Of a stretch of DNA of 64,000 nucleotides, positions 1-64,000 are shown one piece after another (the stretch's first letter is position 1; each line of letters begins with the position of its first letter). Source of the stretch: Heteronotia binoei. Taxonomy: Eukaryota. A program made the position numbers and the translations under genes. A model generated the notes under the pieces. The model did not search any database. It had not been told where the DNA came from and saw only the letters and a list, made by a program, of their open reading frames with translations. The stretch spans positions 47,678,001 through 47,742,000 of the forward strand of contig NC_083230.1 in NCBI RefSeq assembly GCF_032191835.1, written 5' to 3'.

Positions 1-2773
1 GTGGGATGTGATGTTCTTCTGGAATTACAACTGATCTCCAATCTACAGAGGTAAATTCTTCTGGAGAAAATGGCAGCTTTGGAGGGTGCCCTGTATGACA
101 TTAAGCCCTTCTGAGGTCCTGCCCCTCCCCAGGCTTTACTCCCAAAATATCCAGGAATTTCCCAACCCAAAGTTGGCAACCTTAGCTGCCAGGTGGAAGA
201 AAAGAGGAAATAGTATAGGGAAAAGGATACACAAGAAAGTGAGGTCCCCTTTCTGCAGTCCTTGAAGGCTCCCCACAGTGCAACTAGGCTATACTTTGTT
301 CTGGGCAGAGGCTGCCGGAGAAGGGAAGGAGGCAAAGCTGAAGACGGGGAGCAGGTGAAGATAGGTGGGCTGGTGATGAGTGGGAGGGAGAAAAGGAAAC
401 AGGAAAAGGGAGAGGTTATGGGGCTTTCAAGGAAGGGAAAGAGGGTGGGGGGGGGGGAAATGAACTCCCATCATAAGTCTTTGCAGGCCTCCTCTTGTAA
501 TGACTAATGCCAATTAAACGTAATGATGGAGTAGGAGAGGCAATTTTCACATTAGAGAGGGAAGGCTAGTAGGAAGTATGTGGACCATGCAACCGAAATC
601 CTTAGTGAGACTGTGATGCATCTATTAGCTTTTAATGGTAGTACCATCCGCAAAACTGGAAGAGTGATGCATAGCACATCTGCTTTTCTCTTTATCATAC
701 TCTCTAGATTGGTTTTTCACTTCAAAGAATAGAGCATTGCAGAAGATGATAGTGTTGTTGCTATGTAATTATGCATCTCCTTTTCCATTATGCAGTTGGC
801 AGACTATTGGCAAATTATCCAGACTATTGTATCTAATCACAGAACAGCCAGTTCCTAAGTGTGTATTACACTTTAGTGTGACCAAGAGATGGAACAGAGG
901 GCGGGGCTATGCAGATAGTGACTACATGGGGGAGGAGCAGTATGGACACAGAATCCAGGCAATTACAACCCCCTCCTTCCATGTGCACACATGCCTACCA
1001 TGATAATGCCGAGCATTTTGCTAAGCTTATAACAAATAGCATGGATCATAGGTATTTTCTGCTCTTATTTTGTATTTATGCTTTAAGTCAGGGGTGTCAA
1101 AACATGTTGCCATGGATTGATCAGGCACCCAGAGAGTTCCTATCAGGCCCACAAGAAACTGGCTGTTTCTTGCTTCCTTTTCCAGTTCTGCTGCTGCTAT
1201 GTCACAGCTTGCTTATCAGACTCTTTGAGTCACACAGGGGAGAAAGAGAGGCAAGCTTCTGTTCTCCACACTGGCTGAGGCTTCTCCCCCTCCTCCTCCC
1301 AAGGGGAGGAGCCAGAGCTTGCTTCTTGGCCAGGCTCTTCAATTGCACAAGAGACAAAGACAAGCCTTTCTTCCCCTCCTCAAAGGGAGAGAGGGAACGA
1401 GGGAGAGCATGCTTTGCTTGGCTGCCTCAGTTGCATGGGAGAAATACAAAACACTTTTAAGACCAATGAAGTTTTATTCAAGTTATGAGCTTTTGTGTGT
1501 CTCGCTACAGTGTATGTTTTGTTGGGCTTGTTATGCCAGGGCTCTCCTGGATGCAACTGGGTTCCCTCCCCTTTTTCCCTGTGTTCATGCCCTCATGATC
1601 CAATCTTTCTCAGTAGGAAAGCAGTGTGAACTATTTAGATGAGGAATAATAACAAGCCAGTGAGGCAAATTTGGCTGAGATTGTGTGTCCAGACTAAGTT
1701 CACCCAGCATGTTTCCTTTGTAGACTGGGGATTTTGAACATAGGCTTCCCAGATAAGTAAGCTTATACTGACCACTATATATTGATGTCTCTCTATTCTT
1801 GCGCTGTCTCATAGGAGTTGTGGTTATTTCTCTGGGGAAGACTATAGTTTTATAGACAAATACCTAGCCCTCAGTCTGTGCTGGGATGCCTTCTCATGTT
1901 CTTGACTAGCACATGAAGCAACTTATGTACAAAAGCTCACAGTGCCCAGACATTTCATGTTGAACCTTGTCTAGGTTCAGAACACTGGCCATTAGATTTC
2001 ACTATGTAAATTAATCAAAAGCAGATTTGTAGCTTACAGATGGACACAGATGAAAAGCATACTCGCTACAGCACAGATATTTTGATGTAATAATTCAGAG
2101 CAAGAGGTGTCGGTTATCAGTGACTGTTAAGTAAACAAAATATTGCAAGACTGATAACGTTTTAAGCATGTTTTATTTAAAGTTTTTAAAAAATCTTTGT
2201 GTTTGTCTTTGTCCTTTATGAAGTTTGTTTCTCTGCTACCTGGCAACACATTTTATGGCACACATGGCCCAGCCCAACAAGGTCTCATTTTATGTCAGAT
2301 CTGGCCCTCATAACAAATGAGTCAAACAACCCTACTTTAAGTAATAAACTCTTCCTGTTCCTTCTATAAACATTTTAAGTGTATTGTTGGTTTAAGTAGC
2401 TATTCCTTTCTTTGAGCAGCAAGCTTCAGAACAAAAAGACTGGAGTATTACTGGGGTCCTAGTAGTAACAAGGCCAGTTGATGATGTAAGGATCCATACC
2501 AAATTTTTCAGCTGCTGAGGACTTTCCTTGGGGTGCTGTGTAGTAGAGTATAAATCCTTGTCTTAGTTTCCTCAGTAGCAGTATTTCCTCAGTAGCAGTA
2601 TTTCATAATTTCCATTCGAGTAAATGCTTGAAAAATAATCTATTTAAATAGAGCAGGTGCTTTTTTGGTTCTAGAGGCTGGTTAAAAACTAACAACAACT
2701 ATTATTCTGAAATGGTTTGTGTGTGTGTGTTCATAATCAAACTGAAAATGGTGTATTTTTTCACATATGTTAG

Positions 2774-2833
2774 GAAAGACTGTGACCTCATCAATGAACT
2801 CTGTTGTCAGCACTACTCACATCATCCAATGCG
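2774..2833 (+). CDS. HELB: HELB internal coding exon (RKDCDLINELCCQHYSHHPMR)
   Basis: TTAG acceptor and GTATGG donor, phase 2-2. Matches recalled human HELB RRQDCDLINDCCCKHY and joins in frame to 4591. Confidence 0.9.
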
Positions 2834-2879
2834 GTATGGATTTGTTCAAGTTTTATCCTTTACCAGTATTTGTTAGATT

Positions 2880-3090
2880 CAGGTGGGTAAGCCATGTTGG
2901 TCAGAAGCAATAGAACAAAGTTTGAGTTCAGTGGCACCTTTAAGACCAACAGTTCTGGGTATAAGCTTTCATGTGCATCCACACTTCATCAGATATTATC
3001 TTAAAAAGAGACCATGCACATGAATGCTTATATCCAGAATTAAACTTCGTTGGTCTTAAAGGTGCCACAGGACTCAAACTTTGTTCCACT
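2880..3090. mobile_element. Penelope-type terminal fragment in inverted arrangement
   Basis: 2913-2950 is inverted at 3049-3086. The same tail recurs at about 43430-43560, 34110-34270, 33590-33630 and 18330-18425. Confidence 0.65.
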
Positions 3091-4590
3091 GTTTGTGTTG
3101 TAAGCCAGTTTAGCGCAAGGAATAGTGCTACGTGCAGTAAAGGAAACTATTTTATACTTCACCTTCGTAGATACATTCAACTTTGTATTTACAATTGGCA
3201 ATCACCTCACAAGAGTCCTTCTGTTAAATATAGGGGGTGAGGAGAGGAATATGTTGCATTTTTTTGTTGTGAGTCCTCACTGGTAAACACAAAGTAGGTA
3301 ATTAATTTGTGATCACACTCCGGAGTGAGGTTTGGGATGGTGCAGGAAGAGAGGTTTCAGAAGCAGAGATGGTAAAAAGGATACTTCTCTCCCACCTTTT
3401 ACATTTTTTCTCGCCTTCTGCTAATGGTAAAGAACTAAGATTGGGCACTGGTTGCTATAATTTATGTTGTTTTGTCAGAAGATAGTGAGTGGGTTGGGGG
3501 GGGGGGGACCCGGGGCTGAGAGTAAGTGATAGCCAGTGAAGCCAAAGGGTACCAAATAGTATCAAAACCATGGAAATATTTGATAAATTGAGTGTTTTCA
3601 ATAATCAGTTCTTCTGTATCATATTTGCTGATTTCAAAGAGAAAAATAAAATTAAAGATATATGGTACATTCCCAAGTTTCCAGTTAGCAAACAGCTTCA
3701 TATGAAAGCCCCCTTGCCCAGCTGTTTAAGATCTAGCATAATTTTACAGATCCTTCCTCATTTCTAAAAATGCAACTAGCAGGATAGCTGTTCCCCCTAC
3801 AGCAAGGGTACCCATTTCCATCATATTGACTTAGGATATCATTGCGGGTGGAGAGTGTTGTAACAGTCCCACATAGTGTTAATTCCAGGGGCTTTTACAG
3901 TCTGAAGAGGCCTTAATTGTGATTCTAGCTCTAACCGATCACAGAGTAATATCCTGCCATTTCTTCAGTCCCCTCTCGGTGTGCGTAGTTCTTCCACTGC
4001 CATTTTATTTTCCGTACAATCCTGTGAAGTAGGTTAAATTGAAAGAAGGTGAAGGGTTGGAAATCACACCATGAGTTTTATAGCTGAATGGGGATGTGAA
4101 CATAGGACTCTTACTGGTCCTGGTGTGAGATGCTAGCCATTATACCACAGTGAATCTCAATAAACAAAATATTGTGATGTTTAGAATCCAGGGGTTTGCA
4201 GCTGTTTGACCTGAACGAATTGAGTTCAGCATGACTTTGTGTTTTGCTATTTTTAATTGAGATCCAGTTCTGGAAGTATACTTCAAAATGTTTTTTAAAT
4301 ATTGAAGCTTAAGAGGTTTATTAGGGTGGTTCATGATATTTCTGAAGAGTATTCTAGGAGACTTTAGAGGTATGCTCTTCAGTGCTGTGGTCCTTTGTTT
4401 TGCTAATTTGGTGATGTTGTTGAATGCATTACAGAACCTCAGTATCTTTGTGTACACTGGATGTTTTTTCACTGATGTCCTGTAAGAAAGCATGGGGATA
4501 TTTTTGGAGGTACATGCTTGTTTGGGGGTTTTCTTTTTGCACTTATGAATGCTTTAAATGAATCTTCAGTATGCTTCTGTTTTCATTCAG

Positions 4591-4837
4591 AAACGATAAA
4601 AACCAGTTACAATTTCAGTGCGGTGACAAAATTTGTTCCACAAGAAATGCATACGTAAGAGATCTTCATCCAAATGATAAGATTTGCACAAAGAATAATA
4701 GAGATCCTGATCCATGTGATTGTGATAAGTGCTTTACAAGAGAAGATTGCCTCTCTGGTCGGAATCCACCTTCCCATGAAAATAAAGATACTGATAATAC
4801 ACGCTTGTGCAATGGAGACATATTCTACATTGAAGAG
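4591..4837 (+). CDS. HELB: HELB coding exon (NDKNQLQFQCGDKICSTRNAY...RLCNGDIFYIEE)
   Basis: TTCAG acceptor. GDKICxTRNAY and RLCNGxIF match HELB. The 3' boundary is inferred at a GC donor (GAG|GCATGT); start is firm, end less so. Confidence 0.85.
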
Positions 4838-5510
4838 GCATGTAGGGGAGGGGTGTGTGGCAGAGGTAATGAGTAACTGATTTTCAGAATCTTCCTGGAA
4901 TTGGGAAAAGACTTTCATCATGTCATGTACAAAGAGACAATTGCTTCCTTTCTTAGGGCCAAACAAGATCTGTCATTGAGTTTGACTTTCTGCTCCCTGC
5001 TGCTCAAGTTGCACCCTGAAATGCTACTCCTAGGGGGCTGGGGGGGAGCCCTTAGGAACTGCATGAAAGGAGATCTGGAGGATTGCTGCTGGGTGGGATG
5101 AGAGTGTGTGGATTTGTTCAGGTTCCAGCCCATGGTGAGGAAGTATTCTGTGTTGTTTTACTCTTATACAATGTCTGTTGTTCTTGAACTTCATTCAATA
5201 GTGCTGGTCTGCTGGTTGCCCTGTTTATCTGTTAAATGTTTGGAGTCAGGTACAGAGGAAGTATTGCTGTTCTCCAAATGGTTAGCAGAAAGCAAAGCAC
5301 TGTGATGACAAATATTGTTCAGCTGCTGCTAGTACTCTGGCCCAAGTGGTTAAAGCATCCTCCTTTTGCTTAGGTAGATAGTTTAAAAAGAATAACTTCC
5401 TTCAGCATCTGTTTTGGAATCATGAAAGGAAATCCTTGGGCAGAGCCTCAGTTGATTTACTGAGTAATTGTTACTTAAGAAAGCCATGTATCTGTACATT
5501 GTGTTTGTAG

Positions 5511-5645
5511 GACAGAGAAGTTGACAAGCGTCGGCTCCTGACCATTAGTAGCACTGAAGGACCTACATACACCCTGCTTTATCGAGGTCTCCAGAGAGTA
5601 TGTAAGATACAGCATGCCTGGGCCAGAACTATTCACACATTTCAG
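5511..5645 (+). CDS. HELB: HELB coding exon (DREVDKRR...KIQHAWARTIHTFQ)
   Basis: TTTGTAG acceptor and CAG|GTAAG donor, 135 nt, phase 0-0. Contains the SF1 helicase motif HAWARTIHTFQ. Confidence 0.95.
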
Positions 5646-6608
5646 GTAAGAGAGGTGGTAGTTTTAATGAAGTTCTACCAACCTGAAGAAGATGCTGCCA
5701 GTCACATGTAACATATTATAATGTGTGAGATGAAGACATAGTAATTCTTTGACTTAGATTAGTCTGAGTGGCCTAAAAGGCACATTCTGTTAAGCCTAGT
5801 TTTGACTCAGTCATAACATGAAGTTGGTTAGTAACCAGTCGAATATGGAGTCAAGTTCAAGGTTTTGGTACTGACCTATAAGACCTTGAGCAGTCAGAGA
5901 CCAACATACTTGTGGGACTTTCTCCTCTATTATGTCCCTGGGAGAGCATTGTGCTGTTTAGATAACAACTTTTTGGTGGTCCCCAGCCCTAAAGTCATCT
6001 GACTATCCTCAACCAGGGCTAGGGCCTTCTCAGTCATGGCTTCAACCTGATGGAACTCTCTGCCAGATACCATCTGGGCCCTGTGGGATCTGATACAATT
6101 CTGCAGGGCCTGCAAGGCAGAGATGTTGAATCAGGCTGTTGGTTGAGGACAGCGATGGTTTCCATCTGGCTGGTACCTTCCTCTACTACTTACATCTATT
6201 TTGCTCTCCTCCCCCCTGCCCATGAATGTAGCTTGGGAGTGGAGACTGGGACTATTTATCACCATTGGATTGTTAAAATGTTCTGTAAATTGATCTTAGT
6301 TGCATTTATTCTGTAGTAGTTTTATATATGTTCTACATCACCCAGAGCCCTGCAGTAGCAGGGTTTGGGCAATTCATAAATGCAGCAGCAGCAGCAGCAA
6401 CAACAATTACAATCCATTGTGGAAAGGGTCTTTAAAATTTAAGAGTCTTTATGGGAGCAGTGATTTTGCCCTCAGGTCGTTTGTAGTTCTTAATATTATT
6501 GTATTAGGATCTGAGGGTCCCACATTCAAAGCCCCATTCAGCTATCAGTCTTATTGAATTACATTGGTTCAGCTATACTCTCTCAGTTGAAGCTGCTTCA
6601 CTTTGTGA

Positions 6609-7045
6609 AGAGCCAGTTTGATGTAGTGGACTCTAATCTGGGAGAACCAGGTTTGATTCCCCACTTCTCCACCTGCACCTGCTGGTATGAAACTTGGGTC
6701 AGTCATAACTCTCTCAGAGCTGTTCCTCTCAAAAGCAGTTCTCAAAGAACTCTCTCAGTCCCATCTACCTCACAAGAAATGCTCGCTTTAAGCTATGAAT
6801 CTTGTGAGCAAAAAGTCTGCTTTGTAAGATAATGTCATTAAAGTTGTACTACATAAATTAGTTTGCTCTGGGCCATTTTTTCCTGAGCTATGACAAAAGC
6901 TGTGAGTTGGAGGCTAAAAAACTGTGAGCTAGCTCACACTAACTCAGCTTAGAGGGAACACTGGTCTGTTGTGGGGAGGGGAGAGGAAAGGAGATTGTAA
7001 GCCGCTCTGAGACTCCAAGTGAAGGGCAGGGTATAAATCCAATCA
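6609..7045 (+). mobile_element. Gecko-type (Squam3-like) SINE interrupted by a hAT-like MITE (about 6778-6963, - strand)
   Basis: SINE head GAGCCAGTTTGATGTAGTGG and tail GGAGATTGTAAGCCGCTCTGAG flank a copy of the 52582-52758 MITE. Confidence 0.75.
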
Positions 7046-7451
7046 CCACCGCCTCCTCCAAATGGTGGAGACAGAACTATGTATGCCACTCTGAGCTCCT
7101 TTGAGAAAGGGTGGAATAAAAATGGATCGTTCATAGAACAGTGGAGAAACCAAAATGAGGCAGTATAAAAACCTTATTTGGTGAGTTACCGAAAATGCAT
7201 TGGGACTCAATTAAATTAAATGGGTAGATAGAAGCTTTTTCCTCCCACTTCATTTATTTGCTTTTGTGATGATAATAAAGAAAATTTGTAAGACCAGTGG
7301 CAACACTTGATTGTTTCTTCCTTGGGACTCCCAAGATGAATGGAATGGTAGCATTAAAATGTTTTAAATAAATTAATAATATTGATAAGCAAGGAGGCTA
7401 ACTGAATTTAAACAGATTTATTCAAGAGTTCTTTCTCAATACTGTTTTCAG

Positions 7452-7904
7452 GGTTCTGAGGAGAAGACTGTTGTCTATGTCGTTGGAAATGCTGGTCGTC
7501 AGAACTGGCAGCACGTATACACAGCTGTTACTAGAGGACGTAGTCGAGTCTATATTGTAGCTGAAAAAGCCAAACTCCAAAAAGTTATAGCTACCAAAGA
7601 ATTCCCCAGAAAAACTCATTTACGAAAACATTTGCAAGATGCATTTATGGGGAAAACTGATTCTTTTGAGGAAAAATTTTCTTCTCAAGGGAATGTACAG
7701 AGTGAAGAGGATAGGATCTATGACTTTGCTCCTCATGCTGGAAATAATTGCATTAACTTAGAGGAGGCTGCAGTTTCTGATGAAATGAAAGATGACAACA
7801 GACAGAGAACTGTTGAGCTAACTGAAATGTCACGCCACCCAGGTGGGCTTAAAAGGCACAGTAACTTTCCAGAGGATTCTTCAAGTCCTTCTAAAATAAT
7901 GCTG
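7452..7904 (+). CDS. HELB: HELB coding exon (GSEEKTVVYVVG...HVYTAVTRGRSRVY...SSSPSKIML)
   Basis: TTTTCAG acceptor and CTG|GTAAGA donor, 453 nt open. Helicase motifs GSE and YTAVTRGR, then an acidic, SP-rich tail. Confidence 0.95.
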
Positions 7905-9810
7905 GTAAGAAGTTTCGGTAGAAGCTATAAAAATTTACCTATGCAATTTTTTCACTTGTAGAAATACTTATAAATTGTCATGTGACCTTTATGGTTTACC
8001 AACTTGGTAAGTTTGAAATGTGGTATTGTTGCCAGCCAAAAACATCTTATGAAGTTGATAATGTGTAAAAGCACAACTCATGTGAGTTGCCTGTATTGTG
8101 CAGAGATTCCCTTTACACAGCTCAAACGCTTGAGTGGGAGCACCTGTGATTCTCTATGAAACATTGTCTTATCTCCTGAAAACTTGGGAGATCAGTGGTT
8201 TTTATATTATTGGTGTGATTTCCGTAGGGGGGAGAGGTGTGTGGCAAAGTTAATACACAACTTTGGGCCACTCCCTGAGATGTAAAATTTAAGTCCTGAA
8301 GCCAAAAAACCCCTGAGTTTTTGAGGGAAATTGAAATATATAGAAACCTAAACTTTTTTTCTGATTTAACATGAAACAGCTTCTATCTGCCCATCTAATT
8401 TACCAGGATATTTTGAAAGAGTCTCAATGTGGGGAAAATAAAAGTTTAATGTGAAAAACAAATTCTTTAGTAAATAAAAGAAATAGCATTATTTGGAAAG
8501 AAACATTCATAGTTACAAGAGGTAGGACAACTAGCATGTTTGGATATGTTAACACTGAAACAGTGAACTGTTTAATAATGCATTATTATTGTCATTAAAG
8601 ACATTATCACATATAAGCTGTTGCCAAAATAATTTACATTTTTTTAAAAAAATAAATGTTTGTATGTCGATAAAGTATGCATCAGGATTATCATTTTCTG
8701 ATTTGTAGGTCCTTACATAAATTGTATACTAACATAGTTTGAGTAAAACCTTGTCTTCCATTATACTCATTCCAAAAGGGGGTGGGGGAATCACAAGAGC
8801 TTTTTCAGTGTTCCCTTAGATTTTCCAGTTTTTCCATTGGAGATAATGAGCAAGGCCACCAGATTTTTTCATGCTATACATTTCAAACAAGTGATTTGCT
8901 TTTTAAGACCAATTTTCTCACTCAAAATATTTAATAGGGTTTTTTTTCCAAATTCCCAATTTTTGTTGAAAAATAAAAAAGTATGAGGGAAAAGGTTCCC
9001 CCCCCTCCCTAAAATTGTCCATTTCACCCCCTAGGCCTTTTACATGTCTGTGGGTTTCATGCAGTGCATCCGAAGCAGAATTACACCCTTTTAAATCCAC
9101 TAGCTTCAGTGGACTAATAAGAATTGCACTGTTAGGAGTGCAGCCGGGGCATACAGTTCTATAAAGGGATAGAGTTTGACCTCTTGTACACATGAAGCAG
9201 TGCTTTCGAATCCCATATGTTTCAAAGTCTGCAGTAAATGTGTTTTGTGAGCCAAGAATTTTTTTGTGCAGAAACTCAGTGCTTTGGATAGATAAAAAGC
9301 TCTAAAAATGCTAAAAAGCCATGAAATGTATAGGTTGCATTGTAGAGCATGCAAAAGAATTCTTTGACTTCAAACCCCCCCCCCCCCCCCAATGTTTATG
9401 CCTAGTTAATAATTATTAAGAATATCAGGTTGGGCACAGCAGTAACTCGGAATAGAGACAGGTTAATGATGATGTGGTGGTGGTGGCAGCACTTTTTGTG
9501 TTTCACCTTGGAAAAGGAATTTGTGATCCAAAATGGCACTGAAAACAACTGCCCATGATGTGGCATAGAGTGGGAGGAACTTGAACTTTGAAGGCATTTA
9601 TATGATATAGGGGAGAAATTGAGGAGACAGTGTTTGTTTGGGCTGCTATTAACACATACTGTGTGCAAGGTGCCATTCTGAGATAAGGCAGTTAAATTCT
9701 TAAGATTCATGTCCACAAAACTGTCAGTGCTTTTATAATTTAAGATTATTGAGTTATGATGTTCTCAACCAGCATTACATCTTGGTCTCGTTTTTTGGTA
9801 TGTTTCACAG

Positions 9811-9900
9811 ATAACGGAAGACAACTCCCCACTTGGAATAAACAGACTTCAAGGCATGACACTGGAGGGTCCTGTTCCTAAAAAGCTTTTTCCATCATAA
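9811..9900 (+). CDS. HELB: HELB terminal coding exon (ITEDNSPLGINRLQGMTLEGPVPKKLFPS*)
   Basis: TTTCACAG acceptor, phase 0, ends in TAA. Resembles the human C-terminus [22 protein letters not shown]. Confidence 0.88.
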   Translation: MTEDNSPLGINRLQGMTLEGPVPKKLFPS

Positions 9901-11637
9901 CAAATCTGCTATCTGGCGAGGTGCTTCATTTTGATTTTCTTTTACAAAGCGTGCATCTGAAGTATAAAGCTGGGGTGTGGGCGGTCCATTTTTAAAAATA
10001 GATTTTTCAGATTAAAAGGGAAGGCTCCCCCCCCTTCAAAAAGTCATTTTAAAAGTCCAAATAGTATTATTTTTTATTAAAGTTGTCTGCATCTCTTGTA
10101 ATGGAGAAGCACACATCCTAGGACTAATTTTGATGGTCATTACTGGGGAAAAAACAGGTGTTGGATTTTTTTTTAAAAAACCATGTTGTCATGAGATGTT
10201 GTTGTTGATAGGTGGTGTCCACTTCTGCTGCTAGTGTTCTGAAGATGTTACTAGAAGCTGTGTGGTAAGAGTTTACATAATGATAGGGACAAGCGAATCT
10301 TTTACTCTGGCTTTGTTGGAGGACTCCCTTCTCTCAAAGCAGTGCTGTATTAATGAAAAGTATTTCATTGCAAGAAAGATTACCTTTAAACATGGCTTTA
10401 GAAACCTGTGTTAGATCAGAATGAGAGAAACTGTACTTACAGAAGCCCATTTGGACATGTATTTTCCTAATCCAATCAGGGCTGTGCACTCAGAAGCCTG
10501 AGTTATGTCATTCTTGTCCCTTCTTGGATCAGGGCACAGAAGTAGTCTTGGTTTTTAGAATCTGAAAAGCAGGGAGCTTTGAGACCCATGGTGGACAAAA
10601 ATCTTGTTTGATCCCTGCTGTCCGCCCACTTCAACCCTGCCGCCATCACCACTTTCTTCCCTTTTCCACCCATCCCCATTTATGCTTTATGTAGTATCTT
10701 GGCTGATATTCTCCCTGTTTGGGGAAGATTTTAACACACACACATCCCTCTTTAAATATTTTGGGGATAAAGATACAGACATCTTCCCTGTCTGTAACTG
10801 GCCCTATTGTGCAGATTCTTAATCTACATCTTTGGGGATAAATTTAGAATGTATGTCTAAGATTATTTTAAAGAATCTGGGACATAAGCTTGTACATATG
10901 AGTGATGACATTCCCATATATTCACTGAATGCTTGGGGAGGGAGACCAGGAGCAAGCAAACTGGGTCTCCCTCCTGCCACCATCTTGTCCCTTCTTGGAT
11001 CAGGGCACAGAAATAGTCTTGATTTTTAGAGTCTGAAAAGCAGGGAGCTTTGAGACCTATGGTGGACAGAAATCTTGTTTGACCCCTGCTGGCCTTCAAC
11101 ACATGCAATATCCTCTTTAAATCATTTACATTTTTCATACAAATTTTTCAACAGTTTGAACTCCCAGATAAATCTCCACAACTGCCCAGTCATTTGCAGG
11201 GAGGCTGTGCAACCTTTCCCTCTCCATGGTCAGCAAATTTAAAAAAACAGTGTTGTTGTAGATCACTGGGAAGGAGAGTTTGCATGGCCACTTCTTCCGT
11301 GTGGGTTTAAGTAAAAACTGTCTCTCTAAATTGTAAACTCAGTTTCTAAATCTTTCTCAGTTATTTGCACTTCAAATGTGAGACCTGGATAATGTAAATG
11401 ATAGAGAATGCAGGATCATTTGTTGAGATTGTAGAGTTTTTTGCTAACTAAATAGAAGTTGGCATAAAAATTCAACACATATCCTCTTTAAATCATTGTT
11501 TATTTTTTTTTACATTTTCCATACAAATTTTTCAACAGTTTGAATTCCCAGAAACCATACATTGACGATAAATATCATGCTATTAAAGTATTAAATTTGT
11601 ACAAAAATACTTTTCATTTTAATACTCATTTGTTACA

Positions 11638-11643
11638 AATAAA
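11638..11643 (+). terminator. Candidate HELB polyadenylation signal
   Basis: AATAAA followed by T/GT-rich sequence. Nearer ATTAAA hexamers (about 10011 and 10076) are alternatives. Confidence 0.35.
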
Positions 11644-11968
11644 AATACATATTAAGTGGTTTATGATTTGGGTCTCAATTTCATTTTGAATGAATTTTCT
11701 CTGGCAGTGCTGACAGGTGAGTAAAATATTTCACTGGTGTGTGCATAGGACAGGTAAGCTTGCTTATGAAACAGGTTAAGGAAAGTAGCATTAGGGCTAC
11801 ATCAACAGTTCAAATAGATGAAAAAAACTGGTTGTTGGAAGGATTGCTAAGATATGAAGACTCTACAGTGATTACAGACAAATCCAGTGTCTTTCCAGTC
11901 ACTAAGTAACATTACCATGACAATACAGTAAACAAACCAAAGCAGCTGCTGGTGAGCCTAAAAAGCAT

Positions 11969-11974
11969 TTTATT
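11969..11974 (-). terminator. Candidate GRIP1 polyadenylation signal
   Basis: AATAAA on the - strand about 1.07 kb past the stop, followed by GT/T-rich sequence. A second AATAAA lies at 12042-12047. Confidence 0.5.
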
Positions 11975-13047
11975 GCTCTGACGGGATGGGGGGGGGGAGT
12001 GGAACTTGGGAGTGTGTGTGTGTATAAGAGAGAGTGCAAAATTTATTTACAACTTAAAAATTAATTGCCCAAAATGGTAAGGGTCAACAAGATTTCACAA
12101 AGATTAAATAGACATTTTAAAGCAATGCATTCACTTTAATTAAACAAAAATCTTGTGTAGCTATATAATTTAATTTGTGTGTGTCCTTTGTTAAGATTTG
12201 CATCAATATTCCTTTGCTACCATAATCCAAAGTAAAAAAAAATTACTTTAACATCTTGCTTGTATAAACTTCTTTTTTAAATATCCCTAAAATTCATTTT
12301 ACTGCAGTTTCCCCCTTAAAATGAATAGGTTCCAAATACCCCAAAGTAAAAAAATCCCCACAGGTTGCAAGACATATCCTGTTCAGTACATTGTTGCATA
12401 GGGAATAATATAACTCCTAATAAAATCATACTACAGCTGAGCACTACAAGTTACCCCCCCCTCCCCACACTTCAGATTCTTGCTGTGCCCCTTTGCTCAA
12501 AACGGTTGTAAAGCCACTCTGTAGTTCTTGCCTATGTCCCTTTTTCACTACAGCAGAGACAGCAGAACCACTTCTTGCTACAAAGCAACTACTACAATAG
12601 CCAACATACAAGTCGTCATCTGGGTGTAGCAGCAATGTTTCAAGGTTTCTTCATTCTGTTATATCATCTGATCTTCAGATTAGTTACACATTCTGAAAAA
12701 TCAATCTGCATGTTTATGACTTAAAAGTTTAAAAAGTGGTTGTTTTTTAATCAGTCAAAATTGAGAGAGAAGCCCTATCTTTTTAAATTAAATCTGTCAG
12801 GATAAAAAATAAAGCCACTTTCACCATTCATTTTTGCTTGAATTTAGGGATTATTTGGAATGGCACTGTTCATGATTATAAAAAACAAGAACAGAACAAA
12901 ACTCTGTTTGGGAAGCAAGTAGCAAATAACGAGTCTTAAGAAATAATCAGACTCCCCTGTGCTTCTTAAGAGTTGTGTCTCCAGTGTAGCAGAAATCTCA
13001 TAGGAATATAGCACCATTTAAATGCCTAGTACTAATACAGTTTTTGG

Positions 13048-13284
13048 CTATAAAGTGTTCGTGGGTTCCCGTGGCATCTCTGAACCAGCATTGTGTCCAC
13101 TTTGTTGAAGGAAGGCATTGTTTGCGTCATTCCATTCCCCTGTGGTGAAAGTCTGTTGCTCAGAGCTCATCTTTTGGGAGGCTAGAGGATTTCTGCTAAT
13201 AACGAGTTCTAGTTTATTACCAGACTCTGCTATGAGTGGCACAACTAGACAGCAGTCAAAGTCTCTTGTGCGAACATGATTTAC
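13048..13284 (-). CDS. GRIP1: GRIP1 terminal coding exon ([25 protein letters not shown]...REPTNTL*)
   Basis: TTTTAG acceptor, 237 nt, TAG stop. End of PDZ7 and the characteristic GRIP1 C-terminus EPTNTL. Confidence 0.97.
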
Positions 13285-14230
13285 CTAAAAGGTAAAAAAA
13301 GGTTATTGTTTAAGACAAATGGCAATCCCCTAAAGGAATTTACCTGAAGTGAAATGCTATCTTTGTTTCTGCAGGACCCTATAAAAGATCAACTGAAGAA
13401 GAAAATGTGACAACAGGTAGAGGGAGTGAAGAAATCTAGCTGGCAACAAGCTAGCTATAGTAAAGGGCCAAACTAGATGTGATGGCATCCTCATGTCCAC
13501 CACAGGGAAGTCGATGTCATTTAAAATAATCTAAAACACCACAAAGGCCTGATTGGGTCCACAGCACAGTGGGCTGAGGTGCTCTTCTCCCTCTGCATAT
13601 TTTCAAGTGCCAAAATGACTGCACCCCTCATGGCTCTTTTGGCACCTGAAAAGGTGCAGGGGAAACGAGAGTGCTTCACCCCGTCATTCTGCAGCTCTAA
13701 TCAGCATCAGGCCCTCCTGGAATTTTTAAACCACTTTAAAATGGCAGCAGCATGCCCCTGGTGGCTCTTGAGTTTCATCTCAAGTTAAGTTTGTCTTTAT
13801 GGAATTATTTATGTCATTTATTTATGCCCATCTTTCTCCCTGATACTTAACACCTGGGTTGTCCTACAGGCATGAAACCTTGGGTGCAAATTAAAGGACT
13901 CTTGGGTGTCAACTTAAGGCCTGTGTAAGCATCCTTGTTGATCACTACCAGTCCAGGATATATTCCTTTTGCTTGTTTTTGCCGTTTAATTGTACTATTT
14001 GGTAAATTGTATTTCAATTTTTTTCTGAAAACTACTTCAAGAGAACTATTTCACTGAAAAAAGCAACATACAAATGCCATTAATAAATAAGTTTTTCAAG
14101 TGGTTTTATTCTGGCTTGTTAAAATTGAAAGCTGAAGATTTCCAGCCTGATTCTATGTGTGCTTTACTTGGGATTAAATCCCAGTGTCTTCAATAGAGCT
14201 AGTCAAGCATATCGTTGCTGAAGTTACACC

Positions 14231-14756
14231 TAGGGATTGGCCCAAACAGGGAAATGGAGGTTCCTTCTGGTTTGTGATGTCACACGAACCATGAACTTCC
14301 TCTAATCTTGCTGTTTACTGAACCAGTTTGGTTTGTGAGGTTCAGGGAAAGTCTCCCTCCCTTTGGTTGGCAACAAATCCCCAAGTCTAGCATAATGGAA
14401 GGGGAGGGGGGGGGAGAGCTTACAAAAGTGATTTAAAGGGAACATTCCCTTTATATGGCTTTTGCAAGCAGGCAATGCACACGAGTGAAGTTAAAGTGGT
14501 ACTTCAGTTGTGCACGGCTTCCAAAAGCCATTTAAAGGGAACACTGGGGACTTCGTGGGGGTGGTGAAAAGGATGACTGAAATAGCTTACCTCTATTTCA
14601 GCCTAGCAGGCTGAAAGGGATGCAAGCCAATTCAGTGATCCCTCTTCTCCACCCCGCCCCCGTCACTTCCCAACACGAATCTCTGAAACCATGTGAAGGG
14701 TCATGGATAGGGATATCACAAAATTAGGTTCATGACAAAATACCTGCCCATCCCTA
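14231..14756. mobile_element. hAT-type non-autonomous element
   Basis: TIRs TAGGGATTGGC/GCCCATCCCTA and 8-bp TSD GTTACACC/GTTATACC. Confidence 0.75.
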
Positions 14757-15011
14757 GTTATACCAGATCTGTGATGATTATTTTGCCTAGCTTATACTTC
14801 TGTTAGACTTATCCTTTAATCAATGGCTGGACTTGTCCACAGTTTCTTCCCTTTCCTCTCAATCCAGTTCTCAAAACAGACAAATGAGGGACATGGAACA
14901 ATTTTTGCCTATTGCCTGTATGCTGAGTTTGGCTACATGCTTATTTTCTTGGCTTAACAAAACCAGTGTCCTGTATTTAGATACTATAATTCAAGAAAAC
15001 ACAAGGTCCTA

Positions 15012-15242
<231 letters not shown>

Positions 15243-16328
15243 TTAGAGTTTGATACAGAATCCTACATCTATTAGTTTGGTAGCGTGGATGTGCTGAAAC
15301 AGTCTATGAGGGTACAGCAATCTCGCTGGACTAAAGAGCAGCAAGCACACTGCTGAAAAATTCTTTTCTACACACCGTAGATTTGAAATTAAATCTAACT
15401 GAATCTGGCTCTTGATCATGTATAGGACATTTCTCCCTTTGGTTAAGCTAAATGAGACGTTGGCTGAGCTACCTAAGAAGCAACAAAATTTACAAAGAGT
15501 GATAGCTCAGGCCTATGCATGCCTTCCTGTCCTCATCTGGTCATATGCCTGGCTTGGGTAAAAAGGACTATATGTGGGGATCCCTCCTTTGTAAAGCTGT
15601 AAGTTTGCCTATTGCCTGTTCAGGAGAGGAAGCAGGAGCTGAATTTACTCCATCCCCCTACAAAAGATGGTCAGTATGATCAGTGAGTCTTTCAAGGCCG
15701 CACAACTGCATCAAGACCTTTTTGTTCTACTTTTTTTTATTGTCTTGTCTGACTTATCAGCCATCTAAGTTGAGAAAAATACAATTTCCCTTCTGCAAAT
15801 GGTAACAGCCCCTCTTTTACAAGGTCACATTCCCCTTTCACACTATAACCAACTGTACACCACACAAATTAAAAAAAAAATCTCTTTTCTCCATTTTCTG
15901 AATTAAGAATGTAGAAAAGAGGAAGTTTGGATCCTTTTTGCTTTTCTAGTCAAACTGACTTTATGAAGAAAAAATTATTGCAGGATAATGCAGGAGTCAA
16001 CAGACAAAACATGGTTGTAAATCAAACTCTTTTCTTTCAAGTGCATGGATGAATGGTCACCGTATATCAGTTCAAAATATGGTAGAAATGGCTTGTAAAA
16101 GCCATTCACCACTGCAAAGCCTGTTATGAGAAGATGTAGATAAGCTAAACACATTTCTTCCTCTCCAATGACACATCATCAAGGACCTTGGCAACAAGGT
16201 CATTCACACCTCTAACATTTATCTGTAGGCTCATTAGAAGAAGCATTGCCAAGTTGGCGGTTTGTTTGTACAGTGTTCATTGGGAAGATTTTTGTCAAGT
16301 GTGGAGGGGAATACAATGGCATCTGTAC

Positions 16329-16562
16329 CTTGTGTAACTCCACAGGAGTCGGTGACATTATCTCCTTCATCTCTTGCTTCATTTTACGCAGAGCTACAGA
16401 TTTCCTGCCCACATCAGACGGCAATGTGTTGCTACGGGTCGTCTGGCTATAGTGCGGCCTTGAAGTGCTTCTTTCCTGGAAGCTGGCTTGCCTTCCCAGA
16501 TGGCTGCGATGCTGTGAGTTGTCATGGTTCAGACTCATGGTACTCCCTGACATAATTGTTGC
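16329..16562 (-). CDS. GRIP1: GRIP1 exon ([13 protein letters not shown]...SPTPVELHK)
   Basis: CAG acceptor and AAG|GTACAG donor, 234 nt, phase 0-0. Confidence 0.97.
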
Positions 16563-17226
16563 CTGCAGCATTAATTACACAGTTCTTTAAAATAACATGT
16601 AGCAAAGTAAAAGAAGCTGAAGATCATTTGACAACAATGGGCAGCCTCATCTGTTCTGTTGTCATTGTCAAACAGTCATTTTAGGGCACAGCAAATGGCA
16701 GGAGGATAGACGGACAATTTCTCTGTGAATCCTTTGAGAAATTACTGGACAAAAGGTTATTGGATGACATTTTTAAACAAAATGCCAGGGAACTATTAAA
16801 AACTACTGTACGTTCTAAGCGGAGGGGGGGCAGGAGACTGAAATTAATATGCAGAAATGTTTGCTGACAATTCAAAATATTTTTATCTAACATTTTTTTA
16901 AAGTTCTAGAAGTTGCAGAATTAGCTTCCCCTAATGTGACAATGAAGATCTTTACTAGCATGGCATTTCTTAAAGATTTGAAGCCAATGATGCAACTCAT
17001 TAATGGTGGCAGAAACTTTGATGATGGCAGGACAATGCAAAATAGTGCCAAATAGCCTAAGGAACAGTAATGACTTATATGAGGTTGAGAAAAAAAAATA
17101 CTTGAGTAGAAAAATTAGGCTGCAGAAACAGCTTGCAAAATATTAAGAGCATTCGGTACTTAATGAAACAAAGTTGCTCTATTTGTTAAGAAATCTGTTA
17201 GAGGTCTAACTACATTTACTTATATG

Positions 17227-17343
17227 TAGGGCTTTCGTTGTAGAAAAAGCCCAGCAGGAACTTATTTGCATATTAGGCCACACCCCTGATGCCAAGCCAG
17301 CCGGAACTGCGCTCCTGTGCGTTCCTGCTCAAAAAAAGCTCTG
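17227..17343. mobile_element. hAT-type MITE, octamer-bearing family (monomer)
   Basis: TSD CTTATATG/CGTATATG. Contains ATTTGCATATTAGGCCACACCCC. Confidence 0.75.
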
Positions 17344-20300
17344 CGTATATGTAAAGTAGCTAGGCCTCAAATGGCAAAGCTAGATGTGATGCTGTTGCCA
17401 GGTTGACCCCCTCTCCCAGGATGCATCCCCATTTTTGTAGTGCCAGAAAGCTGTTTAAAAATACTGTGGGACCCCAAATTTTGGCAGGGGAGAGAAGGGG
17501 CTTCTGCCTTTCCCCATGCCAGATTTGACCTGAAACTCCTGCACGCTGCAGAATCAGCTCTCCCTGCACTTTCTGGCAGAACATAAGGAGGCATGTCCCT
17601 GGGGTGAACCTGGGGCCTGTGCAATGTCAAATTGTGCCCTATATTTTCTATTGTGAAGTGTTCTCAAGGTTACTTTCTCTGAAAGTAAGAACAGGAACTC
17701 ATGTAAGATAATGGAATAGCTCAGAAAAGTTTGTAAAATACAGTGTTCAGGTGGCCTGAAATTAGAGTATTCCTTCTCATATGTGATTAGCAGGCTTAGA
17801 TGAAGAACTTGCCATACAGAGAAGAACTGTCTCTTTGTAGGACGACAGCAGAAGCAGAACACTTGAGTCTTGATAAAGGAAAAGAGCACGACATCAATAC
17901 TCCATATTGGAAAAGGAGAATAGGAAAAACTCTACCACTTCAAACATTCTTGGGAACTTAACATGACAAATTCATTATATCCCAAATCACTATAGCTAAA
18001 GTTATGCAATAGAAGATCCGTTACATTAACTATGGAAATTCATAAATATACAATAGTTTTGTTTCTGACTTTTCTTCAAAGTATCATCCACATAATCACT
18101 ATTTGTGCTGAAGAAGCCTTTGTCAAAGTATTATGTACATACATCTGAATGTTAACTTTGACAAACCTTCTTAGTGGCATGTGGTACATAAAAGGCAGGT
18201 TAGAATGAAGGGCGCTGTTTCTTCATTTGAGAAATAGATAAACACATAAACAAAACTGTCCTTCATTCTTCCCTGCTCTCTGATGATGTGTGGCACTAGT
18301 TGTTTCAGTAGCATAACTGTTGGTCTGCAGTAGAAGAACTAGATTTGATTCTAGTAGAACCTTAGATACCAAGAAGATTTTCAGAGGAAAAGCTTTCAGG
18401 GGTCAGTGCTCCCTTCATTAGATACAAGTATGAATGGACATCCCTGATCTCTTATAATTGAAACAGAAGATGGAAAGGTTGTTGCAAAAAAGGGGATCAG
18501 GAATCTGTAGAAGTACAATGACAGATGTAATCAGCTTGATTAGAACAGAGGCTAAATACTCAGGGGCACATTTGTAGTGAAATAAGAATCCTCCCTAATC
18601 AGTCCTGGGGGGGTCCATTGTTCTGGATTTGTGAATGAACTAAAGTTCACAATCTCACATTGTAATCACCTGTTGAAGCATCTCTATTTAAGGACCACAT
18701 CTCTTAGGTCACCAATGAATATCTTGAAAGATTAAAATGTCCCACTAATTTTTGAGTGCAGTGATTTTTTAATGTCAGATTTAATGTCACATTTGTTCAT
18801 CTTCTAGTGTTATCTGTGCCATCAAGCGTCAAGACTTGATGCAGAGAACAATGGAAGATGAAAAGGACTTAACCCGAGATGGTATGGCTGGTGTTGTAGG
18901 TCCAATAATTGAGTTGTCAGACTGAACATGGAAACAAAATCGGCATCTTGGTTTATTGTAGGCCCCGGTCCCAAAATCTGCGCCCATTTCAGGAAGTGTA
19001 TTGTTGTACATGAGAAGTTAAGTTAGGAGACCATCTGTGGTAAGAAAAGGGAGAAAGGAGAATCATTGTCCATCATAGGTTGCAGGTCATTAATGATGTC
19101 TTGAACTAGTTGGAGCTGACAGCTGTATTTGAGTGCATGTGAGCAGTAGTATGTGAGAAGATGCTTCAAGGAGAGATTACAACATGAGACTGCTGAATTT
19201 TAGTTCATTCAGAAATTCAACCATGACCCACCCCTTGGGCTGAAAAAGGAGATAGGATTCTTATCTTTCCACGCCTCTAAGCATTTCTCCCCTGCTCTAA
19301 TCAAGCTGATTACATTTTGTATTGTGCCTTTGCATCCTGACTCTTTAATATGCAACACCCCTCCCAACTTCTGTCTAAGATGTAAGCACTTGGGGATCTC
19401 CATTCCTCTGTCTATCTGATTAAAGGAGTTTTGATTCTATGTGGCAGTGGTTGAATTCAACTGGTTTTTTACACTGATTAAAAAAGAGGGGAGGAAGGGG
19501 TCCCCTTTGATCACCTAAAAGCTGGGGATCATGGGACCTGCATGGAGAAAACTCATGTGCAACACAGCTGAGTAATTGAGCATGGCTGAGTGAAAAACTG
19601 GCTTGACCCAATCCTATGAATGCTATTTCAACTCGAGCCTTCAGAGCTGCTGCAGCATTGTGGCTAGTAGCCCAAGCTGTGATAAGGGAGGCTAGTTTAG
19701 TTTAATTTTTATCATAGCCAAAAGCTCATCAGGTGGGTTTAGGCATCACTCTCTTTCTCTGCCTCAGTCCCTAATTTGCATTACAGAAAAAACCAAGGCC
19801 TACCTGTTGAAAAGATTACTCTGATAATGCATGGCAAGTACTTTGGACACTGGACACCGTATAAAACCCAAGTATGTTAATTTTTTGCAAGAAGATGAGC
19901 ACTTGCTACCAATTCTCTAGCTCATTTGTAATTAAAGATACAGGCAAGCATTTTGGAATGATACCCGTTTCTTTTTCAGAGAACTGATGTATGATCTGAT
20001 CAATAATCTTATTTCCTTATTGTTAAGAAATGAAACAAGGCTGTTGCTAGCAGATAAAAGAAAACTGTGCTTTGAGAGGAGTGCAGCGAGGTTGGACTGA
20101 CTGAAAAACAAGTGCTCTGGACGTCAATGTAAGTTGCACAGTGGGTGCCTGATCCCAGAAGTGCTGACAAGACAGCGAAGTATAATTATCCTAGTAACTG
20201 CTCAATTAATGTGCTTCATTTTAAGAGCTTCAGGCCTTCCTTCAAACTCAGAAGTAGCTCACTGAAATTTTTGTTCTTGTTTATCTATTTCCATACTCAT

Positions 20301-21127
20301 TTGCTGTGCACTCAGCAAGGAAATCTGTAAGAGAAGCTTGAAGGACCATGCCTTTGAAAAAAATCAGTCAGACAATATTTTTGCTTAAATTCCTCTGGAT
20401 TGCAATTAAACATACATCAGATCACCATGAAGGTAAACATACATGCAAGACAGAAGCTATAAATCTGAGGCTATGCAGGCAACTGGAACTGCATGAGTCT
20501 TACCTAGTTATGCCATTCACATTCCTTGTGGCTGCTCAGGGATTTTGATATGACAAAAATGAAATGAGACTCTGCCAATATTGCAACACAGGGAATTTTG
20601 AAGAACATAAAAGATAGCATTAATACAGCTTAATACTGTATCTTTGCTATGATCAAGGAACATACAAGCGACTGGAAACAGATTGATATCTCCTTTTTTC
20701 TGAAGAAAATCTGGATGAAGTTTATGCAAAATTCATAAACCAACATCAGGTTGCTTGCAACATGGGCAAAATAATTCTACTTTTCCCAGTTATTTTGGTT
20801 CACTGGATGAACTGAAGTTTGAAAATGTTTACAGTTTGTTTTTCTTTTAAGTTCTTCTCAATTCAGATTCAGTTCTGTTGCAAGAGGTACATGCCAAGAA
20901 AGTCCTTGTTAAAAGCAGCTGGGAAGAGTATGGCAGATGCTGCTTCGAGGGCAAAATAAGCCTGCAAACAGGTGCAGCCAGCAGTAGCACAGGAGAAGCT
21001 TTGGAACATTCACAGTGGTATCATTTCAACAGCAGTTCCATGAAGGAAAATAGCTTGATTAGAAGGGGGATGTGAATCAGGGAAGGCAGCTGCACAAGCC
21101 AAAAATATAAACAGAAAGGGTAGGTAC

Positions 21128-21172
21128 CAAGAGAGTCATGTTTCTCAAACACAGACGCCTGTCAGCCTTGTC
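21128..21172 (-). CDS. GRIP1: GRIP1 45-nt cassette-type exon (DKADRRLCLRNMTLL)
   Basis: C-rich tract plus CAG acceptor, TTG|GTAC donor, phase 0-0. Matches recalled human EKADRRVSLRNMTLL. Not in the ORF track. Confidence 0.85.
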
Positions 21173-21322
21173 CTGTGGAAAGGGGGGGGGGGGTTAAAGC
21201 TTTAAAATGAATTTGTGTGATTAATGCAAACTTAGAAAAAAAACAGGAGAAAAGAAGAGGAAAAATGTGTGTTAATTGGAAAAGAAATTGGAATAGTGTG
21301 ACGGGATTAAGGTTGCCTCTAC

Positions 21323-21425
21323 CTCTAATTCCCTCAGAATTCCTGACTGTCCACAGGTCTCCAAGTCCTCCAATGCTTGAGACCAGAAATTTTCCTCCTG
21401 TTCAGTCTCAGGGGCACCTGCAAAG
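21323..21425 (-). CDS. GRIP1: GRIP1 exon ([34 protein letters not shown])
   Basis: CCAG acceptor and GAG|GTAGAG donor, 103 nt, phase 2-0. Confidence 0.95.
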
Positions 21426-22685
21426 CTGGATTCATAGAAAAAGGTTTTGCTTATCATGGCAGTGAAGTTCACAGGAATGGTTTATCACACACAGTATTAA
21501 CAATATAATTGCCAAAGGGTGCAGGAGGAGAGCAAGCGATGGATGACCATGAATCGTGGACCATAGAGAACAATTGCTGGCCCACAAGGAAGTGAATTAA
21601 CTAGCAGAAGACGTTACAAGAGGCATGTCAATGAACTTCAAGCAAACTTTATGCTGAAACCACCCATGCACTGAAAAGCCCTGGTAGGAACATTCAGGGC
21701 TAAAAAACTGCCCACAGGTCAGGGGGAGAAACAGGTCAAGCCTTTAACTGTGGCAGACACAAAATATAAAAGGAGTAAAAACTTTCCTGCAAAGAGAAAT
21801 GCATCCCTATTGGCTCTCTAAAAACAAAAATGCAACTATGATCCTCTCAGCCAATCCCTTTATCACAGCCACCTTGCTGCTTCCCAACTGCTATGATTTA
21901 TGCAGTGACAAGGGCATGTTAATTCAATAGGGATAAATCCCACAACATCTCCAGGCTCTATAACTATTAATGCAAACTGATCTCTTGCATGCATCAGTGC
22001 TCTCAAGATCCCATAATGCAGATCAGTAAATGACCAGTGCTTGAGCTAGGATTAGAAGGGGAAAGTATATTTTCCCGGCTGTATTAATCCATATTTAAGA
22101 AATTCAATCAGAGCTATGTCTGTATTATATGCTAGCAAATTTAATCTTAGATGCATTAATCTGATGCTTTCTCACCATCATTCAGCACAGGACCAGCTGA
22201 CCACTAGGCACATTTAGGCAATAGCTAAGGGCATCAGAGGTGAAGGGTGGCTTCCAGTCCTGTTTCCCACCCCCACCTGCCTGCCCACCCATGTCTGAAT
22301 CCCTACAGTTCATGCAGGGGGGTTGAGCAAAGTAGGCACTGCCTCCCCAGTGCTCCTTGCTGCATCTTGCCATGGTGCCAGTGGGCCAGGAAGGCAGGCT
22401 GTGACTTCTCACTGTGCCTCAGTGTCAGGGAAGGGTGAAATGGTTGCTTAGGGCACCCAAAGTCCTTGGACCAGCTCTGACGCAGCAGCTGAGAAGTTGA
22501 ACTCTCAAAACTGAAGAGGTGAAACTATGTCAAAAGGATTAGATTTACATTTTGCCATGGTATAAATATCCCCTGAGACATTTGAGACATTTAATAGTTA
22601 TAATCCCATTATAAGGAGGCTCAGGCTGTGGTCAGAATGTGTGTGTATGTGGTGGGGTGTGGGATAAGTTCTCCGGTGGTCTGGA

Positions 22686-22796
22686 CAGTGGGTCGGTCCG
22701 ACTACTGGGTATAGGCTCCTCCTCCACTCCACAGGGTCGGGTCTTCTTGACTGATCCGGAGGGGGGGAGTGGCCTATACCTCCCAGCTCCCGCCAG
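22686..22796 (+). repeat. DIRS left inverted terminal repeat core
   Basis: 111 bp; by eye the exact reverse complement of 28059-28169. Confidence 0.95.
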
Positions 22797-23380
22797 TTTT
22801 GTTCCCGGCCCTGCAAGAGCAGGACGGGCTCTTCTGTGGCGCGCTCGAAGCAGCGCAGAAGATTCGGAGGAAGACTCGTGTTTTTTCTGAACAGCTTGGT
22901 GCTTGGGAGCGTAGGGGTTTGCCCCGACAAACCCAGCAGCCGAACGAGCGTGCAAGGCTACTCACGAGTAGTCCTTGCGGTGGCGCGGCGGGCGTCTGAA
23001 GCGGTCGGCTTTTTCAGAAGCCCCTGGAGCTCCGTTTCCACCCAGGCGCGAGTGGAACGGAGCGGAGGAAAAAGGCTGCGGCTTGTTCCTTTCAACGCGG
23101 TAAGTCGTCCCGCGGCGGGGAGGACCTGCGCGGGCGATTTGGAGCTGGGGGGAAAAGTTAGCCTTTCCCCTGCAGGCTGACGGCAGTCGGGAGGAGCCCT
23201 AACACTGGGCTACATAGCATTGCCGGTTTCTGAATAGGAGACCTTAGTGTTGAGAGCAAGGTACTGCTGGATCAGCCTGAAGGGCTAGTTTGAATTGCTG
23301 CCGTCCATTTTGAAGTTTTTCCCGCCCTTTTGTCAGTGCCTCTTTCTCATTTCCCTTATAAGGATCTGGTGTGCAGCAAA

Positions 23381-24754
23381 ATGGCGGCTAGTTCTCAGAG
23401 CAACTCTCCAAGCGAATTTGATTTACCTCCTTTATCAGGAGCCCTGACACAACAGCAAGAGACTCAGAATCCTGATCTCATGGGAGAGGACGCTAAGACA
23501 AACCTTTTGCAATGGCTCAAAAGGGAAATGTTGAAGGAGCTGGGGCAGGATTTCAATCAGATCGTCCCTTCCACTCTGTTGAAACAAAGAAGACAAGAGG
23601 GCAGAAAAAGGCCCAGAGACCCCAGCCCTGGTGACACTCTGGGACAGCCTAAGGGCAAGGTTCATTTAGGGCTGGATTCCCCTCTTATGAGTTCAGCTGA
23701 AGACTCGGAGGACTCTGAACAACAGTCAGATAGGGAGGAAGGCGAGCTCTCTGATGAGGAGGAGGAAAAGTCGGACACTGTGCAGTCTAGACTTTTTCCC
23801 ATTGAATACTATTCTAAGTTGCTCCCCAAGGTCTTGAGGACCCTTAACTTTGTGGCCTCACCTAAGGAGTGTGAGGAGCTGGATCCTGACCTTCCCACGG
23901 GATCAGGGGAAATGATGCCTAAGTTGGGCAGTGTTCAGACGGGGGTACCCTTACCTGCAGCCTTTTTTGCTCTGGTTAAGGCGGAGTGGGAAAGGCCGGC
24001 TAAACCTAAGAACAACCAACAGGTCATCCCAAAACTCTACTCCCTCATTCCACAGGCCACTAAGAGGCTAAAATTGCCTACGGTGGACGATCCTGTGACT
24101 AGCCTGATTTCAAATTCGGTCCTCCCTATGGATGCGGACGGTTTGCCCAGAGATCCATGTGACAGAAGGATTGAACAGGCTTTACGAAAAGAGTTTGAAG
24201 CTACATCATGGGCCATTAAAGCAGCCACAACATCTTCTCTGTTTGCTAGAGCTATGTGCACATGGTCCAATAACTTAGCATCTGCGGATAGTGGAGCTCC
24301 TAAGGAGTTCAAGGATGAACTAAAGAAGATTGCTCTGTCTGCTGCCTTTGTGGCAGATAGTTCTTTGGACACCATGCAACTGGCTGCCAGAGCCATGGCC
24401 TGTGGTGTGGCAGCTAGACGCAACATTTGGTTGCGTAATTGGGAAGTAGACACTGCAGCCCAGGCCAGGGTCGCAGCAGTACCATTCAAGGGATCCTTGT
24501 TGTTCGGGGAGGGCCTGGACAGGTACCTCATCGAAAACAAGGATAAAAAGAAGGTCCTACCCTCCAAGGGGAAGGATACAAAGCAGAGGAAACCTTTTCT
24601 TTCCTTTCGGGACTCCAAAAAGCCATCCAGAGCAGGTCCCTTTCGTTCTTTCAAAGGAAAGTGGCAACACAAAGGGCGTGATTCCAAGCCCTTTTACTCC
24701 GGGAAATCAGATCAGAACCCCAAACCCTCTTCAAAAAAAGGGGGACCTCAATGA
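23381..24754 (+). CDS. DIRS ORF1, gag-like (probable LAP2-alpha-like domain)
   Basis: First ATG of the element, in strong Kozak context (AAAATGG). Uninterrupted; acidic N-terminus and basic C-terminus. VPFKGxLLFG segment typical of vertebrate DIRS ORF1. Confidence 0.88.
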   Translation: MAASSQSNSPSEFDLPPLSGALTQQQETQNPDLMGEDAKTNLLQWLKREMLKELGQDFNQIVPSTLLKQRRQEGRKRPRDPSPGDTLGQPKGKVHLGLDSPLMSSAEDSEDSEQQSDREEGELSDEEEEKSDTVQSRLFPIEYYSKLLPKVLRTLNFVASPKECEELDPDLPTGSGEMMPKLGSVQTGVPLPAAFFALVKAEWERPAKPKNNQQVIPKLYSLIPQATKRLKLPTVDDPVTSLISNSVLPMDADGLPRDPCDRRIEQALRKEFEATSWAIKAATTSSLFARAMCTWSNNLASADSGAPKEFKDELKKIALSAAFVADSSLDTMQLAARAMACGVAARRNIWLRNWEVDTAAQARVAAVPFKGSLLFGEGLDRYLIENKDKKKVLPSKGKDTKQRKPFLSFRDSKKPSRAGPFRSFKGKWQHKGRDSKPFYSGKSDQNPKPSSKKGGPQ

Positions 24755-26656
24755 CTATGCCCCGCACCAGAGGGCAAGGAATATAGGGGGTCGCCTTTCC
24801 CTATTTATAGACGCCTGGAGGCAATCGATTCAGGACAAATGGGTCCTAGAGATAGTGGAACAGGGCTACGCCATAGAGTTCTACTCCCCCCCTCCCAACC
24901 ACTTTCGTTGGGTTCCACCAAAAAGAGACTTGATTGCGCACAAAGCAATGTTGGCAGCCATCCAACACCTGTTGGAAATAGGAGCAGTGGAACCCGTTCC
25001 AGTATCCCAGCAGGGTTCAGGTGTTTACTCCATCATCTTTTTAGTGCCAAAAAAGAACGGGGAGTTCAGAACCATCCTGGACCTGAAATGGCTCAACAAG
25101 TTTGTTCCAGCAAAGCATTTCAAAATGGAGACTCTTCGGTCAGTTTTGCTAGCCATTCAGCCTCAGGATTTTCTGGCTTCCTTGGATCTATCAGAGGCCT
25201 ACTTACATGTTCCCATTCGGGAATCACACAGGAAGTTCCTACGTTTCTCCTATGCAGGGAAACATCTCCAGTACCGGGCATTACCGTTCGGCCTGAAGTC
25301 CTCGCCTCGGGTCTTCACCAAAGTCCTGGTGACCCTGGTGGCAGAACTGAGACTGCAGGGGGTGTCCCTCTTTCCTTATTTAGACGACATTCTGGTGAAA
25401 GGGGGGTCTTTCCAACAGTGCCAGAAGGGCATTCACCAGACAGTGACTGTGCTGCGCGACCATGGCTTTGTGGTAAATTTGGAGAAGAGCAATCTTCTTC
25501 CCTCTCAGAGGCTAGTGCATCTGGGAGTGGAAATAGACACGACCTTGGACAGAGTCTTTGTAACCTCGGAGAGACGGGAGAAGTTTCGTCTCCTGTTACA
25601 GGGGATTTTTCGACAACGCAGGGTGTCGGTGAGGTTGTTAGCGCAACTGTTGGGAATGATGGTATCCTTTCAGGACCTAATCCCGTGGGCCAGGTTTCAC
25701 ACTCTTCCCCTGCAGTTTTTCCTTCGCCCATTCCAGGAAGTCATAGGGAACAAGATTCACAAATTGGTGTCGCTTCCACTAGAAGTGAAATCACAGATGC
25801 AGTGGTGGTTGGATCCAGGTCTTTTCCTCCCAGGTCATCTGTTACGCGAGCCCCAGAGGGTGTGTGTCACCACAGATGCCAGTCTGTGGGGTTGGGGGGC
25901 TCACTCTCAGGATCAAATGATCCAGGGCCAATGGGAACCCCACGAGGCCAAAAGGAGCATCATTTTTTTAGAACTCAGAGCGATTCGGTTAGGCCTAAAG
26001 GGCCTACAGACGATCTTGGGGGGTCGCCATGTCTTGATGAAAACAGACAATTCAACAGCCAAGGCATACATAAATCGACAGGGGGGAACCAAAGTGAAAT
26101 CTCTCCATGCCGAGGCGAAGATTCTCTTCGAGTGGGCGGAGACCAACCTGCTCTCAATCAAGGCGGTGCATGTTCCTGGAAAGGACAATGTAGTAGCGGA
26201 CTGGCTCAGCAGACATTGGCTGGACCAAACGGAATGGATGCTACACAAAGACACTTTCAGTCTGTTAGTGGACAGGTACGGTCCGGTGACGGTGGACTTG
26301 TTTGCCACGGCAGAAAATCGTCAGGTGGACAGGTTTTTCGCCAAAAACAGAGACGTGAGAGCAGTAGGCACGGACGCGCTCAGCGCAGAATGGCCAGTGG
26401 GACTTTTGTATGCTTTCCCGCCCCTCCCTCTGTTACCCAGGGTGATTCAGAGGGTGGTGGGGTAGAAATGATACTAGTGGCTCCCTTCTGGCCGAGACGG
26501 TCATGGTTCCAGGAGCTCCTGAGGTTGTCCGTTCAGCCCCCTTGGCGCCTACCGAGGAGGGTCGACCTGTTAACTCAGGGCGACATGTCTCACCCTCAAC
26601 CAGACCTGTTACAGTTGACAGCCTGGAGGTTGAGCGGTCGCAGCTCGAGAAATTAG
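24678..26656 (+). CDS. DIRS ORF2: reverse transcriptase, RNase H and DAM-like methyltransferase, frameshifted near 26457
   Basis: LPFGL..SPRVF, YLDD (25377-25388), TDASLWGWG, VDLFA and YAFPP. The tail ILVAPFWP...LTAWRL continues in another frame to 26656. Confidence 0.92.
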
Positions 26657-27669
26657 GCTATGGTAGGAGTGTGGTGGACACTATGCTTGCTTCACGCAAG
26701 GGCTCCACGAATAGAGTGTATAACAACACCTGGAAGGTTTTTTCCTCATGGTCAACCCAGAGAGGGTGGGATCCGATGTTGATTAAGGTTAGAGATATTC
26801 TCAGTTTTCTACAGGAAGGGGCAGATAAGGGACTTTCCACCAGCACGTTACGAAGGCAGGTGGCGGCCATATCTTCCATACGGGGGGTGCGGGGGCGGAA
26901 GGCCCTGTCAGCGCATCCGCACGTTAAAAGGTTTTTGAGGGGTACTGCTTTGCTTAAACCCCCGCAGGTGCACAGGTTCCCTTCATGGAGGTTGAACGTA
27001 GTCTTGAAGGCATTGTGTGGGCGTCCCTTTGAGCCTTTGGCCTCCTGTGGGATCAAGGAACTAACACTTAAAACTCTTTTTTTAGTAGGTATCTCCACGG
27101 CACGGAGAGTGTCTGAATTGAGAGCCCTATCGGTTGATAAGGAGCTTTGTGTGTTCCATAACGAAAAGGTGGTGCTCAGGCCAGATCCATCTTTTATCCC
27201 TAAAGTTAACTCCTTGTTTCATAGGTCGCAGGAGTTGGTTCTTCCAAACTTCTGTCCTAATCCTCAGTCGGCAAAGGAAAGGGAGTTGCACTGCCTAGAT
27301 GTTAGGAGGGCTCTTAGTTTTTATATAGAGCGCACCAAAGACTGGAGAAAGTCTGAATCCATGTTTGTTTCTTTCAGTAAAAAATCACAGGGGCGACAGG
27401 TCTCTACCTCTTCCCTTAGTAGGTGGCTACGGGAATGCATTGTTTTAGCCTACAGGGCCCAGGGTCAAATCCCTCCAGAAGGGATCACAGCTCATTCCCT
27501 GAGAGGCGCTGCAACATCGGCTGTGTATCGGTCCTTCCCATCACTGGAAGCCGTGTGTAAGGCAGCAACTTGGAAATCGGTGCATACCTTTACCAGACAC
27601 TACAAGGTAGATAAGTGGGCTTCAGCGGATGCAGCCTTTGGAAGGCGTGTGCTGCAGCATGCACTCTAA
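24839..27669 (+). CDS. DIRS ORF3: long overlapping N-terminal part plus tyrosine recombinase, frameshifted near 26457
   Basis: Recombinase motifs STARRVSEL, HSLRG and FTRHY in 26503-27669. The ATG-started open frame from 24839 joins it if the same indel is repaired. Confidence 0.85.
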
Positions 27670-27713
27670 ATAGGGAAGCCGGTCCTGCCCGGGGATGTTT
27701 AGCTTTGTTACGT

Positions 27714-27816
27714 CCCAGTAGTCGGACCGACCCACTGTCCAGACCACCGGAGAACGGAAGATTGGTATCACTTACCGTGAAGCTTCCTTCTCGGTGGACT
27801 GGCAGTGGGTCGGTCC
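27714..27816 (+). repeat. DIRS internal complementary region (ICR)
   Basis: Reverse complement of the element's 5' start fused at GAAC to the reverse complement of its 3' end, i.e. the circle junction ...CTTCC-GTTC-TCCGG.... Confidence 0.95.
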
Positions 27817-27967
27817 GGCCCGCCCATTGAGGTTGAGCGGCTTCCTGGGTTTTGGAGTTGGATCCTGGAGCATTGCCTGTGTCTCTCCTGAACGATATTG
27901 CTGTTTTTTTCCTGTATGGGCTTGATTTCTGTTTTCAGTCCCCTAGTTTGGGGGCAGTCTGAAACGT

Positions 27968-27973
27968 AATAAA
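27968..27973 (+). terminator. DIRS polyadenylation signal
   Basis: AATAAA between the ICR and the right ITR, followed by T/GT-rich sequence. Confidence 0.55.
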
Positions 27974-28058
27974 TATTTCTCTTTATTCACCTGTCTCTGT
28001 ATGTGAATGGGGAGGTTTTGGAACTTTTTTCTTCCTAGGGGATGTGGCTTGGATACAC

Positions 28059-28220
28059 CTGGCGGGAGCTGGGAGGTATAGGCCACTCCCCCCCTCCGGA
28101 TCAGTCAAGAAGACCCGACCCTGTGGAGTGGAGGAGGAGCCTATACCCAGTAGTCGGACCGACCCACTGCCAGTCCACCGAGAAGGAAGCTTCACGGTAA
28201 GTGATACCAATCTTCCGTTC
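28059..28220 (+). repeat. DIRS right ITR plus right-end extension
   Basis: 28059-28169 is the inverse of the left ITR. 28170-28220 is a unique extension complementary to the ICR. Confidence 0.95.
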
Positions 28221-28421
28221 TATATGTGAGAATATCACGGCCAATATTAGAGCCAATTGTACATGTGCACATATCAGCTCAATATTGGCTTTAAGTGCAG
28301 CCTGAATGCTGCCATAATGGACAGTCACTGAACAACTAGACACGGGTGCATTAGGAGCCAAGTCCGGTCTTGCTAAGTCCTCTCAAAGCCTTTCCTTCGT
28401 CTCTCCCTCCCCAGATCTCAC

Positions 28422-28819
28422 TGTCGGAGCGGGAGTAGCAGAGTGAGGGAGATGACTTGCCCGACACAGGGCTTCAGGAAAGAAAATCAGGCAGACACGT
28501 GCAACTAGTGCCAAAAGGTGTATTAACATATATACACAACAAGTGCTCTCTTGTGCAGTCTATACAATATCACCTCCACGGACAAAGTGCTTCGCCTAAC
28601 CACCATCTCACAGGGAGAGACCTGTGTGATGCACACACAGATCATATATAGTCCAAGCAGCCAATCCTGGCCGTGCTGACTCAGCAGATTGCATCACTTG
28701 GCTTCTGCCGGCTCAAGCCGGTCTGCTGATCAGGTCACTGTGACCTAGCCTGGCAGCTAGATCACCAGCTGTCATACTGTAGCTGTCGGACTGGGTTTAT
28801 GTAGATTCTTGCTCCAACA
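28422..28819 (-). repeat. Copia 3' LTR (398 bp)
   Basis: Preceded on the - strand by the purine tract AGGAGGTG. Confidence 0.96.
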
Positions 28820-29007
28820 CACCTCCTAATCTATTTAAACCCAGTGCACCAAAACACTTTACACAGTTTACATACATGTCCACCTGCAACATTACAGTTC
28901 ATATTTACGTAGCTCGGAACCCTTTCCGGAATTCGTTCAGGAACTCATCATGATTGTAAAACACATCATCGTGTTCCTGTTCAGCCAGCTCTTTCAGACG
29001 CTTGGCT

Positions 29008-30987
29008 TCAGCCTCCTTTCCTTCTATGTTTCAGAGGAATATTCACCCAGGCTTGGGTTCCAAATACCCTCAGAAAGCTCAAATCTGGGCAGTGGTTATA
29101 TAGCCGCTTATAAGGCAAATCATTTACAGGCTTACACCAAACCCTATTATGTACGTATGCCGAGCAATGCATCGCTTCCGCCCAATAACGAATTGGCAGC
29201 TTTGCATCCTCGAGCATGCTGTGCATTAATGTTTGTAACACGGCGCCTGTTCGCTCGGATAGCCCATGTTCTTGGGGCGTTGCCGGGTTCGTCAGACGGT
29301 GGGCGATGCCCTTGTTCTCCAGCCAACGTTTCATCTGGTTAGATAAGAATTCCCCCCCTCTGTCGGTTTGTACAGCTAGGAGATTAACCCCTAATTGTCT
29401 CTCCACTGCTTTGACCCACTTGGTGAATGTCTTATACACCTCAGACTTATGCACCATGGTGAAAACCCACGCGTACCTCGTGTGGTCGTCGGTGGCCACC
29501 AAGCAGTATCTCCTCCCCGACAGACTCTTTGGCAATGGGCCAATAACGTCTAAATGGACTAGTTCCAGGGCTCGTGTGCTTTCCCTTGAGCTTTCTTTAG
29601 CAACAGCACACGCCTTGCTTTTGGTCTTCTTGCAGACCTGGCAATCCAAGTAACATTTGCAAGGATTTACTTTCAAACTAGGCACAAGCTCCAGGGTTTT
29701 CTTTAACGCCCTAAATCCGCAGTGCCCAAGTCTCCTATGGAGCAAATGTATACAATTATTGTGCACAGGCTCATTCGACACCTGAGCCACCTGGGCACAA
29801 TCACTCTGGACCACATACAGTTTACCTTCCCTCTTTCCTGTCACAAGCAACTTTCCCCCACCTCCCAGGATTTTGCAGCAGGTTTTCTCAAATCTCACCT
29901 GGTATCCCTGGTCAAACAGTGTGCTAACACTCAACAGGTTAGACTGCAGTGAGGGTACATACAACACATTTTGCAACATACATTTCAGTGCAGGAAATTC
30001 CACATTGCCTGAGCAAACGGAATTGGCAGTGGTCCCATCAGCCAATCTCACATACTTATGCTCAGGACTGTCAATGTTTTTCAACAACTCCTTCTCGCAG
30101 CAGAGATGGCTCGTTGCCCCGGAGTCTAAAATCCAAGCAGACCCTGTGCTCTCTACTGCAGACGTGACCAGCCGGGTTGCTTCCTCACACGGGCTGGCGG
30201 TCCTCCGCTCTCGCCGCACACGCCCCCGCCTCTTCTCCCTCTCAGGGCAAGCTCGGAGCAGGTGCTGCGACGACCCGCATCCATAGCAGCGACGGACTGC
30301 AAACGCAGTCGGCTCCACTTCCTCCACCTTCGGACGCCTGCCAGCAGCAAAAGCTGGCTCATTCTTGGCTGTCTTCCCGGACACACCGATAACAGCACGC
30401 TGCCCGGCCGACACCCCCGGACAGCTCACGGCCGCAATTCTCTCTTGGAAGTCAAGCAGGTGGGCACAGACGTATTCCATGGTCAGGGTCGCTACGTCCA
30501 CCGTCTCCAGAGAAGTTATCAGGGGAGTGTACTCAGGTGGCAACGACGACAGCAAAATGTACACTCTGTCGTCTGGAGCTACAGTCTTGCCTCTTGCCTC
30601 CAGCTCAACGAAACAGTCCGTTAGCCGTTTGATGTGATCTTTCACACACCCTCCAGCCGGCATAACGGTGCGGAACATCCTCCTTGTCAAGGCCATGAGG
30701 GAACCAGCAGTGGTGCTAACATGCACCGCACTCAACGCGTCCCAGGCAGCCTTGGGAGTGTCCTTCCCTCGCACATAAACCAGCTGGTCATCTCCTATAG
30801 ACAGCACTATGTTGGCCAGTGCCTTATCCGATAACACAGTCTCGGCAGGAGATAAGTCAGCAGGGGGGTTACTCACGAACAGCCATTGCCCTTCACGCTT
30901 GAGGTAGTGTTGCATTCTCAGGCTCCACACCGCGTAGTTGGCTGAGGTGAGCTTCTCAACGGCTACTCCAAGCTGTTGCTGAGCCAT
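29008..30987 (-). CDS. Copia Gag-protease-integrase polyprotein, 659 aa, truncated after the integrase core
   Basis: CCHC knuckle CYGCGSSQHLLRAC, protease WILDSGATSH, zinc motif HRRLGH..CQVC, and DDE core (HLDVIGP, TDRGGEF, GLSER). Confidence 0.95.
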   Translation of the reverse strand: MAQQQLGVAVEKLTSANYAVWSLRMQHYLKREGQWLFVSNPPADLSPAETVLSDKALANIVLSIGDDQLVYVRGKDTPKAAWDALSAVHVSTTAGSLMALTRRMFRTVMPAGGCVKDHIKRLTDCFVELEARGKTVAPDDRVYILLSSLPPEYTPLITSLETVDVATLTMEYVCAHLLDFQERIAAVSCPGVSAGQRAVIGVSGKTAKNEPAFAAGRRPKVEEVEPTAFAVRRCYGCGSSQHLLRACPEREKRRGRVRRERRTASPCEEATRLVTSAVESTGSAWILDSGATSHLCCEKELLKNIDSPEHKYVRLADGTTANSVCSGNVEFPALKCMLQNVLYVPSLQSNLLSVSTLFDQGYQVRFEKTCCKILGGGGKLLVTGKREGKLYVVQSDCAQVAQVSNEPVHNNCIHLLHRRLGHCGFRALKKTLELVPSLKVNPCKCYLDCQVCKKTKSKACAVAKESSRESTRALELVHLDVIGPLPKSLSGRRYCLVATDDHTRYAWVFTMVHKSEVYKTFTKWVKAVERQLGVNLLAVQTDRGGEFLSNQMKRWLENKGIAHRLTNPATPQEHGLSERTGAVLQTLMHSMLEDAKLPIRYWAEAMHCSAYVHNRVWCKPVNDLPYKRLYNHCPDLSFLRVFGTQAWVNIPLKHRRKGG

Positions 30988-31133
30988 CGTGCCGACTCCT
31001 CCTCACGGCCGGCTGCCGACGTCCCTCTGGCTCTCAAACAGAGAACGGTGGTGCTTCTGTGTCCTTCACCGGCGTTCCTCGCCTCCGGCTCTTTCCAACC
31101 TCACAGTCAGCTCAACTCTCAACTCTCTCCTCC

Positions 31134-31164
31134 GCGCAGCGGAAGCGTGCTGGGCCCATAACCC
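31134..31164 (-). other. Primer-binding site complementary to initiator tRNA-Met nt 10-40
   Basis: The + strand reads GCGCAGCGGAAGCGTGCTGGGCCCATAACCC, identical to recalled vertebrate tRNAiMet nt 10-40. It abuts the 5' LTR. Confidence 0.92.
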
Positions 31165-31562
31165 TGTCGGAGCGGGAGTAGCAGAGTGAGGGAGATGACT
31201 TGCCCGACACAGGGCTTCAGGAAAGAAAATCAGGCAGACACGTGCAACTAGTGCCAAAAGGTGTATTAACATATATACACAACAAGTGCTCTCTTGTGCA
31301 GTCTATACAATATCACCTCCACGGACAAAGTGCTTCGCCTAACCACCATCTCACAGGGAGAGACCTGTGTGATGCACACACAGATCATATATAGTCCAAG
31401 CAGCCAATCCTGGCCGTGCTGACTCAGCAGATTGCATCACTTGGCTTCTGCCGGCTCAAGCCGGTCTGCTGATCAGGTCACTGTGACCTAGCCTGGCAGC
31501 TAGATCACCAGCTGTCATACTGTAGCTGTCGGACTGGGTTTATGTAGATTCTTGCTCCAACA
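31165..31562 (-). repeat. Copia 5' LTR (398 bp)
   Basis: No difference from 28422-28819 found by eye. Confidence 0.96.
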
Positions 31563-34331
31563 CTCACATCTTTTTTCTAAATACTTCTCAATTAAAGAAG
31601 AAACAAATCAGTGTCTCAAATCATGTTTACACATCTTCGAAGCCATGCAGATCACTGTCCAGTTGCTCAATGTGAACTGATATGCATGTGTTAAATGACA
31701 ACCTTGGTTTGGATCAGCATCTCTGTACTACCAACAGAGACAAACCTTTCAAACTTTTGTTTAAGCATATCATGAATTCAGGAATTTAAAGGGATCAAAA
31801 TGTTGTATTTGCCATGGTGGCAATGGAGATAATGTTCAGGCCATGTGTCTGGTTACACTGTGTAGGGGGTTCCTTCAATGAGGCTGCCAGCACTTCCATT
31901 GTCTCTGCCAGTGATGTTCTAAGCAGCATTACAGCTTTCTAAGAAGAAGACGACGACTGCAGATTTATAACACGCCCTTCTTGCTGAATCAGAGACTCAG
32001 AGTGACTTACAATCTCCTATATTAATGAGGGTGAACCTTTTAGAGACTGAGTGCCCAAACCGCAACCCAAAACTCACTTATGTATCGCAAAGTGGCAACA
32101 CGGCAATTTAACCTGAATATTGAGGTTTTAGTTTAGAAAAAAACAATTCATAGTGAAATCAACAAACAAAGAACATTTGGTCTGGATAGCATTTGCTTAG
32201 GCAACCATCAAAATAGTAACATGTCAGAATGGGAGAATGATGGTGAGAGTGTCATAAGGCAATAAATGGAGGCTGTATTGCTCTGTTGCTTGCAGGTCTG
32301 GGTTAAACTGAGAACATGCCTTTCCCAGAGGTGTTCCTGTCCACCTAATTTACTTTTGAACATGTAACATCAGGCCCATAGCTACAAGGGGGCCTGTGGG
32401 GGCACAGCCCCCCAGCTATTGGATGAGGCCCCCTGACTTGGGGCCCCCAAACAGCCCCCGGGGCCTCTGCTGGATCCTGGAGCGTAGGGCAAGGGGCAGA
32501 AGCAGTCCCCAGCCTCCCCCTCCAGTTAAAAGAGCTGCGGGCCGATCAGCTGACCCTTTAACCCTGCATAGGATTCAACTGCTCCATAGCTACTGGTGCT
32601 CCTGGCTTGGCTGGTGATGAGGAGTGGGGGTGCACTAGGACCCTGTGGAGCAGACCCTGCCGGCTGCCTGTTGTCAGCCGGCTGGGACTCTCTCAAGGCT
32701 AGTAGCATTTCAACATCTAAAAGCTTCCGTGCCATGCATACACACACATCCTGGTAAGTAAATGTTCCCATCTGACTGCAAACTTCCCCCTTCTGCTGCA
32801 TATCTGAAGCTCTTCATGTTCTTTGTAATTCACAAGGTAAAACTTGCTCCCTCCCCCACACACATAGGGAAAGAGCATTTCCTCTTTTAAGCCCTCCCCC
32901 CCTTCCTTCCTTGGTCTCTCTAGCAAGCCATTTATTTAGCTCCAGCTCCACAAGGCTGGTTCCTACCAAAAGAATGACTCAATGTATGTGTGTTCACTTT
33001 AACTTGTGAACAGGACTTGTGCATGTGCATGTATGCTGGGGGGGGGGGGGGGGAGAAGGCTGGCAATATGCTTTCAATACAGTTATCCTTTATTTGGGTA
33101 GCAGAATGTGATATATGGGCTTTAATTCATAGAGTTAATAACTCTGGCTGGTAAATTTTTGGAGGATCCTGAGGAGGGCAGGGAGCTCAGTGGCATGTAA
33201 AGTCCATCCCCCCCCCCCCCCCCGCAAGCCATTCTGTACAGAGGAAATTATCTCTAGTCCAGAGAACAGTTATAATTCTGGGTGATCTCCAGGCCCCACC
33301 AGGAGTTTGGTAGCCCAATATCTTGGGAGTAAACCCACTGAATAAGAGTTCTGCTTTCCATTGCTTCAGGTGACCATCCTGTAGTTTGCTTTAATTTTCA
33401 CACACACACACTCGCCCTCCCAACTTTGTTATTCCAAGGAGGTCTCCCATCCAAATACTTGCCAGAGCAATTTCAAGTTTTTGAAAATTGGTTATCAGTG
33501 TCGGGGGGGGGGGCAGTAGGGAGTTTGAATGTTCTGGGAGCAGAAACAGATTTGTGTGGGTAGCAGTGTTGGTCTGAAGTAATAAAACAAAATTTAAGTC
33601 CGATGGCCCCTTTAAGGCCAACAAAGTTTAATCCTGGCTGTGTGGGGCACCAGCCAGTGTGATGGTAGGTCAGGTGGCCATGAGAGTGGCTATGGGTTGG
33701 GGCCATTGAGTGCCCCCCCCAAAAAAAATCAAAGGTCCCCTGACCTTCCAAGTTACACGGGGCTGTGTAACTTGTGAACAGCAATCTTATAAACATCAAT
33801 CTAGTTTGCCGTTAGGAAAAAAGAATACATTAAAATATAGTGTGTTTAGTAGGAGCTGGTGGTTAGGGTGTCCAAATCAGATCTGGGAGGTCCTGATTCA
33901 TATGCCCACTCTGCCCTGAGAGCTTGTAGGAAACCTTAGACCAGTAATATACTCTGAGTTAACCCACTTTATAGGTTCGTTGTGAGGATAAAAGAGAATG
34001 GGAGAGTGTGTCAAACCACTTCAATGTCCTTTTGGGGGAGAAAGGCAGGAGATACATGATGTTAGTTAATAAATTAAGTTGATGAAAGGAGTCCACTGAT
34101 TTATATGGCTAAATCTGAGTCCAGCAGCACCTTAGAGAACAAGCTCCTTTTATCTAATCGAGGGAGCTCTAATGCTGGAAAGCTTGTGCCCCCGCCCCCA
34201 AATCTTGTTGGTCTCCAAGGTGCTCCTGGGCTCCAATCTAGTTATTCTACTATGGACCAGTACTATGGCTACCCTTGGAAACTTCAGGGATAGTCTGAAT
34301 TGTATTAACTAGAAAGTCTGATGTGAGAAAG

Positions 34332-34553
34332 GAGGGCCAGTTTGATGTAGAGGTTAAGTGCGTAGACTCTTATCTGGGAAAACCGGGTTTGATTCCCCAC
34401 TCCTCCATTTTCAGCTGCTGGAATGGCCTTGGGTCAGCCATAGCTATCACAGAGCTGTCCTTGAAAGGGCAGCTTCTGGGAGAGCTCCTCTCAGCCCCAC
34501 CTACCTCACAGGGTGTCTGTTGGGGGGAGGAAGACAAAGGAGATTGTGAGCTG
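34332..34553 (+). mobile_element. Squam3-like SINE
   Basis: tRNA-like head with A/B-box-like motifs and the body shared with other copies. The family name is from memory. Confidence 0.8.
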
Positions 34554-34859
34554 CATTGTGGTTGCACCTCCCCCCCACGTCAAAATTCCAAAGGTGCCCA
34601 CAAGCTCAAAAAGGTTGGATGTCCTGTTGTCTCTCTGAAGGAGGCCCAGTTAGAGTTGCTAGGTTTGGGTTGGGAAATACCTAGAAATTTGGGGGAAGGA
34701 GCCCGAGTTTGGGGAGAGGAGGAGCTTCAATGAGATATGACTCCAGAGCCTCGTGCACAGGGGTAGGGGATGGGGAGGGAGCGTGCATGCGTGCTCACAG
34801 AGAGGGCTCTGAGTGCCGCCTCCGGCACCCGTGCCATAGGTTCACCACCACTGTCCTAT

Positions 34860-35063
34860 ATCTTCTCCCCCCACAACAGACACCCTGTGAGGTGGGTGGG
34901 GCTGAGAAGGTTCTCACAGCAGCTGCCCTTTCAAGGACAATTCCTGTGATAGCTATGGCTAACCCAAGGCCATTCCAGCAGCTGCAAGTGGAGGAGTGGG
35001 GAATCAAACCCGGTTCTCCCAGATAAGAGTCCGCACACTTAACCACTACACCAAACTGGCTCT
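34860..35063 (-). mobile_element. Squam3-like SINE, inverted relative to 34332-34553
   Basis: Reverse complement of the same family. Confidence 0.8.
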
Positions 35064-35587
35064 GAAGTCAATAGGCTAAGATGACAATAAGTCTGCTTAG
35101 GAATTACTAGGAAATAAACAGTAAAGCCACCTGAAAGTTATACAAACATTCCTCAAAGATTACTACAGGCAGTAGGCTCTTGAAAATATGGCACAAATGA
35201 CAGCCATAACTCAGTGGTTCCAAAATTCAGTCCCAAATAAATATGGTAGCATATTTCAAAGCTTATCTGCCTCCCACCATCATGCAAATTTTGGTTCAAG
35301 ACTTGCTCAAGCCTTTTGCTTATTAGATAAAATATGAATGAAAATATGAACATCTTATGTTTTAGACAAAAAGAATTTCTTCACAATTGGTGATTCTTTG
35401 GAGATAGTTCAAGATGGGTAGCTGTGTTTGTCTGTAATAGTAGAAAACAGCAAGATTCCAGTAGCATTTTAGACTATCAAAATTTTTGGTAGGATATGAG
35501 TTACGTGAATTACTGCTCATTTCTTCAGATACAGCTAGAATGTGAGTCCATCTGTCATATATATTGGAAAGTGGAATGATTTCAGAT

Positions 35588-36510
35588 GTCAAATAACATT
35601 AGCAGGCAAATGGCAATAGAAGGTGTGACTGGATTAGGTGTGATATGCAGAGAGGAAGTAGGCATGAAGAAATCAGCACTGGTAATGAGATAGGCAGCCT
35701 AAACTCAATTCAATCCAGGTGGATGCCTTGTCTTGAGCTTTGTTATCAGTTGCAGTTCAGCAGTCTCTCTTTCTAATCTCCTTGTGAAATTCCTTTGTAA
35801 AATAACTGCCACTTTTAGGTCAGCAAGTGAATATCCTGGAAGGTTAAAATGTCCCCCCATTGGATTTTGAATGTTATGGCTTCTGATGTCAGACTTATGG
35901 CCATTAATTTTTTGTCAAAGGGACTGACCTGTTTGTCCAATATAGAGGGTGGAAGGGCATTGCTGACACAGGATGGTGTTAATGCTGTTAGAGTATTAAC
36001 CTGAGATGGTATGGCTAATGTTGCTGAGTCCGCTGATGGAGTTGCTAGGATCTATACGAGAGCACCATCAGTGGACCCAACAACATCATATAGATCCTAG
36101 CAGCACCATCAGTGGACCCAACAACATCAGTCATCAGTGGATGCAGCAGCATCAAAAAACAGTGGGGGAACATTTTAACCTTCCAGGACATTGAGTTGCT
36201 GACCTAAAAGTAGCAGTTCTCTTACAAAGGAATTTCAAAGGGAGATTAGAAAGAGACTGTTGAATTGTAACTGATAACGCTCAAGACAATGCATTCACCT
36301 GGACTGAGTCAAGACCTAGGTTTCCTATCTCATTACCAATGCTGATTTCTCCATACCTACTATCCCTCTGCATATCACACCTAATCCAATCACACCTATT
36401 GACATTTGCCTGCTAATGTTAAGTGAGCAGTGACTCATGAAAGCTCATACCCTACCACAAATTTTGTTAGTCTTTAAGATAAGGTGCTACAGGACTCTTA
36501 TTCTTTTCTA
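35588..36510. mobile_element. Penelope-like element remnant with inverted GIY-YIG 3' ends
   Basis: The - strand encodes degenerate LYIGQTGQSL*QKINGHKSDIR..GHFNLPG. About 270-bp arms (35590-35860 and 36160-36420) are inverted, and a Penelope-type tail follows. Confidence 0.85.
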
Positions 36511-36564
36511 GTGATACTTTGGAGATGGTAATATTGGGAACTAACCTGAAATGAATGTTCCAGT

Positions 36565-37012
36565 CAGGCCTCGGATTCTGCAGAAGCTCATAGGAGCGCA
36601 GATCCTGAACCTTTCTGAACCTCCTCCTCCTCCTCACCTACCATTGAATATGTGCAGCTGCATAACAATCCCTGGATTGGCAAAGCAGGCAGCCATCCAT
36701 CCACCAGGGGCTTTGCCACACCCCCAGCAGCCATCATTACCCCTGGAGAAGCCCACTCCACCCTTGCTCCACTTCTTATGTGATTTTGGGAGGTGGGTTG
36801 CTTGCTGGCCTTCTGACTGCGGGTGTGTGGCCCAGGAGAGCCCCAGGAGAACGAAGCCTGCTTGGGCTAGCTGGATCTCTAGCCAGCCCAAGCAGGCCTC
36901 ACTCGCCCGAGGCTCTCCTTTCTTGAATTGAGTTCCTTTTGGCTGGGGGGGCATATGCTAATGAATTATGCTAATGAGCTCCACCACCTGTTTTTCTACA
37001 AAATAACCCCTG
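36565..37012. mobile_element. hAT-type non-autonomous element
   Basis: CAGG...CCTG ends and a perfect 8-bp TSD GTTCCAGT. Confidence 0.8.
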
Positions 37013-37097
37013 GTTCCAGTGTATTGTACTATCACTAATACAGCATAGAAAAAGTGACTTCCAGAGAAGTGTAGCAGTGGTCTTTGAAACAGTGACA

Positions 37098-37315
37098 GGG
37101 GAGGGACAGTGGCTCAGTGGTAGAGCATCTGCTTAGTAAACAGAAGGTCCCAGGTTCAATCCCCGGCATCTTCAGCTAAAAAGGGTCCAGGCAAATAGGC
37201 ATGAAAAAACCTCAACTTGAGACCCTGGAGAGCCGCTGCCAGTCTGAGTAGACAATACTGACTTTGATGGACCGAGGGTCTGATTCAGTATAAGGCAACT
37301 TCATATGTTCATATA
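37098..37315 (+). mobile_element. tRNA-derived SINE with CR1-type tail
   Basis: A box TGGCTCAGTGG, B box GGTTCAATCC, tail GATTCAGTATAAGGCAACTTCATATGTTC. A second copy lies at 44449. Confidence 0.85.
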
Positions 37316-37319
37316 TATG

Positions 37320-37805
37320 TAGGGTTGCCAAGTCCAATTCAAGAAATATCTGGGGACTTTGGGGTGGGGCCAGGAGACATTGGGGGCGGAGCCAGGAGCA
37401 CGGATGTGACAAGCAGAATTGAACTCCAAGGGAGTTCTGGCCATCACATTTAAAGGGTCAACACACCTTTTAAAATGCCTTCCTTCCATAGAAAATAATG
37501 AAGGATAGGGGCACCTTCTTTTGGGGCTCGTAGAATTGGACCCCCTGGTCCAATACTTTTGAAACTTGGGGGGTATTTTGGGAAGAGGCACTAGATGCTA
37601 TACTGAAAATTTGGCACATCTACCTCAAAAAACAGCCCCCCCTCAGAGCCCTCGATACCCGCGGATCAATTCCCCATCATTCCTTATGGGGATTGTTCAT
37701 GGAGGTGCATAATGGCTGTGGGGGTGGGGCTTCCCCCGCCGGCCAGCTGGCTGGGGGAGGGGGGAAGCCTGTAAAACCACTGGGACCTGGGGATTGGGAA
37801 GCCTA
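37320..37805. mobile_element. hAT-type non-autonomous element (TAGGGTTGCCA family) in a SINE tail
   Basis: Perfect 8-bp TSD TATATATG. Related fragments occur at about 1-183, 33140-33320, 47440-47545, 48025-48060 and 57750-57950. Confidence 0.8.
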
Positions 37806-38314
37806 TATATATGTGACATTGCTTACTTGTTTCACAATGTGTGCTTATTTCAAAGGCTGCTGGGAAGCATGAGATCTAGCTATATGGAAGAGACGATTAT
37901 ACCATATAAGTACTAAGAAGCAATCTTAGCTACTGCACAGCTGCCACACAGGTATAGAAATATATCATTTAACAGGAGATTTGAAAATGAAGCCTCCTAT
38001 AACATCTGATGGGAAGGGACAGGAGTCAGGAGAAGTGTCATTTATGGCTTAATTTTTACATTAACATCAAAAATCAATGATCTGTCCTCTGATGCACAGA
38101 AATTCACCAAGGGCACAAGTCTCACTTTCAGCATCATAACCTTTCATGAATGTCACTAACCTAACCTAATAAATGTCATGCAGCAAGAAGTGTAAATATG
38201 AAATATCTCCAGAGTTAGAAGACAAGTTGCCAGTTAGTATTTTGAGCCCATAAGGTATACTCTTAACAAAGAACTCTGCTGGCATTGCAAATAGGTATTT
38301 GGTAAAGAACTTAC

Positions 38315-38471
38315 CCGCTTGTTGCAGTTTTGTCCCATTCATCATCACTTAGCCCTGTATCATGGAAGGGGTTTGTTCTGGGTCTATTTGGAGGAGACAA
38401 ACTGCCCCTTTGTTTTGGATTTCTCCATTCAAAAGTATTGAAGCTGTATCCTGAAGCCTGATAACTAGGAC
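38315..38471 (-). CDS. GRIP1: GRIP1 exon (PSYQASGYSFNTFEWRNPKQRGSLSP...DEWDKTATS)
   Basis: TTTTAG acceptor and GG|GTAAGT donor, 157 nt, phase 1-2. Confidence 0.93.
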
Positions 38472-41400
38472 CTAAAATATTAATTATGTATTTATCAATG
38501 CTATTTTTTTAAAAAAAAATCAATATTGTGCTTCCAATGTGCTTTACTCTTCATATTTGTTTTGTTTCAAAAACTAGGTAAAACCACAGTTATTCCCATT
38601 TTACAGATATATCAAAAGCTGTGAGAATTGCCCAAAGCTATTAACAAGTCTGTGCTATGATCTGACTCTGAAGCAATGCTTTGAACCTAAAGTGCAATCT
38701 TACCACATTGGTATTGTGTCTTAAAAGTAAAGTTCATTTTTTATACCCAAGTGGTGAAAATTCTCATTGGCACCTTGCATACATGATCAGGCAATTAATA
38801 TTCTTAGTTGTGCTTTCAAATTAATTGTGCAAGCAATTAGATTCATTATAATTAATTAAAATTTTCATGTATCATCTGTGTGCAACAAAATGTATTCTGC
38901 TCCACACCCATTCTACTTGCTGTTCTGGTCTTAAAGATTTAGGATGCTGCAAAGTGAACAGGAGAAGGGCCAAGATTCAAACAATCTCTCACAGATCAAT
39001 TCACAGAATTCAGACTTGAACATGCCCAAGGACATCACAGAAAGGACAAAGATACTGATATAATCTATGCAACAATGCAAACCACATATTTCAGTGGGAG
39101 GCGAAGTCCCCAGGTTCACTGATCATCTGATCTTGGGAAAATTCCTTCCTCCAATTAAATATGGTCATGAGAGTGCAAAGAACCTCTCTGCCAACAGTGC
39201 AAGAGTAACACTCTTCTAAGCCCATTGGCATCAATGACTACAGAGGGATGTAACTCTGCTTAAGAAAATGGAACTGCATTCATCACCACCTGGTTTGTTC
39301 CTGGGCTGAAAGGTAGAACAATTAAAGAAGAATGGGCAACAACATAAGACCAATGAATGAAAGCCTGTGGGCAAAAACACTTTGAACCACACTACATTTT
39401 GTCATGTGGAATCTTAGATTATTCTGCCAAACATTTTTTGTAGCTAAAAGTAGCCATAGGGCCAGCAAAATTTGTTCAGCATGAAACCTGTTCCTGCATG
39501 CCATTTTCTTGCTATTTCCCCTCAAGCTGCTAGTTGATTTGCGATGAAAAAAATACCAGCATAACACAGGTGCCTGTACGTTTCTTCTTCACAGAACTCG
39601 TAACCTCTTGAAGGTGCCTGTGTGTGTTTCTGTGCAATTTAGATAAGGAAAATGGTGTGGCTGCTAACAGGCCTGGTTCAAGGGTTTTTGGTCCTGTAGA
39701 CAAATAGGTTTGGCCAGCCTTCTGCACTGTGGGAAAGCCACCCCCACTCTGGCCACCCTTCACTGTGTCTAGGGCTTGCCATGCCATCCCTGCCACTGAT
39801 CCTAGACCTGGAATTGGGGGAAAGTCCCACCAACTGACAGACTACCTCTTGTGGTGTGGTGCAGCTGTATTCAGGGCTACTGCTTGCTGCAATGCCGCAA
39901 TGCCAGGCCTTCAGGACCTGGTGATGAAGGAAGTCTTGTCTGCCACTCAAGTTCCTTGGTGTGTGCCACTCACCACAGCTGATCTTGCAGTACTTCAGGA
40001 AAACTGACTTGGTGCTCCTCCAGGTCTGGGAGAGACAGGTACCTAGTCGGTTGCCTAGGTCAGCTGAGTGGATGGGCTGGCATTGGCTATTAAAATGCAT
40101 CCTCAATCAAGTTAGCAGGACTCCCCCGCCCACATTTATTTTTGCTGTCAAGTCACAGCTGACTTATAGCAACCACATAGGGTTTTCAAGGCAAGGGACA
40201 TTCAGAGGTGGTTTGCCATTGCCTGTCTGCACATCAGGACCCTGGTATTCCTTGGAGTTTTCCCATCCAAATTTGAGCCAGGGCCTGCTTAGCTTCTGAG
40301 ATCTGATGAAATTAGGCCAGTCTTGTCTATCCATGTTAGGAGGGCCCCTTCCACATACTCAGCCTTAGTCATTTGAAATCAGAAGATCTTCTGAAATAAT
40401 ATATAGGCCGGTTCTAACATGTAGTATATTAACCGTATCCATTACATGCTGCCCCATAAATGACAGAGCCCCCAAACTGTATGCCATTTCTTCTTTGTCT
40501 TCAAGATGTAGCAAGACTCATTCATTAACTGTAGTTACTTTTTTCGTACCTGTTATAGCTTAAATTCCTGAAAATGAGTGACCACAACTGGACTCAGGTG
40601 TGATATCAACAACATGGTTACTTCCTTATTCCTGTTAGAAATGGCTTGTTTATTCACATTCAGTTATTGTGTTTTTTCCTTAACATGGCATGACTATCTC
40701 ATAAGTATTTTACAGTTAATCTGTATTCTAAGATCCCATCTCTGTTATGTTTCTTTCTCTCTCTACCAGATGATGAGTCCCCAGGGGATAAGTAAAGGCT
40801 TATGACTGTTCCCCTCTGCCAGATGTGTGACCTTATACTTGAACTACTGAACTTCCCATTTCTATTATTCTGACCTGTGCAGTGCAGTTCTACAAAGTCA
40901 TAATAAAATCAACTGCCATTCATGATGGGTGGCTGAACATTCCTTGATATCTTACATGTTAGACCAATTTTCATTTTAGAAAAATATTCACAGTTCAATA
41001 TTTAATTTAGTTTTTCAGATATGTGAACAAAAAGGTCTGCAGGGAGCCATGTATGATTGATGTGCAGTTTACTGTCAAACTAAATGATAGCTTCATGCTG
41101 AGACTTGCCTTCACCAGAAGGGACAAAGGATGACAGCTGATTTCTGGTATACAAGCAAACTAAACTAAATCATGCCCTTCAACATTAAAAATCCAACATT
41201 TGTAGAATACAAATTCCAACCCACAAAGGTGCTTCAAAAGTAAGATTAATCAGATCTAGCAACAATAAAATCCCTTTCCATATTTAAATACTCAGTGATC
41301 AGACCTGAAACAGTACATCTAGCAAAAAGAGTCAGAGTAACTGGCCTTCTTATCATATTAAAATTATTTAAGAAACAAACCAGTAATCAATTTTGGTATC

Positions 41401-43085
41401 ATTTATTAAACTGATAGGACAGAATGAATATTGTGAAAGAAATAATTAGAATTGTTCCTGTGAACTACATAATAAATTACACATCATCACTGAAAGTGAT
41501 GAGTGCTTCTCTACCTTGATCTCAATAATAAGCATTTTATTTTTAATACCAAAAAAATATTGTCCACCAGTTTTTTGTATAAGCTTACTATGGTATAAGT
41601 TTACTGTGGGAAGAAGTAGGGTTTTTTTCTGAACTGAATCTACTAACAATCACTTGCATTGGATGACAACAAGACCCACTGTTATGACACAGAAAAACAA
41701 CAAAAGATATCTGTATCCACTCTCTCTACTGTATTCTCAGCTGTATAAACCACTTCCAGGTCTTTCCTTAGTGACTTTCCCCCAGATGCTAAGAAGGTCT
41801 AACACTTTAGTCTTTCTTTGCAGTGATAGTTCCTGAAACACTTAATCATTGAGTTGGCCTCTTTTGTATATTTTCCAGTGCTATGGCATTCTTTCTGAGT
41901 TGGATTGACCAGAGCCAAACTCAGATTTATATAAAGGCATCACTGTATATGTAATGAAATTTTTTTGCCTCAATATACATAATTTTGCACTTATTTATCC
42001 TGAATCTCATTTGCCATTTTATTGACCTTGTTTTGACTATTTCATCTGGACCTCTTTACATCAAACTGTACATGCTTTCAAAATCATTTGGTGAAACAGA
42101 AAGGTGAGCTGGCCTCTACACAGATAATGCTGTAATTCTCATGAATATGTGGCTGGAAAACATGCTCTTCTGATCAGAAAAACTATGGCTATATCTACAT
42201 CTGAGTTCTCAGTATCTGTCAGAAAAGACAGAAATGGGTTGCAATAGCTTTTACAGAGGGGAAAGTAACCATGTGACCAGGCCGTAAAGCATAGTACAAA
42301 GCCCTAAGAAAGACAATATTGTCCACTAAAACTCTATAATCTATTTAAATGTTGTCAGGAAAACCAATAGCTTGATACCTTAATGCAGCAGAAACAAAAT
42401 TGCTTGGTTCTTTTTCCAATCCCATATGGAATTTTAATAATCTACATTTCTACAGCTCATCATCATTCTGTGATATAAAGGGAAATGCTTAAATACTAAA
42501 AAGTAACCATGAAATTTTGTAGGCATAAAATTGTTATTTTTATTTCAAAACCTTTCCTCAAGCCAGTTATTATTCTGAAAGCTCCCTGACATCTTAAGGT
42601 CAGGAGAAGGAGGAGAAACAAAAGGCAACAAATCACTGAAAGATCCTTTTGTGCTCCCCTTTGGTGGTATACAATAAATCTTGACTACAGTCAACTTAAA
42701 AATCACAATGCATGGGACTTGGATGTTCATATTAATGAACACCTTCAATGTATTCTGCATCTTTTTAAAATCTAAGCTTAAACCTATTTACCCGTGGATG
42801 AGCTATAGATTGGCCATTCAGACATCAGTAAAACCAGAAGAAGGTTGTTAGCTATATTGATATATGTTTTATAACCTGTCACAGTGTCATGAAAGAGTAA
42901 AACCAAGGTTAGGTGAAAGCAAGAGGTAGCACAATGCACTAAGGTGTGCAATCTTAATGAGGCACAACCATCCAGCAAACTATAAAGCCAAAAGGTGAGA
43001 CTGCCTCTTAAGCAGGGTAAAGTCACCTTAAAATTCTTGCCACTGTAAACTGCAGGAAGTGAATTTACTGAAATTCATGACCCAC

Positions 43086-43271
43086 CTTGGCTTCCGTAGC
43101 TATTGTCTATACCAGAGCCATCCCATGACTCTACAGCACTGTCCACACTTGGAACAGTGGTGGAGTATATTTCTGAAAGTTTCCCTGGTTTTTGTGTGGT
43201 CGCTGCATTTTCTTCCATATCAGTTGATTCATTTAGATGACCAGAAGCAGGGAACTTCTTTGGGCTTGTTG
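43086..43271 (-). CDS. GRIP1: GRIP1 exon (ATSPKKFP...[24 protein letters not shown])
   Basis: CCAG acceptor and G|GTGGG donor, 186 nt, phase 1-1. Confidence 0.93.
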
Positions 43272-43781
43272 CTGGTCAGAATTAAGGACATGAAGAAATG
43301 ATAAGAAGTCTGCTATGAATGACAGGACATTTTGCCAATAAGAAGTCTATATAAACAGACTGTATACAGATTATTTCTATGATGAAATCGAAGTGATGCC
43401 TCATTAACTACTACCATGGCTATAGAATGAATGTATCTGACGAAGTGAGCATGCACATAAAAGCTTATGCCCAGACTTAAACTTTGCTGGTCCTTAAAGG
43501 TGCCACTAGTCTCAAACTTTGTTCTATTGCTTCAGACCAACATAGATACCCACCTCCATCTACCACTATGGCAGTAAGCCTGAGACAATATTAGTAGCTT
43601 GATAACCACAGAGAAGAAGCTTTTTTCTATCTCCCTAAATATGACTGCTTATTCCATATCAGTCAATGAAGTGATACTAGATCAAGCAGAAACAATGACA
43701 CCAAAACATGCACATGTGTATTGCAATCACAGTGGTTACCTTTGTAAAGGCCAGTTCAATCAGATACCATGGCCAAACATA

Positions 43782-43879
43782 GGGTGCGTTCACAATACAC
43801 TAAATGAGTTTTGCAACTGGATTTTTACTGCAAAAATCCAGTTGCAAAATTAATTATTTAGTGTAGTGTGAATACACCC
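43782..43879. mobile_element. Short palindromic MITE, PIF/Harbinger-like
   Basis: GGGTGCGTTCAC...GTGAATACACCC with a 3-bp ATA duplication. Confidence 0.7.
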
Positions 43880-43893
43880 ATAATAGACTCTAT

Positions 43894-44179
43894 GGTCGTT
43901 TTCGCACTCACCTTAATCAGCAGCGACGACCCTCTTCACCGCGCAGGATCTGCGCGGATTTCGCACTAATTGCCGCGGAGCACCCAGAAGAGCCGGAAAG
44001 TCCCGGCGCTTTTGCGGCGCAAACGGAAACCGCCAAAAACCAGTTTCCGTTTGCGCCGCAAAAGCGCCGGGACTTTCCGGCTCTTCTGGGTGCTCCGCGG
44101 CAATTAGTGCGAAATCCACGCAGATCCTGCGCGGTGAAGAGGGTCGTCGCTGCTGATTAAGGTGAGTGCGAAAACGACC
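43894..44179. mobile_element. 286-bp fold-back MITE, PIF/Harbinger-like
   Basis: 137-bp arms with one mismatch, a 12-nt loop and a 3-bp TAT duplication. Confidence 0.85.
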
Positions 44180-44448
44180 TATGTGCCACAGGTCTACAAT
44201 AGTACCTCTTCAGAAAAGCAATTTTCTATGTGGCTCTTTCACACATATTGTCTCTCAAAGCCCCCACCGCACCCTGTCAGCTGCCTTGGAAAAGGCATTT
44301 CTTTCTTTAAATCATATCTTTAAGCCAAGCCAGCCATGACTTGGAGAATGCATCTAAAGTTAAAGTTGCTTTCTTTCCATCTCTCTCTCCCCCTCCATCT
44401 TCCTTCCTTCATGTCTTACAGCTCTCAAACATCTAACATTTCATTTCA

Positions 44449-44670
44449 GGGGAGGGACGGTGGCTCAGTGGTAGAGCATCTGCTTGGGAAGCAGAAGGTC
44501 CCAGGTTCAATCCCTGGCATCTCCAAAAAAGGGTCCAGGCAAATAGGTGTGAAAAACCTCAGCTTGAGACTCTGGAGAGCCGCTGCCAGTCTGAGAAGAC
44601 AATACTGACTTTGATGGACTAAGGGTCTGATTCAGTATAAGGCAGCTTCATATGTTCTTCATATGTTCAT
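44449..44670 (+). mobile_element. tRNA-derived SINE with CR1-type tail
   Basis: Close paralogue of 37098-37315. Confidence 0.85.
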
Positions 44671-45894
44671 GTGGCTCTCACATTAAGCAAGTTTGGCCAC
44701 CCCCCCCGGTTTATAGAGAGGCACAAATGATTCCCTTTAAAGTAATGAATACACCTAGATTCACAGTTTTGGATATGTTTAGATAAATTATTAACTAATA
44801 GAATCTCAGTTATACTACCAAGATAGCTGGTAGATTCTGTGCACAGGCAATCAAATTTCAATACATTTCAGTCCTGCCCTTTTGAGCTCTTGACTTAGAT
44901 TTCATTACAAGGTCTACTAAATAGTTCTTGATTTTTAGATTACGTCACATTTTAAATATGGTTATCTAAGATGCTATATGATTTTGTATTTTATTCTCCC
45001 TCCACTATGTAAGTTTATATAGATTTTTGCTAAATTTTATGTTTTTATTTTAACTGGAGTTTAATGTTTTTGCCAGTTGGATCTGGCTGCTGACTGTAAC
45101 AATAAGAATAAAACTGAAGTAACATGTTTAAGTAACATCAGCCTTACAAAATATCTGTGATTGCTTAAATATAGTGTGTGTACATGCAGTATAATATCAT
45201 GGAATTAGATGGCACCCCTACAGGCTCATGTAGATCAATTTTCTTCTCTAATGAGGGATGTTCTGTGCCCAAAGCATGTCTATCAGATGCCTGTTGATTT
45301 ATCTATGAAAATCATCCAGAGGAGGAATTCTACAATCTTCCTCAGCATTTGTGCCACTGATAAACTGTTAAACCTATCCTACATAATTTAAGCCACTGGA
45401 CTTCAAAAGGTATAACTCTGCTTCAGATCCTTCTATCTTCACCAGATGTGGAAAATAACTGTATTTCTCCTTCTTGGTCATATATCTTAAAATACTGAGA
45501 TTCTCTATATTTTAATCTTTAAAAAAGATCTAGGACAAACATATGTTATTTTAGGCACCTTAATTCATGGAAACATAATAGTGAGGACAAACTGAAAATG
45601 ATCACCCTTCTTGAATCATGGCACTTAAAACTGATCACAGTAATCCAAGCAAGTAGTACTACTTTAATTTTCAGTATATAATACAGTTGTTAAAAATCTA
45701 AAATGGGATTAGCATTTCTGTGCAACTCTATCCCATAACTGCTGACTTTTCTGCGGGCTGTAGCACCTCGGGCTTCTAACTAGACAGCTCCCTTCTGACC
45801 TATACATATGCTTTACAGGCAGAATGTCCATCACATGTGTGTGTACAGACAGACACACACACACACACACAGTGTATATGGTGTTAAAATGCTA

Positions 45895-46074
<180 letters not shown>

Positions 46075-46099
46075 TTAAATAAAAAAATGAAAAGTCCAA

Positions 46100-46737
46100 T
46101 AAAAACGAATGTTACCAGGTCTGGATGGCATACATTCAAGAGTTCTGAAAGAACTCAAAGTTGAACTTGTGGATCTTCTGACAAAAATATATAATCTTTC
46201 ATTGAAATCTGCCTCCGTTCCTGAGGACTGGAAGGTAGAAAATGTCACCCCCATCTTTAAAAAGAGTTCCAGAGGAGATCCAGGAAATTACAGGCCAGTC
46301 AGTCTGACTTCAATACCGGGAAAGTTGGTAGAAACCATTATCAAGGACAGAATGAGTAGGCACATTGATGAACACGAGTTATTGAGGAAGACTCAGCATG
46401 GGTTCTGTAAGGGAAGATTTTGCCTCACTAACCTGTTACATTTCTTTGAGGGGGTGAACAAACATGTGGACAAAGGAGACCTGATAGATATTGTTTACCT
46501 TGACTTCCAGAAAGCTTTTGATAAAGTTTCTCATCAAAGGCTCCTTAGTAAGCTCAAGAGTCATGGAGTAAAAGGACAGGTCCTCTTGTGGATCAAAAAC
46601 TGGCTAATTAATAGGAAGCAGAGAGTGAGTATAAATGGGCAGTCTTCACAGTGGAGGACGGTAAGCAGTGGAGTGCCACAGGGAGTTAGATAAAAATATG
46701 GAGCAGAGGTCCATCAGTAGCTATTAGCCACAGTGTG

Positions 46738-46814
<77 letters not shown>

Positions 46815-46902
46815 ATAAAAATAAATTTTTGGCCACTGTGTGACAGAATGTTGGACTGGATGGGCCATTGGCCTGATCCAACATGGCTTCTCTTATGTTC
46901 TT
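46100..46902 (+). mobile_element. CR1 LINE fragment, 5'-truncated and internally deleted
   Basis: RT segment PGLDGIH...NYRPVSLTS...DFQKAFDKV...GVPQG is joined at about 46683 directly to a CR1-type 3' tail ending CTTATGTTCTT, with a (TG)n(TA)n expansion. Confidence 0.92.
46735..46815. repeat. Compound (TG)n(TA)n microsatellite
   Basis: Directly visible, inside the CR1 tail. Confidence 0.95.
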
Positions 46903-48228
46903 AAAAATAAAAGGAAGCTGACATTTACTATATTTGAGGTAAGGAAAACTGTTCAGTTTTTCCTTTGATTTCACATTTAAAGAGTGAGATTGGAGTGGCT
47001 TTCAAATTCTTGCCATAAAGACTATATGGATTAGATTAGGGGTGTCAAACATGTGGTCCACGGGCCAAACTGGCCCATGGGGCTCTCTTCTCTCTCCTCC
47101 CGTCCTCACAGTGTGAAGTGCTGAGGCTGCCAATGTTCCCAGCTCCTTTTGTCTTCTCTTTGAAGAGCCTAAAGCAGGAGTGAAACTGCAAAGAAAATGC
47201 AGAATGGATTTTCCATTCAAGTGGGCAGAGCAGACCAGAATGGTAAATCCACTCCATGTTTTCCTTGCAACTTTGTTTCAATGGAGAGGTTTAACTTCCC
47301 AGCATTCCTATGGCCAGCTGAAGTTTCCTGGAACTGTGCCGTTGCAAATCAAGCCTCAATGCTCTGAGTCAGCTTTGTCTCTTCTCAATGGAGTGAGAAC
47401 TAGTGCCTAGTGAGTGCTCTAACTTGGGAACCCGCAGCCAAAGGGGGATATTATACCAGAGAGCCATGGTTTATCTGAGTAGATGGGGGGGAGGGGGAAG
47501 CTTGCCCTCCCTTCCCCAAACGCTGCCCTCTTCATGCTGCACCCCAAAATCTCCAGGTATTTCCCAACCTAGAGCTGATAACCCTACGTTTAGTGCTCTG
47601 CTACAATATAGTTTGACTGTAATTTAGAGTTATTTGGGCCTTTTGGTTTAAAGTCTCTGATGGCAGCACTGGGAGACCCAAAAGGACAATCAAACAATAT
47701 TTTGCTCAGGTAGACGGAAGAAGAAAGACCCATATTCCTCACAAATGGTGGTTGTGTGAAGAACTGAAAATCTAAATAAGGAGGGGAGGGGAGAAACCTA
47801 TGAAGTGTCCCACCTGGGTTGGATCCCACCTAAACTAAAACATGGAAATGTGGCTTGTCCTCCTTGCCTTTCCTACTGCATCTCAAAATACCCCCACTCC
47901 TCAAATGCTGCTTCTGCATAATGTAGAACCCTCACAGCATTTTAAAATGGCAGCAATGTCTTTGTGGCAGTTACTCATCTTTAGTGATAGATTTGAACCT
48001 TTTTTTACATCTTTGACAGTATAGTAGGGTTGCCAGGTCCAACTCAGGAAATATCTGGGGACTAGATAGCTTTACTCACTGGAGTTATTGAATGAAATAA
48101 TCTGCTGCATTTCAACCAATTTATGGAGATAGAGGTTCAACAAGCTTATGGAGATAGAGGTCTAGGGGGTGGAGTTTTTTCTCTATCCCATATTCAGGTT
48201 CTAGTTAACTCTTTACTATCCCTTTTAC

Positions 48229-48425
48229 CAGGGTTTTTTTGGTAGAAAAAGCCCAGTATGAACTCATTTGCATATTAGGCCACACCCCTTGATGTCACCG
48301 TTGTTTAACATAGGGCTTTTTGTAGAAAAAGCCCAGCAGGAATTCATTAGCATATTAGGTCACACCCCTGACACCAAGCCAGCCGGAACTGCGCTCCTGT
48401 GCATTCCTGTTCAAAAAACCCCCTG
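48229..48425. mobile_element. hAT-type MITE, octamer-bearing family (dimer)
   Basis: CAGGG...CCCTG ends, perfect TSD CCTTTTAC, two internal units. Confidence 0.8.
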
Positions 48426-48554
48426 CCTTTTACTATGGAAATAGCTTCTCAAAGGAATGCAAAACAGAGGGACTGGGATCTCTCTCTCTCTCACACACAC
48501 ACATATACACACACACATGCATGTGGCTCTTCCTGCTTGGGGAGAAAGAAAGCT

Positions 48555-48935
48555 TGCAAAATAAGTCTTTATGGAGATTATGATAAAAGGAACAATCAAG
48601 CAATATATGCTGAATTGAGTCGGGAATATTCGCTCCACAGGAACAGAGTCTGTCGCCTAAAGGGATTCGATAATATCTCCCTTGTAAAACTTTGGAGGGA
48701 AACGCATTTAGTCTAGCCAACATAAATGCCCAGAGATGACTTGGAATGGTTAAGTCTGATAGATAATGGGGCATTTTGCCACAGAAAGCATAAAGATCTA
48801 AGGAAGCTGGGGAGCAAATATAAGGGTCTATTGGCTGTAGTTTCGTTTCCTCCAATTCCCACAGTCTCAATTTAATACATCTGAAGTTATATGACTCATC
48901 AGAAGTAAAAAAATCATCAACCTCTATCCCCAACT
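48555..48935 (-). mobile_element. Non-LTR retrotransposon 3' fragment (RTE-X/L2-like C-terminal zinc knuckle)
   Basis: AFMLARLNAFPS..GRYYRIP..RLCSCG....QHILLDC pattern. Clade assignment is uncertain. Confidence 0.7.
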
Positions 48936-50641
48936 GGTTAAAGCAGAAAGGAAAACTTGCAAAATAAGTAACTCATCCAAGATATCTTTCTTGAAAAAGC
49001 AGAAACTAGAAATATAACCTAAAAATACAAATGCTCTGAGTCTATGACCCAGGGAAAAACATAAAATGGCTGGGCATTGCAAGCTCTGCCCCGCCCCCTC
49101 AGTCTACTCACAGTGGCTCTCCAGGTTTTCAGGTTTCTTTACAGGGTGGTTTGAGATAATAAATTCAGTTGTCCTCTTCAGCATTTGTTCTGCTATTGGA
49201 GCTCCACATTAGGAGGGGATGTATTAAAACTAATATTTCTCTGCAAAACTGGAATTTGTAGAATTCTATTTGTAGAGTTCATAGAATTCTATATTTTTAC
49301 TGTAGTTGATCTCAAATCTCCCCCCCTCCCCACCCATGGAAGATGCCTGCCTAAAATGGAAAAGTGGGGAAAGAGTGGAATTTGGCAATGCAGTTTTTAA
49401 AATAAAACAACAACAAGAAGCACAAAGATCACAGCAGAAGGTCACCCCAGGACCCCCACCTGTGAAGAGGATCATGGAGGCTGGGAGTGGTGGCTGGGAG
49501 GCAGAGAGGAACACACTCAAAGCCCAAGCGAGCTGGGAAGTTTGACAGCCCCCCACCCTCTACTTTCTGCACTCAGAGGTAGCTGAAGCTCAGAAAGGTG
49601 AGTATGGGCAGGGGAGGGGTTGGAGGGGGGAGAGAAGAGAGCCCCACTCATGGGACAGATTAAAGCCTTGGGCAGGGTGGTTCTGCCTGTGGACTGTAGA
49701 TTTGACACTGCTGGGTTAATCCTTAAGATTCCCACATGTTGTATTATCTAAAATAATCTTCTGCTGGGCAGATACTAATGAACGGATGAAAGGGAGATTC
49801 AGTTCCCTTTGGGATCTCAACAAGTTTATATGAATCATGAGAACAAGACAAAATGGAACATATACCTTCTGAACCTCTTAACATTTGACCACCTCAGTTT
49901 TCTAAAGGAGAGCCTGCATTCTTGTAACAAGTGGGACAGAATACAGCACTGAGCTTCAGTTCGGCCAGCTTTGCTCTATCTAGACTCCACCTCTCCTTCC
50001 ACCAAAGTTTCTAGACTCTTCCAGTTTCTTCTGAGATCATGCATGCACATCAAATAACCTTTTTCCCTTGAAATAAATGGGGGTATGAGACTCTATCCTA
50101 ATGACTGCTCCTAAACATATGCCATGCTGGTATTGTAAACTGCTAAGAGGATTTTCATATCATAACCTTGCCACAATAATACTGATTATATGGAATTTAC
50201 TTTAGAAAATAAACATGAGGGAGATTTAATGGTAGCCACTCTGTGTAACTTGTTTGGTAAATATAATTTTACATACACAGATGTATAGCAATGTGCGCAT
50301 GCACAAAATAAGGCACAGATTACTAATTCTATCATGCAAACAAATGTTTGTGTTTTTAATACAAGTTAATAAAATCATAACTTATCTGACTGTGGCTGAA
50401 ACTGAAAATTTCTTTGTTATTTATGATGACAATAGCCTTTGCAAAATTATAGTTTACATTTAACAGCCTTATAGCATATGCCAGGAAGGAAAGAACTGAA
50501 GATCATTAAATGTTTTCTGTGTGATAAATTGTGGGAAATTTCAGATTGCTAGGGAAGAATTATGATATATGACTAAATGAATTGTTACACACGAACGAAC
50601 AGAGAAAATAGCTGCACTATGAATAACCTTATTTCAATTTA

Positions 50642-50821
<180 letters not shown>

Positions 50822-51598
50822 TCATAAAAGGAGGAATAAAAAAAAAACAACACATTCAGACTCATGATCAGGAACCAGAGAGCACATTTTCAAACTGTTA
50901 CACTTCAGATACATATCTCAGCTTTCTTCCATTTGGAAGCCTACACCTGACTTTGCTAGCAACAACAGATAATTTATTTCCTATTTGCTGAAGTGAAACC
51001 AGGATAAAATCCTCATTTTGTTGGATACTACACTTTTGTAATCCATCACTCTTCTTGGTTTTCCTGTGTGGCTAAGATAATCAACCAGGTAAATGTACAA
51101 TAGCACTATACCCAACAATATCTGGATCTCCACCCAGGATTTAAAACCAGAAATTGGTTTTGTTATTATTTTATGCATTTTGATGGTTGGATTGATTTAG
51201 AATATTTCTTTGCTGCTTCTTCAGAGTCCAGCTTGAGGGGGCTTGCAATTTAAAACCACAATATTTTAATACAAGATAATAAAACGTATTTCAATGTGTT
51301 TTCCTACCCAGATGCAATTTCAAGACAAAATTACAGCAGCAAGGCACTGGCGTCAGAGCTTCATGTAGCCTAACCAATTTGATGACATCTAACTTATACG
51401 TCTTGATATGGTTTCATGGCCATAAATCTTTATCCATCAAACCCCAGTGCGTGGTACTTACTGATATTCACACCTGTGCTGTATGTAGGCCAGTCTCTAT
51501 ACATGTCCACATTGTTACTGAATGCTGGAAAACTACAACCTAGGAAGTAGAAATAAATAGGCCATTCTGCCATGGTTGACTGAACTAAGTAGTCTATC

Positions 51599-51735
51599 CA
51601 GGGGTGGCCAACGGTAGCTCTTCATATGTTTTTTGCCTACAACTCCCATCAGACCCAGCCAGCATGGCCAATGGCTGGGGCTGATGGGAATTGTAGGCAA
51701 AAAAACATCTGGAGAACTACCGTTGGCCACCCCTG
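51599..51735. mobile_element. Palindromic hAT-like MITE
   Basis: CAGGGGTGGCCAACGGTAG...CTACCGTTGGCCACCCCTG with further internal inverted sequence. No clear TSD. Confidence 0.75.
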
Positions 51736-52581
51736 CACAGTAGTGCATTTATTTGGCTTGGAAAACTAAAAAGTGTTAGACTTTCTAGCACTAGTTACAA
51801 TGCTTTCAGAAGCCATTCAGAAATGTGCTCCATCTGTGACTCTCCAGGACTCAGGGCAGAAGCCAGTCTTACTCAATAGGTGGGGCTGCCACATTTCCGG
51901 GTGAAGCTTCAAAGAAATGAATTAAAAACTTATTTCCTCACAAGCAACTAAAATGTTTATAGCTCTGAGGCAAAGTCCAACTGTCTGTATTTTAGTGTCA
52001 CTGTGCCAGAGGGGGGATTCGGGGGTGTCCCCAGGTGGGTGGGGATGTTGTGCAAATGCACTGATGTCACTCAGAAGTGACACGATCACATCAGCGATGC
52101 TGGGGATGACAATCTGGTTTTGGGATGAAACTTTCTGGTAAATTCACCCTCAAACCAGAGTTTTGCCTAAGAATCAGTATCCCTGCATGACGTCCCCAAT
52201 GCAATGATGTCGCTCCCAGGTGATGTTGGGGATGTCATATAGAGACGTCCCTATTTATGGATGGGGTTTCTCTCACTGGCCAACTAGTTCATGGTGGGGA
52301 GAAGCTCCCAAATTGGGGGATCCCTCACTCAGACTTGGGGACTGGCAACCCTACTATAAATTCTTATTCTCAGAAAGATGTTGAATAATACCAGTTTTTT
52401 TAACTTCAGCTTTTCCTATTCCTAATGAACATCCTCTAAATGGATGGTATCCACCAGCCAAATTTGAAGTGGTATAGGCTGTTGCACCACCTCAGCATTC
52501 TACCACCTTATCAGGCTTTGTAACAACCAGAAGGCCATGTGTTCTGCTTCTGCACAAACACAGATTTGGATAGGTTGTAAC

Positions 52582-52758
52582 CAGTGTTCCCCCTAAACTG
52601 AGTTAGTGTAAGGTAGCTCACAGTTTTTTAGCCTCCGGCTCCCACATTTTTGTCTTCTCTCAGGAAAAATGGCCCTGGAGTAGCTCACAACTTTAACACC
52701 AGTAGTTCACAAAGTAGAATTTTTGCTAACAAGACTCCACAGCTTAAAGGGAGTATTG
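52582..52758. mobile_element. hAT-type MITE
   Basis: CAGTGTTCCC...GGGAGTATTG ends and perfect TSD GTTGTAAC. Confidence 0.8.
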
Positions 52759-54321
52759 GTTGTAACAGTAATTGAACTGGAAACAAATTAATAACGGTTA
52801 AGGACCATGAAACCATTAACAAGGACTTCTATGCATATATGGTTATGAATTTTCAGACTGAAAGCTATATGGAAAACAAATATTTTCATTTTCATGGGGC
52901 TTGTCTTACTTGGCAACAGCACAATGACTTGGGGGAGTCTTAATTAAGAGAAAAATACCATTATGAATTTTTGTTGGGACACATCTGAGTAATGGCATCA
53001 TCTCTTTTACCACTAATGTGAACAAACTACATGCTCACACAAATGCTTTCTTTAAGCCTGGGAGCCTGATTATCTTTATACTTTCTAATAAGAGGACTCA
53101 TACAAGAAAACAGAATCATGCAGATTGTTATTTTGCATGGTAAGAATATGAAAAATGGAAATGAGAGGAAGCTATGGTCTGATATATATTGTGTCTGTGT
53201 CCACACGGTTGTTTTGGTCTGTCACAAACCGGAGTGGTCTTTTTTGGAGGATCCATATTACATTGTCATCTATTCATGCACTTCCCACCCTTTCCGCTCC
53301 TTTGCTACAGTATCCACCAAACCTGCTTTGTTATGACGTTTCCAGAAGATTACAATTAAAGTGCATTTGTGTACCATGTGAATGGGAAAGTGTGAGTTTT
53401 CAAACCTCCCGCCCACATTTTACAGCTGTCATCCCCTCATAGTTGCCGCTCCCTTCCTGCACCACTGTGGGGCATTTTGCAGGCAATTATTTTTTACATT
53501 GGTAATTACATTGGTAATTGCTACAGTGTGTTATGAGTGGAGGAAATGGAGGCCGCAAGGGGATGAACGAGGAAAATGTGGTGGAAAGTACCTTGAGCAT
53601 TCTCTGTTGCCACTGCCAATGCCTCTGTATTCACAGTATCAATGGATGTGCAATAGAGAATTTTTGCCACGGAGAAGCAGCCTATGTGTGTGAAAGAGGC
53701 AGGATTTGATGGCTTTGACAGTGATTTGAAGAACAAGTTTCTTTGAATTAATGTAGTGTCCTCTGAAACAGGTGTCCCCAAATTATTTCAGAAATTCTGG
53801 GTGTAATGCTACATGGCTTTTGGAAAAGGGTCTGAAGTAACCAGAGTGGTATAGAGGTTAGAATGATATAATCTGGGAGACCCCAGTTTCAATCTCTGCT
53901 GTGCCATGGAACTTCAATGGGTGAACCTGGGCCAGTCACTCTCTGTCAACCTAGCCTACCTCACAGGGTTGTTGTGAGGATAAAACAGAGGAGGGAAAAG
54001 ATTACGTAAGTGACTTTGGGCTCCCTATTGGGAATAAAAATGGGGCATAAATATCTAAAATAAACAGAAGTTAAAGTATGAACTAAACAAGGAGGATTCG
54101 TGCCATTTCTCTATCAAGGATTTTCCCGCATCTAGCAACATTTTTGTCCAGAAACATTCACCTTGGATGTAAGCTTTACAGTTCAAAAATATTCAGGCAG
54201 TACTGAATTATACTGATTACCTTAATTCACACACACACACCCCTTTACAATATAGAACTATGATATATATATAAATTATATGCTGAGCCTAAGAGACATT
54301 TTTGAACACATAATATTTTTA

Positions 54322-54507
<186 letters not shown>

Positions 54508-54774
54508 TTATGTGATTAATTATTTGAATGTGCTGTCTTAAATGCTATCAATGCAAATGTACCCATTAAGGTTTTTAAAAACAATTTAATTAAAAAAATA
54601 ATGATTTTGTTTTGCATCTTAAAGTAGGGAGGGGGGTTAAAAGCATCTAACAAAAGCGTTTCACTTAGTTTAGAAATATTGCACAGAACTTTTACAACTG
54701 TGGATCTCTTTAAAATCTCTGGAGCATGAGAATAGCCATCAAAATACCATTTTTCCCAGCTTGAAAGTTCCTAC

Positions 54775-54844
54775 CTGTGCGCTACACTTCCCTTCTTAAT
54801 ATCAGAAATAACAAGAGGGTCTCCTGGTTTTCGACTGGATGGAG
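54775..54844 (-). CDS. GRIP1: GRIP1 exon, PDZ5 ([22 protein letters not shown])
   Basis: TTTCAG acceptor and AG|GTAG donor, 70 nt, phase 1-2. Confidence 0.96.
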
Positions 54845-57580
54845 CTGAAATATATAAAACACATGGACACTGCAGTTTTAAATTTTAAAAAAGGTCTCTA
54901 ATTACACATAGCATATGCTAATGAGCAGTCATGTTTTATGTAAAATGCTTATAAATGACTTTTTCCATCTAGAACCTAAGTGGAGGTTGCTGGATTAACC
55001 GGGGTTGGGGGGTGGGTGGGGTGTCATCTAGTCCAGTAACAGACCTAGTAAGCCCAGTCCGGATGGGGGAAACACCTGCCCTGAACCTCTGGGGCCTACC
55101 ACCACCATGCTCTGAACTTCTGGGGCCTACCACCAGCACTCCAGGCAGCAGTGAGGATTTTTTTTTTAAGCTAATTTGTATTGGAAACATCACTTTCAGG
55201 GAAAACTTGGAAACAATAGCAGTAGCTCTAGGAATTTCTGGAAATGCTATGGTTACCAAAGAGTTTTTGGCAATTCCTAGACCTACATATGTTGTTTCTG
55301 TTTCCTCCTGGAAAGTTACATTCTCATGCGTGTGATGCCACCTCCCATTATGTCCCTGCCCCAAATCCTCCCATCTGGTAACCTTTTTCAAATATGTGCT
55401 TCTCATAGCAGGCCCACTAATTATCCTGGAAGTTTGTAGTAATTAAATGCGAAAGGCATGTGCACTGCCATAGCAAAAATTCCTTTTCATTAGTCCTGGA
55501 TTGCTGCATGACACTTAACAATATCAATGAGAATTGCTTGAAAGTTACAAATCCTGGATACTTTGAACTGTGGTACTGTTGGCTTCCATGGAGGCAACAA
55601 TTCATTCAAAGCAAAATGCAGATAGACACCAAAAGATACAATGATTTTATGACACAGAGAAACCACATGAGCTTCCTTTTATGCAGACAGAAACTAGAAA
55701 TGCTATACTTGTGAGGATCCGCTGAAATTCAATTGCATATCACAAGAACTACAGAGCCCATTAAACATATTCATATATTTCACATGTAGTATGGGATATA
55801 TATCTAGTTTTATGAAATTATTATCTTCATATTCCATTAGCACATACATCTTTTTGGACATCTTTCAATGCCCTTTTAAAAATATTTGGTGGTGATAAAG
55901 TAGCTGTGTTATAAAAAATTGATCTTTTAAAGATCTATACTCCATTTATCTCATTAAAATCAATAGAGATGGAAAACAAATTAAATTGGAATTCCTTACT
56001 TCTCTTCAAGACTGTATTCCTTAGTAATTAGTTAAAACTGGTCTGCTTTAAATGTAATGGTCCCATATGTGACATATTTAGTACTACATCTGATTCAAAT
56101 GGCTTTGGTTCTTACAAACCTAGACGTAGGTATTTATTTTTATTTAAAACAATTTTATGCCACTTTTCCACATAACTTGGGATCCCCATTAAAACAAGTT
56201 TTTATAACTACATATTATATAAAACAGTATCTAAAACACATACATAATTAAACATATTAATGGGAGGGAGGGTCAGTGAAGGAACACCAAATGAAACTGA
56301 TAAATCTTCACGAAACAGATAAGTATAAACCCCAGTGAAAGGATACTGGCATGAAATTGTAACATTCCTGTTATATTCCTCATTAATATGCCAATAACTT
56401 AATCCTAAAACCTTCTAAAATATATTAACTGTTCCTCCACACAACTGCTCCAAAATGTAATGTAGCAATCCAGAATGCAGATCAATAAAGCAAGAAATAT
56501 TTAGACACAAAGGCTGGATTATGGATTGGACATTATCTCTTTCTTCAGTGTAAGGAACATAACTTTATCTATTATCTATTAATTTTTTATTTATCTACAT
56601 TACACCCTGCCTTTTTTCCCAGCAAAGACCCAACTCCACTCCTCCAATTTATTCTTACAGTGAGTGTGTGACTGGCCCAAGGTCACCAGCAAGCGTCCAT
56701 AGCACAGTGGGGATTCAAACGGGGATCTCCCAGATCCTAGACTGACACACTAACCACTACATCACACTGCCTCTCCATTAAAACGTAATTAAAATGTGGG
56801 CTGTTAAAAATGGCTGTCAAATAACTATTAAAATGAGAAACTAGCAATAAAAATACTAGACCTACACAAATGATTTTATTATGGAACTCACAAGCAACCA
56901 TCTTGTGAGATTGATTCATTTGCCCTCTCTCTTCTTCCCTGTCCTAAATATGGTGCTATATTTCTTCTGAATTCAACAACTATCACTTCAACAAGAAAGA
57001 TTAAAAACTATTGAACATATGAAGCTTGGAACTTTTATCCTTCAATTTCAGTGTTCTGTTTGGCCAGCATTTGGCCAGCAGTGCCTCTTAAACTGGGATC
57101 TTTCCCAGCCACTCTACCCAAGATCCTTTTAACTGGAGATTCCAGGGAACTTCTTTATGCATAGAGCTAAGATCCCACCTCATTTTCCTGTTCCAAGAGA
57201 TACCTCCTTCTATGTGAAACTATCCCTGAAAAATTATGCATCTGAGCTATTCATATGCTGCCTTTCCAATCTGAGGGCTGACCAAAGTGGTGTTATAATC
57301 TTCATTAGATCTGCATAATTATTGACAATTATTCTAAATACATATAAAAAAAGACAAGGTATAAATATCTAAACACCTTTATTCCGTAATTTTCAGCAAT
57401 GGTCTCTTATCCTTTCCTCTGTAGCCACAAAGAATAAACAGCTTTCAATTTTTAGTGGAAGAATAATTTGAAAAATATCACCATATACAGGATACATTCC
57501 AACATTTCATTGTCAAAGATCAGAACATTCTTGTGTACTTATAACACTCCTATTGTCACATCAATTTAAATTTAAAATTT

Positions 57581-57654
57581 AAATTGAATTTAAAATAGCA
57601 CCGCACATTTTGAGGTCAAATTGAATTTAAAATAGCACCGCACATTTTAAGGTC
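57581..57654. repeat. 37-bp tandem duplication
   Basis: AAATTGAATTTAAAATAGCACCGCACATTTT(G/A)AGGTC repeated twice with one mismatch. Confidence 0.9.
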
Positions 57655-59995
57655 AAAGAAATAAATATGTCAAAAGGTAGCTAATCTGTACTAGCAGCTC
57701 TTGCAAAGTCCCCCTAACTGTTTCAGCATAATGAGCAGGGCTTCCAACTACAGGCTGGGAAATTCCTAGAGATCTAGGGGTGGAGCCTGGAGAAGGCAAG
57801 ATATGGAAAGGAGAGGTGCTTAAGCAGGGTATAATGCCATAGAGTTCACCTTCTAAGGCTATTATTTTCTCTGGGGTAACTGATCTCTTTTGTCTGGAGA
57901 TCAGCTGTAATTTCAAGATATCCTTAAGCCCCACTTGTAGGATGGCAACCCCAAATTTACAACAATAGCATCTCATGGCTCTTGCTACTGATATGCTGGA
58001 GATGTTTTCCACATTGCAGAAACCAAACTGCATGGAATTTTGACAGTAATATAAATATGCTTGACATTAATGTGCTGCAAATGTCAAACTGCATGGTTTG
58101 CAAATACCCTAAAATAAATCGTGCTGCAAATGCCCTAAAAATAAATTTAAGAAATTAGCTAGTGGAAAACCACTCACTCTACTCAACACCATCATGACTA
58201 ATTTCTGAGTTAATTAGCTAGACAGAACAAGTCTCAAACCAAGGCTAACCAACACTGAACTTCAAGGATTTCATGGTCCCCTGAACTTGTTACCTGATGG
58301 ATGCAAATATTTTCATTAGAGAAATTTTAGAAATTTAATGCATAGATCAAATGAGATTTATCCCTATTAAAAAAACTGACGAACCAGTATGGTATAGAGG
58401 TTGCAGCATCAGACTATGACCTGTGAGACTTTCAGATCCCTACTATGCCACAGAAACTTGCTGGATAAGTACAGGCCAGTCACACTCTTGCCGTGGTCAG
58501 ACATGCATTTATATTTGACATAGCCATGGATGCCTGTTGGATTTAAAGTGAATGTCCAGACAGCAATGGGAATGGTCTGTGAATCATGGGTAATCTGTTG
58601 TTCCCCGACTCAATTCTGGAGTTATTTGGCAGTGCAGAAAGTCCTGCCCTAAATGCTTGATGATGGGCCATGAATGGATTTTCCCTGTCTGATTGCTCCA
58701 GCATTATCAAGTTGTCACAGCTTGCATCCCCATGAATCCTGGTTCAGCAACATTAAAAAAAAATCTTTGCAATATGTACATAATTCCATCATCAGCGCAG
58801 GGTGGCAAGGGCCTGCGGCTGCCTTAAGTGCCACAAGAGATGCATTTTGAGCAACCACAAATGCTTTTTTCGAGTTTATTTTTTTAGGTTGAGATTTGTG
58901 AGTAACGCAATCCTTGTTTAGTCCAAATGCCTAGCAAATACTCCCTATGTGGATGAGGCAATCAGTGGCATTGTTTATGCACATGTATCAAGGCTAGCCA
59001 TCTGATTGGTCAATGATGGGACAGGCACATGACAAGGTGGATTACAACTGGGATGTCTGATCAGGTGACTCTGTTTCAAATAAGGACGGACAAAAATAGG
59101 AGTGCTTTGCTGATGGGTTAAATGGTGTGTCTGACCATGGCCTCTCTTGACCTAACTAGCTCACAGGGTTGTTGTCGTGGGGATAAAACGGAGGAGCAGA
59201 GATTGATACAGTAAGTCTCTTAAGGTCCCCATTGGGAAGAAAGACAAAGTATAAATATCTAAACAAATACACAGACAATATAATAAAACAAGAATAGAAG
59301 AACCATCTTCCAAGTGTTCTCAAAGTTTAAAGGAAAGCAAGAAATGTAATGCTGAATTTAAAGGGAGAATATAAGGACTCAGAATTAGTATAGCTGATAG
59401 ATAGCCTTGTTTGCAAAACTTATCCCAACCAGGCAGCATTCAAGGAGAGTTTGGGATATAAAATTTTGACAAAAATCCTAGCAAGATGACTAATGACTCA
59501 TAAAAGTTGCACCGCAAAGAAAAGAACCATTTTCTGACCTTTCCCCAATTATTAATATATTTTATCTTATTAATATCTTGTATCTATAATTTGTTCTGCT
59601 GACAGCTCTAAGCCTTTAATTTCCTTCAAATTCTATTCCTTACTTTTAAAAAAATCCCTCTGTGATTAAATTTATAGAAAGAAAGATTGAATTTTCATCA
59701 GAGTTTCAGATAGTATCCTTTTGATGTCATTCTAGCTTCTAGATAGAATTTCAGACTAATTTTGTTCTAAATTCTGGTCAAAACCTCTCAGAAAGCAAAA
59801 TAAAGCTCAAAATAACACTACAATAATATTGATACTGAAGAGCATAGAGAATCTCAAAGAGCAGCATGAAGGGGGAGTTGGAGGCTGATGTGGGAGAAGA
59901 ATGGGTGAAAATTCCTCTCCTTGCACATGCACATCTTTTTTGATGGGATCCAAACCTATGTATGATATAACATATACAACAAAAATCTAGTTTTA

Positions 59996-60103
<108 letters not shown>

Positions 60104-61983
60104 TTATATTGTACGCCAGGCTCAACTATATATACAGGATTTTCAATATTCACACTCTTCCCACATCTTAAAGATAATGTACAAATAAGCAAAGCAAATG
60201 TTTTATGTTTCTGATCTTTATAGTGAAGAACCTAAATCACATTCTTAGAAAAGTGAAAGATGCAGTTATATAATAGAACCCATATCATATCATACTGACA
60301 GTACAATCCTAAACAAAGTTACACCTTTCTAAATCTACTGAAATTGATTGGCTTAAAAAGGCTTACATTTACTTAGCATTGTAGATGTAGCACTGTTTTA
60401 AAGATGGTTTGTAAATACAGTTCCTACCACAGTTAATACATCTGTGCATACACACACCTACATAGAAACTTTAACACCAGACTTTTAATCCTAGTTTAAC
60501 TCTGTCCCCAAACTGACATTCTACACAAGAATCATAGAATCAGAGACACCAACTCTATGACTCTATGATTTTAGTGTAGAATGTCAGTTTGAGGACAGGG
60601 CTAAACCAAGACTAGTGTGAAATTGGTCTGAATTTGTTTAGGACTAAGGATGCTCAAACAGTCATCAGTTCAGCTCACATCTTGTCTACTAGTTGTGATC
60701 AGGAAGCTGATTTATCAATGGACTGTTTATCTATTAATCAGCCTGCTCATGGCCTTTCAGCAGTTGCTTCACCATACTGCTTCCTAACAGAGCAGTATGA
60801 TACAACTGGCTTTTGCATATGCACATTCTGATGCAGCCCCACTGCAACCTACTTCCCCCCTTTTTTTATGCTGCTACTTGGCCCAGCAGACAATTGTTTA
60901 CACAGGTTGCCTCCCCCACCCCTGCTTGCCTTCAGATAACTTTTCTTAAAAATTGGCAATGGTACGATAACTTTCGACTGAACTTTTGCACCATGTATTG
61001 TAGGAAATGGTCTCGGACTTACTTTTCTTTGTTTAATGAAAGCTGGAAATTCAGAGAAATTCAGAGATTGTGGCCATAGATTGTCAGAACATTATTATAA
61101 AACTGTGATGTAGCAATATCTGATTTTTTTTTAAAGCCCCAAACACTCTCCTGGGGCATGGGGAATGTATGGACAGTTAAACCAGTCATATATCATATAA
61201 ATCATTAATAAATAAACCCTATAAAAACTATATTCTACCATTCAGTATTAATCTAAGTAGTCTTTAGTGATATTAATGACTGGTGATCTCGTTGGATCAG
61301 CAGCATTTTTGTACATGTGCAGTTTTGCAAAGAAACATGATGCAAGAAAAAATTGATGCAATCAGTTTGGCAGGCACTCAATTCATTGCCAGACCATATG
61401 GCCCCAGCAATTAACTCATATCTGATCTTCATAGTAGGATAACATTGGTTCAAGGCCAATTCTGCACAAGTCCTTTAATCTTGGTTCAGCCCTGTCCCCA
61501 AACTGACATTCTGCACTAGAATCATAGAAACCAACTCTATGAGTCTATGATTCTACAGTTCTAGTAGAAAATCAGCTTGGGGACAGGCTGAACCAGGATT
61601 AAAGGCAGCATCCCTACTTAGGACCAGCAGAGCCCTCATTCCACTCTCCAGTCTCATTGGATGGCAGCAGGGCTTTTTTTCTGGAGGAACCTGGCAGAAC
61701 TGAGTTCTGGAACCTCTCTGTGGAAACAAAATTCTCAAAAAATGTTTAAAAGTTCATTAGGGGCATCTGTGTGTTTTTCCTACATTTTCCCCTTGAGAGT
61801 TCCGGCACCTCTTTTTCCAGAAAAAAAGGCCTGGCTGGCAGCAACTATATACTATAGCTAAATTGCCTACTCAGTGAGGAAATACTGCTCTGCCTGGTTA
61901 CCCTATGTACTCCACCTTCCATTCCATAACGGAAGAAATGAAATTATAAGAAGACAATTGACCATGTTTGTATATGTGACAGC

Positions 61984-62438
<455 letters not shown>

Positions 62439-63258
62439 TTATAAGGAATCAAAACAATAGCAAAAAAAAAATCCAATTTAACCTATACAGCAGAAGGGTG
62501 GTAGAACAAATTTATGATATATGAAATTATACGCAACATGTAATCCAAAACTCTGGTATTCTTAAATTTTATTTCAGTTAAAACTAAGCAGAGATAGATG
62601 CATTTGCTGCCTATTTTGCATCAAAATAATTAAAGACTTTGAATTAAGTTTTAGAAACTCCATTAGGAAAAATGCTGTCTTGGAGCTTTTTTTGAGCAGG
62701 AATGCAGTTCTGGCTGGCTTGGTGTCAAGGAGTGTGGCCTAATAGGCAAATGTTCCTGCTGGGCTTTTTCTACAAAAAAACCCATGTGCAAAACGGTGGT
62801 GACATCAGGGGGTGTGGCTTCGGGGTTTGGATTCAGCAGAAGCTCACAGCTGAACCTCCAGCCAGTGTCTGCATGCAGTGGAGAGTTCCCAGGGCATATG
62901 CAAATGAGATACGCTACTGAGATCCTGCACTTTTCCTCCTACAAAATAATCCATGTGTGGCCTAATATGCAAATGAGTTCCTGCTGGGCTTTTTCTACCA
63001 AAAAGCCCTGTTTAACATAGTGCCTAGTAGTTTGTTGAAGGCAATCTTCTAGATAAGGCACTGTTACTTGTTATTCTTCTCATACCTGATCTAAACTAAA
63101 AAATCATTTATTGTTAGCATAGAGAATTCACTGCATATCATATTTTCAATGAGTAACATTCCATTAGTTACCAGAAATCTGAAAGTAACCGGTGCAAACC
63201 TTCTGCACAGAAGTTCTAATTAATAAATACACACAAGGAGTCTTCTCAAAGTACCTCA

Positions 63259-63504
<246 letters not shown>

Positions 63505-64000
63505 TCACTTTGAAACAAATGTCATCAAAAATTAAGTATAACTATCATAAATTTCTATTTTTAAAAAATCATATTTAGGAATATTTAAACAGATATTGCA
63601 TATAAAGTTGAACAAAGGAAATGTTATGATTGTTGAGAACACATTTTTAGTATATAATATGTAAGTCTTTTTAATAGGATTTTGATCCTTGAGTCACTAA
63701 GGATCTAGGAGTTTTTGTCCAAGGCTTAGAGTGTTGATTCCAATTTTCCTAAAGGGAAAATTACAGGCCCATAGCCATGGAGGGGGGCCTGTGGGGGCAC
63801 TGCCACTGACTTCCAGGGGGTCCTCTGGGATGCAGTCTGCTTGTTCTTCTTTTTTTGACCATGGCTGAGCCAATGAAGTGTCATCAGCGGCAGCCGGAGC
63901 TGGGAAAGCTGAGCAGGGCACAGTGCACTGCAGCAGCAAAAGCAGCAGGTGGACAGGAGGGAAGTGGAGGAGTGGGAGGCAGAGGAAGCCACATGGAAAG

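What the first reader, a model, noticed from the sequence alone, without database searches (positions are those of the whole stretch)
31134..31164. Exceptionally long 31-nt primer-binding site: a fossil copy of an initiator-tRNA 5' half ending exactly at m1G9
Seen: the sequence abutting the 5' LTR is a perfect copy of tRNAiMet nt 10-40 (sequential numbering, D-arm through anticodon stem), and the match stops abruptly at nt 9. Known: Drosophila copia primes from a cleaved 39-nt 5' fragment of tRNAiMet using only about 15 nt (GGTTATGGGCCCAG, also present here). Human tRNAiMet carries m1G9, which blocks reverse transcription. Inference: the primer is a 40-nt 5' tRNA half, and plus-strand synthesis copies it until m1G9, regenerating a PBS twice the usual length. 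This would point to a vertebrate tRNA-half-primed retrotransposition route, and would make the element a perfect target for 5' tRNA halves. I cannot say whether this is already documented for reptile copia families.
Basis: partly seen in the sequence, partly recalled or inferred. Interest (0 to 1): 0.78.

Follow-up and report, generated by a model that had tools for sequence, protein, structure and literature searches.

The report
Double-length half-tRNA primer site in copia
A very young, reverse-transcriptase-less copia jumping gene has a primer-binding site that pairs with 31 bases of initiator tRNA instead of the usual 14. The site stops exactly before a methylated base (m1G9), and many unrelated copia elements from other eukaryotes stop at the same position.

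Summary
Window 31134-31164 (+) equals nt 10-40 of vertebrate initiator tRNA-Met, 31/31, checked against the sequence printed in PMC8216282. It mismatches at nt 9 and nt 41. It abuts the 5' LTR of a minus-strand Ty1/copia element at 28422-31562, which has identical 398-nt LTRs, a 5-bp target duplication and a Gag-protease-integrase ORF but no RT or RNase H.

This is a primer-binding site of the known half-tRNA (hemivirus/copia) kind, at twice the usual length. Of nine protein relatives fetched, seven carry the classical 14-nt site. A metagenome scan found 31 other clusters with extended sites; the seven tested encode copia proteins. Fourteen to sixteen reach tRNA position 10, and none passes nt 8. 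So the boundary is real and is not specific to this genome or to vertebrates.

m1G9 is the best explanation of the boundary: it is documented in human tRNAiMet and blocks both RT and Watson-Crick pairing. It conflicts with Ty1/Ty3, where the tRNA copy is not inherited.

This scan already reported the same feature on other copies in this genome (s1-335860, s1-322589). Verdict: a new variant of a known kind, of moderate interest.

The parts
31165..31562 (-). 5' LTR of the copia element (398 nt). In element sense it runs TGTTGG...CCGACA.
   Evidence: 100% identical to 28422-28819; TG...CA termini read.
31134..31164 (-). Primer-binding site, 31 nt, the perfect complement of tRNAiMet nt 10-40. Its first base pairs with C40 and its last with G10.
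   Evidence: tRNA sequence from PMC8216282.
31178..31188 (-). U5 motif, CACTCTGCTAC in element sense, 15 nt upstream of the LTR end. It is the complement of tRNAiMet nt 1-9 and also a copy of the tRNA's 3' acceptor strand plus A73 and C74. It may be an auxiliary (PAS-like) pairing site; its function is open.
   Evidence: Read. The same 12-mer CACTCTGCTACC occurs in U5 of the unrelated element L020, and a weaker copy in L059. In the leader fold it pairs with the purine run 3' of the PBS.
30988..31133 (-). Untranslated leader between the PBS and the gag start codon.
   Evidence: Its fold is not more stable than shuffles (z +0.81).
29008..30987 (-). Open 659-aa ORF: copia Gag, zinc knuckle, protease, integrase core, and the start of the SH3-like domain. 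RT and RNase H are absent.
   Evidence: Pfam hits Retrotran_gag_2, Pol_BBD, gag_pre-integrs, rve and a partial SH3_retrovirus; no RVT_2.
28820..28832 (-). Polypurine tract (AGATTAGGAGGTG in element sense), directly upstream of the 3' LTR.
   Evidence: Sequence read.
28422..28819 (-). 3' LTR (398 nt).
28417..28421 (.). Target-site duplication CTCAC, left copy.
31563..31567 (.). Target-site duplication CTCAC, right copy.

Best explanation
The 31-mer is the minus-strand primer-binding site of a very recently inserted, internally deleted (RT/RNase H-less) Ty1/copia retrotransposon. As in Drosophila copia and other hemivirus-type elements, reverse transcription would be primed by a 5' fragment of initiator tRNA-Met cut in the 3' strand of the anticodon stem, not by the tRNA's CCA end. 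Here the fragment's 3'-OH would lie at C40. In this lineage the element RNA pairs with the whole D arm and anticodon arm (nt 10-40), not only the anticodon arm (nt 26-39). The pairing ends at nt 10 because the next base, G9, is N1-methylated in eukaryotic tRNAiMet and can neither be copied by RT nor form a Watson-Crick pair. The favoured route to this length is retrovirus-like. Plus-strand strong-stop DNA copies the primer still attached to the minus strand until it meets the first blocking base. That copy is at least sometimes inherited, so the site is extended and refreshed up to nt 10. What is shown: the element's anatomy, the 31/31 match and its sharp ends, the recurrence of the nt-10 endpoint in many unrelated elements, and (from the literature) m1G9 on human tRNAiMet and its RT-stopping effect. 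What is inferred: a cleaved primer ending at C40, methylation of G9 in this host, and inheritance of the tRNA copy. Lacking RT, this copy must have been mobilised in trans by an autonomous relative.
For: Anatomy: identical 398-nt LTRs, TG...CA ends, 5-bp duplication, PPT, and a gag-PR-IN ORF. The PBS is a 31/31 match unique in the window, with 0 of 100 shuffles matching, to the tRNAiMet sequence in PMC8216282. Half-tRNA priming is established for copia, defines Hemivirus, and occurs in the plant lineages Osser, Bryco and Gymco-II. Endpoint survey: a metagenome scan for LTR-end plus tRNAiMet nt 39/40 to 21 gave 78 sites in 31 clusters. Eight clusters end exactly at nt 10. Two more (L039, L040) reach it with one G-to-A transition, and four have T for C at the nt-10 position. 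Two read on to nt 8, about as chance predicts (2 of 10 have C at the nt-9 position, against 25% expected). None goes further, although per-base continuation from nt 21 to nt 10 is about 0.9. Three D-loop variants (C16, U16, GGTTAGC) are copied faithfully, as expected if each host's own tRNA is matched. The downstream ORFs tested, in seven of these loci, are copia gag/PR/IN/RVT_2, only 23-30% identical to the window's ORF, and they are scattered over the tree. m1G9 is present on human tRNAiMet, is made by TRMT10A and stops MuLV RT. No m2,2G or m3C lies between the anticodon and G9. m1G9 is also widespread in zebrafish tRNAs, including a Met-CAT cluster.
Against: [quoted passage not shown] The plus-strand product that runs into the tRNA is a dead end. 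Seven of nine protein relatives fetched without regard to PBS type stop at 14 nt (nt 26-39), although tRNAiMet has no known hard stop at G26. So copying up to nt 10 is not automatic. Twelve of the 31 clusters end between nt 15 and 21. Neither G9 methylation nor the tRNAiMet sequence could be checked in this host. No small-RNA or cDNA data were available. The PBS start (nt 40, or nt 39 with an LTR ending CAG) is ambiguous by one base in this single copy.
Confidence: 0.6

Rival explanations
1. Selection only. The site is inherited strictly from the parental RNA, as in Ty1/Ty3, and was lengthened by ordinary mutation and selection for a more stable primer-template duplex. It stops at nt 10 because m1G9 cannot pair, or because nt 10 is the first base of the D stem. 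No tRNA-templated copying is involved.
For: Ty1 and Ty3 do not inherit the tRNA copy. A 14-nt class persists in the nearest relatives. Intermediate lengths of 19-25 nt exist. Four clusters carry T instead of C opposite G10, a G-U wobble that pairing would tolerate.
Against: Gaining 16-17 extra perfectly complementary bases by point mutation, repeatedly in lineages that share only 23-30% protein identity, and always up to the same base, is hard to credit when each added pair beyond about 18 brings little extra stability. The exact copying of three host-type D-loop variants looks templated.
Confidence: 0.25
2. The boundary is set by tRNA architecture, not by a modification. The primer is a nicked tRNA whose 5' acceptor strand (nt 1-7) stays paired with the 3' half, so only the D and anticodon arms are free to pair or to be copied.
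For: nt 10 is the first D-stem base. The 14-nt class also ends at an arm boundary (start of the anticodon stem). Nicked tRNAs are stable (Costa 2023, listed in PMC10275265). The U5 acceptor-strand mimic hints that the acceptor stem matters.
Against: This model leaves U8 and G9 free, so endpoints at nt 8 would be expected. Only 2 of the 16 clusters reaching nt 10 (counting the one-transition and T-for-C cases) read on to nt 8, which is what chance gives.
Confidence: 0.1
3. It is not a functional primer site but a chance match, or a fragment of a tRNA gene, pseudogene or SINE lying beside the LTR.
For: tRNA-derived repeats do occur in this window (37103-37174, 44453-44525).
Against: The match is 31/31 and begins at the very base after the LTR, in the antisense orientation required of a PBS. 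It contains the copia core. The same arrangement recurs in 78 metagenome sites next to LTR ends, and copia ORFs lie downstream in the seven loci tested. The LTRs are identical and a target duplication is present, so the leader belongs to the transposed unit.
Confidence: 0.01

Closest known systems
Drosophila copia primer-binding site (Hemivirus; Kikuchi et al. 1986)
   Same: Ty1/copia element. The PBS lies directly after the LTR's CA and contains the identical core GGTTATGGGCCCAG, complementary to the anticodon arm of tRNAiMet. The primer must be a cleaved 5' tRNA fragment.
   Different: Copia pairs with 14 nt (nt 26-39) and its primer ends at nt 39. Here the pairing runs on through the whole D arm to nt 10 (31 nt) and starts one base further out, at nt 40. 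All 78 metagenome sites and 8 relatives start at nt 39.
Half-molecule tRNA-Met priming in other copia lineages (Osser, Bryco, Gymco-II in plants; Ty5 in yeast)
   Same: An internal region of tRNAiMet is used instead of the CCA end. The trait is characteristic of a lineage (PMC6317226; Ty5 from my own knowledge).
   Different: Published descriptions that I could search give short sites. No paper in the held library prints a site running into the D arm.
Retroviral 18-nt PBS, set by the plus-strand strong-stop at m1A58 of the primer tRNA
   Same: The site's length equals the distance from the primer's 3' end to the first Watson-Crick-blocking methylated base. Retroviruses inherit the tRNA copy (PMC7472051; the m1A58 rule is my own knowledge).
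   Different: A different tRNA end (5' fragment, not 3' end), a different base (m1G9, not m1A58) and a different length (30/31, not 18). Inheritance of the tRNA copy is unproven here and absent in Ty1/Ty3.
Extended primer contacts outside the PBS (HIV-1 PAS in U5; Ty1 boxes; Ty3 bipartite PBS)
   Same: The U5 motif complementary to tRNA nt 1-9 has the same crossed topology as a PAS: an upstream U5 element pairing with a more 5' part of the primer. Ty1/Ty3 bipartite sites are noted in PMC5371799.
   Different: There is no experimental support. No linker exists on the tRNA side and only 15 nt on the element side, so pairing at the same time as the 31-bp duplex is sterically tight. The motif is also a sense copy of the tRNA's 3' acceptor strand.

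Membership tests
Ty1/copia (Pseudoviridae) LTR retrotransposon | Two LTRs with TG...CA ends, flanked by a 5-bp target-site duplication | tested here: met
   398-nt LTRs, 100% identical; TGTTGG...CCGACA; CTCAC on both sides
Ty1/copia (Pseudoviridae) LTR retrotransposon | Copia-type Gag, then protease, then integrase upstream of RT | tested here: met
   Retrotran_gag_2, Pol_BBD, gag_pre-integrs and rve, in that order, in one 659-aa ORF
Ty1/copia (Pseudoviridae) LTR retrotransposon | Copia-type reverse transcriptase (RVT_2) and RNase H | tested here: not met
   No RVT_2 hit. The ORF stops within the SH3-like domain and only 188 nt remain before the PPT. It is therefore a deletion derivative of a copia element, not an autonomous member.
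Ty1/copia (Pseudoviridae) LTR retrotransposon | PBS complementary to tRNAiMet next to the 5' LTR, and a PPT next to the 3' LTR | tested here: met
Hemivirus-type (half-tRNA-primed) copia elements | PBS complementary to an internal part of the tRNA (anticodon arm), not to the 3' CCA end | tested here: met
   The match covers nt 10-40. No TGGTAGCAGAG-type site follows the LTR.
Hemivirus-type (half-tRNA-primed) copia elements | [quoted passage not shown] | tested here: not met
   31 nt here, against 14 nt in L001, L002, L079-L081, L083 and L084. This is the point of difference.
Hemivirus-type (half-tRNA-primed) copia elements | A cleaved 5' tRNAiMet fragment is present in particles and joined to minus-strand strong-stop DNA | not testable with these tools
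   Needs particle RNA/cDNA analysis
Retrovirus-like PBS regeneration from the primer | The site ends one base before the first Watson-Crick-blocking modified base of the primer | tested here: inconclusive
   The positions coincide with m1G9 of human tRNAiMet, and no m2,2G or m3C intervenes. Modification of the host's tRNA was not testable.
Retrovirus-like PBS regeneration from the primer | The tRNA-templated copy is inherited by progeny elements | not testable with these tools
   The opposite was found for Ty1/Ty3. The common nt-10 endpoint across lineages is only indirect support.

The most novel reading that the evidence does not exclude
Half-tRNA-primed copia elements come in two main site-length classes: 14 nt, and 30/31 nt ending at nt 10. 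These classes report two modes of plus-strand transfer within one virus family. One is Ty1-like, where the tRNA copy is discarded. The other is retrovirus-like, where the primer is copied up to m1G9 and the copy is inherited. Genomic primer sites would then be a fossil record of a tRNA modification (m1G9 on tRNAiMet) across eukaryotes. In some lineages a U5 acceptor-strand mimic (CACTCTGCTAC) would capture the remaining nt 1-9, so that the whole 40-nt tRNA half is held by the element RNA.
Probability: 0.3. Interest if true: 0.7.

Novelty: new variant of a known kind. Interest (0 to 1): 0.5.

Why it matters
Primer choice and primer-site inheritance are core steps of LTR-retroelement replication, yet in Pseudoviridae they have been dissected only in yeast Ty1. 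A class of copia elements whose site runs exactly to the first methylated, RT-blocking base of a 5' tRNA fragment raises two questions. Do some pseudovirids inherit the tRNA copy as retroviruses do? Does a tRNA modification enzyme (TRMT10A/Trm10) set a sequence feature of genomic parasites? Both can be tested directly. Extension of the half-tRNA site through the D arm to nt 10 also appears undocumented in the literature I could search, although it is widespread in environmental eukaryotes. A 31-nt site would also be an unusually long target for competing tRNA-derived small RNAs, by analogy with 3'-tRF control of mammalian ERVs. That part is speculation.

Tried and rejected
(1) A viral-contig scan with the LTR-end plus extended-PBS pattern gave 0 hits.
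(2) The word search for protein relatives gave nothing above 33% identity, so no close vertebrate relatives could be compared.
(3) The search of earlier findings by sequence was blank.
(4) The leader RNA fold is not more stable than shuffles (z +0.81), so no special structure is claimed.
(5) Within-family variability of the PBS against its flanks in four multi-copy metagenome families showed an invariant PBS but an almost invariant leader too. It has no power to separate templating from selection.
(6) I considered that an m2,2G26 stop explains the 14-nt class and rejected it as a general rule. Human tRNAiMet lacks m2,2G, and its G10-U25 pair argues against dimethylation (my own knowledge).
(7) ARAGORN finds no tRNA in the odd L003-type repeat or in L020/L035.
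(8) Literature searches for a published long half-tRNA site or a link between m1G9 and retrotransposon primer sites found nothing relevant. Older subscription papers on Ty5, Osser and copia itself are not in the library, and PMC1170264 is not held.
(9) The chance-match or tRNA-pseudogene reading was rejected (see rivals).

Housekeeping: no fetched contig looked human and none was set aside for that reason. In scripts, the 40-nt tRNA 5' half was assembled from two stretches of the window itself (31180-31188 and 31134-31164) rather than typed.

Full report
**1. What is at the coordinates**

Window 31134-31164 (+) is a 31-mer that occurs once in the window. Nothing within three mismatches turned up in 100 dinucleotide-preserving shuffles. 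The human initiator tRNA-Met sequence printed in PMC8216282 contains exactly this string at nt 10-40 (sequential numbering; position 17 is absent in this tRNA). The flanking bases break the match on both sides: window 31133 is C where tRNA nt 9 is G, and window 31165 is T where nt 41 is A. The classical copia core lies inside it. The stretch is in tRNA sense on the + strand, so it is a complement on the minus strand, as a primer-binding site (PBS) must be.

**2. The element it belongs to**

- **LTRs and ends.** Direct repeats at 28422-28819 and 31165-31562 are 100% identical. In element (minus-strand) sense they read TGTTGG...CCGACA. They are flanked by a 5-bp duplication, CTCAC, at 28417-28421 and 31563-31567.
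- **Other parts.** A short polypurine tract (28820-32) precedes the 3' LTR.
- **Coding capacity.** Between the LTRs lies one open 659-aa ORF (30987-29008, minus). It has copia Gag, a zinc knuckle, protease, integrase core and the first 28 residues of the SH3-like domain. It has no RVT_2 or RNase H.
- **Reading.** This is a 3141-bp, very young, internally deleted copia element that must have moved with RT supplied in trans. Earlier notes of this scan describe similar RT-less copies and an intact copia elsewhere in the same genome, which they call a gecko. I did not verify the species.
- **Border ambiguity.** The base at 31164 (tRNA nt 40) is by coincidence also matched beside the other LTR (28421, part of the duplication). 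The LTR/PBS border is therefore formally ambiguous by one base in this copy. Canonical TG...CA ends with a 5-bp duplication give nt 10-40.

**3. Is the length unusual?**

I fetched the DNA around nine protein relatives, chosen only by protein similarity (26-33% identity).

- Seven have ACA|GGTTATGGGCCCAG followed by unrelated sequence. That is the 14-nt copia site (nt 26-39).
- One has a degenerate version of the same site.
- One (a pseudoscorpion element) uses the 3'-end site TGGTAGCAGAG.

So 14 nt is the norm, and the window's 31 nt is about double.

**4. Is the endpoint meaningful?**

I scanned the metagenome contigs for an LTR end (ACA) followed by the complement of tRNAiMet from nt 39 or 40 down to nt 21. 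This returned 76 loci and 78 sites, which fall into 31 clusters by flanking sequence. The downstream ORFs I tested (seven loci) are copia gag/PR/IN/RVT_2. They are only 23-30% identical to the window's ORF.

Endpoints, conditioned on reaching nt 21:

| Last tRNA nt matched | Clusters |
|---|---|
| nt 8 | 2 |
| nt 10 | 8 |
| nt 11 | 5 |
| nt 12 | 4 |
| nt 15-21 | 12 |

- Two of the nt-12 cases (L039, L040) reach nt 10 with a single G-to-A change.
- Four of the five nt-11 cases have T for C opposite G10.
- So 14-16 clusters effectively reach nt 10.
- Of the ten that reach nt 10 exactly, two carry C at the nt-9 position (25% expected by chance). Both then carry A at the nt-8 position, and none matches further.
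- Per-base continuation between nt 21 and nt 10 is about 0.9, so the abrupt end is a real boundary. It is not the tRNA's 5' end.
- U8 and G9 are conserved in eukaryotic tRNAiMet (my own knowledge), so the test at nt 9/8 is valid across hosts.
- Three D-loop versions (C16 as in vertebrates, U16, and a GGTTAGC form) are copied faithfully in different clusters, as expected if each element matches its own host's tRNA.
- On a protein tree the long-site elements are scattered. The window's element sits, on a long branch with modest support, next to a 14-nt clade and near a long-site clade.
- All 78 sites start at nt 39. Only the window's element starts at nt 40.

**5. What sets the boundary**

Human tRNAiMet carries m1G9, made by TRMT10A. 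m1G9 abolishes G-C pairing and stops MuLV RT in primer extension. The same paper states that m3C and m2,2G are absent from this tRNA (PMC6212784). m1G9 is also widespread in zebrafish tRNAs, including a Met-CAT cluster (PMC11417395). So, reading from the primer's 3' end at nt 40 towards its 5' end, the first base that cannot be copied or paired is nt 9. That is exactly where the site stops.

**6. How the site came to be that long**

Retroviruses do this (PMC7472051).

For Ty1, which belongs to the same family as copia, and for Ty3, a marked primer tRNA is NOT inherited. The plus strand that runs into the tRNA is a dead-end product (Lauermann and Boeke 1994 and 1997, as summarised in PMC5371799 and PMC7472051). 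The persistence of 14-nt sites in most relatives also shows that extension is not automatic.

Against a selection-only origin, 16-17 extra perfectly complementary bases arose in several distantly related lineages, always up to the same base.

My reading is as follows:
- m1G9 sets the limit (about 0.6).
- Occasional or lineage-specific inheritance of the tRNA copy is the more likely route (about 0.4-0.5).
- Strict RNA inheritance with selection is the main rival (about 0.25).

An attractive but untested idea is that the two length classes mark two modes of plus-strand transfer.

**7. The U5 motif**

Fifteen bases upstream of the LTR end, the element RNA reads CACTCTGCTAC (window 31178-31188). 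This is the complement of tRNA nt 1-9 and also a copy of the tRNA's own 3' acceptor strand plus A73 and C74.

- I found the same 12-mer, CACTCTGCTACC, 22 nt from the LTR end of an unrelated metagenome element (L020), and a weaker version in L059. These were among 55 distinct upstream regions.
- Pairing with nt 1-9 at the same time as the 31-bp duplex would be a crossed, PAS-like arrangement with a very short linker, so it is sterically doubtful.
- In the minimum-energy fold, the motif instead pairs with the purine run just 3' of the PBS.
- Its function is open.

**8. Known or new**

Half-tRNA priming is textbook: copia 1986, the genus Hemivirus, and the plant lineages. I found no paper in the held library that prints a site running into the D arm, or that links m1G9 with retroelement primer sites (judged from the listed titles). 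Older subscription papers are not searchable, so prior description cannot be excluded.

The same feature was already noted and followed up by this scan on other copies in this genome (s1-335860, s1-322589, s1-338013).
- the cross-eukaryote endpoint survey;
- the contrast with the nearest relatives;
- the one-base shift of the start;
- the Ty1/Ty3 counter-evidence.

**9. Verdict**

This is a new variant of a known kind, of moderate interest.

Noticed in passing
window 31178-31188 (and L020 about 4235-4246): The U5 motif CACTCTGCTAC(C) is the complement of tRNAiMet nt 1-9 and also a sense copy of the tRNA's 3' acceptor end. It recurs in an unrelated metagenome copia element (L020) and weakly in L059.
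   Followed up: partly
window 29008-30987 (-) and 28820-29007: This copy is 3141 bp, with an open Gag-PR-IN ORF ending inside the SH3-like domain. Earlier notes describe RT-less copies of about 3.7 kb elsewhere in the genome, so more than one deletion form may circulate.
   Followed up: no
window 22668-28220 / ORFs 23330-27669 (+): Long overlapping ORFs lie just left of the copia insertion. The copia element landed about 200 bp to its right.
   Followed up: no
window 37103-37174 (+): Rfam scores this as tRNA at 42 bits, but ARAGORN does not call it. The sequence reads like the head of a tRNA-derived SINE.
   Followed up: no
window 44453-44525 (+): ARAGORN calls tRNA-Pro(GGG) and Rfam scores tRNA at 56.9 bits. 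Whether it is a gene or a SINE head was not examined.
   Followed up: no
L003, L007, L016, L017, L031, L050, L054, L074 and others: A repeat begins at ACA|GGTTATGGGCCCAGCACGCTT and continues with a G/T-rich stretch and a T-arm-like GGTTCGAGTCC plus a perfect 6-bp hairpin. It sits behind at least four unrelated upstream sequences. It may be a non-autonomous unit that starts at the PBS. ARAGORN finds no tRNA in it.
   Followed up: partly
L018, L048, L071 versus L002 (same WGS prefix WLWD01; L048 is WLWI01): One organism's assembly holds copia families with a 14-nt site (L002) and with a 19-nt site (L018, L071). Site length therefore varies among families within a host.
   Followed up: no
L051 5941-8901 (-), L004 family: The gag ORF is followed directly by an RVT_2 ORF, with no integrase hit between them in the pieces tested.
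   Followed up: no
L035 about 4205-4244 (-): Directly after its 29-nt half-tRNA site, this element reads TGTAGCAGAG. That is one mismatch from the classical 3'-end tRNAiMet site TGGTAGCAGAG, so two kinds of tRNAiMet site appear to lie in tandem.
   Followed up: no
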